Positions 1-64,000 of a stretch of DNA of 64,000 bases are shown here, piece by piece. The notes beneath the pieces are model-generated. The model was given only the letters and a program-made list of their open reading frames with translations. It searched no databases and had not been told where the DNA came from. This DNA is from Thermoanaerobaculia bacterium (lineage in GTDB: Bacteria > Acidobacteriota > Thermoanaerobaculia > UBA5066). Location of the stretch: contig JBGASW010000007.1 in the NCBI GenBank assembly GCA_044229475.1, positions 62,054-126,053 on the forward strand, read 5' to 3'. A program made the position numbers and the translations under genes. Positions within the stretch are counted from its first letter, which is position 1. Each line of letters opens with the position of its first letter.

Positions 1-949
1 GAAGATGGTCTCGCTCAAGGCGGGCCTGCCTCTCAAGGACGTGAGGACTCACTTCACGGACTTCAAGCTCACGAACGACCCGGGCGACACGTGCCCGAAG
101 ACGGGCCACGCGCTCAAGCTCCGGATGGGGAAGGCGGGCCTCTTCATCGCGTGCTCGGGCTACCCCGACTGCGACTTCACCCTGGACATCCCCGAGGTCG
201 AGGAAGACCCGATCGACGCGACCGAACTCGAGGGACAGACCTGCGAGGAGTGCGGCAGCGCGATGAAGCTCCGCACGGGACGCAGCGGCTCCGCGTTCCT
301 CGGCTGCACGGCCTACCCGGTCTGCCGCAACACGGTGCCCGTGAAGGTCGCGGGCGGGAAGGCCGAGGCGAAGCCGGACGTTCCGACCGGCGAAAAGTGC
401 CCGAACTGCGGCTCGGCCCTCGTGACGCGCCACGGCCGTTTCGGCGACTACGTCTCCTGCTCGAACTACCCGGCCTGCCGCTTCAAGCCGCCCAAGCCCG
501 TCACGCTCACGGGCGTCAAGTGCCCGGTGTGCACGACGGGCGACATCCTCGTGCGGCGCGGGCGCTTCGGCCCGTTCTACGGGTGCTCGAATTACCCGTC
601 GTGCGAGAAGAACTTCAAGGCGCGGCCCGTTCCGAAGGCGTGCCCGAACTGCAAGGCGCCGTACCTTCTCGTGCGCGACCGCAAGGCGGGCGCGTTCTAC
701 GTCTGCGAAACCGAGGGCTGCGGCCTCGACGTTCCCGCGAGCGACCTCGACCTCTTCGAGCCCACGACGCGCATCCCCGAGGGCGCGCTCGAGGCCGCGA
801 TCGCCGAGGCGCGCGTGCCCGCGCCCGTCAAGGGTGCGAAGAAGCGGGCGGCGAAGCCGAAGGCGAAAGCCGCGTCGCCGGATGGTCCTCCGCCGAGTAC
901 CGCACGTTCACCGAAGAAGCCCGCCCGTCCTCGCCGAGCGAAAAAGTAG
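1..949 (+). CDS. topA: DNA topoisomerase I, C-terminal part (gene begins upstream of window); repeated Cys4 zinc-ribbon modules and Lys-rich basic tail
   Basis: Repeated CxxC...CxxC zinc-ribbon units (GQTCEECGSAMKLR, GEKCPNCGSAL, GVKCPVCTTG, KACPNCKAP) typical of TopA C-terminal domain; basic KKRAAKPKAK tail; ORF open to window edge. Confidence 0.85.
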   Translation, partial: KMVSLKAGLPLKDVRTHFTDFKLTNDPGDTCPKTGHALKLRMGKAGLFIACSGYPDCDFTLDIPEVEEDPIDATELEGQTCEECGSAMKLRTGRSGSAFLGCTAYPVCRNTVPVKVAGGKAEAKPDVPTGEKCPNCGSALVTRHGRFGDYVSCSNYPACRFKPPKPVTLTGVKCPVCTTGDILVRRGRFGPFYGCSNYPSCEKNFKARPVPKACPNCKAPYLLVRDRKAGAFYVCETEGCGLDVPASDLDLFEPTTRIPEGALEAAIAEARVPAPVKGAKKRAAKPKAKAASPDGPPPSTARSPKKPARPRRAKK

Positions 950-2291
950 CCGTCCCGTCCCCGAGCGGGAAGTAGAAGCGCGTCGGGGAGAGCGGGATGA
1001 GTCCCGCCGTGTAACGTCCTTCGAGCGCGGCCGTGAGGAGTTCCTTCTCCTTCTTGACGGTCAGTTTCTTCCCGTCCGCCGTCGCGTAAACACCCTCGAG
1101 GCGCGCGTAGTCCGCGGGTGCGAGCGTCGCGACCGGACCCGAGACCGGCATGTCCCACGGCTCGCCGAGGACGATCGCCGTCACGTCGCGGACGACGGAC
1201 GAGAGGCGCGCGCGGTCGAGGTTGCAGAGGAAGACCAGCGTGAGGCCCTCGTCCGGGAACTTCACGAGGTCGGAGGTGTAGCCCGGCAGGCCTCCGTTGT
1301 GCCGGAACCGGCGGCGCTTCCAGCCCTCGCCGACGAACCAGCCGTAGCCGTAGTGCTCGAGGCCGGGCGTGAACACCTCGTCGGCCTCCGCCTTCGGCAC
1401 GAGCGCACTTCCGTCCATCGCACGGCTCCACGCGAGAAGGTCGTCGGCGGTCGCGTAGAGGCCGGCGTCGCCGGCGGGCGGCGTGAGCGGGAGGCGCGGC
1501 TGCGCCGCGAGGTGCCCGTCCGTGAGCGGCGCCCCCGCGAGGAGTTTCGCCCACCCGATCTCGGGGTGCGTGTAGCCGACGGCAAGGCCGTCGGGAACGG
1601 CCTTCCCGTCGAACAGCCCCGCGCGTGTCATGCCTGCCGGCTTCAGGAGCGTCTCCGCGACGAACTCGTTGAAGGGCCGGCCCGCCGCGTTTTCGACGAC
1701 CTGCGCGAGGACGAGGTAGCCCGTGTTGCTGTAACGGAACTTCGTGCCGGGCGGAAAGTCGAGCGGCCGCGTCTTCGCGTCCTCCACGAGGCGCCGGCTG
1801 GTGCCCTCCCGCGTCATGACGGAGAGGTATTTCTCGGAACCGAGCTCGAGCGGGCTCTCGTAGTCGGGGATGCCGGACGTGTGACGCATGAGCTGCTGCA
1901 CCGTGACGCGCTTCCAGGCCTCGGGACATCCCGCGAGGTGCGCGCAGATCGAATCCTCGAGCTTCAGAGTTCCGGCGTCGCGCAGCTTGAGCGCCGCCAT
2001 CGCCGTGAACATCTTCGTGATGGAGGCGACCGCATGCCGGGTCTCCGGCGTGTACGGCGTCCGGCGGGCCACGTCGGAGAACCCGTAGCCCTTGCGGAAG
2101 AGGACGCGGTCGCCCTTCGCGACGAGCACGGCGCCGCTGAACCGGCCGAGGGCCGTCCGGGCCGAGAGGTACCGGTCGAGGGACTCCGCGACGGAGCCGG
2201 GGGCTTCCGAGCGGGAGGAAAGCGCGAAGGAAAAGGGCAGAACGACGAGGAGCGCGAAGGCCGCGCCGAGACGGGAGCGGATCGGGTTCAT
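828..2291 (-). CDS. Serine hydrolase, class C beta-lactamase/penicillin-binding-protein-like, secreted
   Basis: N-terminal signal peptide; SxxK motif (SITK) followed by YSN; overall beta-lactamase-fold pattern. Confidence 0.75.
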   Translation of the reverse strand: MNPIRSRLGAAFALLVVLPFSFALSSRSEAPGSVAESLDRYLSARTALGRFSGAVLVAKGDRVLFRKGYGFSDVARRTPYTPETRHAVASITKMFTAMAALKLRDAGTLKLEDSICAHLAGCPEAWKRVTVQQLMRHTSGIPDYESPLELGSEKYLSVMTREGTSRRLVEDAKTRPLDFPPGTKFRYSNTGYLVLAQVVENAAGRPFNEFVAETLLKPAGMTRAGLFDGKAVPDGLAVGYTHPEIGWAKLLAGAPLTDGHLAAQPRLPLTPPAGDAGLYATADDLLAWSRAMDGSALVPKAEADEVFTPGLEHYGYGWFVGEGWKRRRFRHNGGLPGYTSDLVKFPDEGLTLVFLCNLDRARLSSVVRDVTAIVLGEPWDMPVSGPVATLAPADYARLEGVYATADGKKLTVKKEKELLTAALEGRYTAGLIPLSPTRFYFPLGDGTATFSLGEDGRASSVNVRYSAEDHPATRLSPSASPPASSHP

Positions 2292-2345
2292 CGTGACCGG
2301 GAGACGTTCCTCGCGGTCACGAGGTTACGGGGCCCGGGTCGGGCC

Positions 2346-2882
2346 TCAATTCGCGACGCCGTCGGAGACGAGTCGATCGGCGAGGCTCGCCGCCATCTTC
2401 GGGGTCCCCTTGACGAGAGGGGCGGCGTCGCGGTTCGTGACGACGCCCTTCCAGATCTCCCGGTCGTCGCCGAGGGATGTGAGGCTCGCGACGAGCCGCA
2501 TTCCGACCTGCAGGGAGTTGGTGACCGGGAAATTGCTGTTGTTGCCGAGCGAGGGGTACGTCTTGCTCGTCATGTCGGCGGGCCAGACGACGAGGAGCCC
2601 GTCGAAGCCGTCCCGGCGCGCGGCCTCGCGCAGGGCGCCCAGCGTGACGCCGGGCGCGAGGGGCACGTGCTCGTACGATGTCCGCGCGTGCAGGGACGCG
2701 AGGCGCGCCACGAGCGCGTCCTCGGCGGGGCGCCGCACGGCGTCCGGGAGGGCCACGACGACGAGCGTGCGCGAGAACGCGGGAGCGGGCGTCGAGTGGA
2801 CCTGGCTCTCGATCGAAACGGTGGAGCAGGCGAGGAGGGCGAGAGAGGACAACGAGAGGAGGATCGCGCGCGGGTCGTTCAT
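2346..2882 (-). CDS. Hypothetical lipoprotein
   Basis: Signal peptide with lipobox LLACS; no recognisable catalytic motifs. Confidence 0.5.
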   Translation of the reverse strand: MNDPRAILLSLSSLALLACSTVSIESQVHSTPAPAFSRTLVVVALPDAVRRPAEDALVARLASLHARTSYEHVPLAPGVTLGALREAARRDGFDGLLVVWPADMTSKTYPSLGNNSNFPVTNSLQVGMRLVASLTSLGDDREIWKGVVTNRDAAPLVKGTPKMAASLADRLVSDGVAN

Positions 2883-2962
2883 CAGCGCCTTCTTTTTCCG
2901 GGTCGTCTCAGAATAGAGACTACTCCCGCAGGGGCAGCATTTCCTGTGCCGCGGAGGCGGGT

Positions 2963-3892
2963 TCAGACGTCGAGCTCTCCCCTCATCACCAGGACCGCTC
3001 CGCCCTCGACGCGCACGCCGGTTGGCCGGCCGCCGTCGACGAGGACCGTCACGTCCAGCTCGGACGGGCGGCCCATCTCGACGCCCTGGTCGATGAGGAA
3101 ACGGCCGCGCCCGCCCGCGACGCCGCCCGGCACCGCGCCGTGGAGCGCGAGGTAGACGCCCACGGGCCCGGCCGCCGAGCCCGTCGCGGGGTCCTCCGGC
3201 ACGCCCGCGCCCGGCGCGAACATGCGGGCCCTGAGGCGCGTTCCGCCGGGCGCCGCGTCGAACGCGAAGAAGAGGAGACCGAGGACGCCGAGCTCCCGTT
3301 CGACGTGATTGAGCATCCGCGTGTCGGCGAGCGCCGAGGACACCGCTTCGACCGACGCGAGAGGCACCATGAGAAACGTGTTACCGGTCCCGACGGCCTG
3401 GGGAGGGAGTGCCGGGTGGAGCGCGTCGAACGGGACGCCGAGCGCCGCCGCGATCTGGCCCTTCACGTCGTCGCCCGTCACGGGCGCCTTCCACTCGGGC
3501 TTTCCCTGCTCCATCCGCACGCGCGTGACGCGCCCGTCCTTCTTCAGGAGCTCGAGCTTGAGCGGCCCGAACCCGACCTCGATCGTCACCGGGTGAATGC
3601 CGTCCGGCGCGCCGGCGGCGGCCCTCCCGAGCGCCGCCATCACGACGGCCGTCCCGACCGTCGGATGGCCCGCGTACGGGATCTCCTTCACCGGCACGAA
3701 CGTCCGCTGCCAGTAGGCGTGCGCGGCGTCCTTCGCGGGCAGGACGAACGTGGACTCGGAGTAGTTGATCTCCCGCGCGATCGACTGCATCTGCGCCGTC
3801 GTGAGGCCGCGCGCGTCCGGCACGACGAGGAGCGGGTTGCCCGCGAAGGGGCGGTCCGTGAACACGTCGCAGGTGACGAAGGAGACTCTCAT
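2963..3892 (-). CDS. PhzF-family phenazine-biosynthesis-like isomerase
   Basis: 309-aa product with PhzF/DAP-epimerase-fold pattern (MRVSFVTCDVFTDRPFAGNPLLVV ...); start ATG overlaps stop of upstream methyltransferase (ATGA). Confidence 0.8.
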   Translation of the reverse strand: MRVSFVTCDVFTDRPFAGNPLLVVPDARGLTTAQMQSIAREINYSESTFVLPAKDAAHAYWQRTFVPVKEIPYAGHPTVGTAVVMAALGRAAAGAPDGIHPVTIEVGFGPLKLELLKKDGRVTRVRMEQGKPEWKAPVTGDDVKGQIAAALGVPFDALHPALPPQAVGTGNTFLMVPLASVEAVSSALADTRMLNHVERELGVLGLLFFAFDAAPGGTRLRARMFAPGAGVPEDPATGSAAGPVGVYLALHGAVPGGVAGGRGRFLIDQGVEMGRPSELDVTVLVDGGRPTGVRVEGGAVLVMRGELDV

Positions 3893-4605
3893 GGAGACGA
3901 CGTTACCGCCCGGAGGCACGTTCGGAAACGACAGAGGCCGACCATCGGGAGCGCCCGGTCCAGGGCGCCGAGGACGGGGTAGGGGCTCGCGGAGTAGAAG
4001 AGGTCCTCCACGCGGAAGCCCGCCTCTTCGACGAGGCTCACCACGCGCGTGGCGGGGCGCACGGCGATGTGGTCCTCCTGCTGCAGGCCCGGCACGGCGG
4101 CCTTGATCCGCTCGGCCCAGTGGTCCCGGTTCGGCGTGTAGATCGCGAGGGCGCCGCCGGAAACGAGCGACCGGCGCGCGCTCTCGAGGCACGGGACGAG
4201 CACGTCGTCGAGGACGTGCTCGACGAAGTCGGCGAGGAGAACGACGTCGAACGGGCCCCCGGGTGCCGCCGCGAGATCCCGCGCGTCGGCCCTCTCGAAG
4301 CGGACGTTCGAGAGGCCGCGGGCGGCCTGCCCGGCGCGGGCGGCGTCGACTGCGACGCCTGCCGCGTCGATCCCCACGACCTCCGCGACGCACGGGGCGA
4401 GGAAGAACGCCGTGTCGCCGCGCGCGGAGCCGACCTCGAGGACCCGGAGGGACGGAGAGGGGCGGACGATCCGGAGCAGCGCCGCGTCGCGCTCCTCGTA
4501 CTTTCGCCGGTTCCGCAGGAACCAGTGCGGGCGGTACATCCGGCCGTAGTAGGCCGGCCCGTAGACGTCGGCGTTCGGCGCGAACTTCCCGGGTGCATCC
4601 GTCAC
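3889..4605 (-). CDS. Class I SAM-dependent methyltransferase
   Basis: Rossmann-like SAM-binding motif VLEVGSARGDTAFFLA and acidic loop VVGID; 4-nt overlap with downstream PhzF gene. Confidence 0.75.
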   Translation of the reverse strand: MTDAPGKFAPNADVYGPAYYGRMYRPHWFLRNRRKYEERDAALLRIVRPSPSLRVLEVGSARGDTAFFLAPCVAEVVGIDAAGVAVDAARAGQAARGLSNVRFERADARDLAAAPGGPFDVVLLADFVEHVLDDVLVPCLESARRSLVSGGALAIYTPNRDHWAERIKAAVPGLQQEDHIAVRPATRVVSLVEEAGFRVEDLFYSASPYPVLGALDRALPMVGLCRFRTCLRAVTSSP

Positions 4606-4646
4606 GCGATGAGTCTACGCATCTGAAGAGAGAGCCGGCCCCTAGA

Positions 4647-6014
4647 ATGGACTCGATGGCGCGCGTCACGGTGATCGGGGGAGGCTTCGCGGGCGTGGAG
4701 TGCGCGCACCAGCTCCTCCGGCGCGGCCACGCCGTCACGCTCGTCGAGATGCGACCCGTGCGGACGACGGACGCGCACGCGACGGACCGCCTCGCCGAGA
4801 TGGTCTGTTCGAACTCGTTCCGGTCCGACAACCCCGCGAACGCCGTCGGCCTCCTGAAGCGCGAGATGGAGAGCGTCGGGTCCCTGATTCTCGAGGAGGC
4901 GCGCAGGGCCGCGGTCCCGGCCGGCGACGCGCTCGCCGTGGACCGGACGATCTTCGCGGAGGCCGTCACGCGGCGCCTCGCCGGCGAGCCGCTCCTCACG
5001 CTCGTCCGGGGAGAGGCCGAGGCGCTGCCCGACCCCGGCGACGGGTTCGTCGTCGTCGCAACCGGGCCGCTCACCTCGCCCGCGCTCGAGAAGGCGTTGC
5101 TGGGCCTGCTCGGCGAGAAGTACCTCTACTTCTACGATGCCATGGCGCCCATCGTCGAGGCGGCGTCGCTCGACATGGCGAAGCTCTACGCGCTCTCGCG
5201 CTACGGCAAGGGAGGGGGCGACGACTACCTGAACGTCCCGCTCTCCCGCGCCGAGTACGAGGCCTTCGTCGCCGCCCTCCTCGCGGGGGAAAAGGTCCCG
5301 TTCCACGACTTCGAGAAGGCCGTGTACTTCGAAGGATGTCTTCCGGCCGAGGCGATGGCCGAGCGCGGCGTCGAGACTCTGCGCCACGGCCCGATGAAGC
5401 CGTTCGGGCTGCCGGACCCGCGCACGGGCAGGGAGCCGTATGCCGTGGTCCAGCTCCGGCAGGACGACCTCGCGAAGACGCACTTCAACATGGTGGGCTT
5501 CCAGACGAAGCTCAAGGTCGGCGAGCAGCGGCGCGTCTTCCGGATGCTGCCGGGGCTCGAGAACGCGGAGTTCGTCCGGTACGGCATGCTCCACCGCAAC
5601 ACGTACATCAACGGCCCGGCGCACCTCGACCGTTTCTTCCGCTGGCGGAAGGACCCGCGCGTCTTCTTCGCGGGCCAGCTCACCGGCGTCGAGGGCTACC
5701 TCGAGTCCGCCGCGACGGGCCTCATGGTCGGCGCGGCGCTCGCGCAGCTCCTCGAGGGCCGGGAGCCCGCGCCGCTCGCCTTCTCGACGGCGCTCGGCTC
5801 GCTCGCCCGGCATGTCTCGACGCCCCGGGAGGGGGACTTCTCGCCGATGAACGTGACGTTCGGCCTCATCGACGACGCGGACGTCCCGCCGTCGAAGGAT
5901 CGGGCGAAACGCCGCGGGGAGATCGCGCGCCGCGCCCTGGAAGGAGTCGCGCGCTGGAAGACGGAGGCTCTTCCCGTGCCGTCCGTCACGGTCCCCGGCG
6001 CGGGCGCCGCCTAG
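4647..6014 (+). CDS. trmFO: Methylenetetrahydrofolate--tRNA-(uracil54-C5)-methyltransferase TrmFO (Gid)
   Basis: N-terminal FAD-binding VTVIGGGFAGVECA; conserved MVGFQTKL and GYLES motifs of TrmFO; alternative start at 4656. Confidence 0.85.
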   Translation: MDSMARVTVIGGGFAGVECAHQLLRRGHAVTLVEMRPVRTTDAHATDRLAEMVCSNSFRSDNPANAVGLLKREMESVGSLILEEARRAAVPAGDALAVDRTIFAEAVTRRLAGEPLLTLVRGEAEALPDPGDGFVVVATGPLTSPALEKALLGLLGEKYLYFYDAMAPIVEAASLDMAKLYALSRYGKGGGDDYLNVPLSRAEYEAFVAALLAGEKVPFHDFEKAVYFEGCLPAEAMAERGVETLRHGPMKPFGLPDPRTGREPYAVVQLRQDDLAKTHFNMVGFQTKLKVGEQRRVFRMLPGLENAEFVRYGMLHRNTYINGPAHLDRFFRWRKDPRVFFAGQLTGVEGYLESAATGLMVGAALAQLLEGREPAPLAFSTALGSLARHVSTPREGDFSPMNVTFGLIDDADVPPSKDRAKRRGEIARRALEGVARWKTEALPVPSVTVPGAGAA

Positions 6015-6035
6015 AATCGGCGCGGAGGAAGACTC

Positions 6036-6356
6036 GTGAAGAAGAACCTGACCGCAGCCCTGACCGCCGTTCTCTTCGCCGCCGCGCCGGCCGCCGTGGC
6101 CGACGGCCGCTCCGAGAACTTCCAGACGTACTGCTCGGTCTGCCACGGCGACGACGGAAAGGGACAGACCGAGGAAGGAAAGAAGAAGGGCGCCCGCGAC
6201 CTCACGAACGCCAAGTGGCAGGACAAGGTCGACGACGGCCGGCTGATCAAGTCCGTCACGAAGGGGCACGACAAGATGCCCGCCTTCGAGAAGAAGCTCT
6301 CGGCCGACGAGATCAAGGCGCTCGTCGCCGAGGTGCGGACGCTCGCGAAGAAGTAG
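6036..6356 (+). CDS. Class I c-type cytochrome, secreted monoheme
   Basis: Signal peptide, single CSVCHG heme-binding motif, distal Met (KMPAF); GTG start. Confidence 0.7.
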   Translation: MKKNLTAALTAVLFAAAPAAVADGRSENFQTYCSVCHGDDGKGQTEEGKKKGARDLTNAKWQDKVDDGRLIKSVTKGHDKMPAFEKKLSADEIKALVAEVRTLAKK

Positions 6357-7285
6357 TGCGCGGCCGCCTGCCCGGGGAGCTCGCCGCGTTCGACCGCCAT
6401 CTCGCGGACGAGCGCGGCGTCTCGCGGCACACGCGGGCGGCTTACGGGAAGGACCTCGGTCGGTTTGCGGCGTTTCTCTCGACGGTCTTCTGGAACAGGC
6501 CGCTCGAGAAGATCGCGGCCGCCGACGTCGACGCGCTCGCCGTGAGGTCCTACCTCGCGCACCTGCGGGCGGACGGCCTGACGAAGGCCTCGATCGGCCG
6601 CCACCTCTCGGCGCTCCGCACGTTCTTCGCGTTCCTGAAGCGCGAGGGTCACGTCGTGGCGAATCCCGCCAAGGCGATCGCGACGCCCCGGAAGGAGCGG
6701 TCCCTGCCCCGCACGCTCTCGGTCACGGAGGCGGGCGCCGTCGTCGAGGCGAAAGGGCGGGAAGGCGCGCTCGGCGCGCGCGACCGGGCGCTCCTCGAAG
6801 TCCTCTACGCGACGGGTCTGCGCGTCTCGGAGGTCGTCGGGCTGAAACTCGAGGACGTGGACCTCTCCGCGCGGCAGGTGCGGACGGTTGGCAAGGGGAG
6901 GAAGGAGCGGATCGTCCCGTTCGGGCGCGCGGCCTGCGACGCCGTGAAGACGTGGCTCCGCGCCCGGGCCGACATGCGCCCGGCCGCGAAGGACGCGGGG
7001 TTCCTGTTCCTGAACGCACGCGCGGGGCGCCTGACGGACCGCAGCGTGCGGCGCATCCTCGACCGGGCGATGCTGGGGGCCGACGTGACCCGTCACGCCT
7101 CGCCGCACGCGCTCCGGCACTCCTTCGCGACGCACCTCCTCGCGGCGGGCGCCGACCTGCGGTCGATCCAGGAGCTCCTCGGCCACGCGTCGCTCTCGAC
7201 GACGCAGCGGTACACCCATCTCGACGCCGAACGCCTCCTCGAGGTCTACCGCAAGAGCCACCCGAAGGCGGAGGACCGGGAGTGA
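6356..7285 (+). CDS. xerC: Tyrosine site-specific recombinase XerC/XerD family
   Basis: Catalytic signature R...HxLRHSFAT...LGH...Y (RHSFATHLL, LLGHASLSTTQRYTH); GTG start sharing last base of cytochrome c stop; position upstream of hslVU as in Bacillus codV. Confidence 0.85.
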   Translation: MRGRLPGELAAFDRHLADERGVSRHTRAAYGKDLGRFAAFLSTVFWNRPLEKIAAADVDALAVRSYLAHLRADGLTKASIGRHLSALRTFFAFLKREGHVVANPAKAIATPRKERSLPRTLSVTEAGAVVEAKGREGALGARDRALLEVLYATGLRVSEVVGLKLEDVDLSARQVRTVGKGRKERIVPFGRAACDAVKTWLRARADMRPAAKDAGFLFLNARAGRLTDRSVRRILDRAMLGADVTRHASPHALRHSFATHLLAAGADLRSIQELLGHASLSTTQRYTHLDAERLLEVYRKSHPKAEDRE

Positions 7286-7311
7286 GAGAGCCCCGGCGCT
7301 AGACTCCGCGC

Positions 7312-7854
7312 GTGGCCCCTCCCGTCTTCCACCACACGACGATCCTCTGCGTCAGGCGCGGATCCTCCGTCGCGCTCGGCGGCGACGGGCAGGTCACGAT
7401 GGGGACCACCGTCATGAAGCACGGCGCCTCCAAGGTGCGGCGACTCCTCGACGGCAGGGTCCTCGCGGGCTTCGCCGGGTCCACGGCCGACGCCGTGACG
7501 CTCTTCACGCGCTTCGAGAAGAAGCTCGAGGAGTTCCACGGCCAGCTCGAGCGCGCGGCCGTGGAACTCGCGACGGACTGGCGGACGGAGAAGACGCTCC
7601 GCCAGCTCGAGGCCCTGCTCGTCGTCGCGGACGCGAAGGTCTCGCTCCTGCTCTCGGGGACGGGCGACGTCATCGCCCCCGACGAGGGCGTCCTCGCGGT
7701 GGGGTCGGGCGGACCCTATGCCGCCGCGGCGGCGAAGGCCCTGCTGAGGCACTCCACGCTCGAGGCCGCGGCGATCGTCAGGGAGTCTCTCGCGATCGCG
7801 GCCACGATCGACATCTACACGAACGACACGATCAAGGTCGAGACGCTGCCGTGA
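7312..7854 (+). CDS. hslV: ATP-dependent protease subunit HslV (with unusual 8-residue N-terminal extension before catalytic Thr)
   Basis: [20 protein letters not shown] ... [15 protein letters not shown] matches HslV throughout; only in-frame start is GTG giving MAPPVFHH before TT. Confidence 0.85.
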
Positions 7855-9197
7855 CGCCGCTGACGCTGCGCGACCTGTCGCCGCGCAAGATCGTGGCCGA
7901 ACTGGATCGCCACGTCGTCGGCCAGGCGAAGGCGAAACGATCCGTCGCGATCGCGCTGCGCGACCGCTGGCGCCGCCAGCGCCTCCCGGCCGATCTCGCG
8001 CGCGACACGACGCCGAAGAACATCCTCATGATCGGGCCCACGGGCGTCGGCAAGACGGAGATCGCGCGGCGGCTCGCCCGCCTCGTGGACGCGCCGTTCG
8101 TGAAGGTCGAGGCCTCGAAGTTCACGGAGGTCGGGTACGTCGGGCGGGACGTCGACTCGATCGCCCGCGATCTCGTGGACGCCGCGATCCGGCTCGTCAA
8201 GGAGGAGCGCCGGGCGCGCGTCGCGGACCGCGCGGCGGCGGCGGCGGAGGAGCGGCTCGTCGACCTCCTCGTGGCCGCGCTCGCGACGGACCCCTCCGGC
8301 CGGGCGGTCGCGCAGGAGGGCCGCGACAAGGTGCGCCGTGAGCTCCACGAGGGCAGGCACGAGGCGAAGGAGATCGAGATCGAGGTCGCCGACGACCGAA
8401 CGCCGCAGATCTCCGTCATGGGCCCGCAGGGCATGGAGGAGATGGGGATCGACATCCCCGGCATGATTCCCGGCCTCTTCGGTGGCCCGAAGAAGAAGAA
8501 GGTCCGCCTGCCGGTGTCCGAGGCGCGGCCGCTCCTCCTCGAGCGCGAGGCGGACGCCCTCACGGACGAGGCGACGCTCCCTTCGGAAGCGATCCGCCGC
8601 GCCGAGGAGACGGGCATCGTCTTCCTCGACGAAATCGACAAGATCGCCGGGCGCGAGGGCGCGCGGGGCGGGCCCGACGTGTCGCGCGAGGGCGTCCAGC
8701 GTGACCTCCTCCCGCTCGTCGAAGGGACGACCGTCAAGACGAAGCACGGCATGTTCAAGACGGACCACGTCCTCTTCGTGGCGGCGGGCGCGTTCCACGT
8801 CGCGAAGCCCTCGGACCTGATCCCCGAGCTGCAGGGGCGCTTCCCGATCCGCGTCTCCCTCGACGCGCTCAGCGAGGAGGACTTCCTCCGGATCCTGACC
8901 GAGCCCGAGCACGCGCTGCCGAAGCAGTCCGCCGCGCTCCTCGGCGCGGACGGGATCACGCTCGAGTTCGCGGACGACGGCCTCAGGGAGATCGCCCGCG
9001 CTGCGGCGGAGGTGAACCGCAACCTCGAGAACATCGGCGCGCGCCGCCTCCACACGATCCTCGAAACCGTCCTCGAGGAGATCTCTTTCGCGGGCCCCGA
9101 CGCGGCGGGCGCCCGCGTCGTCGTCGACAAGGCGTACGTCGACCGCGCGCTCGCGAGCCTCGTGCGCGACCGCGACCTCTCGCGCTTCGTGCTGTGA
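7851..9197 (+). CDS. hslU: ATP-dependent protease ATPase subunit HslU
   Basis: Walker [16 protein letters not shown], HslU I-domain, C-terminal GARRL; 4-nt overlap with hslV. Confidence 0.9.
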
Positions 9198-10270
9198 GGC
9201 GCGCCCTCCTCCTCCTCGCGGTCGCGTTCTTCCCCGGCTGCGGGCGCAAGCTGGCGCCCGAGGCGCCGCTGCTCGTGCTGCCGGCCCGCGTCGAGCCCGT
9301 GCGCATCTCGCAGGAGGCGGGCGACGTCGTGCTGCGCTTCCCGTATCCGTCGGTGACGAACTCCGGGTCGACGCTCACGAACCTCACGAAGGTCACCGTC
9401 GCGCGCGAGATCCAGAGCATCCGCGAGGGGCAGCGCATCCCGCCGCCGCCGGCCGACGCCGCCCAGCGCGAGAGCGAGGAGCGGACCTTCCGCGCGCGCG
9501 CCGAGACGGTCGCGGAGCTCTCCGCACGCGACCTCGACGCGGCCACGGTCGGCGCGGACCTCGTTTTCCGCGACCCGCTCGTGCCGCTCTACCGCGAGAA
9601 GCGGCTCGGGCGCGTCCTGCTGCGGTACGCCGTCACGGCGACCCGCGACAAGAAGCGCGTTTCCGAGCTCTCGCCCATCGCGTCGATCGTGCCCCGCGTG
9701 CCGCCGGACCGGCCGCTCCGCGTGATCCCGGCGGTCGAGGAGAACCGCGTCTGCCTCGACTGGTGGCCGCCCCCCGCGATGCTCGACGGCTCGAAACCCG
9801 TCGTCATCGCCGGATACGCGATCTACCGGCGAGACGCCTCCGAGGAGGAGTTCGAGGATCAGCCGATCGGCGTCGCGATCGGCGCCACGACGTACGTCGA
9901 CGCGACGACCCGGCCGGACCGCGCGTACGTCTACACGGTCCGCGCCGCCCCGGTCGCGGACGTCCCGCTCATCCTCGGCCCGGCCGCGGACCCCGTTGCC
10001 GTCTCCACGAAGGACGTCTTTCCGCCGCCGGCACCCGAGGGACTCCTCGTGCTCGCCGAGTCGGGCGGAACGCGGCTCGTGTGGAACCCGTCGCTCGCTC
10101 CGGACCTCGCGTTCTACCGCGTCTACCGGACGGACGGCGGGGCGCCGGCGCGGCTCGCGGACGGACTCAAGGACCCGCTCTTCTTCGACGCGGGGGCCTC
10201 GGGACGAACCTACGGCGTGACCGCCGTCGACAAGTCCGGCAACGAGAGCGCGCCGGGGACGGTGAAATGA
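9194..10270 (+). CDS. Hypothetical lipoprotein with fibronectin-III-like repeats
   Basis: Signal peptide + lipobox FFPGCG; two beta-sandwich-like repeats (WWPPP, LVWNPS); translationally coupled to hslU and dapF. Confidence 0.55.
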   Translation: MRRALLLLAVAFFPGCGRKLAPEAPLLVLPARVEPVRISQEAGDVVLRFPYPSVTNSGSTLTNLTKVTVAREIQSIREGQRIPPPPADAAQRESEERTFRARAETVAELSARDLDAATVGADLVFRDPLVPLYREKRLGRVLLRYAVTATRDKKRVSELSPIASIVPRVPPDRPLRVIPAVEENRVCLDWWPPPAMLDGSKPVVIAGYAIYRRDASEEEFEDQPIGVAIGATTYVDATTRPDRAYVYTVRAAPVADVPLILGPAADPVAVSTKDVFPPPAPEGLLVLAESGGTRLVWNPSLAPDLAFYRVYRTDGGAPARLADGLKDPLFFDAGASGRTYGVTAVDKSGNESAPGTVK

Positions 10271-11124
10271 AGATCTCGCCGCTCGGCGGCCTTCCGATCC
10301 GCTTCACGAAGATGAGCGGCGCGGGAAACGACTTTCTCGTCTGGGGCGAGGCCGTGAGCGTGGGTGCGGCCGAGGTCGCCGCGATCCAGCGCCTCTGCCG
10401 GCGGGGAACCGGCGTCGGGGCCGACGGCGTCCTCTTCGTCTTCCCGGACGGGCCCGGCCGCGTCTCGGCGGACTACCGCAACGCCGACGGCTCGGTGGGC
10501 CGCTTCTGCGGCAACGGCACGCGCTGCGCCGCGCGCTTCGCGGTCCTGAAGGGGCTCGCGCCGGAGAACCTGATCGTGAGGACCGGATGGGGCGACGTTC
10601 CCTCCCGCGTCGACGGCACGCGCGTGACGCTCCGGCTGCCCGAGCCCGTCGCGGTGGGCCGCGCGGTGTCCTCGCTCGACGCGTCCGGGGCGCTGGAGCG
10701 CGAGGCGTACGCCCTCACGGTCGGCGTTCCGAACGTGGTCGCCTTCGTCGCCGGGGGGATGGACGTCGCGGCGCTCGATTTCGCGCGCATCGGTCCGGCC
10801 CTGAGATACCACCCGGAACTGCGCGAGGGCGCGAATGCGGATGTCGCGCAGGTGCTCGGGCCGTCGCGGCTCCGCGTGCGGACCTGGGAGCGCGGGGTCG
10901 AGGCCGAGACGCTCGCGTGCGGCTCGGGCAACGTCGCGACGGCGGTCACGGCCGCGGCGCTCGGGCGCGTCACGCCGCCCGTGTCCCTCGAAACGCGCTC
11001 CGGGCAGGTCCTGCGCGTGGACTTCCGATTCGAGGGCGAGGTCGCGCGAGACGTCACCCTCGCGGGCGACGCCCGCGTCGTCTACGAGGGGACGCTGGAC
11101 CCGGGGGAATGGGAGGACGCATGA
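10267..11124 (+). CDS. dapF: Diaminopimelate epimerase
   Basis: FTKMSGAGNDFLV motif and two catalytic Cys (GNGTRC, CGSGN). Confidence 0.85.
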   Translation: MKISPLGGLPIRFTKMSGAGNDFLVWGEAVSVGAAEVAAIQRLCRRGTGVGADGVLFVFPDGPGRVSADYRNADGSVGRFCGNGTRCAARFAVLKGLAPENLIVRTGWGDVPSRVDGTRVTLRLPEPVAVGRAVSSLDASGALEREAYALTVGVPNVVAFVAGGMDVAALDFARIGPALRYHPELREGANADVAQVLGPSRLRVRTWERGVEAETLACGSGNVATAVTAAALGRVTPPVSLETRSGQVLRVDFRFEGEVARDVTLAGDARVVYEGTLDPGEWEDA

Positions 11125-11891
11125 GGTTCGTGAGGCTCGTGAACGGCGGCGCGCCCGCGTGGGCGCTGGCCCAGGAGGAGACGCTCGTCCCGCTCGCGGG
11201 AGCGCCGTGGGAGACGGGCGGCGTGCCGAAACCGTCCGGAGACGCGGTCCCGCGCCGCGGGGCGCGCCTCCTGCCCGCCGCCTCGCCGACGAAGATCCTC
11301 TGCATCGGGCGGAACTACCGCGCCCACGCGGCGGAGCTCGGCCACGAGGTTCCGAAGGAGCCGCTCGTCTTCTTCAAGCCGCCGTCGTCCCTCCTTCCGC
11401 ACGGCGGGACGGTCCGCCTTCCGCGGGAGAGCGCGCGCGTCGACTACGAGGGTGAGCTCGCGCTCGTGATCGGCCGGCGGGCCCGCCGCGTTGCGAAGGA
11501 GGACTGGCGGGACGTCGTCTTCGGCGTCACGTGCGCCCTCGACGTGACGGCCCGCGACCTCCAGAAGACGGACGGCCAGTGGTGGCGCGCGAAGGGCTTC
11601 GACACGTTCTGTCCGCTCGGTCCCGCCGTCGAAACGGACGTCGACCCGTCGACGCTCACCCTCCAGACCTTCGTCGACGGCGCGCCCCGGCAGAACGGGA
11701 ACACCGCGGACTTCATCTTCGACGTCGGGACGCTGATCGCGTGGACGTCGGCCGCGATGACGCTCGAGCCGGGGGACGTGATCCTCACGGGCACCCCCGA
11801 GGGCGTCGGGCCGCTCGCGGCCGGACAGACGGTCGAGGTGCGGATCTCCGGCGTCGGAACTCTCTCGGTTTCCGTGGCCGCCGAGGACTAG
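11121..11891 (+). CDS. Fumarylacetoacetate hydrolase (FAH) family protein
   Basis: FAH-fold pattern (ILCIGRNYRAHAAE ... VDYEGELALVIG ... GDVILTGTPEGVG). Confidence 0.8.
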   Translation: MRFVRLVNGGAPAWALAQEETLVPLAGAPWETGGVPKPSGDAVPRRGARLLPAASPTKILCIGRNYRAHAAELGHEVPKEPLVFFKPPSSLLPHGGTVRLPRESARVDYEGELALVIGRRARRVAKEDWRDVVFGVTCALDVTARDLQKTDGQWWRAKGFDTFCPLGPAVETDVDPSTLTLQTFVDGAPRQNGNTADFIFDVGTLIAWTSAAMTLEPGDVILTGTPEGVGPLAAGQTVEVRISGVGTLSVSVAAED

Positions 11892-13324
11892 CGGGTCCGG
11901 AGCGCGTCCAGCAGCTTCCGCGGGAACCCACCGAAGGCGCCGGACGACATCGAAACGACGACGTCGCCTGCGCGGAGTTCCGCGAGCAGCGCCGAGAGAA
12001 GAGCCTCAGGCGTCGGCGCCGTGAGCGCGGGCTTTCCGGCGGCGCGGAGCCGCGCCACGAGGGCGGAGGCGTCGAGAACGCCGGGCCCGCCCGGCTGCGC
12101 GAGCCGGGCGGCGTGGAACGGAGCCGCGAGGGCGACGGCGTCCGCCGCGCCGAGAGCCGCCGCGTACGGATCGAAGAAGTCCGCCCGGCCCGCCGTCATC
12201 GAGCGCGGCTCGAACGCGGCCCAGACGCGGCGTCCCGGGAAGCGGTTCTTCGCGCCGGCGACGGTGGTCGCGACCGCGGTCGGATGGTGGGCGAAGTCGT
12301 CGACGACCGTCACGCCCGCCTCGGTCCCGACCACCTCGAGGCGGCGCTTGACGCCGCGGAAGGACGCGAGTCCGCCCGCGAGCTGCGCCGGATGGAGGCC
12401 GAAGCCGAGAGCGGCGCCGAAGGCGGCGAGCGCGTTCGAGACGTTGTGCCGGCCGGAGAGCGGCGAGAGGACGGAATACGGCTCCTGGCCGGAACGGTGC
12501 ACCGTGAAGCGGGTGCCGCCCTCGCTCTCGGCGACTTGCGTCGCGAGGAGGTCCACGTCGGGCGCGCCGGCGGGCCTGGGCGCGACGCCGTAGAGGCGGA
12601 CGCGGGTCCGCGCCGCCGCGAGCACCTCGCGCACGTTCGGGTCGTCGCCGTTCGCGACGATCGCGCCGTCCTCGGGGACGAGCGCGACGCCGGCGCGAAA
12701 AGCGGCCTTCACGGCGGCGAGGTCCGCGTAGAGATCCGCGTGGTCGAATTCGACCGACGTGAGGACGAACGTCCGCGGCGCGTAGTGGAGGAACTTCGGT
12801 CCCTTGTCGGCGTAGGAGGTCGAATACTCGTCGCCCTCGACCACGAACGGCGCGCCGCCCCCGAGCGCCGCGGGACCCGGGAAGTTCGCGGGTTCGCCGC
12901 CCACGAGATAGCCGGGGTCGCGGCCCGCAGCGGCGAGGAGCCAGGCCGCGAGGGCGGTCGTGGTCGTCTTGCCGTGCGTTCCCGCGACCACGACGGGGTG
13001 CCGGCCGACGAGGATCTCGTCGTGGAGCGTTTCGGGCATCGAACGGACGTTGAGCCCCCGGCGCAGGGCCTCGAGGATCTCGGGGTTGTCCCGGCGGGCG
13101 AGGTTGCCCGCGACGACCTCGGACACGTCGGCGCCGACGTTCTCCGCGCGGAAGGCGGGCAGGACGGTGATCCCGAGAGCCGCGAGGCGATCGGACATCG
13201 GCGGATAGACGGGGCCGTCGGAGCCGGTCACGCGTTCGCCCCGGGCGAGGAGGAGGGAGGCCAGCGGCGTCATTGCGGTCCCCCCGACGGCGACCAGGTG
13301 AAACGTACGAGGGGCTGCGGACAC
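11888..13324 (-). CDS. mpl: UDP-N-acetylmuramate:L-alanyl-gamma-D-glutamyl-meso-DAP ligase (murein peptide ligase)
   Basis: Colinear with Mpl/MurC family: VTGSD, AGTHGKTTTTA, GDEYSTSYADKGPKFLHYAPRT, EFDHADLY. Confidence 0.8.
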   Translation of the reverse strand: MSAAPRTFHLVAVGGTAMTPLASLLLARGERVTGSDGPVYPPMSDRLAALGITVLPAFRAENVGADVSEVVAGNLARRDNPEILEALRRGLNVRSMPETLHDEILVGRHPVVVAGTHGKTTTTALAAWLLAAAGRDPGYLVGGEPANFPGPAALGGGAPFVVEGDEYSTSYADKGPKFLHYAPRTFVLTSVEFDHADLYADLAAVKAAFRAGVALVPEDGAIVANGDDPNVREVLAAARTRVRLYGVAPRPAGAPDVDLLATQVAESEGGTRFTVHRSGQEPYSVLSPLSGRHNVSNALAAFGAALGFGLHPAQLAGGLASFRGVKRRLEVVGTEAGVTVVDDFAHHPTAVATTVAGAKNRFPGRRVWAAFEPRSMTAGRADFFDPYAAALGAADAVALAAPFHAARLAQPGGPGVLDASALVARLRAAGKPALTAPTPEALLSALLAELRAGDVVVSMSSGAFGGFPRKLLDALRTR

Positions 13325-13501
13325 CGGGCGCGGAGTTTGCTAGACGGGTCGGGCGCCGTCAAACGACGCCTCGCTGGCGTGTCCCGCCGGGAGGCCGAGA
13401 AGAGGCCCGGCGCACCCCACGTATACTCGTCAAGGCTCGAATCCAGAGTGTTTCAAGGGTCCCGGCGCGGCCGGGCCCGCTCCCGAAGGAGGCTCCCGGA
13501 C

Positions 13502-14557
13502 ATGACTCCCCCCCGCCATTCCCGACTCGCCGGCGCGATCGCGGCCGCCGCGCTCCTCGCGCTCGGCCTGCCGTCGCCCCTCGCCGCCCAGGCGAAGGCC
13601 GCGAAGGCCGCGGAGGCCGCCGGCCCGAAGCTCGTGATCGTCGAGGACAAGAAGGACGTCGGACAGGTCGCAAAGGGCGAACCGATCAAGCACGTGTTCG
13701 TCCTCAAGAACACGGGCACGGCCGACCTGCACATCACGGACGTGAAGCCGTCCTGCGGCTGCACGGTGCCGGAGTTCGACAAGGTCATCAAGCCGGGCGC
13801 CGAGGGGAGGGTCACCCTCACGGTCGACACGAAGGGCTTCTCGGGCCCGATCTCCAAGACGGCGCTCCTCATCACGGACGACCCGGCCGTGCCGCAGAAG
13901 ACGCTGTTCCTCTCGGCCGTCGTGAAGCCGTTCGTCGACGCCCTGCCGTACGCCTTCTTCCGGATCACGGCTCTTTCCGGCGAGGCCGCGTCCGCGGAGG
14001 TCATCCTCGTGTCGGACGAAGCCGACTTCAAGCCCACGAAGGCGGAAGCCCCGAACTCGTTCCTGCGCGTCGCGCTCACGCCCGTGCCCGAGAAGGAGCT
14101 CGTGAAGGACCGCGGTCCGAATCAGTGGAAAGTCACGGTCACGACGGCGCCGGACGCACCCGAAGGCCTCCTCGGCGGCGCCGTGAGGGTCATGACGGGC
14201 GCAAAGAAGCAGCCCGAGATCGAGCTCCAGGTGACCGGCTTCATCAAGCCGGCCGTGTCCGTGACGCCGCTCTCGATCAACTTCGGCAACTTCGACCCGA
14301 AGGGCGATCCCCAGAAGCGCAACGTCATGCTCGTGAACAACAACGCGGCCGTCGAGAACTTCTCGGTCACGAAGGCCGAGACGAACGTCCCGGGCATCTC
14401 GGCCGAGGTCGTTCCCGTCGACAAGTCGCGCGTCCAGGTCGTCCTCACGGTCGACCAGAAGATCAAGAAAGGCGTCTTCGAAGGCGACCTCACGATCAAG
14501 ACGACCGACAAGTCGCGCGCCGAGGTCAAGGTCCCGATCAAGGGCGTCATCCTCTGA
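13502..14557 (+). CDS. Secreted DUF1573-domain protein
   Basis: Signal peptide; KNTGTADLHITDVKPSCGCTVPEF motif characteristic of DUF1573; good SD (GAAGGAGG). Confidence 0.65.
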   Translation: MTPPRHSRLAGAIAAAALLALGLPSPLAAQAKAAKAAEAAGPKLVIVEDKKDVGQVAKGEPIKHVFVLKNTGTADLHITDVKPSCGCTVPEFDKVIKPGAEGRVTLTVDTKGFSGPISKTALLITDDPAVPQKTLFLSAVVKPFVDALPYAFFRITALSGEAASAEVILVSDEADFKPTKAEAPNSFLRVALTPVPEKELVKDRGPNQWKVTVTTAPDAPEGLLGGAVRVMTGAKKQPEIELQVTGFIKPAVSVTPLSINFGNFDPKGDPQKRNVMLVNNNAAVENFSVTKAETNVPGISAEVVPVDKSRVQVVLTVDQKIKKGVFEGDLTIKTTDKSRAEVKVPIKGVIL

Positions 14558-14629
14558 GGTAATCGGGAAACCCGTCACGCGGGTTTCCCGCAACCTTCCG
14601 CTCGGCCGCTGCGCGGCCTGCGCCTGCTC

Positions 14630-15304
14630 CTACTTTCGTTTCCGCGGCGTCGAGGACGGCTGCGGCGACGTCGGAACGTCGTGGAGCGGCGGATACGGGA
14701 GCGTCGCCGCGTGCTCGGCGATCGCCTTGAACATGCGGAGGGCCGAGAGGCGGCGGGCGCGGCGGGCCGGCATGTACGTGGGCGACAGGAGCGCCGAGAA
14801 CGGCGAATCCGCGTCGTAGTGCGAAACCCACGTCAGGTCCGTCGTGCCGTCGGGCCGGGCGTCGACGAAGAAGGACAGCGTGAGGCTCTCGACCTTCGCG
14901 TCGAGAAGGTCCGCGGCATCGGACTTCAGCAGGAAGGACAGGACTTCCCCGGGCTGGAGGGCGATCACGGCCAGGTCGATCCGCCGCGGCCCGTCGGCCG
15001 TCGTCGCGTCGATCGAAAGGACGTCGCCCTTGGACGCCGTGAGCCCCTTGCCGTAGCGCGCGCGGCGCGGCACCACGTTGGGAACCCCCGAGAGGAGCCA
15101 CGTGCTCACGGTCTCGGTGCCGACGAGGAGGCGCCAGACGACGGACTTCGGCGCGTCGATGGAAACGCACTCGGCTCCCTGGAAGGTCGCGATCGGGGTG
15201 TCCGTGAAAGTCCGGAGCCGCGTGCTGAGCGGGTCGGGCTGCTGCGCCGCCGCGGGGACCGCCGCGAGGGCGAGAACGCCGAGGACCCGGAGGGGGCGAT
15301 TCAT
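14630..15304 (-). CDS. Hypothetical secreted protein
   Basis: Signal peptide MNRPLRVLGVLALAAVPAAAQQ; coding-like codon bias; alternative start 15316. Confidence 0.45.
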   Translation of the reverse strand: MNRPLRVLGVLALAAVPAAAQQPDPLSTRLRTFTDTPIATFQGAECVSIDAPKSVVWRLLVGTETVSTWLLSGVPNVVPRRARYGKGLTASKGDVLSIDATTADGPRRIDLAVIALQPGEVLSFLLKSDAADLLDAKVESLTLSFFVDARPDGTTDLTWVSHYDADSPFSALLSPTYMPARRARRLSALRMFKAIAEHAATLPYPPLHDVPTSPQPSSTPRKRK

Positions 15305-15346
15305 CGCGTTCAGCATAACGGGAAACGCGGACTCTACAATTCTCCG

Positions 15347-15754
15347 ATGGCCTTCCGGGCGCTCGCCGCTCTTTTCCTCCTCGCGACCGTTCCGGCCGCC
15401 GGGGACGCGCCCACGCCGTTCCGCTGGGAGGGACTCGTCCGGCGTAACCCGGGAATCGTGATCTTCAGGAGCCGGTGGAATCCCGGCGTCCTCGAGCTGA
15501 AGGACGACCTCCTGCGCTGGACGGACCGCACGGACCCCGGGAAGAACCTCGTCCTGCCCGTGCGGCGCCTGACGCAACACACGCTCGTGTGCCGCGGCGG
15601 TCCGGCGGCGGCGTGCACGGAGTGGCGCGTCGCGACGAAGATCGAGACGTACGTGTTCCGGGAGGCGCCGCCCGAGGGCGGCGCCTCGCTCCGGCGCGCG
15701 TTCGACGCGCTGCGCGGCGCGTACGCGGACGTTCCGTCGTCCGAGGAGCGTTGA
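15347..15754 (+). CDS. Hypothetical small secreted protein
   Basis: Signal peptide MAFRALAALFLLATVPAAG; two Cys pairs. Confidence 0.4.
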   Translation: MAFRALAALFLLATVPAAGDAPTPFRWEGLVRRNPGIVIFRSRWNPGVLELKDDLLRWTDRTDPGKNLVLPVRRLTQHTLVCRGGPAAACTEWRVATKIETYVFREAPPEGGASLRRAFDALRGAYADVPSSEER

Positions 15755-15758
15755 GAGG

Positions 15759-16280
15759 CTATTTCTTCGGCCGCGAGGCGGGTGGGAGGATCTCGAGCCA
15801 GTCGAAGCCCGCCGCGAGCGTGCGCTCGTCGGTCGCGCCCGGAATCCGGTCCTTCGGGGACTCGGCGTACGTGAACGCGAAGGTCAGCTCGTTGGCGCCG
15901 CGCTTCCATGCGTCCTTCGACGTTGGAATCGTGTAGACCCTCGGCTCGCCGCCCAGGGTCACGCTCTGGATCTTCCGGCCGTTCACGGAAAACGTGAGGG
16001 TCTGCCCGGGGCCGCCCGGGAAGCCGAACGGCCAGCACCGGAAGCGCACGAGACGGTCGCCGTCGGCGCGGCTCTGGACGACGACGCGCGCCTCCTTGCC
16101 GTGGGCCCAGACGAACGTGTCGCCGGAGTCCGTCTTCTCGAAGCCGTCCCAGCCGGGGCCGAGGGCCCCGGCCGTCGTCTCGGGGTCGAAGTTCAGGGAA
16201 CGCGTCTCGTCGACGCGGCGGCAGGATGCGGTCAGGGCGAGCGCGGCGAGCGCCGCGGCGGCGAGGACGGGCTTCTTCAC
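15759..16280 (-). CDS. Hypothetical lipoprotein
   Basis: GTG start; signal + lipobox LTASC; last gene of a three-gene secreted-protein operon. Confidence 0.45.
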   Translation of the reverse strand: MKKPVLAAAALAALALTASCRRVDETRSLNFDPETTAGALGPGWDGFEKTDSGDTFVWAHGKEARVVVQSRADGDRLVRFRCWPFGFPGGPGQTLTFSVNGRKIQSVTLGGEPRVYTIPTSKDAWKRGANELTFAFTYAESPKDRIPGATDERTLAAGFDWLEILPPASRPKK

Positions 16281-16289
16281 CGGGCGAGT

Positions 16290-16646
16290 CTAGCGCCGGA
16301 CTTCGACACCGGCGGCCACGAACACGGCGCGCCCCTCGCGAACCTGGGCCTTGCCCTCGGCCGCGAGCGTTCCGCCCGCGAGGCCTTCGGGCAGCGTCCA
16401 CGAGCCGTCGGAGACGATCGGAAGGACGGCCTCACCCTCCTTCAGGACGGGCCGGCCGGCGGTCCCTTCGTTCTTCCCCTCGACGCGCACGGCCTTCACG
16501 GCGTACTTCTCCGGAGCCGCGACGACGGCCGCGACGTGCACCGCCGTCAGGCCGCGCAGCGGCTTGCCGTAGAGGTCCGCCGCGCGTGCGGGAGCGGACA
16601 GGGCGAGAGTCGCGGCGGCGAGGACCGCGGCGTGGGCGGCTCTCAC
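16290..16646 (-). CDS. Hypothetical small secreted protein
   Basis: GTG start overlapping stop of upstream gene (GTGA); signal peptide AAATLALSAPARA. Confidence 0.35.
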   Translation of the reverse strand: MRAAHAAVLAAATLALSAPARAADLYGKPLRGLTAVHVAAVVAAPEKYAVKAVRVEGKNEGTAGRPVLKEGEAVLPIVSDGSWTLPEGLAGGTLAAEGKAQVREGRAVFVAAGVEVRR

Positions 16647-17845
16647 GGGAGCTTGAAGACCTTCGCGCCCTGGTAGGCGTACGCCGCGGTCGCCCCGCCG
16701 CACGGGGCGCCGGCCGAGCCGGCGGCGCGCGTGTACGTGATCGTGCCCTGGATGGACCCGTCGTATCGGGAGAGGATCGTGCCGCTGAACGTGCTGTTGG
16801 GGTCCGCTCCCGAGAACGAGATCGTCCCGTCCGTGGGGTTCCTTACGAAGCTCGTGTTCTGGAGCGAGGGCCCGAACGACGGGCCGAACGCCTGGAAGCT
16901 GAACCCGACCGGCCCCCCCGCACAGTTTTCGACGACCATCGTCGTGTAGACGAAGTCGCCGTTGCCGTCGACGATGTCGAGGCGGCCGCCGGCGCCGTAG
17001 GCGTCGTTGAGCGCGATGCCGAAGGCGCCGTTGTTCGCGATCGCGACCTTCACGGGCGGCGAGTAGCTGATGGACGCGATCGCGTTGTCGATCACGGAAG
17101 CGCCCGTCGCGACGGGGCCGCCGCTCTTGACCTTGACGGTCGCGGTGAGGTTCGTGTCGTCGGCGGTGTAACCGAAAGACGCCGCGATGCCGTTGATCTG
17201 CGTCTGGGCGTATTTCGCGAGCGTGACGTCGCGCGTTCCGAGGACCGTGCCGTCGCCCTTGAGGAGCGTGACGGTGACGACGGTCGAGCCGGTGCCGCTG
17301 GCCGAGAGGAGGAAGAGGTTCGTCCGGTAGCCGCTGGACCCGCTGCTGGAGGACGAGACGTACGGTACGTAGGCGGTCTCGCCGAGCGCGACGAGCTGCT
17401 CCGTGTTCTGGGCGGGAATCGCGAAGCCGTTCGTGCCCGGGACGCCCGTCGAGCTCCTCGCGTTGACGACGAGCGTCTGCGAGAGGACCCACACGGGCTG
17501 CTTCGTCGAGCCGGTGGACTCGACGCGGATGCCGCCGGCCCCGACCGTGCCGAACTTCGTGGACAGAACGTCGTCGATCGCGAGCGTCGCGTTCGCCGGC
17601 ACCGTGACGGCGACCTTTCCCGCGCCGCTGTTGTCGCCGGATCCGTCGCTCGCGGGGAGGAGGTACAGGTCGACCGTCGCGGCGGCCGCGTTCGGGTTCA
17701 CGATCCGGAGGCCCGTGACGTAGTCGTTTCCGCCGCCGGAGGCGTGCGCGGACGTCACCACCCACTGCGTCGTGGCCGGCGTGTCTGCCCGGAGGGCGGC
17801 GGGGATCAGAAGGGCGAGGACGGCGAAACGAAGGGTCAGGCGCAT
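16643..17845 (-). CDS. Hypothetical secreted Gly/Ser/Thr-rich beta-rich protein (400 aa)
   Basis: Signal peptide MRLTLRFAVLALLIPAALRA; strong third-position GC bias; no recognisable catalytic motif. Confidence 0.5.
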   Translation of the reverse strand: MRLTLRFAVLALLIPAALRADTPATTQWVVTSAHASGGGNDYVTGLRIVNPNAAAATVDLYLLPASDGSGDNSGAGKVAVTVPANATLAIDDVLSTKFGTVGAGGIRVESTGSTKQPVWVLSQTLVVNARSSTGVPGTNGFAIPAQNTEQLVALGETAYVPYVSSSSSGSSGYRTNLFLLSASGTGSTVVTVTLLKGDGTVLGTRDVTLAKYAQTQINGIAASFGYTADDTNLTATVKVKSGGPVATGASVIDNAIASISYSPPVKVAIANNGAFGIALNDAYGAGGRLDIVDGNGDFVYTTMVVENCAGGPVGFSFQAFGPSFGPSLQNTSFVRNPTDGTISFSGADPNSTFSGTILSRYDGSIQGTITYTRAAGSAGAPCGGATAAYAYQGAKVFKLP

Positions 17846-17948
17846 GCGGTCGGCTTCCTCTCGGAGAGATTTTGACCCGGATTGGACGCGGAGCGGCCGC
17901 CAAAGTTGCGACCCCGTCTCCCGGAGTGTCGCCGGTGTCTCCGGTCTT

Positions 17949-18782
17949 TCAAAACAGGGCGCCAGGGGCGCCCGCGATCCGCCGGAAGTCGCCGCGCCGG
18001 CGGAGCGCGAGAAAGGGGATCGCCTCCTCGGCCGCGAGCCCCATGCGCCGCGCCGCTTCGAGCAGCGCGGCCGCCTCGGCGGGGAGCCGCACGACGAGGC
18101 GGGACGCTCCGGAAGCTCCCGCACGGGCCGCGAGGGCGACGAGAAGCTGTGCGGCGGCTTCGGGACTCCGGCCCGCGGCCGGACCGATCCACGCGCGCGT
18201 CCCGGAGCGGCGGAGGGCTCCGACGGCCTCGGGCCGCCCGCGCCGGCGCAGCGCGAGCACCTGTCCCTGCGCGACGGCGCGCTCCCATTCGGGCACGCGG
18301 GCGAAACCGCGCGTTTCGCGGTCGAGGTCGGCCACCCACCCCGAGAGCGCGGCGCCGAACCCCACGGGCTCGAGCGCGCCCACTCCGGCCGCGGTCCCGG
18401 GCGGCGCTCCGCCGAACGTGAGGACGAGCGTGCGGAGCGAGAGGCCGGCCCTGAGGAGGAACGCGACGCCCTCCGCTCCGGAAGGCGCGAGCGCCTCGAG
18501 GGCGCGCGCGCGCCGCGCGGCGCCATAGGCGCGCACGGCCTCGAGGAGCGCGCGGCCCACGCCGCCTCCCCGCGCCGCGGGGTCGACCTCGAGGCGCGCG
18601 AGAAGGAGCGCGTCCTCGCGCACAGCGGCCGCGGCCCGCCCGAAGATCCGCCCGTCGTCGTCGGCGGCCACGAGAGCGCCGTCGGGGTCCGTCGCGAGGA
18701 GCGCGGCGTCCGCCGCGGTTTTCGGCCACTCGCCCGGGCGCGGGGGCCGGACCCGGAACGGAAGGTCTTCTTTCGCGCTCAC
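17949..18782 (-). CDS. GNAT-family N-acetyltransferase (two degenerate GNAT repeats)
   Basis: Acetyl-CoA binding-like RGGGVGRALL motif; GTG start; divergent from TetR gene. Confidence 0.6.
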   Translation of the reverse strand: MSAKEDLPFRVRPPRPGEWPKTAADAALLATDPDGALVAADDDGRIFGRAAAAVREDALLLARLEVDPAARGGGVGRALLEAVRAYGAARRARALEALAPSGAEGVAFLLRAGLSLRTLVLTFGGAPPGTAAGVGALEPVGFGAALSGWVADLDRETRGFARVPEWERAVAQGQVLALRRRGRPEAVGALRRSGTRAWIGPAAGRSPEAAAQLLVALAARAGASGASRLVVRLPAEAAALLEAARRMGLAAEEAIPFLALRRRGDFRRIAGAPGALF

Positions 18783-18810
18783 CCTTGACTGACGCTAACA
18801 CGGGTCCTAT

Positions 18811-18827
18811 ACTTAACATTGTTAAGT
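18811..18827. promoter_or_regulatory. Perfect 17-bp palindrome ACTTAACATTGTTAAGT, candidate TetR operator
   Basis: 8-1-8 perfect inverted repeat in AT-richer divergent intergenic region, ~20 nt upstream of TetR start codon. Confidence 0.45.
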
Positions 18828-18846
18828 AAATGAGGGAGATTCAGGC

Positions 18847-19467
18847 ATGGGCATCGTCCAGCGGCGGGAGCGGGAAAAACTGGAGGTCAGGACCAAGATC
18901 CTCGACGCAGCGCGCGAGCTCTTCGCCCGCGAGGGATACGACGCCGTCACGATGCGCCGCATCGCCGACGCGATCGAATACTCGCCGACGGCCATCTACC
19001 TGCATTTCAAGGACAAGGAGACGCTCATCCGCGACCTCTGCGAGGAGGACTTCGCCTCGCTCGCGAAGGCGTTCCAGAGGATCGCGCGGGAGCCGGACCC
19101 CCTCGAGCGCATCCGCAAGGCCGGGATGGCGTACGTGGACTTCGGCAGCGACAGGCCGAACCACTACCGGCTCATGTTCATGACGCCGCGGGCGCACGAG
19201 GAGATGCGGAACCTCGAGAAGGGAAATCCCGAAGAGGACGCGTACGCGTTTCTCGAGCGCGCCGTCGCCGAGGCGATCGCGAAGGGCCTTCTGAGACCCG
19301 AGCTGAAGGACCCCCACCTCGTCGCGCAGGCGGCCTGGGCCGGCGTCCACGGCGTGATCTCCCTCCACCTCGCCAAGAAGGACGATCCGTGGGTCGAGTG
19401 GAGGCCCCTGAAGAAGACCGCGGCGCTCGTCGTCGATTCGATGATCGAAGGCTTCCGGAAAGGCTGA
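18847..19467 (+). CDS. TetR/AcrR-family transcriptional regulator
   Basis: N-terminal HTH (TMRRIADAIEYSPTAIYLHFKDKETL). Confidence 0.85.
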   Translation: MGIVQRREREKLEVRTKILDAARELFAREGYDAVTMRRIADAIEYSPTAIYLHFKDKETLIRDLCEEDFASLAKAFQRIAREPDPLERIRKAGMAYVDFGSDRPNHYRLMFMTPRAHEEMRNLEKGNPEEDAYAFLERAVAEAIAKGLLRPELKDPHLVAQAAWAGVHGVISLHLAKKDDPWVEWRPLKKTAALVVDSMIEGFRKG

Positions 19468-19470
19468 GCC

Positions 19471-20598
19471 GTGGTCTCCCTCGCGCGGAAGAACCTCCTC
19501 CATGACAGGCTGCGCTTCGTGATCACGATCTCGGGCGTCGCGTTCGCGGTCACGCTCGTCTTCGTCCAGGTCGGCCTCTTCCTGGGCCTCCTCGACAACG
19601 CGTCCGTCACGATCGAGAAGATGTCGGCGGACCTCTGGGTCACGTCGAAGAACACGCCGAACGTGGACTTCGCCCACACGTTCCCGGAGACGGCGGTCCA
19701 GCGCGTGCGCTCGGTGCCGGGCGTCGCGCGGGCGGACAACCTGATCGTCTGGTTCATGCAGATGTCGCTCCCCTCGGGAGCGCAGGAGGGGACTCTCGTT
19801 TACGCGCTCGAGGACTTCACGGCCTGGAACATTCCGTGGAACGTCGCCGAGGGCGACCTCTCGGATCTCAAGCGCGGCAATTACTTCTTTCTCGATTCGT
19901 CGGCGCTCCGCCGTTTCGGGCCGTTTGCGGTCGGCGAGTACCGGGAGGTTCTCGACCGGCGCCTCAAGATCATCGGGCGGACGGAGAACGCACGCTCGTT
20001 CACGACGACGCCGATCTCGTTCATGGACCTCCGCCTCGCGCAGGAGCTCTCGTACCAGACGATGCACGACAAGACGACGTACGTCGTCGTGAAACTTGCG
20101 CCGGGGGCGGATCTCGAGTCCGTGCGCGCCGAAATCCGGCGCCGGCTCCCGTTCAACGACGTTTTCACAAGGGCGGAGTGGGCGAAGCGCTCGCGCGCCT
20201 ACTGGGTCGCGAACACGGGCATCGGCCTGAACATGTACCTGACGGTCTTCCTCGGCGTCCTCGTGGGCATCGTCGTCGTCGCGCAGACGCTCTACACGGC
20301 GACGATGGAACACATCAAGGAGTTCGGGACCGTCAAGGCGATCGGCGGCGGGAACCGCGACATCTACGCCATCCTCGCCGAACAGGCCGCGATCTCGGCC
20401 GTCGTCGGCTTCGTCTGCGGGCTCTTGCCCGCCTTCGCGCTCAAGCCGCTTCTCGCGAAAGCCGACCTCAAGATCATCGTGACGCCCGAGTTCGCGGTGA
20501 TCGTGTTCGTCGGGACGCTCGCGATGTGCCTGCTCTCGGCGATGGTCTCGTTCCGGAAAGTCGCCGCGATCGATCCGGCGCTCGTCTTCCGCGGTTAG
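19471..20598 (+). CDS. ABC transporter permease, FtsX/MacB/DevC-like
   Basis: N-terminal TM, large periplasmic domain, C-terminal 3-TM FtsX-like region; GTG start. Confidence 0.8.
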   Translation: MVSLARKNLLHDRLRFVITISGVAFAVTLVFVQVGLFLGLLDNASVTIEKMSADLWVTSKNTPNVDFAHTFPETAVQRVRSVPGVARADNLIVWFMQMSLPSGAQEGTLVYALEDFTAWNIPWNVAEGDLSDLKRGNYFFLDSSALRRFGPFAVGEYREVLDRRLKIIGRTENARSFTTTPISFMDLRLAQELSYQTMHDKTTYVVVKLAPGADLESVRAEIRRRLPFNDVFTRAEWAKRSRAYWVANTGIGLNMYLTVFLGVLVGIVVVAQTLYTATMEHIKEFGTVKAIGGGNRDIYAILAEQAAISAVVGFVCGLLPAFALKPLLAKADLKIIVTPEFAVIVFVGTLAMCLLSAMVSFRKVAAIDPALVFRG

Positions 20599-20606
20599 GA
20601 GTCCTC

Positions 20607-21281
20607 ATGTCCGTTCTCGTGTCCGAAAACGTCGTCAAGCGCTTCACCGAAGGCAGGGAGTCCGTCGAGGTCCTGAAGGGCGTCTCGCTCTCCGTGGGGC
20701 GCGGAGAGGTCGTGTCGCTGGAGGGTCCGTCCGGCTCGGGGAAGACGACGTTCCTCTCGATTCTCGGGTGCATCCTGACGCCGACCGAAGGCCGCGTCGC
20801 GATCGACGGAGAGGCCGTGGACCCGAAGCGGCCCGCGCGCCTCCCGGAGATCCGGAAGAAGTCGATCGGTTTCGTCTTCCAGCAGTTCAACCTCTTCCCG
20901 GCGCTCACCGCTCTCGAAAACGTGGAGTACGCGCTCAACGTGAAGGGCCTGAAGGGCGGCGAGGCCGCGCGCGAGGCGCACCGCGTCCTCGACGCCGTCG
21001 GCCTCTCGGACCGGAAGCGCTTCCTCCCGCGCGACCTCTCGGGCGGCCAGAAACAGCGCGTCGCGATCGCGCGCGCCCTCGCGGGCTCGCCGTCGGTCCT
21101 CCTCGCCGACGAGCCGACCGCGAACCTCGACTCGCACGTGGGGCTCCAGATCCTCGAGCTCTTCCGCGATCTCGCGAAGAAGGAGAACAAGGCCCTCGTC
21201 GTCGTGACGCACGACCCGAAGGTCCGTTCGATCGCCGACCGCGTCGTCACGATCCGCGACGGCGTGCTCGCCGCCGCCTGA
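20607..21281 (+). CDS. ABC transporter ATP-binding protein (MacB/LolD-like)
   Basis: Walker A GPSGSGKTT, signature LSGGQKQRVAIARAL, Walker B LLLADEPT. Confidence 0.9.
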   Translation: MSVLVSENVVKRFTEGRESVEVLKGVSLSVGRGEVVSLEGPSGSGKTTFLSILGCILTPTEGRVAIDGEAVDPKRPARLPEIRKKSIGFVFQQFNLFPALTALENVEYALNVKGLKGGEAAREAHRVLDAVGLSDRKRFLPRDLSGGQKQRVAIARALAGSPSVLLADEPTANLDSHVGLQILELFRDLAKKENKALVVVTHDPKVRSIADRVVTIRDGVLAAA

Positions 21282-21306
21282 CCCACCGGGGACAAAGGAC
21301 CACGAC

Positions 21307-22251
21307 ATGTCGAACCAGGAGAAAGATCTCCACGTCGTCTTCGGGACCGGCCCGCTGGGCCGCGCGGTCGCCGCGGCTCTCGTCGCCAGGGGACGGGCGG
21401 TCCGCGCCGTCGGCCGCTCGGCGCGAGCCGACGTTCCGGCAGGGACCGCGTACGTCTCTGCCGATGCTTCCGAACCGGCCGCGGCGCGCGCCGTCACCCT
21501 CGGGGCTGCCGCCGTCTACCAGTGCGCCCAGCCCGCCTACCACCGCTGGCCGGAGGAGTTTCCCCGGCTGCAGTCCTCCATTCTCGAAGCGGCCGCGGCC
21601 GCCGGGGCTCGCCTCGTCCTCGCCGACAACCTGTACGCCTTGGGCGACGCGGGGCGGCCGCTGACGGAGGATCTGCCCGCCGCGGCGACGACGCGCAAGG
21701 GGAGGACACGGGGGGCGATGGCCGAGGCTGCGCTCGCGGCCCACCGCGCCGGCCGGGTCCGGGTCGCCATCGGACGCGCTTCCGACTTCTACGGGCCCGG
21801 CGTCAGGCTGTCGGCCCTCGGCGAGCGCGTCTTCGCGCCGCTGCTCGCGGGCAAGAAGGCGGGAGTTCTCGGCAACCCCGACCTGCCGCACACCTACACG
21901 TACATCGACGACTTCGCCCGAGCCCTCGTGACTCTCGGGGAGCGCGACGAGGCGTCCGGTGGGATCTGGAACGTGCCGAGCGCGCCGACACTGACGACGC
22001 GCGAGATCGTCGCGATCGCGGCGGAAGAGGCGGGGGTCGAGCCGCGCCTCGCGGCGGCCGGACGGGCACTCCTCTCACTCGCCGGTCTCTTCAATCCGGG
22101 CGCGCGGGAGATGCTGGAAATGTTCTACGAGTTCGAGAAGCCGTTCGTCGTGGATCACTCGAAATTCGGCCGTGCCTTTGGCGGCGCGGCGACACCGCAC
22201 CGCGACGCGCTCCAGGCCACTCTGGCCTGGTACCGCGCGCGCAAAGCCTGA
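21307..22251 (+). CDS. NAD-dependent epimerase/dehydratase family protein
   Basis: N-terminal Rossmann VVFGTGPLG; SDR-extended-like. Confidence 0.75.
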   Translation: MSNQEKDLHVVFGTGPLGRAVAAALVARGRAVRAVGRSARADVPAGTAYVSADASEPAAARAVTLGAAAVYQCAQPAYHRWPEEFPRLQSSILEAAAAAGARLVLADNLYALGDAGRPLTEDLPAAATTRKGRTRGAMAEAALAAHRAGRVRVAIGRASDFYGPGVRLSALGERVFAPLLAGKKAGVLGNPDLPHTYTYIDDFARALVTLGERDEASGGIWNVPSAPTLTTREIVAIAAEEAGVEPRLAAAGRALLSLAGLFNPGAREMLEMFYEFEKPFVVDHSKFGRAFGGAATPHRDALQATLAWYRARKA

Positions 22252-22271
22252 ATTCCGCCGGAGGACTGCCG

Positions 22272-23177
22272 ATGAAACGCCCGCCGCTCGCCCTTTCGAT
22301 CGCCGTCGCCGCCTCGGGAACGGCGGTTCTGCTCCTCTGCCGGTCCGCCGCGCAGGGGGGCGGCGCCGCGACGCCCGCCCCGAAGCCGCTCGCCGTCGCG
22401 TCCGCCCCCGCCGCGCGCGTTGCCGCCGAGGGGCGAGTCGTCGCGTACCCGGGCGCCGAGGTCGTCGTCGGGACCGACTTCGCCGGCACGGTCCGGCGCC
22501 TGCTCGTGAAGGAGCGGGACGCCGTCCGGAAGGGCGACCTCCTCGCGGAGATCGGCGCCGACGAACAGAAGGCCGCCCTCGCCGAGGCCGAGGCGAGGAT
22601 CGCGGAGGCTGCCGCGGACGTGAAGCTCTTCGAGTTCGAGCTCGCCCGCGCCGAACAACTCCTCGCGTCGAAGGTAGGCGCCCGACAGGCCGTCGACAAA
22701 GCCTCCCGCGACCTCGAGGCGGCACGCGCGCGCCGCGCGACGGCCGGTGCTGAGGCCGAGCGGCTGAAGGCGACGATCGCCAAGTCCCGGATCCTCGCGC
22801 CGATCTCCGGCGCCGTGATCACCCGCCACGTCGAGGCGGGCGAGACGATCGACCGCGGAGCACGCATCGCGACGGTCGCGGACCTCTCGCGCCTGCGCGT
22901 GGAGGCGGAGGTCGACGAAGCCGACGCCGCGCGCGTTTCGGTCGGAGCTCGTGTGGCGATTCGCGCCGAGGGGGAGTCTGGCGCGGGGCTGGAAGGCCGC
23001 GTCGAAGAGATCCCGGACGCCGTCACGGGCCGCCGGACGAAGCCTCTCGATCCGGGAAAGCCCTCGGATACGCGCGTCCTCCTCGTGAAGATCGCTTTTG
23101 CCGACGCGAGCCGGGGAACGGCCCTCAAGCTGGGCCGTCGGGTCGAGGTGGAGATCCAGGGCGGCTCGCCCCGCTGA
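22272..23177 (+). CDS. Efflux transporter periplasmic adaptor (HlyD/membrane fusion protein family)
   Basis: Signal/anchor, coiled-coil (AALAEAEARIAEAAADVKLFEFELARAEQL), beta-barrel domain pattern. Confidence 0.8.
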   Translation: MKRPPLALSIAVAASGTAVLLLCRSAAQGGGAATPAPKPLAVASAPAARVAAEGRVVAYPGAEVVVGTDFAGTVRRLLVKERDAVRKGDLLAEIGADEQKAALAEAEARIAEAAADVKLFEFELARAEQLLASKVGARQAVDKASRDLEAARARRATAGAEAERLKATIAKSRILAPISGAVITRHVEAGETIDRGARIATVADLSRLRVEAEVDEADAARVSVGARVAIRAEGESGAGLEGRVEEIPDAVTGRRTKPLDPGKPSDTRVLLVKIAFADASRGTALKLGRRVEVEIQGGSPR

Positions 23178-23232
23178 CCAATCACCCGGTTTGTTTAGAA
23201 TCCAAATTCACCACGGGGACGGATTGATCGGG

Positions 23233-23829
23233 ATGAAGAAGCGCACCGTGGGCCGTCCACGCGACGGCGATCCCGCCAAGACGCGCCGCGAGATCCTCGA
23301 AGCGGCCGAGGAAAGTTTTGCAGCGTCTGGATTTGTCGGCGCGACGACCCGGCAGGTGGCCGCGCGCGCCGGCGTCAACGTGGCGACCCTCCACTATCAC
23401 TTCGGGAACAAGGAGCGTCTCTATCGCGCCGTCCTCGAGGCCGCGGTTGCCGGCGATGTTCCCGACGGTCCGACGGCGGGCTCGCCCGCGGAGCGCCTGA
23501 CCGGCGTCGTCGAAGCGCTCTGGAGCTTCGGCCTGAAGCGCTCCGCGCTGTCCCGCCTCAGCCTCCTCCACCGCCTGGCCGGACCCGCGCGCACCGCGGG
23601 ACGCGCGCCCGAACCGGACGACCCGCGCGAGACGCTCCTCGCGAAGACGATCGCGGACGTCGCCGAGAAGGGGTCTCTCCCGCCCGAGGAGGCTGCGCGT
23701 CTCGTACTCGTCCTGATGGATGGCGCGCTCGTGGCGGTGCGCAACGGGCACGGCCCGGACGCCGCCGTTCCCGAGGCCCCCCGTCGCGCCGTCGTCGCGG
23801 CGGCGCTCCGCATCACCGGGCTGGCCTAG
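23233..23829 (+). CDS. TetR-family transcriptional regulator
   Basis: HTH TTRQVAARAGVNVATLHYHFGNKERL. Confidence 0.75.
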   Translation: MKKRTVGRPRDGDPAKTRREILEAAEESFAASGFVGATTRQVAARAGVNVATLHYHFGNKERLYRAVLEAAVAGDVPDGPTAGSPAERLTGVVEALWSFGLKRSALSRLSLLHRLAGPARTAGRAPEPDDPRETLLAKTIADVAEKGSLPPEEAARLVLVLMDGALVAVRNGHGPDAAVPEAPRRAVVAAALRITGLA

Positions 23830-25151
23830 GGACTTCGGCGCACGCCGCACGCGAGGACGATCGCGTTGACGCCGGTTCCCGCGAGGACCGGGTCCACGCC
23901 GGCGACGTGAAGGAAACGCTCGAGCATCGCCGCGGCCCCGCCGAGGAGCATGGCGGAACCGGCGAAGCGCCGGTCGACGCGGACGCCGGGGACGAACGCC
24001 GCGAGCGTCGGGAGGATGAGGCCCGACGCGAAGAGCGTGTAGCCGAGCCGGAACGTCTCGACGAGGTCCTGGAGGACGAGCGCGACGGCGAGCCCGGCCG
24101 CGCCGTAGACGACGACGGCGGCCCGCGCGAAGCGCACGCCGGCGCCGGGGACAAGGTCGTGCGCCGTCGCCGCGGCGGCCGAGAGGAGTACCGAGTCCGC
24201 CGAGGACTGCATCGTGGCGACGAGCGCGACGAGGAGGAGCGGAGCGAGCGCGGGGCCCGCGAGCGCGAAGACCGTGCGCGGGAAGAGCTGGGCCGGCGGG
24301 CCCGGGACGGCGAGCGAGACGCCTGCGAGAGCGATCGCGCACGTCGAGAGGCCGAACGCGAGCTTGGCGACGGCCGCGCCATACGCGGCGCGCCGCGCCG
24401 CGGAGGCGTCGCGCGCGGAGAGGAGCTTGGACCATACGTCGCTGCCGACCGCGTGCGGCAGCCCGACGAGAACGAGGAACGCGAGGACGTCGGCCCACGA
24501 GAACGCAGGCCCGGTGGGGAATGCGAGAAGCCGTCCGGGCGGCGGCGTCCGGAGGAGCGCGGCGAACGCGAGCGGAAGCGCGACGAAGAGGAGGCCGCAG
24601 ACCATGAGCGCGAACTGGAGGAGGTCCGTCCCGACGACGGCGCGCTGGCCCCCGAGCGCCGTGTAGGCGACGAAGAGCGCGGCCGTCAGGATGAGGACGC
24701 GCCGCGGATCCCAGGGCGTCGTCGCGACGATCACGGTCTGCGTCGCCTGCGCGAGGAGCGCGAACCAGACGATCTCGGCCGAGACGACGAGGCACGCCGC
24801 GATGCGCCTCACGCCGCCTCCGTACGTCCTCCCGATGACCTCCGCGATCGTCGTCGCGCCGGTCGCCCGGAGGCGCGGGGCGAGAAACGCGCCGAGCGCG
24901 AGGAGGCCGAGCGCGCCCGCGAGGTCGAGCCAGAGCGCGGGGAGACCCTTCGACGCCACGAGCGCGGCGAGGACGAGCGTCGTCGAGCCGCCGATCACCG
25001 TCGAGGAGAGCGCGACGCCCGCCCGGAGCCCGCCGAGCCCGCGGTCCGCGACGAGGAACGCGTCCGTGGAGCGCGAGGCCTTCCGGGCCGAGACGACGCC
25101 GACGAGCAGGACCGCGGCGCCGTAGACGACGAGCGCGAGCGCGAGATTCAC
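23826..25151 (-). CDS. Sodium:solute symporter (SSS) family transporter
   Basis: ~13 TM helices; SSS-family pattern; GTG start; 4-nt overlap with upstream amidohydrolase gene. Confidence 0.75.
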   Translation of the reverse strand: MNLALALVVYGAAVLLVGVVSARKASRSTDAFLVADRGLGGLRAGVALSSTVIGGSTTLVLAALVASKGLPALWLDLAGALGLLALGAFLAPRLRATGATTIAEVIGRTYGGGVRRIAACLVVSAEIVWFALLAQATQTVIVATTPWDPRRVLILTAALFVAYTALGGQRAVVGTDLLQFALMVCGLLFVALPLAFAALLRTPPPGRLLAFPTGPAFSWADVLAFLVLVGLPHAVGSDVWSKLLSARDASAARRAAYGAAVAKLAFGLSTCAIALAGVSLAVPGPPAQLFPRTVFALAGPALAPLLLVALVATMQSSADSVLLSAAAATAHDLVPGAGVRFARAAVVVYGAAGLAVALVLQDLVETFRLGYTLFASGLILPTLAAFVPGVRVDRRFAGSAMLLGGAAAMLERFLHVAGVDPVLAGTGVNAIVLACGVRRSP

Positions 25152-26323
25152 GCGGGCGGGGCCGTGAGGACGTCGCGGGCGTACGCGGCGAGGAGGCGGG
25201 CCGCGTGCGGGAGGGCGCGTTCGTCGAAGTCGAAATCCGGCGCATGGTGCGGCCCGCGGGGGCCGTCCGTGCGCGCGGCGCCGACGAACGCGAAGGCGCC
25301 GGGGACGCGCTGGAGGAACTCGGAGAAGTCCTCCCCGCCCATCGTCCGGCACTCGGCCGAGGCGCGGCCCGCGCCGAGGACGGCGTCCGCGGCGCGGCGT
25401 GCGCGCGCGGCTTCGGCGGGGTGGTTCACGACGGCCCCGCTCCGCCGCTCGTAGACGGTCTTCGCCGCGCAGCCCGCAGCCGAGGCGGCGTGGGCGGCGA
25501 TCTCCGGGACGAGCACCGCGAGGCGCTCGCTCGCGTCGCGATCGAACGAGCGGCAGGTGCCCGTCAGCGTCACGGATTCCGGGAGGACGTTGAACGCGGA
25601 GCCGCCGTGCACGGACGTGACGGACACGACGGCGGGCTGGAGGGGCGACAGACGCCGCGCGACGACGGTCTGGAGCGCCGTGACGACGAGCGCCGCCGCG
25701 ACGACGGCGTCGCGCGTCTCGTGCGGCGAGGCCGCATGCCCGCCGGGGCTCGTGACGTCGATCCGGAACTCGTCGACGGCGGCCATCATCGCCCCGGAGG
25801 CGACGCCCGCCGCGCCGAGCGGGAGCGACGTCCAGAGGTGGACGCCGAAGACGGCGTCGGGGCGCGGGTCGTCGAGGACGCCGTCGGCGATCATCGCGGC
25901 CGCGCCGCCCGCGCCCTCCTCCGCCGGCTGGAACGCGAAGACGACGCGGCCGCCCGCGGGCGGGTCGAGGAGCAGAAGGTCGGCCGCCGCGTCGAGAGCG
26001 GCGACGTGCCCGTCGTGCCCGCAGGCGTGCATCCGGCCGTTCGCCGACGCGAACGGCAGCCCGGTCTTCTCGGCGACCGGGAGCGCGTCGAGGTCGGCGC
26101 GAAGAAGGACCGTCCGGCCCGGCCGGCCGGTGTCGAGGACCGCCGCGACGCCGGTCTTCCCGAGGCCGGTTCGCACCGCGAGTCCGCGCGCGCGCATGCG
26201 GGCCTCGACGAGGCGCGCGGTCTCGACTTCCTCGAACGCGGTCTCCGGGCGGGCGTGGAGCTGGCGCCGGAACGTGACGGCGGAGGCGTCCGCGGCGGCC
26301 GCGTCCTTCGCGAGCGGATTCAC
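25148..26323 (-). CDS. M20-family amidohydrolase (N-acyl-L-amino acid amidohydrolase / hippurate hydrolase-like)
   Basis: M20D pattern (HACGHDGH, metal-binding HxD, E), GTG start. Confidence 0.8.
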   Translation of the reverse strand: MNPLAKDAAAADASAVTFRRQLHARPETAFEEVETARLVEARMRARGLAVRTGLGKTGVAAVLDTGRPGRTVLLRADLDALPVAEKTGLPFASANGRMHACGHDGHVAALDAAADLLLLDPPAGGRVVFAFQPAEEGAGGAAAMIADGVLDDPRPDAVFGVHLWTSLPLGAAGVASGAMMAAVDEFRIDVTSPGGHAASPHETRDAVVAAALVVTALQTVVARRLSPLQPAVVSVTSVHGGSAFNVLPESVTLTGTCRSFDRDASERLAVLVPEIAAHAASAAGCAAKTVYERRSGAVVNHPAEAARARRAADAVLGAGRASAECRTMGGEDFSEFLQRVPGAFAFVGAARTDGPRGPHHAPDFDFDERALPHAARLLAAYARDVLTAPPA

Positions 26324-26362
26324 GCCGGGATCATAGGCCGGGGACCGCGCTATCCTCGGGCC

Positions 26363-26704
26363 GTGACCGAGCCCCTCCGGAAGACGTTCACGTTCGACGA
26401 GGCCCGTGCGCTTCTCCCGGCCGTGCGCGAGAAGACGCGGCGCGCCCTCGAGGCGCTGGACGGCCTCGCGGCCGTCGCCGACGACGACGCCGAGTCGTCC
26501 CGGCGGCGGACGGAGCGCGCCGTCGAGGGGATCCTGAACGCGTGGCGCGAGGAGCTCGAGGCCCTCGGGATCGAGGTGAAGGGTCCGTGGCTCGTGGACT
26601 TCGACTCGGGCGCCGGCTATTACTGCTGGAAGTGGCCCGAGGAGTCCCTCGAGTTCTTCCACGGGTACGAAGAGGGCTTCGCCGGCCGCGTGCCCCTGCA
26701 GTAG
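26363..26704 (+). CDS. Hypothetical protein (DUF2203-like)
   Basis: 113-aa product, GTG start, coding codon bias; conserved-hypothetical pattern. Confidence 0.5.
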   Translation: MTEPLRKTFTFDEARALLPAVREKTRRALEALDGLAAVADDDAESSRRRTERAVEGILNAWREELEALGIEVKGPWLVDFDSGAGYYCWKWPEESLEFFHGYEEGFAGRVPLQ

Positions 26705-26708
26705 CGGG

Positions 26709-27263
26709 TCAGGCGATCCCGAGGATCCGCTTTCCCTCGGGCGTCATCATCTCCGCGCTCCAGGGCGGGTCCCACACGAGCTGGACTTCGGCTTCCTTCA
26801 CGCCCGGCACCCGCGCGACGCGGGACTGCGCGTCCGACGCGATCGCCGGACCCATCCCGCAGCCCGGAGCCGTGAGCGTCATCTTCACCTCGACCCGCGT
26901 GCCGCCCTTTTCCGCGGGGAGGACGCGCAGGTCGTAAACGAGGCCGAGATCCACGATGTTCACGGGAATCTCGGGGTCGTACACGGTCCGGAGCTGCTCC
27001 CACACCGCGTCCTCGCTGACCGGGCCCGCCGCGGCGGCCGGGGAGTCTTCGGAACCGGCCGAGAGGCCGAGGGCGTCGCCGTCCGCTCCCGAAATCCGGA
27101 ACAGGCCGCCGAGAGCGGGCGCCTGCACGGTGAGCGTTCCGCCGAGCGACTGCGTGAGGAAGACGTCGGTTCCGGCCTTGAGCGTGATGGGCTCGCCCGA
27201 CGGGATCCGGATGGCGGGGCAGTCGCGCGAGAGCTGGTGCGCCGTGGGAACCTGGGGCGTCAT
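26709..27263 (-). CDS. DUF59 (MIP18/PaaD-like) Fe-S cluster assembly domain protein
   Basis: C-terminal DUF59 motif (LRTVYDPEIPVNIVDLGLVY, TAPGCGMG). Confidence 0.6.
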   Translation of the reverse strand: MTPQVPTAHQLSRDCPAIRIPSGEPITLKAGTDVFLTQSLGGTLTVQAPALGGLFRISGADGDALGLSAGSEDSPAAAAGPVSEDAVWEQLRTVYDPEIPVNIVDLGLVYDLRVLPAEKGGTRVEVKMTLTAPGCGMGPAIASDAQSRVARVPGVKEAEVQLVWDPPWSAEMMTPEGKRILGIA

Positions 27264-28459
27264 CGGGGGGACTCCTCTGCGCGCGAGGGCGCGGCGGCAT
27301 TCTCTCTCAGGAGACCGGCGGCGGAAAGGACGAGGGCGCCGCCCTGTAGCGCGGCGGCGGCCCAGTGCGGCGCGTCCGGCCCCACGCGCAGGTACAGGTT
27401 CTCGCCCGCGAACGGGCCGAAGACCCGCCCGAGGGAGGCCATGGACTGGTACGCCCCGAGGACCTCGCCCTGCTCGGTCGCCGCCGTGCGCCTCGAAACG
27501 AGGGACGACAGCGTCGGCGTCGTGATCCCGATGCCGAGCGCGATCACGGCGATGGCCGCGAGGAGCCGCGGCGGGGTCGTCCCGAGCCGGAGAAGGAGGA
27601 AACCCGCGATCAGGAAGACGCAGCCCGCCATCACGAGGCGGGCCTCGCCGACCCGCGGCGCGAGGCGCCGCACGAGGCCGCCCTGGACGACGACCGAGCA
27701 GACGCCGACGAAGACGAAGAACCAGGCGACCGTCGACGGCCCCGCCCCGAGCCGGAGCGAGAGGAACTGCGCGAACGTGGACTCGAAGTTCGCGAAGGCC
27801 GTCGTCGTGACGAAGGAAAGGAGCATGAGCGCGCCGATCTCGGGCCGGCGGAACGCCGCGAGGAGCGGGCCCGCCGAGAAGAGCGGGCCGGAGGGCGCGA
27901 CCTTCCCCGCGGGGCGCGTCTCGGGCAGCTTGAAGAAGGCCCACACGCACGCGACGAGAGAGAGGCCAGCGGCGAACAGCCCCGGCGCCGCCTCTCCGAG
28001 GTGCACGGCGAAGCCGCCGATCGCGGGCCCGAAGATGAAGCCGAGGCCGAACGCGATCCCGACCATCGCCATGCCGCGCGCGCGCTCCGTGGGCGCCGTC
28101 GAATCTGCGATGACGGCCTGCGCGGTCCCGATGTTTCCGCCCGTCGCGCCGGGGAGGAGGCGCGCGACGAAGAGCATCGGAAGCGAGCGCGCGAACGCGA
28201 AGAGGACGTAGCCGACCACCGTGCCCGCGAGCGAGAAGATGATGACGGGCCGCCGCCCGTAACGGTCCGAGAGTCGGCCGAGGAGGGGGCCGAACAGGAA
28301 CTGCATCGCGGAATAGCTCGACATGAGGAGGCCGAAGACGAGCGGCGACGGGTGGTACTTCTCGGCGTAGAGCGGCAGAAGCGGGATCACGATCCCGAAG
28401 CCGAGAAGGTCGATGAAGACCGTCAGGAAGACGATCTTCAGGATCGAGGGGTTCTTCAC
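27260..28459 (-). CDS. MFS transporter (Tet/TCR-like 12-TM)
   Basis: 12 predicted TM helices; MFS motif A-like GRLSDRYGRRP. Confidence 0.8.
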   Translation of the reverse strand: MKNPSILKIVFLTVFIDLLGFGIVIPLLPLYAEKYHPSPLVFGLLMSSYSAMQFLFGPLLGRLSDRYGRRPVIIFSLAGTVVGYVLFAFARSLPMLFVARLLPGATGGNIGTAQAVIADSTAPTERARGMAMVGIAFGLGFIFGPAIGGFAVHLGEAAPGLFAAGLSLVACVWAFFKLPETRPAGKVAPSGPLFSAGPLLAAFRRPEIGALMLLSFVTTTAFANFESTFAQFLSLRLGAGPSTVAWFFVFVGVCSVVVQGGLVRRLAPRVGEARLVMAGCVFLIAGFLLLRLGTTPPRLLAAIAVIALGIGITTPTLSSLVSRRTAATEQGEVLGAYQSMASLGRVFGPFAGENLYLRVGPDAPHWAAAALQGGALVLSAAGLLRENAAAPSRAEESPR

Positions 28460-28535
28460 AAGCCTGCGCAGGACGCGAAGCGTCCGAGCGGAAGGGTGAG
28501 GGAAACCCGCATGACGGGTTTCCCGTTCACGATCG

Positions 28536-28907
28536 TCAGCTGAAGGATTTTCCGCAGCCGCAGCCGGACGTCGCGTTCGGATTCTCGACCGCGAAGCCCG
28601 CCCCGCGCATGTCCTCGACGAAGTCCACGGTGGAGCCGTGGAGCTTGAGCGCGCTCGCCGGGTCCACGACGACCTCGATGTCCTTCACGGCGAGGACGTG
28701 GTCCGTCGGCCGCTTGTCGTCGAACGTGAAGCCGTACTGGAAGCCGGAGCAGCCGCCGCCCTGGATGAAGACGCGCAGGGGCTTGTTTGCGGCCTCGGGC
28801 ATCTTGGCGGCGAACTCTTTCACCTTCGCGACGGCGCGATCCGTCACGCTGAGGAGGAAGACGGACGGGGAAGCAACCTGCGTGGCGGTCTCGGGAGCGC
28901 TGGACAT
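28536..28907 (-). CDS. Iron-sulfur cluster insertion protein, HesB/IscA/ErpA family
   Basis: Conserved Cys in ...GGGCSGFQYG... and C-terminal GCGCGKSF motif. Confidence 0.8.
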   Translation of the reverse strand: MSSAPETATQVASPSVFLLSVTDRAVAKVKEFAAKMPEAANKPLRVFIQGGGCSGFQYGFTFDDKRPTDHVLAVKDIEVVVDPASALKLHGSTVDFVEDMRGAGFAVENPNATSGCGCGKSFS

Positions 28908-29241
28908 GAAAGAAACCTCCGACGGCGCGCGCGCCGCCTGTGGAATATGGCCGCGAACGCCCGTGGAAGTCAAACGAGTCAGAGGGTTTGCGTATTCCCC
29001 ACAGGCGGTTGAAAACCCCACCATCTAGTGGCTCCCCGAAAGAAAAACACTATCCCTTGCGTTTTCCCCTTGAAAAGCGATCTCAGCGGCACTACCTTGT
29101 CCGACAGACCTGACAACGAACCGGCGATCGCGAACAGTCGTCTTTCCCGGTCAGACGAAGGGCCCGAGGTGCCGCCGGGTGGCGGCAAAAACAGGACAAA
29201 CCACTCACGTGATCCGAAGTGAGAGGGAGGCTTTCCCGGCA

Positions 29242-32172
29242 ATGAGCAACATGAATGCGCGCGAGACGAAGGCCGGAACGAGGACGGAGAAGGCGAACGG
29301 CGCGGCCCCCCGATCGGGCGCCCGCGGGCTCACGTTCCGACGCGTCTACACGGACGGCGTGACGCACCCCTACGACGCGATCGAGTGGGAGCTGCGCACG
29401 GCCGCGATCACGAACGAGAAGGGCGAGGTGTTCTTCGAGCAGAAGGACGTCGAGGTCCCGAAGGCGTGGTCGATGACGGCGACGAACATCGTCGCCCAGA
29501 AGTACTTCTCCGGGAAGCCGGGGACGCCGCAGCGCGAGCGGTCGGTCCGCCAGCTCATCGGCCGGGTCGTCGAGACGATCACGGGCTTCGGCGCGAAGGG
29601 CGGCTACTTCCGCACCGCCGCCGACCGCGACGCGTTCTCGGACGAGCTCACGCACATCCTCGTGAACCAGGCGGCGAGCTTCAACTCGCCCGTGTGGTTC
29701 AACGTCGGCGTCGAGCCGAAGCCGCAGGCCTCCGCGTGCTTCATCAACTCGGTCGGCGATTCGATGTCCTCGATCCTGGACCTCGCCAAGACCGAGGGCA
29801 TGCTCTTCAAGTTCGGCTCGGGCACGGGCTCGAACCTCTCCAGCCTGCGCTCGTCGACCGAGTCGCTCTCGTCGGGCGGCATTGCCTCCGGCCCGGTCTC
29901 CTTCATGAAGGGCTTCGACAGCTTTGCGGGCGCGATCAAGTCGGGCGGCAAGACGCGCCGGGCGGCGAAGATGGTCATCCTCAACGTCGACCACCCCGAC
30001 ATCGAGGAGTTCATCCTCTGCAAGGAGAAGGAAGAGAAGAAGGCCTGGGACCTCATCGACGCCGGATGGGACGGCTCGTTCAACGGCGAGGTCTACAGCA
30101 ACATCGCCTTCCAGAACGCGAATCACTCCGTGCGCGTCACGGACGAGTTCATGAAGGCCGTCGAGTCCGGCGGCACGCACACGACGAAGGCCGTCACGAC
30201 CGGCGAGCCCATGGGGACGTTCGACGCGAAAGAGCTCCTCGTGAAGATGGCCGAGTCGGCCTGGGTCTGCGGCGACCCCGGCATGCAGTACGACACGCTC
30301 ATCAACAAGTGGAATCCGTGCAAGGCGACGCACCGGATCAACGCGTCGAACCCGTGTTCGGAGTACATGTTCATCGACGACTCGGCCTGCAACCTCGCGT
30401 CGCTGAACCTCATGAAGTTCGCGCGGGAGGACGGCGGGTTCGAGATCGAGAAGTTCCAGCACGCCGTGGACGTCGTCTTCGCGGCCCAGGAGATGCTCGT
30501 CTCGGAGGCCTCGTATCCGACGCCGGCGATCGAGAAGAACTCGCACGACTTCCGGCCGATCGGTCTCGGCTACGCGAACCTCGGCGCGCTCCTCATGTAC
30601 AACGGCCTCCCGTACGACAGCGACGAGGGCCGCCACTACGCCGCCGCGGTCACGAGCCTCATGCACGGGCAGGCCTACCTCACGTCCTCGAAGATCGCCT
30701 CGGAGATGGGGCCCTTCGCGGGCTATCCGCCGAACCGCGATGCGTTTCTCGAGGTCATCTCGATGCACCGCGACGCGGCGTACGAGGTCGCGAGGCCGGG
30801 CGTCCCGAAGGACCTCTGGGAGGCCCAGCGCGCCGTGTGGGACCTCACCCTCGAGTCCGGGCGGCAGCACGGGTACCGCAACGCGCAGGCGACCGTCCTC
30901 GCGCCCACGGGCACGATCGGTTTCATGATGGATTGCGACACGACGGGAGTGGAGCCGGACCTCGCGCTCGTGAAATACAAGAAACTCGTCGGCGGGGGCA
31001 CGATCAAGATCGTCAACCAGACGGTCCCCCACGCGCTCACGCGCCTCGGCTACTCGGACGCCGAGATGCACGCGATCGTCCGCCACATCGACGAGAAGGG
31101 CACGATCGAGGGGGCGCCGGGCCTGAAGAGCGAGCACCTCCCCGTCTTCGACTGCGCGTTCAAGGCCCTCGGCGGCACGCGCTCGATCGCCCCGATGGGC
31201 CACGTGAGGATGATGTCGGCGGTCCAGCCGTTCCTCTCGGGCGCCATCAGCAAGACCGTGAACATGCCGAACGACGCGACCGTCGAGGAGATCGCGGACG
31301 TCTACATGCAGGGCTGGAAGCTCGGCCTCAAGGCGATCGCGATCTACCGCGACGGCTGCAAGAGGACGCAGCCGCTCAACACGTCGGCGTCCAAGAACGA
31401 CGACGGGGTGAAGGGCACGCGCGACGCGCGCGGCAACACGATCGCCGCCGCCGCGCCCGTTGCGATCGCCCCCGCCCTGCGCCGGCACAAGCTGCCGGAC
31501 GAGCGCCGCGCGATCACGCACAAGTTCTCCGTCGCGGGCCACGAGGGCTACGTGACGGTCGGCCTCTACGAGGACGGGATGCCCGGCGAGATCTTCCTCA
31601 CGATGGCGAAGGAAGGCTCGACGATCTCCGGCCTCATGGACGCGTTCGCGACCGCGATCTCCCTGACGCTCCAGTACGGCGTGCCTCTCGAGGCGCTCGT
31701 GGAGAAGTTCAGCCACATGCGCTTCGAACCCGCGGGCTACACGAAGAACCCCGAGATCCCGATCGCGAAGAGCCTCGTCGACTACATATTCCGCTGGCTC
31801 GCGTCGAAGTTCCTGACCGCGGACCTCAAGGAGAAGGTCGGGATCATCTCGCGCGAGGAGCCCGGCCCGGCGACGTCGGCGTCCGGCTACAAGGCGACGG
31901 CGTCGGTCACGACGCTCGCGCCCGTCGCCGAGGCGGCGATGGCGCCGATCACGGCGGCGTTCCAGGCGATCGCCGGCATCCGGTCGGAGACGCCGGCCGA
32001 GGCCGCGGAGCCGCGCGCGATCGGTTTCGCGGTGCCCCTGGCCCCGGCCTCGAAACTGACGTTCGAGAACAGCGCGGACGCCCCGAGCTGCCACGAGTGC
32101 GGGAGCCTGATGGTGCGCGGCGGCGCCTGCTACAAGTGCCTGAACTGCGGAGCGACGAGCGGCTGTAGCTGA
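29242..32172 (+). CDS. nrdJ: Adenosylcobalamin-dependent (class II) ribonucleoside-diphosphate reductase
   Basis: 976 aa; class II RNR pattern; active-site Cys (ACNLASLNL region), C-terminal redox Cys pair (CYKCLNCG); strong SD GAGAGGGAGG. Confidence 0.9.
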   Translation: MSNMNARETKAGTRTEKANGAAPRSGARGLTFRRVYTDGVTHPYDAIEWELRTAAITNEKGEVFFEQKDVEVPKAWSMTATNIVAQKYFSGKPGTPQRERSVRQLIGRVVETITGFGAKGGYFRTAADRDAFSDELTHILVNQAASFNSPVWFNVGVEPKPQASACFINSVGDSMSSILDLAKTEGMLFKFGSGTGSNLSSLRSSTESLSSGGIASGPVSFMKGFDSFAGAIKSGGKTRRAAKMVILNVDHPDIEEFILCKEKEEKKAWDLIDAGWDGSFNGEVYSNIAFQNANHSVRVTDEFMKAVESGGTHTTKAVTTGEPMGTFDAKELLVKMAESAWVCGDPGMQYDTLINKWNPCKATHRINASNPCSEYMFIDDSACNLASLNLMKFAREDGGFEIEKFQHAVDVVFAAQEMLVSEASYPTPAIEKNSHDFRPIGLGYANLGALLMYNGLPYDSDEGRHYAAAVTSLMHGQAYLTSSKIASEMGPFAGYPPNRDAFLEVISMHRDAAYEVARPGVPKDLWEAQRAVWDLTLESGRQHGYRNAQATVLAPTGTIGFMMDCDTTGVEPDLALVKYKKLVGGGTIKIVNQTVPHALTRLGYSDAEMHAIVRHIDEKGTIEGAPGLKSEHLPVFDCAFKALGGTRSIAPMGHVRMMSAVQPFLSGAISKTVNMPNDATVEEIADVYMQGWKLGLKAIAIYRDGCKRTQPLNTSASKNDDGVKGTRDARGNTIAAAAPVAIAPALRRHKLPDERRAITHKFSVAGHEGYVTVGLYEDGMPGEIFLTMAKEGSTISGLMDAFATAISLTLQYGVPLEALVEKFSHMRFEPAGYTKNPEIPIAKSLVDYIFRWLASKFLTADLKEKVGIISREEPGPATSASGYKATASVTTLAPVAEAAMAPITAAFQAIAGIRSETPAEAAEPRAIGFAVPLAPASKLTFENSADAPSCHECGSLMVRGGACYKCLNCGATSGCS

Positions 32173-32173
32173 G

Positions 32174-33952
32174 GTGAGACGGGCGTTCAGCGCCTTCGTC
32201 GCGGTCGAGACGTTCGTCTTCCTCGCGCGCGAGGACCGCTGGGCGGTGCTCTTCTTCTTCACGAGGGAGACGTGGCTCCTCGTCACGCTGCTCTGGCTCA
32301 AGAACGTCGCGCTCGCGCTCCTGGCCGGCGTGCTCTTCGCGGCGCTCGTCCGCGCGACGGAGCGCCTCGAGCGCGCGACGGACCTCCGTGCGATGCGGGC
32401 GACGCGCGGCGTCGTCGCGATCGCGCTCCTCGCCGCCGGGATCGGCATCGCCTCGCGCTTCGCCTTTCCGGAGTGGATCCCGCCGGGGCTCTGGTTCGAC
32501 CCGCCTTTCGAGGCCCGCGCGCTCCTCGAGCGTCCCGACGGCCTGCCGTGGATCGGCGGCGCGCCGCTCCACGCCGACCCCGCCGCGGCGGGCAACCGCG
32601 AGCTCGTCTCGTTCGTGTACCTCCACTTCTACGACCTCGTGTTCCGCGTCTTCGGGCGCGGCGAAGCGGGTTTCGGCGCCCTGTCCGCGGTCCCGGGAGT
32701 CCTCGCGATCCCGGCGGCCGCGTGGCTCGCGTGGGAGGTCTCGGGCGGCCTCGCCGCGTCCCTCGCGACCGTGGCCGTCGCGCTCGGTCTCTGGCCGCTC
32801 GTCTTCTCGCGCTGGGGCTACACGGCCGCCGCGCTCATCCCGCTCGCGCTCGTCGCGGGCGCCGCGACGCTCGCGGCGCTCCGGACGCGGCGGGTCGCGT
32901 TCGCCCTCCTCGCGGGCGCAGCGCTCGGCCTCTCGCTCCATACGCATTCCTCGTCGTGGGCCGTGGCGGCGGGACTCGGCGTCTTCTCGCTTTCGCTCCT
33001 CCGCGCGAGGGAGAACCGCGCGCTCGTTCTCGCGGCGTGGCTCACGGCAGGCGTCGCGTTCCTGCCGTTCGGGATCGGATACCTGCAGAACCCCGCGAAC
33101 CTCGGGGGACGCATCCGCGACGTGCCCGCCGGCTCGCGCGTGTCGGGCGCGTACGGCGCTCCCGTGACCGGCCCGCTCCGCGTGCCCGCGACGCTGCTCA
33201 CGAACGCGCTCGACTACGCGGGCGTCCTCGTCTGGACGCCGGACCCGAACGCGCGCGACGGGCTGCCGGAGCGGCCGGCCCTGCACCCGCTCCTCGGGAT
33301 CGCCGCGCTGGCCGGTTTCGCGCGCGCGGCCTCCCGCCGGACGCGCGCCGACCTCGCGCTCCTCGCGCTCGCGGGCGGGAGCCTCGCCGCCGGCGTCCTC
33401 TCGAATCCGGGCGGGGCGCCGAACACGATCCGGACGTGCGTGTTCGTTCCGGCCGCGCTCGTGGCGGCGGCGGGCGTCCTCGCGACGTGGTCCGCGGCGC
33501 TCGCGCGGCGGCTCGCCGTGCGTCCCGCGGCGGCGGCCGGCGCCGTCGCCGCGGCGGTCCTCGTCTTCGAGACGCGGCCGTTCCTCGCGACCTGGCCGGA
33601 ACACCCCGCCGTCCTCGCGCACTTCTGCGTCACGGAGACGTCCGCCGCGCGCCTCGTGCGGACGCTCGCGCCCGGACGGCTCGTCCTCGAGCCCTCGGCG
33701 CTGCGCTTCGCGTTCGTCTTCGACGCGCTGCACGGGCCGACGGGCGCGCGTGTTCCCATGGCCACCGCCGAGCGCCGGAGTGCGGCCGATCTCGTCGCGG
33801 CACCTCCCGCGCGGGCGTTCACGTTCGTCACGCGGCGCGACGCGCTCGAACCCCTTGCCCGCGCCGGCTTCCGCGTCGGTCGGGGCGTCGCACCGAACAC
33901 GTTCGACCCGCAGCTCGTCGTCGCGCGCGTCGTGCCGCCCGCGCCCCGTTAG
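32174..33952 (+). CDS. Polytopic integral membrane protein, GT-C fold/ArnT-PMT (GT39)-like (hypothetical)
   Basis: 592 aa, >10 TM helices; GTG start 1 nt after nrdJ stop. Confidence 0.5.
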   Translation: MRRAFSAFVAVETFVFLAREDRWAVLFFFTRETWLLVTLLWLKNVALALLAGVLFAALVRATERLERATDLRAMRATRGVVAIALLAAGIGIASRFAFPEWIPPGLWFDPPFEARALLERPDGLPWIGGAPLHADPAAAGNRELVSFVYLHFYDLVFRVFGRGEAGFGALSAVPGVLAIPAAAWLAWEVSGGLAASLATVAVALGLWPLVFSRWGYTAAALIPLALVAGAATLAALRTRRVAFALLAGAALGLSLHTHSSSWAVAAGLGVFSLSLLRARENRALVLAAWLTAGVAFLPFGIGYLQNPANLGGRIRDVPAGSRVSGAYGAPVTGPLRVPATLLTNALDYAGVLVWTPDPNARDGLPERPALHPLLGIAALAGFARAASRRTRADLALLALAGGSLAAGVLSNPGGAPNTIRTCVFVPAALVAAAGVLATWSAALARRLAVRPAAAAGAVAAAVLVFETRPFLATWPEHPAVLAHFCVTETSAARLVRTLAPGRLVLEPSALRFAFVFDALHGPTGARVPMATAERRSAADLVAAPPARAFTFVTRRDALEPLARAGFRVGRGVAPNTFDPQLVVARVVPPAPR

Positions 33953-33962
33953 GGCGCTTCGG

Positions 33963-35579
33963 TCAGCGGCGGATCTCGTTCCAGAGGCGCCGGATGTTCC
34001 CCGGCTCGGGCGGCGGCGCGCCGGGGGCCGGGGGTGGAAGGCGGACTTCGAGGAACAGGCCGCCGCTTCCCGTGGCGCCGAGCGTCGCGGCGGCGGCGCG
34101 GAACGCGTCGGCGCGCTCGACGAGCGCGACACCGGGCGAGAAGCGCCGGATCGCGTCCGCCACCGCCCCTGCGGCAGGCTCGGCGCCCTCCACGGGAGGC
34201 GCGCCCTCGACGAGCCAGACCCGTTCGATGTGGCGGTAGTTGTAGAACTTGACGACGTCGCGGCCCTTGCGCGTCACGACGAGGACGCGCAGGGTCGGGT
34301 CGCGGTCGAGGAGGTCGCGCGCGCGCGCGCCCATTGCGTTCGCCGGAGCAAGGTACTCGCTCTGGGCGTCCGCGGACGGCCCGAAGAGCGTCGCGTACTC
34401 GGCGAACCCGAGGGCGCCGGGCGCGAGAAGCGCGGCCGCGAGGGCGAGACGCGCGCGCGGCCACCTCCGCCACGCCCGGCCGACCGCGAGGGCGGCGAGG
34501 AGGACGATCGCGGGCTGCAGCATGAGGAGCCGCGTGAGGCTCGGTCCCGAGACGCCGAGGAGGAGCGTCCCCGCCCCGAGCACCCAGAGAAGATAGGAAA
34601 GCCCGGCGGGCCGAGGCCCGCGCGCCGCGAGGACGAGGCCGCACGCGAACGCGACCGCCGTGACGGGGTCGACGGGGTGCACGCCGGCGCTCGTGACGGA
34701 GACGGCCGTCGCGTCGAAATTGTGGCCGGGCCCGAGCCACACCGTGTAGAAGCGCGGAAGGTGGAAAGGCAGGAGCGCCGTCCAGAAGACGTTCACGACC
34801 TTCCACGTCCAGCCGCCGCGGTACACGTAGTAGCCGCGGAAGAGGAACTCGCCGGGCTCCCGCAGGAAGAAGAGGACGTTCGGAATCGACGCGACGGCGA
34901 TCCCGGCGAGCGCCGGGCCGAGCGCCGCGCGCCACGCGCGTTCCGCCCGCGGCTTCTTCAGCTCGCCCGCGGCCGCCCAGAGCAGCCAGGCCGGGGCGAG
35001 GACGCGGCACGAGCTGTAGGCGTAGACGGACAGGCCGAGGACGAAGCCCGCCGCGAACCGGACCCGCCACGTCGCTCCGGCCGCTGCTCCCGCGTGAACC
35101 AGGAGGACGGCGAGCAGGAAGAAGAGAGGGGCGGAGATCGCGCGCAGGCCGACCTGCCCGTAGTGGAAGAGCCAGACGGAACCCGCCGACAGGAGAAACG
35201 GGATCGCGGGGGGCGTGTCCGGGTCGAGCCGGCGCGCCGCGAGGACGGTGAGAAAGACGACCGTGGCCGAGGCAAGGACGGACGGAAAGACGACGGAGCC
35301 CCAGCGCGGACCGAAGAGCTCGACGGACCCGCCCATCACGTAGAGCCAGAGCGTCTCCGCGGAAGGCCCGATCGCGAACGAGAGGACGTCGAAGCGCCGC
35401 CGCACGACGAGGTGCACGCCGCGCAGCGCTTCGACGGCGGGTCCGCCCTCGAGGCCGGACGGGATGCGGCCGAACGACAGCGCGTGGACGGCGAGGAGAG
35501 CCGGAAGCCCCAGGGCGAGCGTCCACGCGAACGCGGGGAAGGAGCGGCCCGTCCCGGCGGCCGCGCCGCGCGTCGTCAT
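33963..35579 (-). CDS. Polytopic integral membrane protein, ArnT/PMT (GT39)-like glycosyltransferase family (hypothetical)
   Basis: 538 aa, many TM helices, large periplasmic C-terminal domain; convergent with preceding paralog-like gene. Confidence 0.5.
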   Translation of the reverse strand: MTTRGAAAGTGRSFPAFAWTLALGLPALLAVHALSFGRIPSGLEGGPAVEALRGVHLVVRRRFDVLSFAIGPSAETLWLYVMGGSVELFGPRWGSVVFPSVLASATVVFLTVLAARRLDPDTPPAIPFLLSAGSVWLFHYGQVGLRAISAPLFFLLAVLLVHAGAAAGATWRVRFAAGFVLGLSVYAYSSCRVLAPAWLLWAAAGELKKPRAERAWRAALGPALAGIAVASIPNVLFFLREPGEFLFRGYYVYRGGWTWKVVNVFWTALLPFHLPRFYTVWLGPGHNFDATAVSVTSAGVHPVDPVTAVAFACGLVLAARGPRPAGLSYLLWVLGAGTLLLGVSGPSLTRLLMLQPAIVLLAALAVGRAWRRWPRARLALAAALLAPGALGFAEYATLFGPSADAQSEYLAPANAMGARARDLLDRDPTLRVLVVTRKGRDVVKFYNYRHIERVWLVEGAPPVEGAEPAAGAVADAIRRFSPGVALVERADAFRAAAATLGATGSGGLFLEVRLPPPAPGAPPPEPGNIRRLWNEIRR

Positions 35580-35631
35580 CGCGGCATTCTAGAAGCGGAG
35601 CGGGCCCCGCGGCCCGCTCCGCCGGTATGCC

Positions 35632-36207
35632 TCAGCGGATCGGGACGAGCGTGGGCGTGGGCGCGGGCGGCGCGGCGCGGCCGGGCGCGGGCTTCGCGGG
35701 TTTGAGGCAGGCCTCGGGGGCGCCGACGTTGATGACCTTCATGCCGTTCCAGGTCGCGGGCCCCGGCCCGTCGTTGTTCGCGAAATTGGATTCGGCGATC
35801 TTGTGGTCGCGGTTCACCGTCGCGTGGAAGGGGTGCGGGGCTCCCGCCTTGATGTGGGCGGGATCGGCGTCGTAGTACGTGATCGGAACCGACACCTGCC
35901 GGGTTTCGCCGGGCGCGAGCGGCGGGTCGATCGCGACGCCGGTGCCGAACGAGTCGGGATTCGGCAGGTGCATGTCCGCCACGACGACGACCGGTCGGTT
36001 GGGGCCGCTCCAGCTGGCGGTCCCCTGGTTCTTCACGCCGACCGAGAACGTGAAGAGGGTCTGACCCTTCACGCACGAGGTCCCCCACGAAGCCAGTCCG
36101 AAGCTCGTGATCACGAGATCGGGCATCGGGGCGGGCGTGGTGTTCTGTGCGGCCGCGGAACCCGCGGCCATGGCGAATACGGCGGCGAAAACGAGAGCTC
36201 TTTTCAC
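35632..36207 (-). CDS. Hypothetical secreted protein (CARDB/Ig-like)
   Basis: GTG start with AGGAGG SD; signal peptide VKRALVFAAVFAMAAGSAAAQ. Confidence 0.5.
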   Translation of the reverse strand: MKRALVFAAVFAMAAGSAAAQNTTPAPMPDLVITSFGLASWGTSCVKGQTLFTFSVGVKNQGTASWSGPNRPVVVVADMHLPNPDSFGTGVAIDPPLAPGETRQVSVPITYYDADPAHIKAGAPHPFHATVNRDHKIAESNFANNDGPGPATWNGMKVINVGAPEACLKPAKPAPGRAAPPAPTPTLVPIR

Positions 36208-36389
36208 GAGACCTCCTGATGCCGCCGAATGTAAGGCCTGGCGGGCCCGGCGCAAGGCCCGGCCGTGGCTCCCGGACGCCAGAACCGGGTTTCGGGGCGT
36301 CACGGCGCCCCGAAACGGCCCTCCGGCGCGGCCGAATGGTTCAAATGAGGGATGGACGGCCCTCGGCCGCCCCCCGACATTGACCTTGG

Positions 36390-38027
36390 ATGACTCTGTC
36401 CCGGATTCCCTTCCACCGCCGGCTCGGCTTCAAGATCACGGCCACTGCGGCGGCGGCGATCCTCGTGCCCGTCGCGATCGTGGCGGCCGTCACGATCCGC
36501 GCCCAGCACGACGAGCTCGTGGCGCGCGCGCAGGGCAGCGCCGCGATCCTCTCGGAGACCGTCCGGAGCGCGACGCACGACTTCATGCTGAAGGACCAGC
36601 GCGAGGACGCGTACCGGATCGTCGAGATCGTCGGGCACGAGAGCCTCCGCGAGGGCAGCTCGATCGAGAGCGTCCGGATCTTCAACAAGCAGGGCGCCAC
36701 CGTGTACTCGACCGACCGCGCCGAGATCGGGCGGATCGCGGACAAGAGCGCCGGGGCCTGCGCGCCGTGCCACGGCGGGGCGGGCGCGCCGATCGCGAAC
36801 CCCGACCCCGCGACGCGCAGCCGGATCTCGGCGGTCGGCGACCGGCGCGTCCTCTCGTTCGTGACGCCGATCTACAACGAGGCCGCGTGCGCGGCGGCCG
36901 GCTGCCACGCGGCGCCGAAGGAGCAGCGCGTTCTCGGGCTCCTCGACGTCGCGCTCTCGCTGCGCGACGTGGACGACCGGCGCGCCGCCGCGACGTGGCG
37001 GATCGTCGGGCTGTCGCTTCTCGCGCTCGTCGCCCTGACGGCGCTCGTCTCGGCGATCGTCCGCGTCCTCGTGTTCCGTCCGGTCTCGGACATGCTCGCG
37101 GCGACGAAAGACCTCGCGCACGGCGGCACGCCGGCGCCCCTCCCGATCCGGTCGGACGACGAGCTCGGGATGCTCGGCCGCTCGTTCAACGAGATGAGCG
37201 ACTCGCTGCGCAAGGCCCGCGCGGAGCTCGAGCGTGCCGCGGACGGCCTCGAGCGCCAGGTGGAGGAGCGGACGGCCGCGCTCCAGCGGGCGCAGGAGGC
37301 GCTCGTGCAGTCCGAGAAGCTCGTCTCGCTCGGGACGCTCTCCGCGTCGATCGCCCACGAGATCAACAACCCGCTCGCGGGCATCCTGACGTTCGCGCGC
37401 CTCATGACGCGCACGCTCGAGTCGGGCGAGGTCGACGACGCGGCGCGCGCGGCCTGCCTGAAGAACCTCGGGCTGATTCAGCGCGAGACCGAGCGCTGCA
37501 CGCGAATCGTGCGGAGCCTCCTCGATTTCGCGCGGGCGCGCCCGATCGAGCTCCACGCGGTCGACGCCGTCGCCGCTCTCGACGAGGCCGTGTCGCTCAC
37601 GCAGCACAAGCTCCAGCTCGAGCAGGTCGCCGTGACGAAGGATCTCGACGGCGCGGCGGTCGTCCAGGGCGACTTCGGCCAGCTGCGGCAGGTCTTCGTG
37701 AACCTCATCCTGAACGCCTGCGACGCGATGCCGGGCGGCGGGACGCTCACCGTGACCGCGCGGAAGGTGGACGACGGGCGCACCGTGGAGATCGCCCTCT
37801 CGGACACGGGCGCGGGCATCGCGCCCGAGCACCTCTCGCGGATCTTCGACCCGTTCTTCACGACGAAGCAGATGGGCACGGGCCTCGGCCTCTCCGTCGC
37901 GTACGGCGTCGTCGAGAAGCACGGCGGCTCGATGAAGGCGGTCAGCCGCGTCGGCGCGGGGACGACGATGACGATCCGGCTCCCGCTCGCCGGGGAGACG
38001 GCGGCGCCGGCGGGCGCCGCCGCGTGA
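36390..38027 (+). CDS. Sensor histidine kinase with periplasmic c-type heme-binding sensor domain
   Basis: TM-periplasmic domain-TM-HAMP-HisKA (SIAHEINNPL)-HATPase_c (GTGLGLS); periplasmic domain has CAPCH (CxxCH) and CAAAGCH (Cx4CH) motifs. Confidence 0.8.
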   Translation: MTLSRIPFHRRLGFKITATAAAAILVPVAIVAAVTIRAQHDELVARAQGSAAILSETVRSATHDFMLKDQREDAYRIVEIVGHESLREGSSIESVRIFNKQGATVYSTDRAEIGRIADKSAGACAPCHGGAGAPIANPDPATRSRISAVGDRRVLSFVTPIYNEAACAAAGCHAAPKEQRVLGLLDVALSLRDVDDRRAAATWRIVGLSLLALVALTALVSAIVRVLVFRPVSDMLAATKDLAHGGTPAPLPIRSDDELGMLGRSFNEMSDSLRKARAELERAADGLERQVEERTAALQRAQEALVQSEKLVSLGTLSASIAHEINNPLAGILTFARLMTRTLESGEVDDAARAACLKNLGLIQRETERCTRIVRSLLDFARARPIELHAVDAVAALDEAVSLTQHKLQLEQVAVTKDLDGAAVVQGDFGQLRQVFVNLILNACDAMPGGGTLTVTARKVDDGRTVEIALSDTGAGIAPEHLSRIFDPFFTTKQMGTGLGLSVAYGVVEKHGGSMKAVSRVGAGTTMTIRLPLAGETAAPAGAAA

Positions 38028-38605
38028 GCGAGGTCCTCCTCCTGTGGATCGGAGTTCGGGACCCGGCCGCGGATCTCCTCGAAGGCGTTCGCCGGAGCGT
38101 GGCGCGCGAGTTCGAGATCGACGCCCGCGTGAGCGTCTCGGCCGAGCGCCCCGAGGACGCGTTCGACGCGCGCCGGGGTCAGCACTCGTCCACGCGGATC
38201 CTCGCGTGGCTGCAGGAGCGCCGGGAGGGGGCGCACCGGGTCCTCGGCGTGACGGACGCCGACCTCTTCATCCCGATCCTGACCTTCGTCTTCGGCGAGG
38301 CGCAGCTCGGCGGCCGCGCCGCGGTCGTCTCGACGGCCCGCCTCGGCGACACCCCGCTGATCCCCGGCGAGCCGGCGCGCATCGCCCTGCGCCTCCAGAA
38401 GGAGGCCGTGCACGAGCTCGGGCACACGTTCGGCCTCCTGCACTGCGCCGACGCGCGCTGCGCCATGGCGCGTTCGCCGAGCCTGAGACACGTCGACGAG
38501 AAATCCCCCGTCCTTTGCCGCGCCTGCCGCGCCCGCACCCGCGAACTCTCGGAGAACGGAGACGTCCATGAGCAAGAAGAACACGCGAATCCTGATCGTC
38601 GATGA
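38024..38605 (+). CDS. Archaemetzincin-like zinc metalloprotease (peptidase M54 family)
   Basis: HELGHTFGLLHC zinc motif plus CX4C...CX2C zinc-ribbon; GTG start overlapping HK stop (GTGA); 3' end overlaps RR start by ~38 nt. Confidence 0.65.
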   Translation: MSEVLLLWIGVRDPAADLLEGVRRSVAREFEIDARVSVSAERPEDAFDARRGQHSSTRILAWLQERREGAHRVLGVTDADLFIPILTFVFGEAQLGGRAAVVSTARLGDTPLIPGEPARIALRLQKEAVHELGHTFGLLHCADARCAMARSPSLRHVDEKSPVLCRACRARTRELSENGDVHEQEEHANPDRR

Positions 38606-39959
38606 CGAGGAGATCGTCCGGGAGTCCCTCTCGGGCTGGCTCGGCAAGGACGGCTACACGATCGGGACCGCGCCCGACGGGCTGACGGCCCTGAAGCTCA
38701 TGGAGGAGCACCCGTGGACGATCCTCCTCGTGGATCTCAAGATGCCCGGCATCGACGGGCTCGAGGTCCTGAGGCGCGTCAAGGAGCGCTGGAGCGACAC
38801 GGCCGTCCTCATCATGACGGCCTACGCCACCGTCGACACGGCCGTCAACGCGATGAAGGCCGGCGCGTTCGACTACGTCGTCAAGCCGTTCGACCCCGAG
38901 GAGGTGAGCCTCGTCGTCGAGAAGATCGTCGCGCAGCAGGCGCTCGTGCGCGAGAACGTGATCCTCCGGAAGGCCCTGAAGAAGGAGTACCGGTTCCACG
39001 ACCTCGTCACGAAGAGCCCGGCGCTTCTCGCGACGCTCGAGCTCGCGAAGACGGCCGCGCGCAGCCCGTCCACGGTCCTCGTCCTCGGGGAGAGCGGAAC
39101 CGGCAAGGAGCTCCTCGCCCGCGCGATCCACGCCGAGAGCCCGCGCAGCGGCAAGCCGTTCGTCGCGATGTCCTGCGCGGCCCTGACGGAGACGCTCCTC
39201 GAGTCCGAGCTCTTCGGGTACGAGAAGGGCGCGTTCACGGGCGCGAACGGCCGGCGGGAAGGGAAGTTCGAAGCGGCGAGCGGCGGCACGCTTTTCCTCG
39301 ACGAGATCGGCGACATCAGCCCGAAACTCCAGCTCGACCTCCTGCGCGTCCTCGAGGAGCGCCGGGTCACGCGGGTGGGCGGCACGGATTCGCTGCCCGT
39401 CGACGTCCGGATCATCGCCGCGACGAACCGGGACCTCCGGCGGGCGGTCGAGGAGGGCCGATTCCGGCAGGATCTCTTCTACCGCCTGAACGTCATCACG
39501 ATCACGCTCCTCCCGCTGCGCGAGAGGAAGGAGGACATTCCCCTGCTCGTCGACCGGCTTCTCGAACAGCTCTCGTCGGAGCTCAAGCGCCCCGCGGAGC
39601 GCGTCTCGCCCGAGGCGATGGCGATCCTCCTCGCCCACTCGTGGCCCGGGAACGTCCGCGAGCTGCGCAACGTCCTCGAGCGCGCGATCGTGGTCTCCGA
39701 GGGCCCCGTCCTCGAGGCCCGGCACCTCGGTCTCGTCCTCCAGGACGGCGCCGCGGCGCCCGTTCCCGAGCACCCGGCCTCGCTCGAGGAGATCGAGCGC
39801 CAGTACATCGGAAGCGTCCTCAAGCAGAGCGGCGGCAACGTGACGCAGGCCGCCCGCATCCTCGACATCGACCGCGTGACTCTCTACGCCAAAATTCGGA
39901 AGTACGGGCTGAAACGCGCGGAAGACGGGGAGTTCGAACCCGCAACGCCCGCCCGCTGA
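38568..39959 (+). CDS. Sigma-54-dependent Fis-family response regulator (NtrC-like)
   Basis: REC domain (ILIVDDE ... DLKMPG), AAA+ sigma-54 activator domain (GESGTGKE, GAFTGA, ESELFGYEKGAFTG), C-terminal Fis HTH. Confidence 0.9.
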   Translation: MSKKNTRILIVDDEEIVRESLSGWLGKDGYTIGTAPDGLTALKLMEEHPWTILLVDLKMPGIDGLEVLRRVKERWSDTAVLIMTAYATVDTAVNAMKAGAFDYVVKPFDPEEVSLVVEKIVAQQALVRENVILRKALKKEYRFHDLVTKSPALLATLELAKTAARSPSTVLVLGESGTGKELLARAIHAESPRSGKPFVAMSCAALTETLLESELFGYEKGAFTGANGRREGKFEAASGGTLFLDEIGDISPKLQLDLLRVLEERRVTRVGGTDSLPVDVRIIAATNRDLRRAVEEGRFRQDLFYRLNVITITLLPLRERKEDIPLLVDRLLEQLSSELKRPAERVSPEAMAILLAHSWPGNVRELRNVLERAIVVSEGPVLEARHLGLVLQDGAAAPVPEHPASLEEIERQYIGSVLKQSGGNVTQAARILDIDRVTLYAKIRKYGLKRAEDGEFEPATPAR

Positions 39960-39983
39960 GAATCACAACCCTCCGTTGAGAAA

Positions 39984-40020
39984 ACGAACGCGCGGGCCTC
40001 CCGCGCGTTCTTTCGTTCTT
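39984..40020 (+). terminator. Rho-independent terminator after the sigma-54 regulator gene
   Basis: Perfect hairpin GAACGCGCGGG-CCTC-CCGCGCGTTC followed by TTTCGTTCTT. Confidence 0.6.
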
Positions 40021-40079
40021 CAAGGGCAAGACGCTGCGCCCGTGCGTGTTGCAGGCGCGACGAGCCGCCGCGCGAAGCG

Positions 40080-40095
40080 TGGCCCGGTCCGTGCA
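40080..40095 (+). promoter_or_regulatory. Candidate sigma-54 (-24/-12) promoter TGGCCC-N5-GTGCA
   Basis: GG and GC dinucleotides at correct 12-nt spacing, ~15 nt upstream of first operon ORF; downstream of an NtrC-type activator gene. Confidence 0.35.
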
Positions 40096-40109
40096 ATCCC
40101 TCCGTCGCC

Positions 40110-40361
40110 ATGATGAACGACACCACGACCGCCTGCCCCTGGCTGAAGCAAGTCGTGATGCTCTATTGCGACGCCTGCCCGACGAAAAAGATGGTCCCGC
40201 GCGACCAGCTCGTGTCCATGGGTCCGTGCCTCGCCGGCTCCTTCTCGGAGTGCGCGATGTACCGCGAGATGGTCCAGAGGCTCGAGGCCGGCGCCGCCCG
40301 CAACGACGATGAAACGGAAGCGAGCCTCGCGGCCGCTTCCGGGAGGGAGGTCCCGTCATGA
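40110..40361 (+). CDS. Hypothetical Cys-rich small protein (83 aa)
   Basis: 5 Cys (C-x10-C-x2-C-x16-C-x7-C), coding codon bias, stop overlaps next start (ATGA). Confidence 0.4.
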   Translation: MMNDTTTACPWLKQVVMLYCDACPTKKMVPRDQLVSMGPCLAGSFSECAMYREMVQRLEAGAARNDDETEASLAAASGREVPS

Positions 40362-40441
40362 TCGCCACCGTTCCGCTCGCCGTTCTCGCCCTCCTGACGC
40401 TCCTCGCGATGGCCCGCCAGAGCCGGGTCCACGCCGCGTGA
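40358..40441 (+). CDS. Putative 27-aa hydrophobic membrane peptide (MIATVPLAVLALLTLLAMARQSRVHAA)
   Basis: Strong SD GGGAGGGAGG 7 nt upstream; single TM; followed by SD+start of Fe-S subunit gene. Confidence 0.3.
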   Translation: MIATVPLAVLALLTLLAMARQSRVHAA

Positions 40442-40457
40442 GAAGGAGAAAGACGCG

Positions 40458-41366
40458 ATGAACCTGAACCGCCGCAACCTTCTCAAGATCGCCGGCGCCG
40501 CCGGTGCGGGAGCCGCCCTCACCGGCGGTGCCCTCGCGTCGGCCACGACGCGAGGGGCCGCGAAGGACGCCGTCGGCGTTCTCGTCGACACGACGCGCTG
40601 CGTCGGCTGCCGCGGCTGCGAGGCCGCGTGCTCCGAAGCGAACGCGCTCGCCGCTCCCGACATGCCGGGCGACGACGCCGTGTTCGCCGCGCGCCGCCGG
40701 ACGGGACCCACGAGCTTCACGGTCGTGAACAAGTCGACCGCGAAGAGCCCCGCGGGCGAGGACCGCTACGCGAAGACGCAGTGCATGCACTGCGTGACGC
40801 CCGCCTGCGCGTCGGGCTGCGTCGTGAAGGCGCTCGAGAAGACGGCCTCGGGGCCGGTCGTGTACCACGAGGACCGCTGCCTCGGGTGCCGCTACTGCAT
40901 GATCGCGTGCCCCTTCAGCGTGCCGAAGTACGAGTACACGAAGGCGGCGCCCCTCGTGAAGAAGTGCACGTTCTGCGCGGCGCGCCAGGAGAAGGGCCTT
41001 CCGCCGGCCTGCACGGACGCGTGCCCCTCGGGCGCGCTCACGTTCGGCAAGCGGGCCGACCTCCTCGAAGAGGCCAAGACCCGCATCTACCAGAACCCGA
41101 CGAAGTACGTCCACGAGATCTACGGGGAGGACGAGGCCGGCGGCACGAGCTGGCTCTACATCTCCGACGTCTCCTCGGCGAGCCTCTCGCTCCCGCAGGA
41201 CATCGTGAAGAAGTCCTACCCCGAGATGGCCGACGGCGCGCTCTCGGCCGTCCCGTTCGTCGTGACCCTGTGGCCGCCGCTCCTCATGGGTCTCTACACC
41301 TTCAGCAAGCGGGTGGGCGACGTCGCCGGCCGCGAGAGCGCGCACAAGGGAGACGGCCATGAGTGA
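40458..41366 (+). CDS. Tat-exported 4x[4Fe-4S] ferredoxin-type subunit with C-terminal membrane anchor (HybA/PsrB/NrfC-like)
   Basis: Twin-arginine signal NRRNLLK; four Cys clusters (CVGCRGCEAAC, CMHCVTPACASGC, CLGCRYCMIACP, CTFC...CTDACP); C-terminal TM helix. Confidence 0.85.
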   Translation: MNLNRRNLLKIAGAAGAGAALTGGALASATTRGAAKDAVGVLVDTTRCVGCRGCEAACSEANALAAPDMPGDDAVFAARRRTGPTSFTVVNKSTAKSPAGEDRYAKTQCMHCVTPACASGCVVKALEKTASGPVVYHEDRCLGCRYCMIACPFSVPKYEYTKAAPLVKKCTFCAARQEKGLPPACTDACPSGALTFGKRADLLEEAKTRIYQNPTKYVHEIYGEDEAGGTSWLYISDVSSASLSLPQDIVKKSYPEMADGALSAVPFVVTLWPPLLMGLYTFSKRVGDVAGRESAHKGDGHE

Positions 41367-42582
41367 GACCTTCGACCGTGTGGCGGCTTCGGCCTTCCTC
41401 CGCGAAAAAGTCTTTCTCGGCATGGAGCCGAAGACGTACGCGAAGAGCCTCTTCACGAAGACGAACGCGATCTTCGCGGCGATCCTCGCCGTCGGCCTGC
41501 CCACGATGGCCTACAGGTTCTGGCACGGCATGGGCGCGGTGAGCAACCTCTCGCAGACGAACCCCTGGGGCATCTGGGTGGCGTTCGATATCGTGTGCGG
41601 CGTCGCGCTCGCCGCCGGCGGCTACACCGTGGCCGCGGCGGTCTACCTGTTCGGACAGAAGCAGTTCGCCCCGGTCCTCCGCCCCGCGATCCTCACGGGC
41701 TTCCTCGGCTACGCCTTCGTCCTCGTCGGCCTGCTCGTCGATCTCGGGCAGCCGTGGCGGCTCCCGTACCAGTTCTTCCTCACGCCCGGCACGACCGCCG
41801 TCATGTACGAGGTCGGCTGGTGCGTCTTCCTGTACCTGATGGTCCTCGCGCTCGAGTTCCTTCCGGCGGCGCTCGAGTGGCTCGGGATGACGAAAGTTCG
41901 CCGATTCATGAGCGCGATCTCGATCGGGATCATCGTCCTCGGCGTCACGCTCTCGACGCTCCACCAGTCCTCGCTCGGCGCCTTCTTCCTCATGTCGCCC
42001 GGCAAGCTCCACCCCCTGTGGTACTCGCCGTTCCTCCCGATCTTCTTCTTCGTGTCCTCGATCGCAGCGGGCATCGGGATGGTGATCTTCGAGAGCTCGG
42101 TCTCGCACCGGGCCTTCCAGGACCGGCTCGACCCCGAGGCGCACGTCGACATGGACGCGCTGCAGCTCGGGCTCGCCAAGGGCGGCGCGGTCGTCCTCTT
42201 CGCGTACTTCTTCATCCGCCTGCAGGGCCTCGTCGCGTCCGGCCGGTTCGACCTCCTCCTGACCGGGTGGGGCGCCTGGTTCGCGCTCGAGATGGTCGGC
42301 TTCGTCCTCCTGCCGTCGCTCCTCTTCGCCTTCGCCGTGAGGACCCAGAATGCGAAGCTCGCGCGCGCCGCCGGCGTCATGACGGTGCTCGGCGTCGTCC
42401 TCAACCGCTTCAACGTGTCTCTGATCGCGTTCAACTGGAACGTGCCGGACCGGTACGTTCCCGCGCTCGGAGAGATCGTCATCTCGATCACGATCGTCAC
42501 GCTCGGCGTCCTCGTGTTCCGCTGGATCGTCAACCGCATGCCCGTGCTCCGCGAGCATCCGGACTGGCGCGGCGCCCACTGA
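41359..42582 (+). CDS. NrfD/PsrC/HybB-family polytopic quinone-interacting membrane subunit
   Basis: 407 aa, ~10 TM helices, NrfD-family pattern; 8-nt overlap with Fe-S subunit gene. Confidence 0.85.
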   Translation: MSETFDRVAASAFLREKVFLGMEPKTYAKSLFTKTNAIFAAILAVGLPTMAYRFWHGMGAVSNLSQTNPWGIWVAFDIVCGVALAAGGYTVAAAVYLFGQKQFAPVLRPAILTGFLGYAFVLVGLLVDLGQPWRLPYQFFLTPGTTAVMYEVGWCVFLYLMVLALEFLPAALEWLGMTKVRRFMSAISIGIIVLGVTLSTLHQSSLGAFFLMSPGKLHPLWYSPFLPIFFFVSSIAAGIGMVIFESSVSHRAFQDRLDPEAHVDMDALQLGLAKGGAVVLFAYFFIRLQGLVASGRFDLLLTGWGAWFALEMVGFVLLPSLLFAFAVRTQNAKLARAAGVMTVLGVVLNRFNVSLIAFNWNVPDRYVPALGEIVISITIVTLGVLVFRWIVNRMPVLREHPDWRGAH

Positions 42583-42599
42583 AAGAGCGGAGAAGAAAC

Positions 42600-43265
42600 A
42601 TGAACGAAAGCAGCCTCCTCAGCCCGCACGCCACGAAGGCCCTCGAGTACCTGCTCGCGGTCTCGTACCTCCTGCTCTTCATCCCCTTCTGGCGCTTCGT
42701 GAACGGCGCGACGATCGCGCAATCCTTCGCGCTCGGATGGTTTCAGGTCCCCGAGAACGTCCACCTGCACCGCGGGCACTCGTGGGCCAAGACGTTCGGC
42801 GGCGCCGTCGCGGTCGGCCTGGACGACTTCGCCCACAAGCTGATCGGCCCGCTGGACGAGGTGCGGTTCCCCGCGGTCGGCACGCCGCTCCGGCAGGGCC
42901 AGAAGGCCTTCACGGTCGTCGCGGACGGCAAGCCCTTCGACGTCGTCTCGCCCGTGGACGGCAACGTCGTCGCGGTCAACGAGGTCGTGCACGCGCACCC
43001 GGCCGACGCCGTCCGCGATCCGTACGGAACGGGCTGGCTCCTGAAGGTCGAGCCGCGCTGGCTGACCGCGAACCTCAAGAACCTCGTCTCCGGCGACTCC
43101 GCCCGCCGCTTCCTGGATGCGGCCGCCCAGGCGCTCTCGGGCCGCATGAGCCCGGAGCTCGGCGTCGTCCTCCAGGACGGCGGCGCCCCGGTCCACGGCA
43201 TCGCCCGCGAAATCGACCCCGAGCACTGGGACGAGGTCGTGCGCCACCACCTGAAGGGCGAGTGA
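42600..43265 (+). CDS. Membrane-anchored glycine-cleavage-H (GcvH)-fold protein, lipoyl-Lys position conserved
   Basis: N-terminal TM helix then region colinear with GcvH (HRGHSWAK ... AVGLDDFAHKLIGPLDEV ... VVADGKPFDVVSPVDGNVVAVNE ... DPYGTGWLLKV). Confidence 0.65.
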   Translation: MNESSLLSPHATKALEYLLAVSYLLLFIPFWRFVNGATIAQSFALGWFQVPENVHLHRGHSWAKTFGGAVAVGLDDFAHKLIGPLDEVRFPAVGTPLRQGQKAFTVVADGKPFDVVSPVDGNVVAVNEVVHAHPADAVRDPYGTGWLLKVEPRWLTANLKNLVSGDSARRFLDAAAQALSGRMSPELGVVLQDGGAPVHGIAREIDPEHWDEVVRHHLKGE

Positions 43266-43275
43266 GGAGGACGCG

Positions 43276-43626
43276 ATGAAAGCCCGCATCCATTTCCTCG
43301 CGGCGACCCTCCTTCTCGCCCTTCTCTCGGCGACCCTCCTCGCGGGCGCGCTGCCGAACCTCCCGAAGGAGAAGGCGCTCCCGCAGGGCGACGGCAGCCC
43401 CGGCGTCGTCACCTTCCGCCACGACTCCCACGTCGACGCCTCGCGCCCCGACTGCACGACGTGTCACCCGACGCTCTTCCCCATCGTCAAACGCACCGCC
43501 TCTTCGGCCGCCCCCGCCGCGATCCGCCACGCCGACATGGAAAAAGGCAAGAGCTGCGGCTCCTGCCACGACGGCAAGAGCGCCCACGGCCTCGACGACT
43601 GCGGGACGTGCCACAAGGCCAAGTGA
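43276..43626 (+). CDS. Triheme c-type cytochrome, cytochrome c7/c3-like
   Basis: Signal peptide; three CxxCH (CTTCH, CGSCH, CGTCH); VTFRHDSH motif as in Geobacter PpcA. Confidence 0.8.
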   Translation: MKARIHFLAATLLLALLSATLLAGALPNLPKEKALPQGDGSPGVVTFRHDSHVDASRPDCTTCHPTLFPIVKRTASSAAPAAIRHADMEKGKSCGSCHDGKSAHGLDDCGTCHKAK

Positions 43627-43634
43627 GGTGACCC

Positions 43635-44333
43635 ATGACGCCTCTTGAGTTCCTCCAGCTCGCCGGCATCTTCCTCGCGGGTCTCGTCGTCCGCGCCCTC
43701 GCCTTCACGCTCGTCCTCGCGGTCTGCGCGCTCCCGATCCTCGCGGCCTGGGCGCTCTGGCGCGCCTGGCAGAAGCTGCGGGACCGCAGCATCGGCCTCG
43801 TGGACGTGGGCGGGCTCGAGCTCGCCGAGGCGCACCACTACGCCCCCGGCCACACGTGGCTCCAGCGGCGGGCGCGCGGCTCGGTCCGCGTCGGGCTCGA
43901 CGAGATCGCGGGCCGGCTCCTGCACGGGCCCACGAGCGTCACGCTCCCGAGGCCGGGCACCGTCCTGGCCGCCGGCCTCCCCGCCGCCACCGTGAGCTGC
44001 CACGGGCGCGCCGCCGCGATTCCGGCGCCCATCTCGGGCACGGTCGTCGCGACCAACCCGGCCGTCGTCCGCGACCCCTCGCTCCTCGAGGAGTCGCGCT
44101 ACCGGGACGGCTGGCTCTTCGCGATGAAGCCCGCGACGGCCGCGTTCCTGACGCTCCCGACCGGCGAGACCGCGCGCTCCTGGTTCAAGGACGAGACGGC
44201 GCGCTTCTCGCGCGCGCTCGAGACCGAGCTCGGCCTCCTCGCCGCGGACGGCGGCGAGCTCGTGGTCGAGGCGCCCGCGCTTCTCTCGGAGGAGAAGTGG
44301 CAGCGCCTCGTCTCGGAGTTCCTGAAGGGCTGA
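43635..44333 (+). CDS. Membrane-anchored GcvH-fold protein lacking the lipoyl lysine (Cys-His at equivalent site)
   Basis: Two N-terminal TM helices then GcvH-like region (YAPGHTWLQ ... VGLDEIAGRLLHGP ... SGTVVATNPAVVRDPSLL ... DGWLFAMKP); K replaced (VSCHGRAA). Confidence 0.6.
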   Translation: MTPLEFLQLAGIFLAGLVVRALAFTLVLAVCALPILAAWALWRAWQKLRDRSIGLVDVGGLELAEAHHYAPGHTWLQRRARGSVRVGLDEIAGRLLHGPTSVTLPRPGTVLAAGLPAATVSCHGRAAAIPAPISGTVVATNPAVVRDPSLLEESRYRDGWLFAMKPATAAFLTLPTGETARSWFKDETARFSRALETELGLLAADGGELVVEAPALLSEEKWQRLVSEFLKG

Positions 44334-44336
44334 CGC

Positions 44337-44792
44337 TCAGCGCTTGCCGAAGAGGCTGTCGAAGGCCGACCGCGCGCCGTCGGGCGTGTCGGCGGCCTTC
44401 GTGCCCGTGAGGTCCATGCTCACGACGGGCGCGTAGAACGTGCAGTCGTTCGCCCGCGACTTCGCCGGGATCGCGACCGGGACCGGCTGGCGGCACTGCG
44501 CGGGAGCTGCCCCGTCGAAGTGGCGGCACTGGCTGCATGCGTGGAGCGCGGCCCCGCACTTCCGGCAGACCGAGGCTTTCGTCACCTCGGCGTCGTTCTT
44601 CTCGCCGCAGGCCTTGCAGCGAAAGACTTCGTCGCGGTGGCGGTCCGCGCCGCGCCCGCGGGGCGCGCCTTCCAGCCGGGCGGGGCGGTCGGAGGAGAAC
44701 CCGCCGCCCCCGCCGGTGCCGCCAGAGCCACCCGTGCGCGCGCCGTCCTGATAGCCCTTCGAGCGGTACTTGCGATCACCCATCCGCATCAT
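44337..44792 (-). CDS. Hypothetical zinc-ribbon protein
   Basis: Gly-rich basic N-terminus, then CKACG...CRKCG...CSQCRHFD Cys pairs. Confidence 0.4.
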   Translation of the reverse strand: MMRMGDRKYRSKGYQDGARTGGSGGTGGGGGFSSDRPARLEGAPRGRGADRHRDEVFRCKACGEKNDAEVTKASVCRKCGAALHACSQCRHFDGAAPAQCRQPVPVAIPAKSRANDCTFYAPVVSMDLTGTKAADTPDGARSAFDSLFGKR

Positions 44793-44839
44793 TCTACGGT
44801 CCGGCGCGCGGGCCGTAGAATCCTCCGCCGAGGGACTCC

Positions 44840-45202
44840 ATGAGACTCCTCCTTCGCATCCTCATCAACGCGGCGGCCCTGTGGGTCGCGGCGTCGGTCG
44901 TGGACGGCATCCACGCCGGCGGGGCGGGCTCCATCCTCGCGGTCGCGGTCGTCTTCGGCGTCGTGAACGCGCTCGTGCGCCCGATCCTCAAGCTCCTGAG
45001 CTGCCCGATCATCTTCCTGACGCTCGGGCTCTTCACCCTCGTCCTCAACGCGCTCATGCTCATGCTCACGGCGTGGGCCTCCAGGCAGCTCGGGATCGAC
45101 TTCACGGTCGCCGGCTTCTGGCCCTCCGCCTTCCTGGGCGCGCTCATCGTCTCCATCGTCTCGACGGTCCTGTCCTGGTTCATCCCGGACAAGGCCGCGT
45201 GA
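44840..45202 (+). CDS. Small 4-TM membrane protein (phage-holin-4/DUF360-like)
   Basis: 120 aa, four TM helices, pattern of the YqgE/holin-IV family. Confidence 0.55.
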   Translation: MRLLLRILINAAALWVAASVVDGIHAGGAGSILAVAVVFGVVNALVRPILKLLSCPIIFLTLGLFTLVLNALMLMLTAWASRQLGIDFTVAGFWPSAFLGALIVSIVSTVLSWFIPDKAA

Positions 45203-45231
45203 TCCAACACCCGAAAAGGAGCTCTTTCCCC

Positions 45232-46083
45232 ATGCGCGTTCCGGTCACCCTGATGGCTCTCGTTCTCCTCGCCGGCTGCGGCAAGCAGCAGCCCGCGCTC
45301 GACGTGAAGACCGCGGCGCCCGCAAAGGCTCCCGCGGCGTCCGCGTCCGCCCCCGCGTCCGGCGTCATGCCCGCCGCGCCCGAAGCGGCGCTCGTCACCG
45401 TCTCCGGCACCGTCCTCGAGACGATGGACGCGGCCGAGTACACCTACATGCGCCTGAAGACCGCGACCGGCGAGACTTGGGCCGCGATCAACAAGACGAA
45501 GGTCGCGAAGGGCGACGCCGTCACGGTCACGAACGCGATGGTCATGGACGGCTTCCAGAGCAAGACGCTCAATCGCACGTTCGACCACATCCTCTTCGGC
45601 GTGCTCGCGACGCCCGGCGCCCCTGCGGCCGCGGCTCCCGCCGCACCCGCCGCGCCGATGGCGTCCGGCCACCAGCCGGCGGTCGCCCCCGCGCCCGCGA
45701 CGCAGGAGCAGATGGCCGCCCAGCACGGGCAGGCCGCGGGCGGCCCCGCGGACGCGCCGGACGTGAAGGTCCCGAAGGCCGAAGGGCAGAACGCGAAGAC
45801 GGTCGCGGAGCTCTGGGCGCAGCGCGCCTCGCTCAAGGGCAAGGAAGTGGCCGTGAAGGCCAAGATCGTGAAGGTCACGAACAGCGTCATGGGGAAGAAC
45901 TGGCTCCACGTGCGCGACGGCTCGGGCTCGAAGGCCGCGAAGGACAACGACCTCACGGTCACGACCGACGTGGTCGCGAAGGTGGGCGACGTCGTGACCG
46001 TGACCGGCACGGTCTCCGTCGACAAGGACTTCGGGGCCGGGTACGCGTACCCCGTCATCATCGAAAACGCGAAGCTGAAGTAG
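45232..46083 (+). CDS. Hypothetical lipoprotein with two tandem beta-domains
   Basis: Signal + lipobox LLAGCG; internal duplication (GDAVTVTNAMV / GDVVTVTGTVSV); SD AAAAGGAG. Confidence 0.5.
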   Translation: MRVPVTLMALVLLAGCGKQQPALDVKTAAPAKAPAASASAPASGVMPAAPEAALVTVSGTVLETMDAAEYTYMRLKTATGETWAAINKTKVAKGDAVTVTNAMVMDGFQSKTLNRTFDHILFGVLATPGAPAAAAPAAPAAPMASGHQPAVAPAPATQEQMAAQHGQAAGGPADAPDVKVPKAEGQNAKTVAELWAQRASLKGKEVAVKAKIVKVTNSVMGKNWLHVRDGSGSKAAKDNDLTVTTDVVAKVGDVVTVTGTVSVDKDFGAGYAYPVIIENAKLK

Positions 46084-46093
46084 TACTCTTCCG

Positions 46094-46183
46094 ATGCCGA
46101 TGCACGCGACCTTCGCCGCCGCCTTCGTCCCCACAGCCGGGTATTTCTATACGCCGGACAGGAGGGGCGCGGCCGACTGAGTC
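46094..46183 (+). CDS. Putative attenuator leader peptide MPMHATFAAAFVPTAGYFYTPDRRGAAD (Phe/Tyr-rich)
   Basis: 29-codon ORF with 3 Phe + 2 Tyr codons (GYFY cluster) immediately upstream of an intrinsic terminator and of an aromatic-amino-acid biosynthesis gene. Confidence 0.4.
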
Positions 46184-46209
46184 GCGTATCGACCCCGGGT
46201 GATTCCCGA

Positions 46210-46250
46210 GGCCCCCCTCCGAAGCGACGGAGGGGGGCCTTTTCATTTTG
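46210..46250 (+). terminator. Intrinsic terminator/attenuator hairpin GGCCCCCCTCCG-AAGCGA-CGGAGGGGGGCC + TTTTCATTTTG
   Basis: 12-bp perfect GC stem with U-tract, 20 nt upstream of the PDT-DAHPS-CM start; alternative pairing of leader segment AGGAGGGGCGCGGCC with left arm possible. Confidence 0.55.
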
Positions 46251-46269
46251 ACTTCGCGAGGAGGCTCCC

Positions 46270-48159
46270 ATGGACGGATCGACCCCCGAAGGCTCCACCC
46301 CAAACGTCCCGACGCCGCGCGCGGGCTACCAGGGCGAGCCCGGCTCGTTCTCGGCGCGCGCGGCCGCGCGCGCAGGCCGGCCCGTCGCGCATGCGACGTT
46401 CGACCGGGTCCTCAAGGCGCTGCTCGGAGGAGAAGTCGACGTCGCCGTGCTCCCCGCGGCCACGCACGGCGCGGGCCCGGTCGTCGAGCCTCTCGAGGCG
46501 CTCGCGCGCGTCCTCGAGGGCGGCGGCGTCGCGCTCGAGGTCCGCGGCGAGATCGCGATCCCGGTCCGCCTCGTCCTCGCGGCGCCGCCGGGCGTCGCCG
46601 AGGAGGACGTCCGGGAGATCCACTCCCAGCCGCCCGTCCTCCGGCAGTGCGCGCGCCTCCTCGCGCGGCGCGACGCCGTGCCCGTCGAGACGCACGACAC
46701 GGCGTTCGCGGCCCGGCGCGTCGCCGAGCTCGGCGGGCCGCGCGCGGCCGTGTGCTCGGAGGAGGCCGCGCTCGAAGCGGGCCTCGTGGTCCTCGAAGAG
46801 GACGTGTCGGACATGAAGCCGAACGCGACGCGCTTCTGGACGGTCGCGCTCCGCTCGGAGGCCGAGCCCACGGTGCGCGCGCTCTTCTTCTCCGGCGCGC
46901 GCCTCGCCGCGGCCCTGCACGACTCGGGGGCCGAGATCCTCATGCTCGCGGGCCGGCCCGGCGCGGCCGTGGGCGGCTTCGCGACCGTCCCGGCTTCCGC
47001 GCTCGCGAAGGCGGCGGGCCTCGCGCCGAAGGCGGGCGAGACGCTCGTGTGGCTCGGGCCCGCGCCCGATCACGTCCCGCCGCCGCGCCTCCGGGAAGCG
47101 CCGCGCGCGACCGAGGTGAAAGGGCCGACCGTCGTCGCGGCCGGCGTCTTCGCCGTCGGCGGCGGGCTCCGCGCAGTGATCGCGGGCCCGTGCGCCGTCG
47201 AGTCGCCCGAGCAGGTGATGCGCCTCGCCCGGGCGGTCGCGCGCGCCGGGGCGACGGCGCTCCGGGGCGGCGTCTTCAAGCCACGCACGTCTCCGGCCGC
47301 GTTCCAGGGACACGGCCTCGAGGCGCTGCGCTGGCTGCGCGACGCGGGCGACGCCGTCGACCTGCCGATCGTCACGGAAGTCATGGCGCCGGCGCAGGTC
47401 GAACCCGTCGCCCGGCTCGCGGACGTCCTCCAGATCGGTGCGCGCAACTGCCAGAACTACGACCTCCTGAAGGAAGCCGGCGCCGCGGGGCGGCCCGTGA
47501 TGCTCAAGCGCGGCTTCGGGACGACGGTGGAGGAGTGGCTCTCGGCGGCCGAGTACATCCTCGCGGCGGGGTGCAGGGACGTCCTCCTCTGCGAGCGCGG
47601 GATCCGGACGTTCGAGCGCGCGACGCGCGGCACGCTGGACCTCGGGGGCCTCCTCGCGGCGCGTTCGCTCACGCACCTGCCGCTCCTCGCGGACCCGTCG
47701 CATGCGGCGGGGAGGAAGGAGCTCGTGCCGGGCCTCGCGCGCGCGGCGTGGGGCGCGGGTGTGGACGGCCTCATGATCGAGGTCCACGACGCGCCCGAGT
47801 CGGCTCTCTGCGACGGGCCGCAGGCGCTCCTGCCCGACGACCTCGAGATGCTCCTCGACGAGTTCGGCCTCCTTCCAGGGCGGACGGGCTCGGTCGAGCG
47901 CGTGAGGCGCGCCATCGACTCCGTGGACGCCTCGATCGCCGCGCTCGCGGCGCGCCGCCTCGAGCTCTGCCGCCGCGTCGCGGAGGTGAAGAAGGCGACC
48001 GGGCGGCCGATCCGCGACGAGGCGCGCGAGGCCACCGTGCGCGCGCGCTTCGCGGAGAGCCTCGGAAAGGACGCGACGAAGGCGGCGGGCCTCGCGGACG
48101 CGCTCATCGCGCTCGGCCTCGAGGCCGAGGGCTGGGAGGGCGACGCTACTCGCCGATGA
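46270..48159 (+). CDS. Tri-domain fusion: prephenate dehydratase (catalytic domain) - DAHP synthase (type I-beta) - chorismate mutase (AroQ)
   Basis: N-term colinear with PheA PDT domain ([11 protein letters not shown] ... TRFWTV); middle colinear with Thermotoga-type DAHPS ([11 protein letters not shown] ... KPRTSP ... QIGARNCQN ... LKRGF ... [10 protein letters not shown] ... DPSH); C-term AroQ CM helix ([26 protein letters not shown]). Confidence 0.75.
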
Positions 48160-48565
48160 TCTTGATCAGGACGCGCTTCGGGCGGCAGCCGTCCCACTCG
48201 CCGTAGAAGATCCGCTCCCAGGTGCCGAAGTCGAGGCGGCCGTTCGTGATCGCGACGACCGCCTCACGCCCCATGAGCTGCCGCTTGACGTGCGCGTCCG
48301 CGTTGTCCTCGCCCGTGTCGTTGTGCCGCCATTGCCTCACGGGATCGTGCGGGACGAGCGTCTCGAAGAAGCGCTCGTAGTCCGCGTGCAATCCGCTCTC
48401 GTCGTCGTTCACGAAGACCGACGCCGTGATGTGCATCGGGTTCACGAGGCAGAGTCCCTCCTTCACGCCGCTCTCCTTCACGGCGGCCTCGACCTCGGGC
48501 GTGATGTTCACGAACCCGATCCGGGCCGGGACGTTCAACGTGAGGACCTTGCGATGGGACTTCAC
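48146..48565 (-). CDS. YjbQ/UPF0047-family protein (secondary thiamine-phosphate synthase-like)
   Basis: 139 aa; GTG start; pattern [14 protein letters not shown] ... [10 protein letters not shown]; overlaps kinase gene stop. Confidence 0.7.
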
Positions 48566-50715
48566 GGGCTCTGTTCGCCTCTCTCCGGCGCGGACGCGTC
48601 GAGCTCGCGCAGGGCCGTCTCGGCGTTCCTCGCGGCGTCGCCTCCCGCGGGCGCGAAGCGCAGGATCTCCTCGTAGAGGCGGTGCGCGTCGCGCACGCGG
48701 CCGGAAGCACGGTAGAGCCCCGCGAGGCCCACGCGCGACGGGAGCGCCTCGGCGGAGGCGGGCGCGGAACGGAGGATCTCCTCGTAGAGCGTCTGCGCGC
48801 GGAGCGCATCCTGGCGCCTCTCGGCGGCCTGGGCGAGGCGCAGGGTCGCCGTCCGCGCGGCCTCGGCGTCGGTGCCGGAGCGAGCCTGCTCGTAGGCATG
48901 CAGGGCGTCCTCGTCCCGCCGCACGCTCTCGAGGTACTCGCCGCGCGTCAGGAGCGCCTCTCCCCGCAGGGAGGGAATCGCGGCGAGAAGATCGAGAGCC
49001 TTGAGGACGCGGCCGTCGTCGCCGGCCTTGCGGGCGAGCTCCGTCATCGTCCGGTAGAGCGCGGCGCGCGTCTCGGCGCGCGGGGTTCTCGCCGCGGCCT
49101 CCGCGTAGAGGTCGAAGGCCTTGGCCGGGCCGCTCTCCTTCTCGGCCGCCGAGCCGCGTTCGAGGATTCGCGCGAGCGTCTCGTCCGCGGCGGACGGGAC
49201 GCCCGGGCCGGGCGCGGCTCCGGGAGACGGAGCGGACGCCGGGGCCGCGCCTGCGCCGGGAAGCCGCGGCGCGCGGCGGGCCCACCACGCCCCGAAAAGA
49301 GCGACCGCGAGAGCCGCCGCGGCGAGAAGAGCGGCGGAGGCGCGCGGACCCGTCCGCGCGGGCGGCGCGGCGGGAACCGTGCGCGGGCTGGCGGGAACCG
49401 ACGCCGGCAGCGCTCGCGCGGACCCCGCGTCCGACGAGAGCAGCGAGGCGATCTGCCCCTGCGTGTACGGGTCGGGCGGCGCGAGCGCCTGGAGCTTGCG
49501 GAAGAACCGCATGAGGTTGACGAAGTCGTGCTCGAGGCGGTAGAGCTTCGCGAGCTGCAGAAGGAGCGCGAGATTGTCGGGCTCCTTCTTGAGCGCCTCC
49601 TCGAGGGAGCGGATCTTCGCGTTGTCGAGCGGCTTCTCGCGCTGCCCGGCGCGGATCGCGGCGGTCCGGAAGAGCTCCTGCGCCTTCGGGTCGTGCGGGA
49701 GGCACGCCACCGTTCGGTAGGCGGCCCAGAGGGCCTCCTCGGGCCGCGCCGAGGAATCCTTCAGGAGCGTCTCGGCCGCTGCCGCGGACTCCGCGGCGAG
49801 GCGCCGGTTGCGCGCGGCGACGAAGGCGCCCGGGTCGTCGAGAAAGGAGCGGAAGAGAACGGCGGGGCGCTCGACGTTTTCCTTCTCGAAGACCGCCCGC
49901 AGGGCCCGCGAGGCCGTCGCCGCGTCGGGGAAGCGGGCCGAGCGGTCCTTGGCGTGGAGCTTCCGGAGGAACGTGTCGACGCCGGGCGGGATCGTCGGGT
50001 CGAGCAGCGAGGGAAGCTCGGGCTCGGTCTCCGCGACGCGGCGGAGCGTCACGGCGATCGAATCGGCCGTGAACGGGTTGAACCCGCAGAGGAGCTCGTA
50101 GAGCACGGTGCCCATCGAAAAGAGGTCGGTGCGTGCGTCCAGCTCGTCGCCGCGCGCCTGCTCGGGCGACATGTGCGCCGGCGTCCCGACGACGGTCCCG
50201 GTCATCGTGAGGCGCGTGAGGTGTTCGGCGTGGCTGATGCCGAAATCGCCGATCTTCACGGAGCCGTCTTTCGTCCACATGATGTTCTGCGGCTTGATGT
50301 CGCGGTGGACGACGCCCTTCGCGTGCGCGGCCGCGAGGCCGTTCAGGGCCTCGTCGACGGCGTAGAGCGCGACCTCCCACGGGAAGCGCCCCGACTCCTG
50401 GCGCAGGGCGTAGAGCTCGCCTCCGTCGACGTACTCCATGACGATGTACGCGTTCGACGGCGTCGGGCTGCAGTCGACGAGCTCGACGATGTTCGGGTGC
50501 TTGAGCCCGATCTGGATCCGGATCTCGTGGAAGAAACGGTCGAGGAAGTCGGGGTCCGTGAGCAGGTGCGGGAGGATCTTCTTGATCGCGACCTTGCGGC
50601 CGGTCTTCGCGTCGACGGCGAGGAAGATCTCCGCCATCCCGCCGAGTGCGAGCCGGCGGACGATCGTGTAGTGGTCGATCCTCTCCGGAACCGGAGGGCC
50701 GCCGCCGTCGGGCAT
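48562..50715 (-). CDS. Serine/threonine protein kinase with TM segment and C-terminal TPR repeats
   Basis: Hanks kinase motifs ([25 protein letters not shown]), central TM helix, TPR-like C-terminus. Confidence 0.85.
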
Positions 50716-50741
50716 CGTGCGGGAATCTTACGCGGGCCCGC

Positions 50742-51653
50742 TCAGGGAGGCGGGCCGGCCTCCATCGGCAGGTCCTCGCGCGCGGACCATTCCCAGAGCG
50801 AACCGTCGTAGTTCGCGGCGACGACTCCGAGGCGGGCCTCGAGGAGAAACGCGAGGAGCGCCGAGCGAACGCCGCCCGTGCAGTAGGTGACCACGGGCCG
50901 ATCCTCGGGCAGGGGTCCGGCGGCCGCGGCGAGCGCTTCGGCAGAGGCGTACCGCCCGTCCGGCGCCCGGAGCGCGGCGAGCGGAACGAGGCGCGCACCC
51001 GGCAGACGGCCGCCGCGCGCCTGGCCCGTGAGCGTCTTTCCCGTGAACTCCTCGGGCGTGCGCGCGTCGAGGAGGACGGCCCCCGAGCCGAGCAGGTCGC
51101 GCAACGCGTCCGCACCGATTCGGCGCCCGGGCTGCGGCGACGGCTCGAAGTCGCCGGGACGCTCCACTGCGCCGTCCGGGGGGCCGCGCTCGACGCGTGC
51201 GCCCGCGAGCTTCTCCCACGCCGGGAAACCTCCGTCGAGAAGCGCGACGTCGCGCGCGCCGAGGGCGAGCAGCATCCAGCCGATCCGCCCCTCTTCGCCC
51301 CAGCCGTCCGCGCCTCCGACGACGACGACGGGCCGCGACGCGGTGAGGCCGAGGGCGCGCAGCTTCGGGGCGAGTTTCGAGTCGTCCGCGAGGAGCCCCC
51401 AGCGCGACGAACCGCGAAGCAGGTAGGCGAATCCGCCCGGCCTGACGGCGCTGAAGTCCCTCCAGTCCGCGTTCCGGCTGCCCGGGACGCGGCCGGCCTC
51501 GAACGCGCGACGGTCGCGCGCGTCGAGGACGACGGGCGCCGAGCGTCCGTCGAGCGCGGCGAGGAGCGCCGCGGCGTCGACGAGCCGGGCGCGGCCCGGG
51601 GCGGCCGCGAGAACGGGCGTCGCCAGCGCGAGAAGGAGAGCGGCGGCGCGCAC
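50742..51653 (-). CDS. Secreted tandem-rhodanese sulfurtransferase (thiosulfate/3-mercaptopyruvate sulfurtransferase-like)
   Basis: Signal peptide; two rhodanese repeats; active-site CTGGVRS. Confidence 0.75.
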
Positions 51654-51656
51654 GCG

Positions 51657-52337
51657 TCAATTCTCGCGCAGCCGGGCGCGCAAGCCGTCGAGGAGGCGGA
51701 CCGGGCCCTTCGCGCGGCCGGCGCCGCGCATCCACGCGGGCAGGCTTTCGCCGAAGACGTCGCTTTCCGTGTACACGAGCGTCGCGCCGCCCGGCGCGGG
51801 CCCCGGCGACACCGCGAAGCACCCGCTCACGGGAGCCACGCGGACGCGGCCGGAAGCCGGCGGCGCGAGGCGCATCGAGGCGTCCTCCCAGAACACGACG
51901 GCCCCGTCGCGGTCGCGGGCGACGGCGGGTGCGAGGGCGTACTCGCGCTCCTTCAGCGGCCAGGGGGCCGCGAACACCGCCGCGTAGGCCGGAGGGTTGC
52001 CGGAGAGAAGCTCGAAGGAACGCAGGCGCCTGATCCACGTAGGCCAGCGTGCGACGTCTTCGAGGATCGCGGTGACCCGGTCCGCCGGGGCGTCGAGAGG
52101 GGCGCGCGCGCGCAGGACCACGGGGCCGCCCGGCAGGCGCGCGAGGCCGACGGTCACGCCATGCTCCTCGTTCAGCGGCGAGAAGAGCGCGTCCGGGAGA
52201 CGGCAGGGGTGCGCCGGAGGGAGCTCCCGCTTCGGCGGCGTCGAGGCCCGCGGACCGTCCGCGGCCACGGAGGCGGGGAGAGAAGCCGCGAGAAGAACGG
52301 CAAGAAGAAAAGACACTGCGCCCCCGCGCGGGATCAC
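51657..52337 (-). CDS. Secreted SRPBCC (START/Bet v1/CoxG-like) superfamily protein
   Basis: GTG start overlapping radical SAM stop (GTGA); signal peptide; fold-level pattern only. Confidence 0.5.
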
Positions 52338-53638
52338 GAGGCGCGCGCCGCGGGGAGGGACGGCAGCGCGAGCGCGCCCGTCTTCGGGTCCCAGACCCCG
52401 GCGCCGCCCGCGGACGGGAGGGCGAGCGGCTTCAGGATGTAGTCGTCGCGCCGCGCGTTGTGCGCGCACATCGAGACGGGGCCGTCGTCCGTCATAACCA
52501 TGAACGAGCAGTGTGCGAGGCGCTCCTCGTCGAGCGCGTCCGCGTCCATGAAGTTCTGGATGAAGAACGTGATCTTGCCGGTCTTCCTCCGCGCGAGAAG
52601 CTCGCGCCTCACCCGCCAGAGGCGCGAGAGGACGAACGCGCCCCCGCGCAGGACCCACCAGGGCCTGCGGGCGAGCGCGAGGAGGACCTGCCGCGCCGTG
52701 CCCGGGACGTCGCGGCGGTCGAACGGCACATGCTTCATTTCCTCGAGGAAGCTCTCGTAGAGGGTCTGGTCGGCGAGGACGTCCACGGCGCGGCCGCCGA
52801 ACGTCGCGAGCATCGTGGCCTCGTGGCAGTCCGGGTGCCCGAGGAGCGCGGCATTCCACGCGAGGCCCCCTTCCCCGACCGCCGCGGTGACGCGCTCGCG
52901 GATCGCCCGCATCGTGACCTCGGGTGCGCGCGCGCGCCACTCGCCGCGGCCCGTCGCCGCCTGCACCTGGAACGAGGCCATCCCGACGACGTCGGAGTGG
53001 GCGAGGAAGAAGCGGACGAGCCCCGGGATCTCGTCGAGGTTCCCGCCGTGGACGGACGTGTTGAAGATCACGGCGATGCCGAGGCCGCGGGCGCGTTCGA
53101 TGTACTCGCGGCGGATCGCGTGGAGCGACTCCTCGGTGGGAAAGCGCCTGCGCCGCTGCGTCGTGTCCACGTGGAACGCGACGTCGTAGAGGCCGGCCGC
53201 CGCGAGCTCCTCGAGGAGGTCCCGCGTGGCCTTGATGCCGTTCGTGAACAGCGAGGGGCGGAGGTCGCGCTCGGCGACGCGCCTCACGATCGCGACGAGC
53301 TCCGCGCGGTCGCGCAGCGTCGGGTCCCCGCCCGTGACCTGCACGCTCACGCCCGCCCCGTATTGCGCGCGGATGCGGTCGATGCGCTCGAAGAGGATCT
53401 CGAGCGGCGTGTCTTTCACGGATTCGGAGGATTCCGAGAGATAGCAGAGCGTACAGTCGAGGTTGCAGCGCTGCGTGATCTCGAGGGCGACGCACCCGAC
53501 CGTCGAGCGCCGCCCGAGCACCTGGTTCGGGAGGCGGAAACGCGGGTCGAGCCTCTCCCACGCCTCGGCAAGCGCGCGCTCGCGGAGGGCGGCGTCGGGA
53601 AAAACGGGCAGACGGCTCACCGGATGGAATATTCGCAA
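52334..53638 (-). CDS. Radical SAM domain protein
   Basis: CNLDCTLCY (CxxxCxxC) cluster motif, GGDPTL SAM-binding motif. Confidence 0.75.
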   Translation of the reverse strand: MRIFHPVSRLPVFPDAALRERALAEAWERLDPRFRLPNQVLGRRSTVGCVALEITQRCNLDCTLCYLSESSESVKDTPLEILFERIDRIRAQYGAGVSVQVTGGDPTLRDRAELVAIVRRVAERDLRPSLFTNGIKATRDLLEELAAAGLYDVAFHVDTTQRRRRFPTEESLHAIRREYIERARGLGIAVIFNTSVHGGNLDEIPGLVRFFLAHSDVVGMASFQVQAATGRGEWRARAPEVTMRAIRERVTAAVGEGGLAWNAALLGHPDCHEATMLATFGGRAVDVLADQTLYESFLEEMKHVPFDRRDVPGTARQVLLALARRPWWVLRGGAFVLSRLWRVRRELLARRKTGKITFFIQNFMDADALDEERLAHCSFMVMTDDGPVSMCAHNARRDDYILKPLALPSAGGAGVWDPKTGALALPSLPAARAS

Positions 53639-53700
53639 GGGGATGGAAGATATTCCCTCGGACGGGAGTACGAGCGACGGGTAAGGGGGGATTTCTTCGA

Positions 53701-54537
53701 ATGAGAAAGAGCGGGCATCGGGGCGCCGCAGGCATGCTGCCGGCTTTCCTCCGGCTGACGTCAGCTTTCGTGATCTTGAGCGGCCTTGCGCTCGATGCTT
53801 CGCCCGCGCCAGCGCCCGATGCCCCGTTCTCCTATGCAGACTGGAATCTCGTGCTTTCGGCCTTCGTCGACGACCGTGGCACGGTCGACTACGCGGCGCT
53901 GGCCCGCGCCCCTCAGGCCCTCGACCGGTTTCTCGCGGCGGTGGAGCGGACGAGCCCGGACGTGGAGCCGGCGCTCTTTCCGACCCGGAACGACCAGCTT
54001 GCCTATTACCTCAACGCCTACAACGCGTGGGTCTTTCGCGGGGTCCTCGCCCGCGGGCCGGAGAGAGAAAGCGTCTGGAAGGGGGGGCTCGTCTCCGGCT
54101 ACTCGTTCTTCGTCGGGATGGACATCGTCCTCGGAGGCGTGAAGACGAACCTCAAGAAGCTCGAGGACAAGACGGTGCGCGCCCGCTTCGAGGACCCGCG
54201 CATCCACGCCGCGCTGAACTGCGCGAGCCGGGGGTGCCCGCGCCTGCCGCGAAAGGCCTTCGAGCCCGCCACGCTCGACGCCGAGTTGGATGCCGCGATG
54301 AGGGAGTTCGTCTCCGAGGAACGGAACGTCTCGGTCGACACGGCCGCTCGCCGCCTGACGCTCTCGAAGATCTTCGACTGGTTCGAGGGCGACTTCCTCG
54401 CCTTCGAGAGGAAGCAGGGCAACGCGAGCCCGAAACTCGCCGACTACGTGAACCGGTACCGCGCCGCGGACGCGACGGTGCCCCGGGACTTCCGGGTCCG
54501 GTTCGCGGAATACGACAAGGGGCTCAACGGGCGCTGA
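53701..54537 (+). CDS. DUF547-domain protein (secreted?)
   Basis: Pattern YLNAYNAWVF ... HAALNCASRGCP characteristic of DUF547; alternative start 53734. Confidence 0.55.
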   Translation: MRKSGHRGAAGMLPAFLRLTSAFVILSGLALDASPAPAPDAPFSYADWNLVLSAFVDDRGTVDYAALARAPQALDRFLAAVERTSPDVEPALFPTRNDQLAYYLNAYNAWVFRGVLARGPERESVWKGGLVSGYSFFVGMDIVLGGVKTNLKKLEDKTVRARFEDPRIHAALNCASRGCPRLPRKAFEPATLDAELDAAMREFVSEERNVSVDTAARRLTLSKIFDWFEGDFLAFERKQGNASPKLADYVNRYRAADATVPRDFRVRFAEYDKGLNGR

Positions 54538-54565
54538 AGGGTCGCAGCCCGTACACTCCGCGGCC

Positions 54566-55387
54566 GTGCCGCCGCGAGCGCTTTCCTCTCCTGTCCTCGC
54601 CGTCCTCGACGTCGGCTTCTTCCGCCACCCGGACCTGACCTCGCGTCGCGTCCTCGCGTGCGTCGACGCGACGGGCCGGCGCGTCGTCCCGTTTCACTAC
54701 GGGGCGCCGGGCACCGGGGCCGAGCACGGCACGCGGACGATGCTCCTCGCGGCGGGCAGCGGCCGCGCGAGCGGGCTCGTCTCGGCCGCCCCGCGTTCGA
54801 AGGTCGTCCTCGTGAAAGTCGGCGAGGGAGGCCGGGTGCCGCGCGCCGCGATCGTGCGCGCGTTTCGCTGGCTCCTCGCGCACGGAGGACGATGGGGCAT
54901 CCGCGTCGTCCTCTGTCCCTTCGGCGACGATCCCGAGATCCGGGGCGAGAAGAGCGAGGTGCCGGCGCTCGTCGCGGCTCTCGCCGCCCGCGGCCTCGTC
55001 GTCGTCGCCGCCGCGGGCTGGGATCCGGCGAACGAAGTCATCTCGCCGGCGCGCTCGCCGCACGCGATCGCGGTCGGCGGCTGGGACCTCGCGGACAACC
55101 GTCCCGCGCGCGGGCCGCGGGTCGGCCTCGTCGAGGGCGTGCTGAAGCCGGATCTCCTCGCGCCGGCGGTCCCGCTCGAGGTGCCGTGCCTGCAGGGCAG
55201 CCGGACACACGAGCGGGCCGGGGGAACGTCGTTCGCGGCCTCCCTCGTGGCGGGGGCCGCGCTCCGCATTCTCGGAAAGGAGCCGGACCTCGGGAAAGAC
55301 GGTGTCCTCGCGCGTCTCGCGGCCCTCGGGCGCCCCGTCCCCGGACACCCCCCGTTCCTGCCCCTCCGGGTGTTCCGGCGGACCTGA
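54566..55387 (+). CDS. Subtilisin-like (S8) serine peptidase-like protein, short
   Basis: HGT and GTSFAA motifs (His and Ser of catalytic triad); N-terminal part/Asp region atypical. Confidence 0.5.
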   Translation: MPPRALSSPVLAVLDVGFFRHPDLTSRRVLACVDATGRRVVPFHYGAPGTGAEHGTRTMLLAAGSGRASGLVSAAPRSKVVLVKVGEGGRVPRAAIVRAFRWLLAHGGRWGIRVVLCPFGDDPEIRGEKSEVPALVAALAARGLVVVAAAGWDPANEVISPARSPHAIAVGGWDLADNRPARGPRVGLVEGVLKPDLLAPAVPLEVPCLQGSRTHERAGGTSFAASLVAGAALRILGKEPDLGKDGVLARLAALGRPVPGHPPFLPLRVFRRT

Positions 55388-55486
55388 CCCCCCCGGATTT
55401 CTTGAGGTTTTCGGGGTTCCGCGTCTGGACTCAGATGCAACTGCACCATTCCTTTCCGTTTTCCGGAGGGGCATCGTCCCCTCACC

Positions 55487-55966
55487 ATGAGCGGAAACAC
55501 CGACGAACGCCGCGTCTTCGACGAATTCCTCAAGCGCAAGGGACTCAAGGTCACGCGCGAGAGAACGGCCGTGTTCGACGAGATCTTCTCGACGCACCGG
55601 CACTTCGACGCCGACGACCTCGTGAGCCGCATGCGCGAGCGGGGCACCAAGATCAGCCGGGCGACGATCTACCGCACGCTCGAGCTGCTCTACGGGTGCG
55701 GCCTCGTGGGTCGCGTCCGCCTGAACGAGGAGAAGTACCGCTACGAGCGGCTCCGCAAGGGCGAGCACCACGACCACCTCGTCTGCACGAACTGCGGCAA
55801 GGTCGTGGAGTTCGTCGACGGCGCCATCGAGAAGCGGCAGGACGCGGTCTGCAAGGAGCACGACTTCGTCGCGACGTCGCACTCACACCAGATCTGGGGT
55901 CTCTGCGGCGCCTGCCGGAAGGTCGCCATGAAGGCTCCGGGCCGGGCTCCTTCGACCTCCGCGTAG
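55487..55966 (+). CDS. fur: Ferric uptake regulator family transcriptional regulator
   Basis: Fur pattern: winged helix, HHDHLVCTNCG metal site, second CxxC. Confidence 0.8.
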   Translation: MSGNTDERRVFDEFLKRKGLKVTRERTAVFDEIFSTHRHFDADDLVSRMRERGTKISRATIYRTLELLYGCGLVGRVRLNEEKYRYERLRKGEHHDHLVCTNCGKVVEFVDGAIEKRQDAVCKEHDFVATSHSHQIWGLCGACRKVAMKAPGRAPSTSA

Positions 55967-55976
55967 ACTCGGGCGC

Positions 55977-57398
55977 GTGCCCGTCGCCGTCGTCTGGCTG
56001 CGGCGGAACCTCCGCCTCGACGACAACCGCGTCCTCGACGCGGCCCTCCGGGCCGCGGACGCGGTTGTCCCGGTCTTCGTCCTCGACGACCACTACCTCG
56101 AAGACGACTACTCGCCGCCTCGCCTCGCCTTCCTCGCCGCGTCTCTGAGCGAGCTCGCGGCCGCCCTGCAGGCGAAGGGGGGCCGCCTCGTCGTCCGCAA
56201 CGGTCCGGCGGGCGACGCGCTCGCGGCGCTCTGCCGCGAGACCGGCGCGGACGCGGTCTTCACGCACGCGGACCACGAGCCGCATGGAAAGGCTCTTCAC
56301 GACGAAGCGCGCCACACCCTCGCGGCGCAGGGGACCTCGTTTCATGCCGTCGAGGACCTCCTCCTCCTGCCGCCGGGGCGGCTCGCGACGCAGGAAGGCA
56401 AGCCTTTCACGGTGTACACGCCGTTCTCGCGCCGCTGGCTCGAGGCGGACAAACCTTCCCCCGTTCCCGAGCCCGTCCGCGTTCCGGCGCCGGACGCGGT
56501 TCTCTCCGCCGCGTTCCCGTCCATCCCGCTCGAGAAGCCGCGCGGCTTCCGCGAGACGGGCGCGCCCGCGAACCCCGAGGCCGGCGCGGCTGCGGCGCGC
56601 CGGACGTGGGACGCGTTCCGCGCGTCGGCGCTCTTCCGGTACGCCGCGGAGCGCGACCGGCCGGACCTCGAAGGAACGTCGCGACTCTCTCCGCATCTCC
56701 GCTTCGGGACGATCGGGATCCGCCGCGTCCTCGCCGAGGCGCGCGCCGCGTGGAAGGATGCGCCGGCCGAAGGCCGGAAGGGGATCGAGACGTTCGTGAA
56801 GGAGCTCGCCTGGCGCGAGTTCTACGCCGGGATCCTCCACGCGTTCCCGCGCGTCCTCACGGAGAACTTCCGGAAGGACTTCGACGCGTTCCCTTGGGTT
56901 TCCGGCGAGGAGGAAGCGCGGCGCTTCGCGGCCTGGGCGGAGGGGCGCACGGGGTATCCGATCGTCGACGCGGGGATGCGGCAGCTTCTCGCCGAAGGCT
57001 GGATGCACAACCGCGTGCGCATGATCGTGGCGTCTTTCCTCACGAAGGACCTCCTCATCGACTGGCGGCGGGGCGAGGCGTTTTTCCGCCGTCATCTCGC
57101 CGACGGCGACCCCGCGTCGAACAACGGGGGCTGGCAGTGGGCCGCCGGGTGCGGGACCGACGCGCAGCCGTTCTTCCGGATCTTCAACCCCGTCCTGCAG
57201 GGGACGAAGTTCGATCCCGCCGCCGCGTACGTGACGCGGTGGATCCCCGAGCTCGCACGCGTCGCGGCCAAACCCGCCGAGCTCCACGCGCCGTGGACCC
57301 TGGGAACTCCGCCGGCCGGCTACCCCGCCCGCGTCGTCGACCACGCCGCGGCGCGGGCCGCCGCGCTCGCCGCATTCGCGACGCTGAAGAAAGGCTGA
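55977..57398 (+). CDS. phrB: Deoxyribodipyrimidine photolyase / cryptochrome family FAD protein
   Basis: Photolyase N-terminal alpha/beta domain and FAD-binding domain (TSRLSPHLRFG, GWMHNRVRM, NNGGWQW). Confidence 0.85.
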   Translation: MPVAVVWLRRNLRLDDNRVLDAALRAADAVVPVFVLDDHYLEDDYSPPRLAFLAASLSELAAALQAKGGRLVVRNGPAGDALAALCRETGADAVFTHADHEPHGKALHDEARHTLAAQGTSFHAVEDLLLLPPGRLATQEGKPFTVYTPFSRRWLEADKPSPVPEPVRVPAPDAVLSAAFPSIPLEKPRGFRETGAPANPEAGAAAARRTWDAFRASALFRYAAERDRPDLEGTSRLSPHLRFGTIGIRRVLAEARAAWKDAPAEGRKGIETFVKELAWREFYAGILHAFPRVLTENFRKDFDAFPWVSGEEEARRFAAWAEGRTGYPIVDAGMRQLLAEGWMHNRVRMIVASFLTKDLLIDWRRGEAFFRRHLADGDPASNNGGWQWAAGCGTDAQPFFRIFNPVLQGTKFDPAAAYVTRWIPELARVAAKPAELHAPWTLGTPPAGYPARVVDHAAARAAALAAFATLKKG

Positions 57399-57424
57399 AG
57401 AAAGGCTGAAGAAAGGCTGAAGAA
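57384..57424. repeat. 11-bp tandem repeat CTGAAGAAAGG x3.7 spanning the phrB stop codon
   Basis: Direct observation of three perfect units plus a partial fourth. Confidence 0.6.
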
Positions 57425-57432
57425 CCTCCCGC

Positions 57433-59559
57433 TTACGGAGCCGCGGGTGCGGGGGCCTCGAGGCGCGGCACGGGCGCGTCGAGCGGCAGCCCGTAGAGCG
57501 CGGCGTACGCGCTCTGGAAGTAGAGGACGCGCTTGACGTAGACGCGCGTCTCCGTGATCGGGATCCCTTCGAGGAACTCGTCCATCGGCGCGCCGCCCGC
57601 GGCCCTCTTCCACGACCTCACGCGTCCCGGCCCCGCGTTGTACGCGGCGACGGCGGCGGCCGTGTCTCCCTGGAACTCCGCGAGCAGGTCGCGCAGATAC
57701 GCGGCGCCGAGGTGCACGTTCTCGGCGGGGTCCCGGAGGTCCGGCCGGCCCTTCGAACCGTTCTCGCGCCGGTTCATCGACTTCCCGGTCGCGGGCATGA
57801 CCTGCATGAGGCCGAGCGCACCGGCCTTCGAGCGGATGTCCGCGGTGAAGACGCTCTCCTGCCGGATGACGCCGTAGAGGAGCGAGGCGGGAAGGCCGAC
57901 GCGCTGCGCTTCACGCTCGACGATGCCGGCGTGCGCGAGCGGGTAGTACGCGCGCCTCGCCTCGGCGGGAACCGCACCTTCCTCCGGCGTTCCGAGCTCC
58001 GGGTACTGCCGCTTGAGGAGCCCCGCGGCGCGGCGGTAGTCACCCGTGCCCGCGGCGACCCGCGCCGCGAACACGGGATCGAGCGTTCCCTCGAGCTCGG
58101 CGGCGTCGCCCGCGAGGTCCGGGAAGCCGCAGAGCAGGAGCTCGCGCGACGGGGCGAGCGGGGTCTCGCTCTGCGCGGAGGCGTCGTCGGCGAAGGCGGG
58201 AACGGGGACGGCGAGGCCTATGCCGAGCGCCGACGCCGCCCAGCGCGCGTAGAGATCGGGGGCGGCGCTGGAGACGAGGTTTGCGTAGCGCGCCTGGGCG
58301 CCTGCCGCGTCGCCGAGCCGCTCCTTCGACCGCGCGGCCCAGTACGTCGCGCGCCTCTTGACGCCGACCTCACGCCAGAGCGCGCTCTGCTCCTCGAAGG
58401 CGCGCGCGGCCTCGGCGTACCGTCCCGCCGTGTAGAGGTCGAACGCGTCGCGGAACGCCTCGGAGGCGCCGGCATCGTTCACGGGATCGATCTCGAGGAG
58501 GCGCAGCAGGAGCGTGCGCGCGTCGTCGTTCCGGCCCGCGCGGCGGGCGAGGCGCACGCCGTTCTCGAGAAGGCGGCGTCGGCCGTCGTCCGCGAGCGGC
58601 TGCGCGAGAAGCGTCGAGAGGCCGGCGAGGAGGCGCTCCGCCTCGGCCCGCTGGGCGGGCGTGAGCGCGGGCGGCGCCTTCGCCGGCGCCGGTTTCTTCC
58701 CCCGCGCGCGGCGCGCGGTGCGCGGCACGGGCGCGAGACCGCGCGCGTCGGCGAGCCAGGAGAGGACGGCGCGAAGCCGCGCCTCCGCTTCGTCGAGGCC
58801 GTCGGGCGGCGGAAGGGCGAGGAGGCGCCGCGCGTCCTTCGGACTGCCCGCGAGAAGCCACGCCTCGGCGGCCGCGGTCCGGACGGAAGCGGGTGGAGCG
58901 GGGCCGAGCGACTTCAGGAGCGCCGCGGCCTGCTTCGGGTCGCGCCCGGCGACGGCGCGCGCGCGCGCGGCGCGAACGGCGGACGGAGCGGTCTTCATCG
59001 CCGCGTCGAACGCGGCGCGGTCGGTTTCGTCGAACAGGTCCGCGGCGCGCTCCGGAGCGTCCGGCCACGCGCCGCCGGCGGCCGCGAGCACGCGGCGGCT
59101 CTCCTCGCGGGAGGGAGCGACGCGGGACAGCGCCAGCGCGCGCGCGATCCCTGCGCGCGCGTGGCGCGGGTCGGGCTCCGTCCGCGCGGCCAGCGCCTCG
59201 CGGACGGCGCGCTTGTCGGCCGGGGTCACCGCGAGTCGCGCGGCCTCTCCGAGCGCTTCGCGGGCGAGGACCTCGTCCTGCCCGGACGCGTACGCGAGGA
59301 GCGCGGAGGCCGTGGTCTTCCTCGCAGGAATACCCGACGAGAGGCTCACCCAGGGCGCGAGGCCCGGAAGGCCCAGCGGCGTTCCGTCGAGGCCGGACAC
59401 GAGCGCGGGCGTCGACGCATCGCCGCGCGAAAGAGCCGCCGCGGCGGCCGCGAATCGGCGCCGCAGGGCCGGGCGGTCTTGCGCTCCCCCAGCCGCCGCG
59501 TCCGGCGAAAGCCCGGGAGCGGCGAATGCCGCGAGGAGCGCGAGGACGGCGGGGTTCAG
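57433..59559 (-). CDS. Soluble lytic murein transglycosylase (Slt70-like; superhelical N-domain + SLT domain)
   Basis: C-terminal SLT motifs (ESVFTADIRSKAGALGLMQVMPATG, AYNAGPGRV); no in-frame ATG/GTG/TTG precedes the signal-peptide-like segment, start assigned to CTG (LNPAVLALLAAFAAPG) with low confidence. Confidence 0.7.
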   Translation of the reverse strand: MNPAVLALLAAFAAPGLSPDAAAGGAQDRPALRRRFAAAAAALSRGDASTPALVSGLDGTPLGLPGLAPWVSLSSGIPARKTTASALLAYASGQDEVLAREALGEAARLAVTPADKRAVREALAARTEPDPRHARAGIARALALSRVAPSREESRRVLAAAGGAWPDAPERAADLFDETDRAAFDAAMKTAPSAVRAARARAVAGRDPKQAAALLKSLGPAPPASVRTAAAEAWLLAGSPKDARRLLALPPPDGLDEAEARLRAVLSWLADARGLAPVPRTARRARGKKPAPAKAPPALTPAQRAEAERLLAGLSTLLAQPLADDGRRRLLENGVRLARRAGRNDDARTLLLRLLEIDPVNDAGASEAFRDAFDLYTAGRYAEAARAFEEQSALWREVGVKRRATYWAARSKERLGDAAGAQARYANLVSSAAPDLYARWAASALGIGLAVPVPAFADDASAQSETPLAPSRELLLCGFPDLAGDAAELEGTLDPVFAARVAAGTGDYRRAAGLLKRQYPELGTPEEGAVPAEARRAYYPLAHAGIVEREAQRVGLPASLLYGVIRQESVFTADIRSKAGALGLMQVMPATGKSMNRRENGSKGRPDLRDPAENVHLGAAYLRDLLAEFQGDTAAAVAAYNAGPGRVRSWKRAAGGAPMDEFLEGIPITETRVYVKRVLYFQSAYAALYGLPLDAPVPRLEAPAPAAP

Positions 59560-59569
59560 AGAGTCCCGC

Positions 59570-61258
59570 TCAGCCCATCGGCCCGAGCGACTCGGCGCGC
59601 CCGTCCGCGAGGATGCGGACGAGCTCGTCCCGGAAGAAGTCGTGCTCGCGGCGGATGTGCTCCGGCGTGCGCTCGTCGTAGACCTGCCGGCTCCGCTCGA
59701 TGTCGTCCTTGAGGCGTTCGTAGAGGTCGGACGAGGCGCGGCCCTCGTCGACCTTCTTCTCGTTGTAGAGCTTGATCTCCGAGATGAGGAGGCGCGCGAG
59801 CCGGCGCGCGTCGTCGAGGGAGCGCTGCGGCCCTTCCGTCTGGCCCGCGCGGCCGCGCGGCACGAAGCCGGAGATCGGGCGGACGCCGCCGGCATCCTTG
59901 GGAGGCAGCACGGCCGACGAGCCCGTGCGCGGGCCGGGCTTCTGGACCGTCACGTCCGCGCCGCCGGGAGCGGGCGCCTGGGGCGCGGGGCGCATGGCCG
60001 CGCTCGACGCGCGAAGCGCCTCGAACGCGCCGGTGAAATCGCCGGTGGAGGCGCCGGAGAGAGGCGACGGGATGCCGGCCGGAGGAGGCGGCGCGGTGAC
60101 GCTGGGCGGCGGCGTCAGCGACGGGTACGAGATCGAGCTCGAGGCCGGACCGGACGTGGCCACCGTCGACCCCGCCGGCGCCGGCATCGGCGGAGGCGCG
60201 GACGGCGTGGTCATCGACGGGATCTGGCTCGTGAGGCCGGGGTCCGAGAACGTGTGCTTCAGGCTCGGAACGGGGCGCTTGCCCGACTCCTCGATGGCGC
60301 GCAGGGCCTCGCGCGCGTCGGTCGGCCGCGGCCGGGCCGGAGAGGGCGGCGGTGCCGGCGCCGCGATCGTCGCGGCGGGGGGCGCCATCGAGAGCGCGTC
60401 GAGATCGGGCGCGGGCATCTGCACCGTGGCTGCGGGCGATGCGGCGGGCGCGACCTCGAAGCGCGCGATCTTCTCGCCCGTGGGCGTGAGCGTCGGAGAC
60501 GGGATCTTCTTGCGGGCCGCGAGGAGGTCCACGGCGAGGCCCGTGACGAACGTGAGGACCTCGACGGCCGCCTCGTTCAGTCGGCCCTCCTCACCGGGCA
60601 GCTCGTCGGCGCAGACGAGGCCGGCCAGGCGGTCGCGGATGACCATCGGGACGAGGAGCGTCCGCGCGGGGGCGGGGCCGGAGAGCGCTCGGCGAAGCGG
60701 CGAGCCCTCGTCGGGCGGCTCGGCGAGCATCGAGCGCTGCCCTTTCAGGACGGCCGCGACGAACGGGTCGTCCTCGGCTCCGAGGTCCACGGCGCGGACG
60801 GTCTCGTCGCGGCCGCCCGTCGCGTCGTAACCGGCCGATTTCCAGCCCGTGAGGCGGTCGTTGCGCAGGACGAGGAGCGCGACGCGGGAGGCGTGCGCCT
60901 GCGCCTGCGAAAGGAACCGGGACAGGACGTCCACCTGCGTGCGCGCGGACTCCACGGCAGCGAGAGACCCGCGGACGACGGTCCAGTCGGCCTGCGCGGG
61001 CGCCGCGGGGGCGGCGGCGCGCGCCGCGGCGGCCGGCGCCGGAGCGGGAGGTGCGGCGTCCTCGAGCATGAGGGCGACGACGTCCTCGGGAAACAGGGGC
61101 TTGGCCTGCGCCGGGATCTTGTCGGAAAGGGCCGCGAGCAGGGACTCGATGTCCCGGCGGGCGTCCACGAGCGACGACTTCCACGTCGCGAGGTGATCCT
61201 CGAGGTGCGTGGAAAGCGATTCGATCAACCGGCGTGTCGCGGCGGGATCCACCGACAT
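59570..61258 (-). CDS. Hypothetical protein: N-terminal GAF-like domain, long Pro/Ala/Ser-rich linker, conserved C-terminal helical domain
   Basis: 562 aa; coding codon bias; C-terminal LARLLISEIKLYNEKKVDEGR ... segment looks conserved-domain-like. Confidence 0.5.
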   Translation of the reverse strand: MSVDPAATRRLIESLSTHLEDHLATWKSSLVDARRDIESLLAALSDKIPAQAKPLFPEDVVALMLEDAAPPAPAPAAAARAAAPAAPAQADWTVVRGSLAAVESARTQVDVLSRFLSQAQAHASRVALLVLRNDRLTGWKSAGYDATGGRDETVRAVDLGAEDDPFVAAVLKGQRSMLAEPPDEGSPLRRALSGPAPARTLLVPMVIRDRLAGLVCADELPGEEGRLNEAAVEVLTFVTGLAVDLLAARKKIPSPTLTPTGEKIARFEVAPAASPAATVQMPAPDLDALSMAPPAATIAAPAPPPSPARPRPTDAREALRAIEESGKRPVPSLKHTFSDPGLTSQIPSMTTPSAPPPMPAPAGSTVATSGPASSSISYPSLTPPPSVTAPPPPAGIPSPLSGASTGDFTGAFEALRASSAAMRPAPQAPAPGGADVTVQKPGPRTGSSAVLPPKDAGGVRPISGFVPRGRAGQTEGPQRSLDDARRLARLLISEIKLYNEKKVDEGRASSDLYERLKDDIERSRQVYDERTPEHIRREHDFFRDELVRILADGRAESLGPMG

Positions 61259-61353
61259 ACGTCTCCTGACGGCGCCAATCCGGGGCCCGTGTGGCGTCGT
61301 GTCCCGGCATTATATTCAGACAACACGACTTGTGCCTGCCCCCGGCTCCCTGT

Positions 61354-61382
61354 TTGACGGGAGCGCCCCGGCCCCTTAGCAT
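61354..61382 (+). promoter_or_regulatory. Candidate sigma-70 promoter TTGACG-N17-TAGCAT for rpsU-mutS2
   Basis: -35/-10-like hexamers with 17-nt spacer ~70 nt upstream of rpsU start. Confidence 0.35.
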
Positions 61383-61450
61383 GTGGGGTTTGCCCGCGTC
61401 CGGAGACCGCCGTCCGGACCAGTCGGGGCGCGGAAGGAGGGATTCCAAAA

Positions 61451-61657
61451 GTGCCGCTGATCCACGTCAAAGAGGACGAGTCGTTCGAGAACGCCCTGCG
61501 CCGTTTCAAGCGCAAGTGCGAAAAGTCCGGCATCCTCTCGGAACTCAAGAAGCGTCAGCACTACGAGAAGCCCTCGGCCAAGCGGAAACGCAAGGCCATC
61601 GCCGCCCGCAAGAAGATGCTCCGCAAACTCGCCGAAGAGCGCCGTACCGGGATGTAG
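61451..61657 (+). CDS. rpsU: 30S ribosomal protein S21
   Basis: [48 protein letters not shown] matches S21; GTG start with SD GGAAGGAGGG. Confidence 0.9.
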
Positions 61658-61668
61658 ATTCCCGGTTG

Positions 61669-64000
61669 GTGTCACCCCTTCCGGCTCACTCCGAACTCGA
61701 CTGGCCCGGCGTGCTGCGGCTCGCCGGGCGTTTTTGTTCCTCGGAGCGGGGCCGGATGCGCCTGCTCGCGTCCGAGCCGTCGGCCGATCCCTTCGAGGTC
61801 GCCCGGCGCCTCGGGGTGACGCGCGACCTCCTCGCGCGCCGCGCGTGGAGGCCCGCGATCGCCCTCGCGGGAATCGACGAAGGCGCGCCGCTCGTCGCGC
61901 GCCTCGGCCCCGCGAACCGCGCCCTCGACCCCGAAGACCTCCTCGACCTCTTCCTCCTCGTCGAACGCGCCGAGGGCGCCCGCGCCGCGGTGCCCGTCGA
62001 GGGTGCGGAGCTCCCCGCGCTCACGGAGCTCCTCCGCCCGCTCGCGGACTTCGAGGACCTCCTCTCCGAGCGCGACCCGACGTTCGAGCCCGACGGCCGG
62101 ATCAAGGACACGGCTTCGGCGCGGCTCTACGCGCTGCGTGCGGCGATCCAGCGCCTGCGCCGCGACCTCGTGAGGAAGCTCGACGAGCTCGCGCGCGTCC
62201 AGGGCGACGCCCTCTCCGGCGGCTACGTGACGGAGAAGGGCGGGCGCTACTGCCTCCCCGTGCGCTCGGACCGTCGCGAGGCCGTGCAGGGTCTCGTGCA
62301 CGAGAAGTCGGGCTCGGGGCAGACGCTGTTCGTCGAGCCGCTCGCGGTCGTCGAGGACAACAACGCGCTCGCCGAGGCCCTCGAAGAGGAGCGCGAGGAA
62401 GTCCACCGCATCCTCGTCGCGCTCACGGCGCGGTTCTCACAGCGCCGCCCCGAGCTCACCCTCGCCGTGGAGATCCTGACGGAGCTCGACGCCGCGCAGG
62501 CGCGCGCGGAGTTTTCGTCGGCCTCGGGCGGCGTGTTCCCCGAGTTCGGGGACCGCCTCGTCCTGAAGGGCGCCCGCCACCCGCTCCTCGACAGGCGGCT
62601 CGCCGAGCTGCGCGCCGAGGTGTTCGGCGAGGACGAGGGGCGCCACGCGGACGCGGTGCCCCTGGACCTCGAGCTGCCGGAGGGCGCACGGACGCTCCTC
62701 CTGTCGGGGCCCAATGCGGGCGGCAAGAGCGTCGCGATGAAGACGGCCGGGCTCTTCTCGCTCCTCGCCCAGTCGGGCTTCGCGATTCCGGCGGGCGCCG
62801 GCTCGGCGCTTCCGGTCTTCGACCGCGTGCTCGTCGTCGCCGGAGACGCCCAGGACCTGCTCGGCGACCTCTCGTCCTTCGCCGCCGCCATGACGCGCAC
62901 CGCGCGCGTCCTCGCCGAGGCGACGCCGAGGAGTCTCGTCCTCCTCGACGAGCTCGGGAGCGGCACCGACCCCGACGAGGGCGCCGCGATCGCGATCGCG
63001 GTTCTCGCCGAGGACCTCGCGCGCGGCGGATTCACGATCGCCACGACGCACCTCTCCGCCGTCAAGGAATGGGCGCAGGACCGCCCGGGCGTCCTCTCGG
63101 CCGCGATGGAGTTCGACGAAAAGGCGGGCCGTCCGACGTTTCACGTCCGGCCCGGCACGTTCGGCCGCTCGCGCGCGCTCGCCGTCGCCGAGCGCGCCGG
63201 TCTGCCGGCGCGCGTCCTCAAGGCGGCGAAGGCGCGGCTCGGAAACGCGTGGGAAGCCGCCGACGCGGCTCTCACGCGGCTCGAGGCGGAGACCCGCCGC
63301 GCCCGGGAGGCGGCCGACGCCGCGAAGGCGGCGGCGCTCAAGGCGGAAGCGCGGCTTGCCGAGCTCGACCGGGATCGCACCGCGCTCACCCTCGAGCGCG
63401 CAAAGGTCAAGGAGAAGGCGAAAGAGCAGATCGAGCGGGCGCTCCTGACGCTGCGCGAGAAGACGCGCCAGGAGCTCGAGCGGATGCGCGAGGACCTCAA
63501 AGCGGGACGGAGCGTCTCGAAGGGCGCGCTCATGACGGTGACGCAGAGCGCGCGCGAGGCGGCGCTCGGCCTCTTCGGCGAAGACGAGCCCGAAACACCG
63601 GCCGGGCCGGTCGCTCCGGGAATGGACGTCCGGGTCGCGCCGTTCGGAGCGGTGGGAAGGCTGCTCGCGCTCGGGGCGCGAGGCGAGGCCGAGGTCGAGG
63701 TCAAGGGCAAACGGATGCGCGTCGACGTGAGGTCGCTCTCTCCTGCGTCCACGGCCGCAATCGGTCGGCCGAACCCCGCAGGCGCAGGCCGCGCCGCTTC
63801 CGGGGTCCCCTTTTCTAAGAACTCTTCTTCGGCTTCCTCTTCTTCCGACCTCTCAGGCGCCTCCCCCGCCGTCGTCGCGACGGCCGAGCTCGTCCTCGTC
63901 GGCCAGCGCGTCGACGCGGCTCTCCCGCTCGTCGAGCGCGCGATCAACGACGCGCTGCTGTCGGGCAAGGGCGCCTTGCGCCTCGTCCACGGCCACGGCA
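61669..64000 (+). CDS. mutS2: Endonuclease MutS2 (5' part; continues beyond window; not in ORF track because no stop in window)
   Basis: Manual translation of frame 1: Walker A LLSGPNAGGKSVAMKTAGL, VLLDELGSGTDPDEGAA, ATTH; coiled-coil; Smr start LRLVHGHG at window end; start GTG/TTG ~12 nt after rpsU stop. Confidence 0.8.
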   Translation, partial: MSPLPAHSELDWPGVLRLAGRFCSSERGRMRLLASEPSADPFEVARRLGVTRDLLARRAWRPAIALAGIDEGAPLVARLGPANRALDPEDLLDLFLLVERAEGARAAVPVEGAELPALTELLRPLADFEDLLSERDPTFEPDGRIKDTASARLYALRAAIQRLRRDLVRKLDELARVQGDALSGGYVTEKGGRYCLPVRSDRREAVQGLVHEKSGSGQTLFVEPLAVVEDNNALAEALEEEREEVHRILVALTARFSQRRPELTLAVEILTELDAAQARAEFSSASGGVFPEFGDRLVLKGARHPLLDRRLAELRAEVFGEDEGRHADAVPLDLELPEGARTLLLSGPNAGGKSVAMKTAGLFSLLAQSGFAIPAGAGSALPVFDRVLVVAGDAQDLLGDLSSFAAAMTRTARVLAEATPRSLVLLDELGSGTDPDEGAAIAIAVLAEDLARGGFTIATTHLSAVKEWAQDRPGVLSAAMEFDEKAGRPTFHVRPGTFGRSRALAVAERAGLPARVLKAAKARLGNAWEAADAALTRLEAETRRAREAADAAKAAALKAEARLAELDRDRTALTLERAKVKEKAKEQIERALLTLREKTRQELERMREDLKAGRSVSKGALMTVTQSAREAALGLFGEDEPETPAGPVAPGMDVRVAPFGAVGRLLALGARGEAEVEVKGKRMRVDVRSLSPASTAAIGRPNPAGAGRAASGVPFSKNSSSASSSSDLSGASPAVVATAELVLVGQRVDAALPLVERAINDALLSGKGALRLVHGHG

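Follow-up and report, generated by a model that had tools for sequence, protein, structure and literature searches.

Genes and features at the locus

The window, by which we mean the whole 64-kb stretch of DNA analysed, carries a run of five minus-strand open reading frames at 48146-53638, together with a divergent gene just beyond it. Gene content, family relationships, co-occurrence, fusions and fold similarity were computed, with domain calls made against Pfam and NCBIfam models. All five frames lie where an earlier sequence-only reading had placed them, and the identities it gave them largely stand. The first encodes a radical SAM enzyme (rSAM, 52334..53638, minus strand), with a Radical_SAM match of 68.8 bits and the motif CNLDCTLCY supplying Cys58, Cys62 and Cys65; it has no N-terminal hydrophobic signal-like segment, and because of the alignment with its homologues its true start is probably GTG 53620 rather than TTG 53638. 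It is followed on the same strand by an SRPBCC/START-like putative lipid-binding protein (51657..52337) and a tandem rhodanese (50742..51653), whose secretion, as previously proposed, is plausible because both begin with hydrophobic signal-like segments. The SRPBCC fold assignment is backed by homology, the protein being 26-40% identical to START proteins of other rSAM cassettes, one of which passes both the START and the Polyketide_cyc2 cut-offs, but its own Polyketide_cyc2 match (20.4 bits) falls below the Pfam cut-off of 27.4. The rhodanese contains two Rhodanese (PF00581) stretches (90.2 bits) with CTGGVRS at residue 258, and its six-residue active-site loop (C258-TGGVR) is of the sulfurtransferase type, while the model for 3-mercaptopyruvate sulfurtransferase reaches only 58, its cut-off being 250.

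The remaining two frames encode a membrane Hanks-type Ser/Thr kinase with TPR repeats (48562..50715, minus strand) and a YjbQ/UPF0047 protein (48146..48565, minus strand), again as first read. The kinase combines a Pkinase match of 163 bits with TPR matches and one transmembrane segment (residues 456-480), in a layout of cytoplasmic TPR region, single transmembrane helix and extracytoplasmic TPR region; the PASTA-kinase model gives 278 against a cut-off of 450. YjbQ matches PF01894 at 127.4 bits and TIGR00149 at 114.7, above the cut-off of 67.75, and an N-terminal signal-like segment is absent from it. The tight packing reported previously is present in the sequence: rSAM and SRPBCC overlap by 4 nt (GTGA; an 18-nt gap instead if SRPBCC starts at GTG 52316), as do kinase and YjbQ (GTGA), with gaps of 3 nt between SRPBCC and rhodanese and 26 nt between rhodanese and kinase. 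Close same-strand packing is common in bacteria and is alone no proof of shared function. A consensus scan of the run found no promoters and terminator-like sites at chance level, such a scan being uninformative at 72% G+C.

The sequence-only reading missed the most consistent partner of rSAM, a secreted DUF547 protein encoded divergently just outside the interval (53701..54537, plus strand). The intergenic region between the two genes contains the inverted repeat GGAATAT-N17-ATATTCC (53626..53656), a single match in the window with none in 100 shuffles. Both arms are kept in the related loci L001 and L002 with a different spacer, and we regard the repeat as a candidate operator.

Conservation of the gene run

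The co-occurrence of the five genes divides them. rSAM, SRPBCC and rhodanese recur together (L001, L002, L082, L098 and L088), as the sequence-only reading had grouped them, and in L088 the latter two form one fused secreted protein of 515 aa. The rhodanese follows rSAM in about seven loci (the window, L001, L002, L080, L082, L088 and L098), directly so in L080; homologues without rSAM exist at 51-62% identity, and the rhodanese belongs to the module as an accessory confined to certain lineages. SRPBCC is likewise a putative lipid-binding accessory member: START proteins adjoin rSAM or share its cassette in about 25 acidobacterial loci, of which about 17 carry the cassette rSAM-DUF547-MauE-START, and in L100 the next genes after START encode a Metallophos phosphoesterase and a YceI protein.

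The kinase and YjbQ, by contrast, are found beside rSAM in one syntenic clade alone, whose members share at least 80% identity in rSAM (the window, L001, L002, L098 and the P0011 contig), in which the entire region from SLT to PDT/DAHPS is conserved. Both are absent from rSAM relatives at 75-79% identity and from all more distant ones. The kinase is missing from L088 and L100-L102, no orthologue was found in L003-L079 apart from two weak matches of 29-37% (L021 and L053), and YjbQ was not found beside rSAM outside the syntenic clade. The kinase and YjbQ are therefore a pair of local neighbours rather than conserved members of the module, their adjacency to it in the closest relatives reflecting no more than shared ancestry, and the proposed coupling of this pair to the pathway is not supported.

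These distributions bear directly on the idea that all five genes form one sulfur-transfer or cofactor-modification operon, in which the rhodanese would pass sulfur to rSAM with SRPBCC as carrier, the kinase as regulator and YjbQ as participant. Junctions of 4-nt overlaps or gaps of at most 26 nt, the recurring trio with its L088 fusion, and the P0011 contig, where the kinase comes directly after rSAM and the 4-nt kinase-YjbQ overlap is kept, all speak for it. That same contig lacks SRPBCC and rhodanese, an opposite-strand YgaP-like gene separates rhodanese from kinase in L098, and the kinase and YjbQ are absent from L088, L100, L101, L102 and about 75 other loci. Furthermore, the rhodanese is secreted and rSAM cytoplasmic, so a direct hand-over of sulfur is unlikely. 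We consider a single five-gene operon of this kind highly improbable; a sulfur-transfer or cofactor-modification logic may still apply to rSAM, SRPBCC and rhodanese.

The radical SAM family and its relatives

None of the NCBIfam models reaches its cut-off on rSAM, in keeping with the sequence-only reading that its family is unassigned; the top matches, TrsS (98.3 against 490) and Tes (89.2 against 450), are both sub-threshold. Neither a SPASM/twitch nor a B12 domain was detected with Pfam. Seven cysteines (C49, C58, C62, C65, C271, C377 and C391) are invariant in 68 family members from several phyla, and the four outside the motif probably hold one auxiliary Fe-S cluster. The nearest relative by both sequence and fold is the archaeal tetraether synthase GDGT-MAS/Tes (MJ0619; PDB 7TOL, 7TOM; NCBIfam NF045702). 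Of the solved structures, 7TOL gives the best profile match (E 5.9e-19) and the best Foldseek match (E 3.7e-16, 413 columns, TMq 0.59), and it alone is matched at full length, the next Foldseek matches being near E 1e-8 and confined to the core. Both proteins have a CX3CX2C core followed by a C-terminal domain with the cluster-domain segment FMDA...C...C, in which C377 and C391 of rSAM align with GDGT-MAS cysteines. Identity is only about 21%, however, NF045702 scores 89 against its cut-off of 450, and rSAM lacks the two N-terminal metal domains of GDGT-MAS, one a rubredoxin domain and the other a [4Fe-4S] domain. Across 1000 archaeal GDGT-MAS homologues Met439 and Tyr459 are conserved (PMC9433317); the rSAM family has Gln or His in place of the first and Val in place of the second. 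With these residues and the N-terminal metal domains missing, lipid chemistry is not assured. Tes is archaeal, whereas the rSAM family is bacterial, aerobes included, and its secreted DUF547, START and thiol partners have no counterpart in the description of Tes.

Other known systems resemble rSAM in part. TrsS (NF045646), in the same Tes-like clan, is the best NCBIfam match and aligns over nearly its full length (query 48-395 to profile 86-431 of 441), at a score of 98 against a cut-off of 490. TrsS is a radical SAM (seleno)protein (Haft and Tolstoy 2025, as listed in PMC13188914); the rSAM frame is continuous, with no in-frame TGA, and so does not encode a selenoprotein. ArsS (TIGR04167) and ArsL are the radical SAM enzymes of arsenosugar and arsinothricin biosynthesis, found beside ArsM-type methyltransferases, and the ArsS accessory family TIGR04283 adjoins, or is fused to, rSAM family members. 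ArsS is not among the best 25 NCBIfam matches of rSAM, and the CX3CX2C motif, at residues 194-201 of 428 in ArsL (PMC8552651), lies at 58-65 in rSAM. Mss of Thermotoga and Thermoanaerobacter is, like rSAM, a radical SAM enzyme; lipid tails are the proposed target of this bacterial membrane-spanning lipid synthase, and its catalytic architecture is described as Tes-like (PMC13274423). Reports of Mss come from anaerobes alone, none of them Acidobacteria (PMC13159169), whereas the rSAM family, compared with Mss by description only, is abundant in Acidobacteriota and occurs also in aerobes.

Given these relatives, rSAM could be the missing acidobacterial membrane-spanning lipid synthase, coupling two fatty-acid tails into iso-diabolic acid, a branched GDGT precursor, by analogy with Tes acting on archaeal lipids, with START as lipid chaperone. 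The match to GDGT-MAS fits this, as do the START and YceI lipid-binding neighbours and the very strong conservation of rSAM (65-97% identity) across Thermoanaerobaculia and Holophagales. Acidobacteria make iso-diabolic acid without Mss, and Tes homologues occur in only 3 of 14 producers (PMC13159169). The altered Met439 and Tyr459 positions and the absent N-terminal domains count against it, and tail coupling leaves no role for the thiol proteins and the ArsM/TIGR04283 genes that recur around rSAM. Furthermore, the family occurs at 48-56% identity, with its DUF547 partner, in Alteromonas, Halieaceae, Methylophagaceae, Acetobacteraceae, Bdellovibrionota and Planctomycetota, and production of membrane-spanning lipids is not known from any of these groups. 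Tail coupling by rSAM appears decidedly doubtful.

Partners of the radical SAM enzyme and a proposed envelope module

DUF547 adjoins rSAM in 47 of 79 species-level loci from at least four phyla (Acidobacteriota, Planctomycetota, Bdellovibrionota, and Alpha- and Gammaproteobacteria) and was not found within the available flanks of 28. Where the two adjoin, the stop codon of one gene often overlaps the start of the other by 4 nt. P0243 is a single-protein fusion in which a hydrophobic segment joins rSAM to DUF547. The literature searched held no paper containing both 'DUF547' and 'radical SAM'. The DUF547 protein has an invariant C-x4-C-P-R-L-P motif (Cys174 and Cys179), which raises the alternative that rSAM is a protein maturase modifying DUF547 before export, for instance at these cysteines, by analogy with anaerobic sulfatase-maturating enzymes or QhpD, which act on exported proteins. 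In its favour, the enzyme is cytoplasmic and its partner secreted, the two genes lie tightly together and are often translationally coupled in the 47 loci, and they are fused in P0243. Set against this, no SPASM/twitch domain, typical of peptide- or protein-modifying radical SAM enzymes, was detected, the best relative of rSAM is a lipid enzyme, the 28 loci have no adjacent DUF547, and the hydrophobic segment of P0243 is more easily explained by a complex spanning the membrane than by an enzyme joined to its substrate. On balance a maturase is unlikely.

A second recurrent context is of arsenic type. A TIGR04283 glycosyltransferase adjoins rSAM in ten loci (L007, L009, L014, L021, L039, L044, L049, L073, L076 and L078; three of the four genes scanned exceed the model cut-off) and is fused to it in P0244. 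ArsM-like methyltransferases adjoin rSAM in L050, L054, L063 and L076 and are fused to a second rSAM in L007, L013 and L021, with scores (188 and 229) below the arsenite methyltransferase cut-off of 263. L013 also has a DUF2064 gene. In L059, L064, L068 and L070, arsR, gapdh, arsJ and arsC are found no more than 8 kb away, and the family occurs beside, or fused to, phosphoesterases, including a CbiR-like phosphodiesterase fused or adjacent in L078 and L073. The 64-kb window itself has no ars genes and no TIGR04283, ArsM-like, DUF2064 or MauE gene, so that the arsenic-type link is an association of the family only, seen in about 14-18 of the 79 loci, and the 'arsenosugar biosynthesis' label of TIGR04283 is itself a context-derived annotation. 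This wider context points to a lipid-type radical SAM enzyme linked to arsenosugar-type genes, not to a kinase-controlled five-gene pathway.

Another conceivable role is general defence of periplasmic thiols or against oxidative stress, by a unit that makes no lipid or metalloid product of its own. Envelope thiols would in this case be repaired or buffered by DUF547, rhodanese, MauE and DUF1223 under the control of an ECF sigma factor, with rSAM unrelated and merely co-regulated. In many acidobacterial loci the cassette is indeed flanked by genes for an ECF sigma factor, its zinc-finger anti-sigma factor type and DUF4097. Redox-type cysteines in many partners agree with this role, as does the presence, in six loci, of a nearby MerA-like disulfide reductase and DedA protein. 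The fusions of rSAM to DUF547 and to the glycosyltransferase, however, argue for direct cooperation, start/stop overlaps are frequent, and partners such as START, the glycosyltransferases, the methyltransferases and the phosphoesterases point to biosynthesis. We regard pure defence as very unlikely.

We tentatively favour a model in which a lipid-directed radical enzyme works with periplasmic thiol and lipid-handling partners and is tied to organo-metalloid chemistry. The interval would then hold, as seems plausible though far from certain, two separate things in one same-strand run, an envelope module and the kinase-YjbQ pair. The module itself may consist, again provisionally, of a cytoplasmic rSAM with tetraether-synthase architecture and the secreted DUF547, START/SRPBCC and tandem rhodanese proteins. 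We infer its substrate, bond formed, topology and the role of each partner as follows. At the inner membrane face, rSAM would act on a lipid-like molecule, perhaps one that is glycosylated or linked to a polyprenyl, and abstract hydrogen from one of its unactivated carbons. The auxiliary cluster would then serve, as in GDGT-MAS, to bond carbon to a heteroatom (As, S or Se) or to another carbon. A cytoplasmic enzyme with periplasmic partners would need a transport step, which counts against this model. In the periplasm, the heteroatom may be bound or transferred by the dithiol of DUF547 and by the rhodanese, and START may carry the hydrophobic product. The chemistry would overlap, by genomic association, with arsenosugar-type organo-metalloid biosynthesis. 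Finally, the rhodanese may be replaced in other lineages by MauE or by a DUF1223 thioredoxin-like domain; a DUF547-DUF1223 fusion occurs in Alteromonas.

The five-gene run

In the window, whose G+C content is about 72%, genes for a radical SAM protein of 434 aa (rSAM, 52334-53638), an SRPBCC-like protein (51657-52337), a tandem rhodanese (50742-51653), a Ser/Thr kinase with TPR repeats (48562-50715) and YjbQ/UPF0047 (48146-48565) follow one another on the minus strand, the SRPBCC-like protein being assigned from a weak Pfam match and START homologues and the other four from Pfam and NCBIfam. The sequence-only reading had taken the five as one operon, in which the first three would suggest a sulfur-transfer or cofactor-modification pathway coupled to the kinase and YjbQ, and the tight chaining on which it relied is borne out, the successive junctions being a GTGA overlap, a 3-nt gap, a 26-nt gap and a second GTGA overlap. 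Shared function does not follow from tight packing alone. A scan of 47500-55000, uninformative at 72% G+C, returned no promoter-like site and three terminator-like sites, these at chance level and all inside genes. The start of rSAM is most likely the GTG at 53620, since the N-termini of homologues align there. By hydropathy, the N-termini of SRPBCC and rhodanese are signal-like and the kinase has one transmembrane helix (residues 456-480), with no transmembrane or signal segment in rSAM or YjbQ. The kinase scores 163.3 bits against Pkinase (cut-off 31.7) and YjbQ 114.7 bits against TIGR00149 (cut-off 67.75) and 127.4 bits against PF01894; a PASTA kinase assignment was rejected (278 vs 450).

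In a collection limited to one genome per species, at least 578 stretches encode relatives of rSAM, and the best 79 loci, from Acidobacteriota, Planctomycetota, Bdellovibrionota, Polyangia, and Alpha- and Gammaproteobacteria including Alteromonas and Asaia, were analysed. Sequence conservation of rSAM is very strong: the best 120 matches of the homologue search are all at least 65% identical, mostly from Thermoanaerobaculia. The closest genome, L001 (rSAM identity 97%), was assembled from a metagenome and belongs to Thermoanaerobaculia (Acidobacteriota). In the rSAM-side tblastn scan of the 79 loci, rhodanese, kinase and YjbQ lie beside rSAM only in L001 and in L002 (90%). At 89% identity (L098) the order rSAM-SRPBCC-rhodanese is followed by an opposite-strand YgaP-like gene and then, in the kinase position, by a gene of 709 aa that the contig end truncates. 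The contig of P0011, a relative at 80%, reads SLT-photolyase-Fur-DUF547/rSAM-kinase-YjbQ-PDT/DAHPS and is syntenic with the window, and its gene map lacks SRPBCC and rhodanese in this region. Gene maps of L102 (79%) and L101 (75%) show no partner gene adjacent to rSAM, and in L100 (77%) genes for START, a Metallophos phosphoesterase and YceI come after rSAM. Because the chain breaks along this ladder of relatives, the kinase-YjbQ pair is taken to be adjacent by synteny in one narrow clade. As to the rival explanation of a five-gene sulfur pathway, co-occurrence thus divides the run: rSAM, SRPBCC and rhodanese do recur together elsewhere (L082, L088), and kinase and YjbQ are confined to the narrow clade. 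We consider it highly probable that kinase and YjbQ are neighbours, not pathway members, and that the true partner of rSAM is a secreted two-cysteine DUF547 protein encoded beyond the run. The case cautions that, in annotation, same-strand tight packing can tie a conserved module to unrelated neighbours.

Several features border the run. The opposite-strand gene of L098 (10472-10741, minus) encodes a small YgaP-like transmembrane protein of a family associated with membrane rhodaneses. A 629-aa ORF at 46270-48159 on the plus strand, combining prephenate dehydratase, DAHP synthase and chorismate mutase domains, is convergent with YjbQ, the ORFs overlapping by 14 nt (48146-48159), and this fusion is also found in the P0011 contig. 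A subtilase (54566-55387, plus; Peptidase_S8, 62 bits) lies between DUF547 and Fur; the DUF547-Fur gap is about 950 nt in L001 and L002 as in the window, so that the subtilase is probably there too, and L098 and the P0011 contig lack it, Fur there coming straight after DUF547.

The DUF547 partner and the SRPBCC-rhodanese cassette

The DUF547 gene of the window (53701-54537, plus; PF04784, 76.8 bits against a gathering score of 27) is divergent from rSAM, 62-113 nt upstream of it, and outside the interval (48146-53638) to which the sequence-only reading was limited. DUF547 adjoins rSAM in 47 of the 79 loci: directly downstream on the same strand in 42, often with a 4-nt overlap, divergent in four and convergent in one; in four further loci it lies within 8 kb. 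These partner counts come from tblastn and HMM searches because the high-G+C rSAM gene had contaminated the de novo ORF clusters with antisense and overlapping-frame ORFs, and one distance table, which undercounts DUF547 owing to the same contamination, is left out. Among 51 rSAM-linked DUF547 members, 44 positions are conserved in at least 90%, including H169 and the motif L-N-C174-x4-C179-P-R-L-P. In P0243, a 656-aa relative, a hydrophobic, lipobox-like segment links rSAM with a DUF547 domain, an arrangement that matches a topology with the enzyme inside the membrane and DUF547 outside. A rival explanation, that rSAM would serve as a maturase of the DUF547 protein, is to be weighed against both sides of this record: the frequent adjacency and the fusion on the one hand, and on the other the hydrophobic segment that separates the two domains in P0243 and the loci with no DUF547 next to rSAM. 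In the literature searched, no paper combines DUF547 with radical SAM and none treats bacterial DUF547, work on the domain being concerned with plant transcriptomics and class IV glutaredoxin fusions; DUF547, a domain without known function or solved fold, hereby gains a first specific bacterial context.

In Alteromonas, a C-terminal DUF1223 domain (thioredoxin-like, with a CSSC motif) is fused to DUF547 (L074 9346-11154; L069 3324-5096). Between the divergent rSAM and DUF547 genes of the window lies an inverted repeat with perfect 7-bp arms, GGAATAT-N17-ATATTCC (53626-53656), AT-rich within the 72% G+C genome, occurring once in the window and kept in L001 and L002 with a variable spacer; it is a candidate regulator binding site.

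The window SRPBCC protein stays below the Polyketide_cyc2 gathering score (20.4 vs 27.4 bits). By tblastn it is 26-40% identical to the START proteins of acidobacterial rSAM cassettes, and a homologous cassette protein (L028 10446-11042) passes both START (24.1 vs 22) and Polyketide_cyc2 (27.5 vs 27.4). In one acidobacterial paralogue group the cassette consists of rSAM, DUF547, MauE (PF07291, with a CGCFG motif) and START, and ahead of it lie genes for a divergent ECF sigma factor, an anti-sigma factor of the zinc-finger/HEAT type and a DUF4097 protein. The rhodanese contains two PF00581 stretches (90.2 bits), with the six-residue catalytic-cysteine loop, C258-TGGVR, in the second domain; identity with the 3-mercaptopyruvate sulfurtransferase equivalog was rejected (58 bits vs 250). 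A rhodanese-side metagenome scan, which yielded just 18 confirmed loci, often short ones, placed rSAM, SRPBCC and rhodanese together in L082 and rhodanese directly after rSAM in L080. In L088, DUF547, rSAM, SRPBCC and rhodanese share one strand and are joined by 4-nt overlaps; a single secreted ORF of 515 aa with one signal peptide (6308-7855) comprises both SRPBCC/START and the tandem rhodanese, and neither kinase nor YjbQ follows the rhodanese there. Rhodanese homologues of 51-62% identity on other contigs have no adjacent rSAM. The SRPBCC-rhodanese pair is a cassette gained and lost beside rSAM, and DUF547 is the deep partner.

A radical SAM family within the Tes-like clan

The sequence-only reading had left the family of rSAM unassigned, and so it stays by curated models: subfamily classification reached no curated family and found neither a SPASM nor a B12 domain, the best NCBIfam scores falling far under their cut-offs. 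The TrsS model (NF045646) gives 98.3 bits against 490, and the model of Tes (NF045702), the archaeal tetraether synthase, 89.2 bits against 450, with a match confined to residues 48-237; TrsS turns up in the searched literature only in a selenoprotein list. ArsS (TIGR04167, cut-off 300 bits) was outside the best 25 of 45 NCBIfam matches to rSAM, hence at E > 5.7e-7. No SPASM/twitch domain was detected, Pfam giving Radical_SAM (68.8 bits) and Fer4_12 alone and SPASM-family NCBIfam models matching only the core (residues ~47-245); nor did Pfam match a B12-binding domain, the radical SAM motif already beginning at residue 58. ArsL was ruled out as the identity of rSAM by the different position of its cysteine motif.

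Structure comparison places the family more closely. In a family-profile search of solved structures the archaeal tetraether synthase GDGT-MAS (7TOL) comes first (E 5.9e-19), followed by PqqE (2.9e-9), and the AlphaFold model of rSAM (pLDDT 82, pTM 0.85) has 7TOL as its best fold match (E 3.7e-16, 413 columns, TMq 0.59), other radical SAM structures matching over the core only (~1e-8, about 220-260 columns). The module sits within the Tes-like radical SAM clan. Its rSAM family is compact, a library clustered at 50% identity containing 109 representatives of it (E up to 1e-30), and 68 full-length members from several phyla share exactly seven invariant cysteines: C58, C62 and C65 of the CX3CX2C motif, C49, which is the sole conserved cysteine ahead of that motif, and C271, C377 and C391. 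The four beyond CX3CX2C would be enough for one auxiliary cluster, which rSAM could therefore hold.

Against the published features of GDGT-MAS (PMC9433317), with 7TOL chain numbering offset by +20 as verified at the radical SAM cysteines, the alignment begins only at rSAM residue 43 (native residue 85), and rSAM, while sharing the CX3CX2C motif and the partial TIM barrel, lacks both the rubredoxin domain (C9-x2-C12-x20-C33-x2-H36) and the N-terminal [4Fe-4S] cluster (C73, C77, C80 and a His) of the archaeal enzyme. The labile ligand Met439 aligns with rSAM Q361 (Gln in 42 and His in 25 of the 68 members), and the strictly conserved Tyr459 with V381 (Val in 65 of 68); C377 and C391 do align with two cysteines in the C-terminal cluster segment of GDGT-MAS. 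These comparisons bear on a rival explanation, in which rSAM would be an acidobacterial membrane-spanning lipid synthase: the shared fold and the best sequence match speak for it, and the missing domain and cluster and the replaced Met439 and Tyr459 speak against it. A 2022 study (PMC9433317) drew attention to bacterial homologues of tetraether synthase whose reactions were unknown. One such family is now defined by its invariant residues and by the GDGT-MAS catalytic features that it lacks, with a bearing on the enzymes behind unusual membrane lipids in Acidobacteria.

Biosynthetic neighbours and a possible function

The conserved module consists of the Tes-like rSAM and the secreted DUF547 protein; START, MauE, rhodanese and DUF1223 are its lineage-specific secreted or membrane accessories, and GT2 glycosyltransferase, ArsM-like methyltransferases and phosphoesterases are its recurrent biosynthetic neighbours. 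The module is not described in the literature searched. A TIGR04283 gene stands beside rSAM in ten loci of four phyla, and in P0244, a 712-aa relative, a TIGR04283 glycosyltransferase (230 bits, cut-off 182) is fused to rSAM. The NCBI name of TIGR04283, 'arsenosugar biosynthesis glycosyltransferase', rests on association with ArsS. An ArsM-like methyltransferase gene follows DUF547 in L050, L054 and L063, and an ArsM-like gene and an ArsC-type phosphatase precede rSAM in L076. The Tes-like rSAM of three acidobacterial genomes adjoins, each time in a different arrangement, the gene of an 834-aa protein that joins a second, different radical SAM domain to an ArsM-like methyltransferase (L013 5277-7781; L007 3-1412; L021 5190-7691), the methyltransferase scoring 229 bits vs 263. 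The radical SAM domain of the L013 fusion was rejected as ArsS (56 vs 300), since the Rv1681 family matches it best (133 bits). A DUF2064 gene, TIGR04282-like yet below threshold, is present in L013 as well; a CbiR-like phosphodiesterase (237 bits vs 105) is fused or adjacent in L078 and L073; and arsR, gapdh, arsJ and arsC lie within 8 kb in four related gammaproteobacterial loci. Arsenic-type neighbours therefore occur in about 14-18 of the 79 loci. The 64-kb window itself holds no MauE, TIGR04283, ArsM-like, DUF2064, MerA-like or DedA gene.

The regular partners of the family can thus be named as DUF547, START, MauE or rhodanese, and the TIGR04283 glycosyltransferase, and three natural fusions (glycosyltransferase-rSAM, rSAM-DUF547 and SRPBCC-rhodanese) back these partnerships. 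We tentatively suggest, at somewhat less than even confidence for the mechanism as a whole, that rSAM acts on a lipid-like substrate at the membrane, that the thiol proteins would handle a heteroatom in the periplasm, and that START may carry a hydrophobic product. A generic thiol-stress unit is a rival explanation for the same partners; rhodanese, MauE and the two-cysteine DUF547 protein would suit it, and the START, glycosyltransferase, methyltransferase and phosphoesterase partners and the rSAM-DUF547 and glycosyltransferase-rSAM fusions weigh against it. A far more specific proposal, which we regard as improbable, is that the rSAM family joins arsenic, or another metalloid or chalcogen, to a lipid tail or a lipid-linked sugar. 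In that case a trivalent methylarsenical would capture a Tes-like radical formed on an unactivated terminal carbon, much as ArsS captures the 5'-deoxyadenosyl radical, and the products would be arsenic-containing fatty acids, hydrocarbons or arsenosugar lipids, with DUF547, rhodanese and MauE handling the thiol-bound metalloid and START carrying the lipid product in the periplasm. The neighbourhoods link a lipid-type radical enzyme to organo-arsenic genes, and the hypotheses are testable in culturable hosts.

Other genes accompany the family in particular lineages. A MerA-like FAD disulfide reductase (597 vs 620, NF004991) lies near rSAM in the acidobacterial loci L006, L009, L014, L020, L021 and L044, accompanied in five of the six by a DedA/TVP38-type membrane protein, which was not found in L044. 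A secreted protein of about 354 aa, with no Pfam or NCBIfam match, divergently adjoins rSAM in seven gammaproteobacterial loci (L055, L056, L057, L069, L072, L074 and L079; for example L074 6935-7999, minus), and L057 carries it without DUF547. In P0378, a more distant relative, a polyprenyl-phosphate-type GT2 domain is fused to a Tes-like rSAM. The window has no second copy of rSAM; many Acidobacteriota have two paralogues, about 70% and 55% identical to the window copy, as in L009, L044 and genome pairs such as L006/L071 and L007/L028, and these are sometimes arranged in tandem around the TIGR04283 glycosyltransferase, as in L044.
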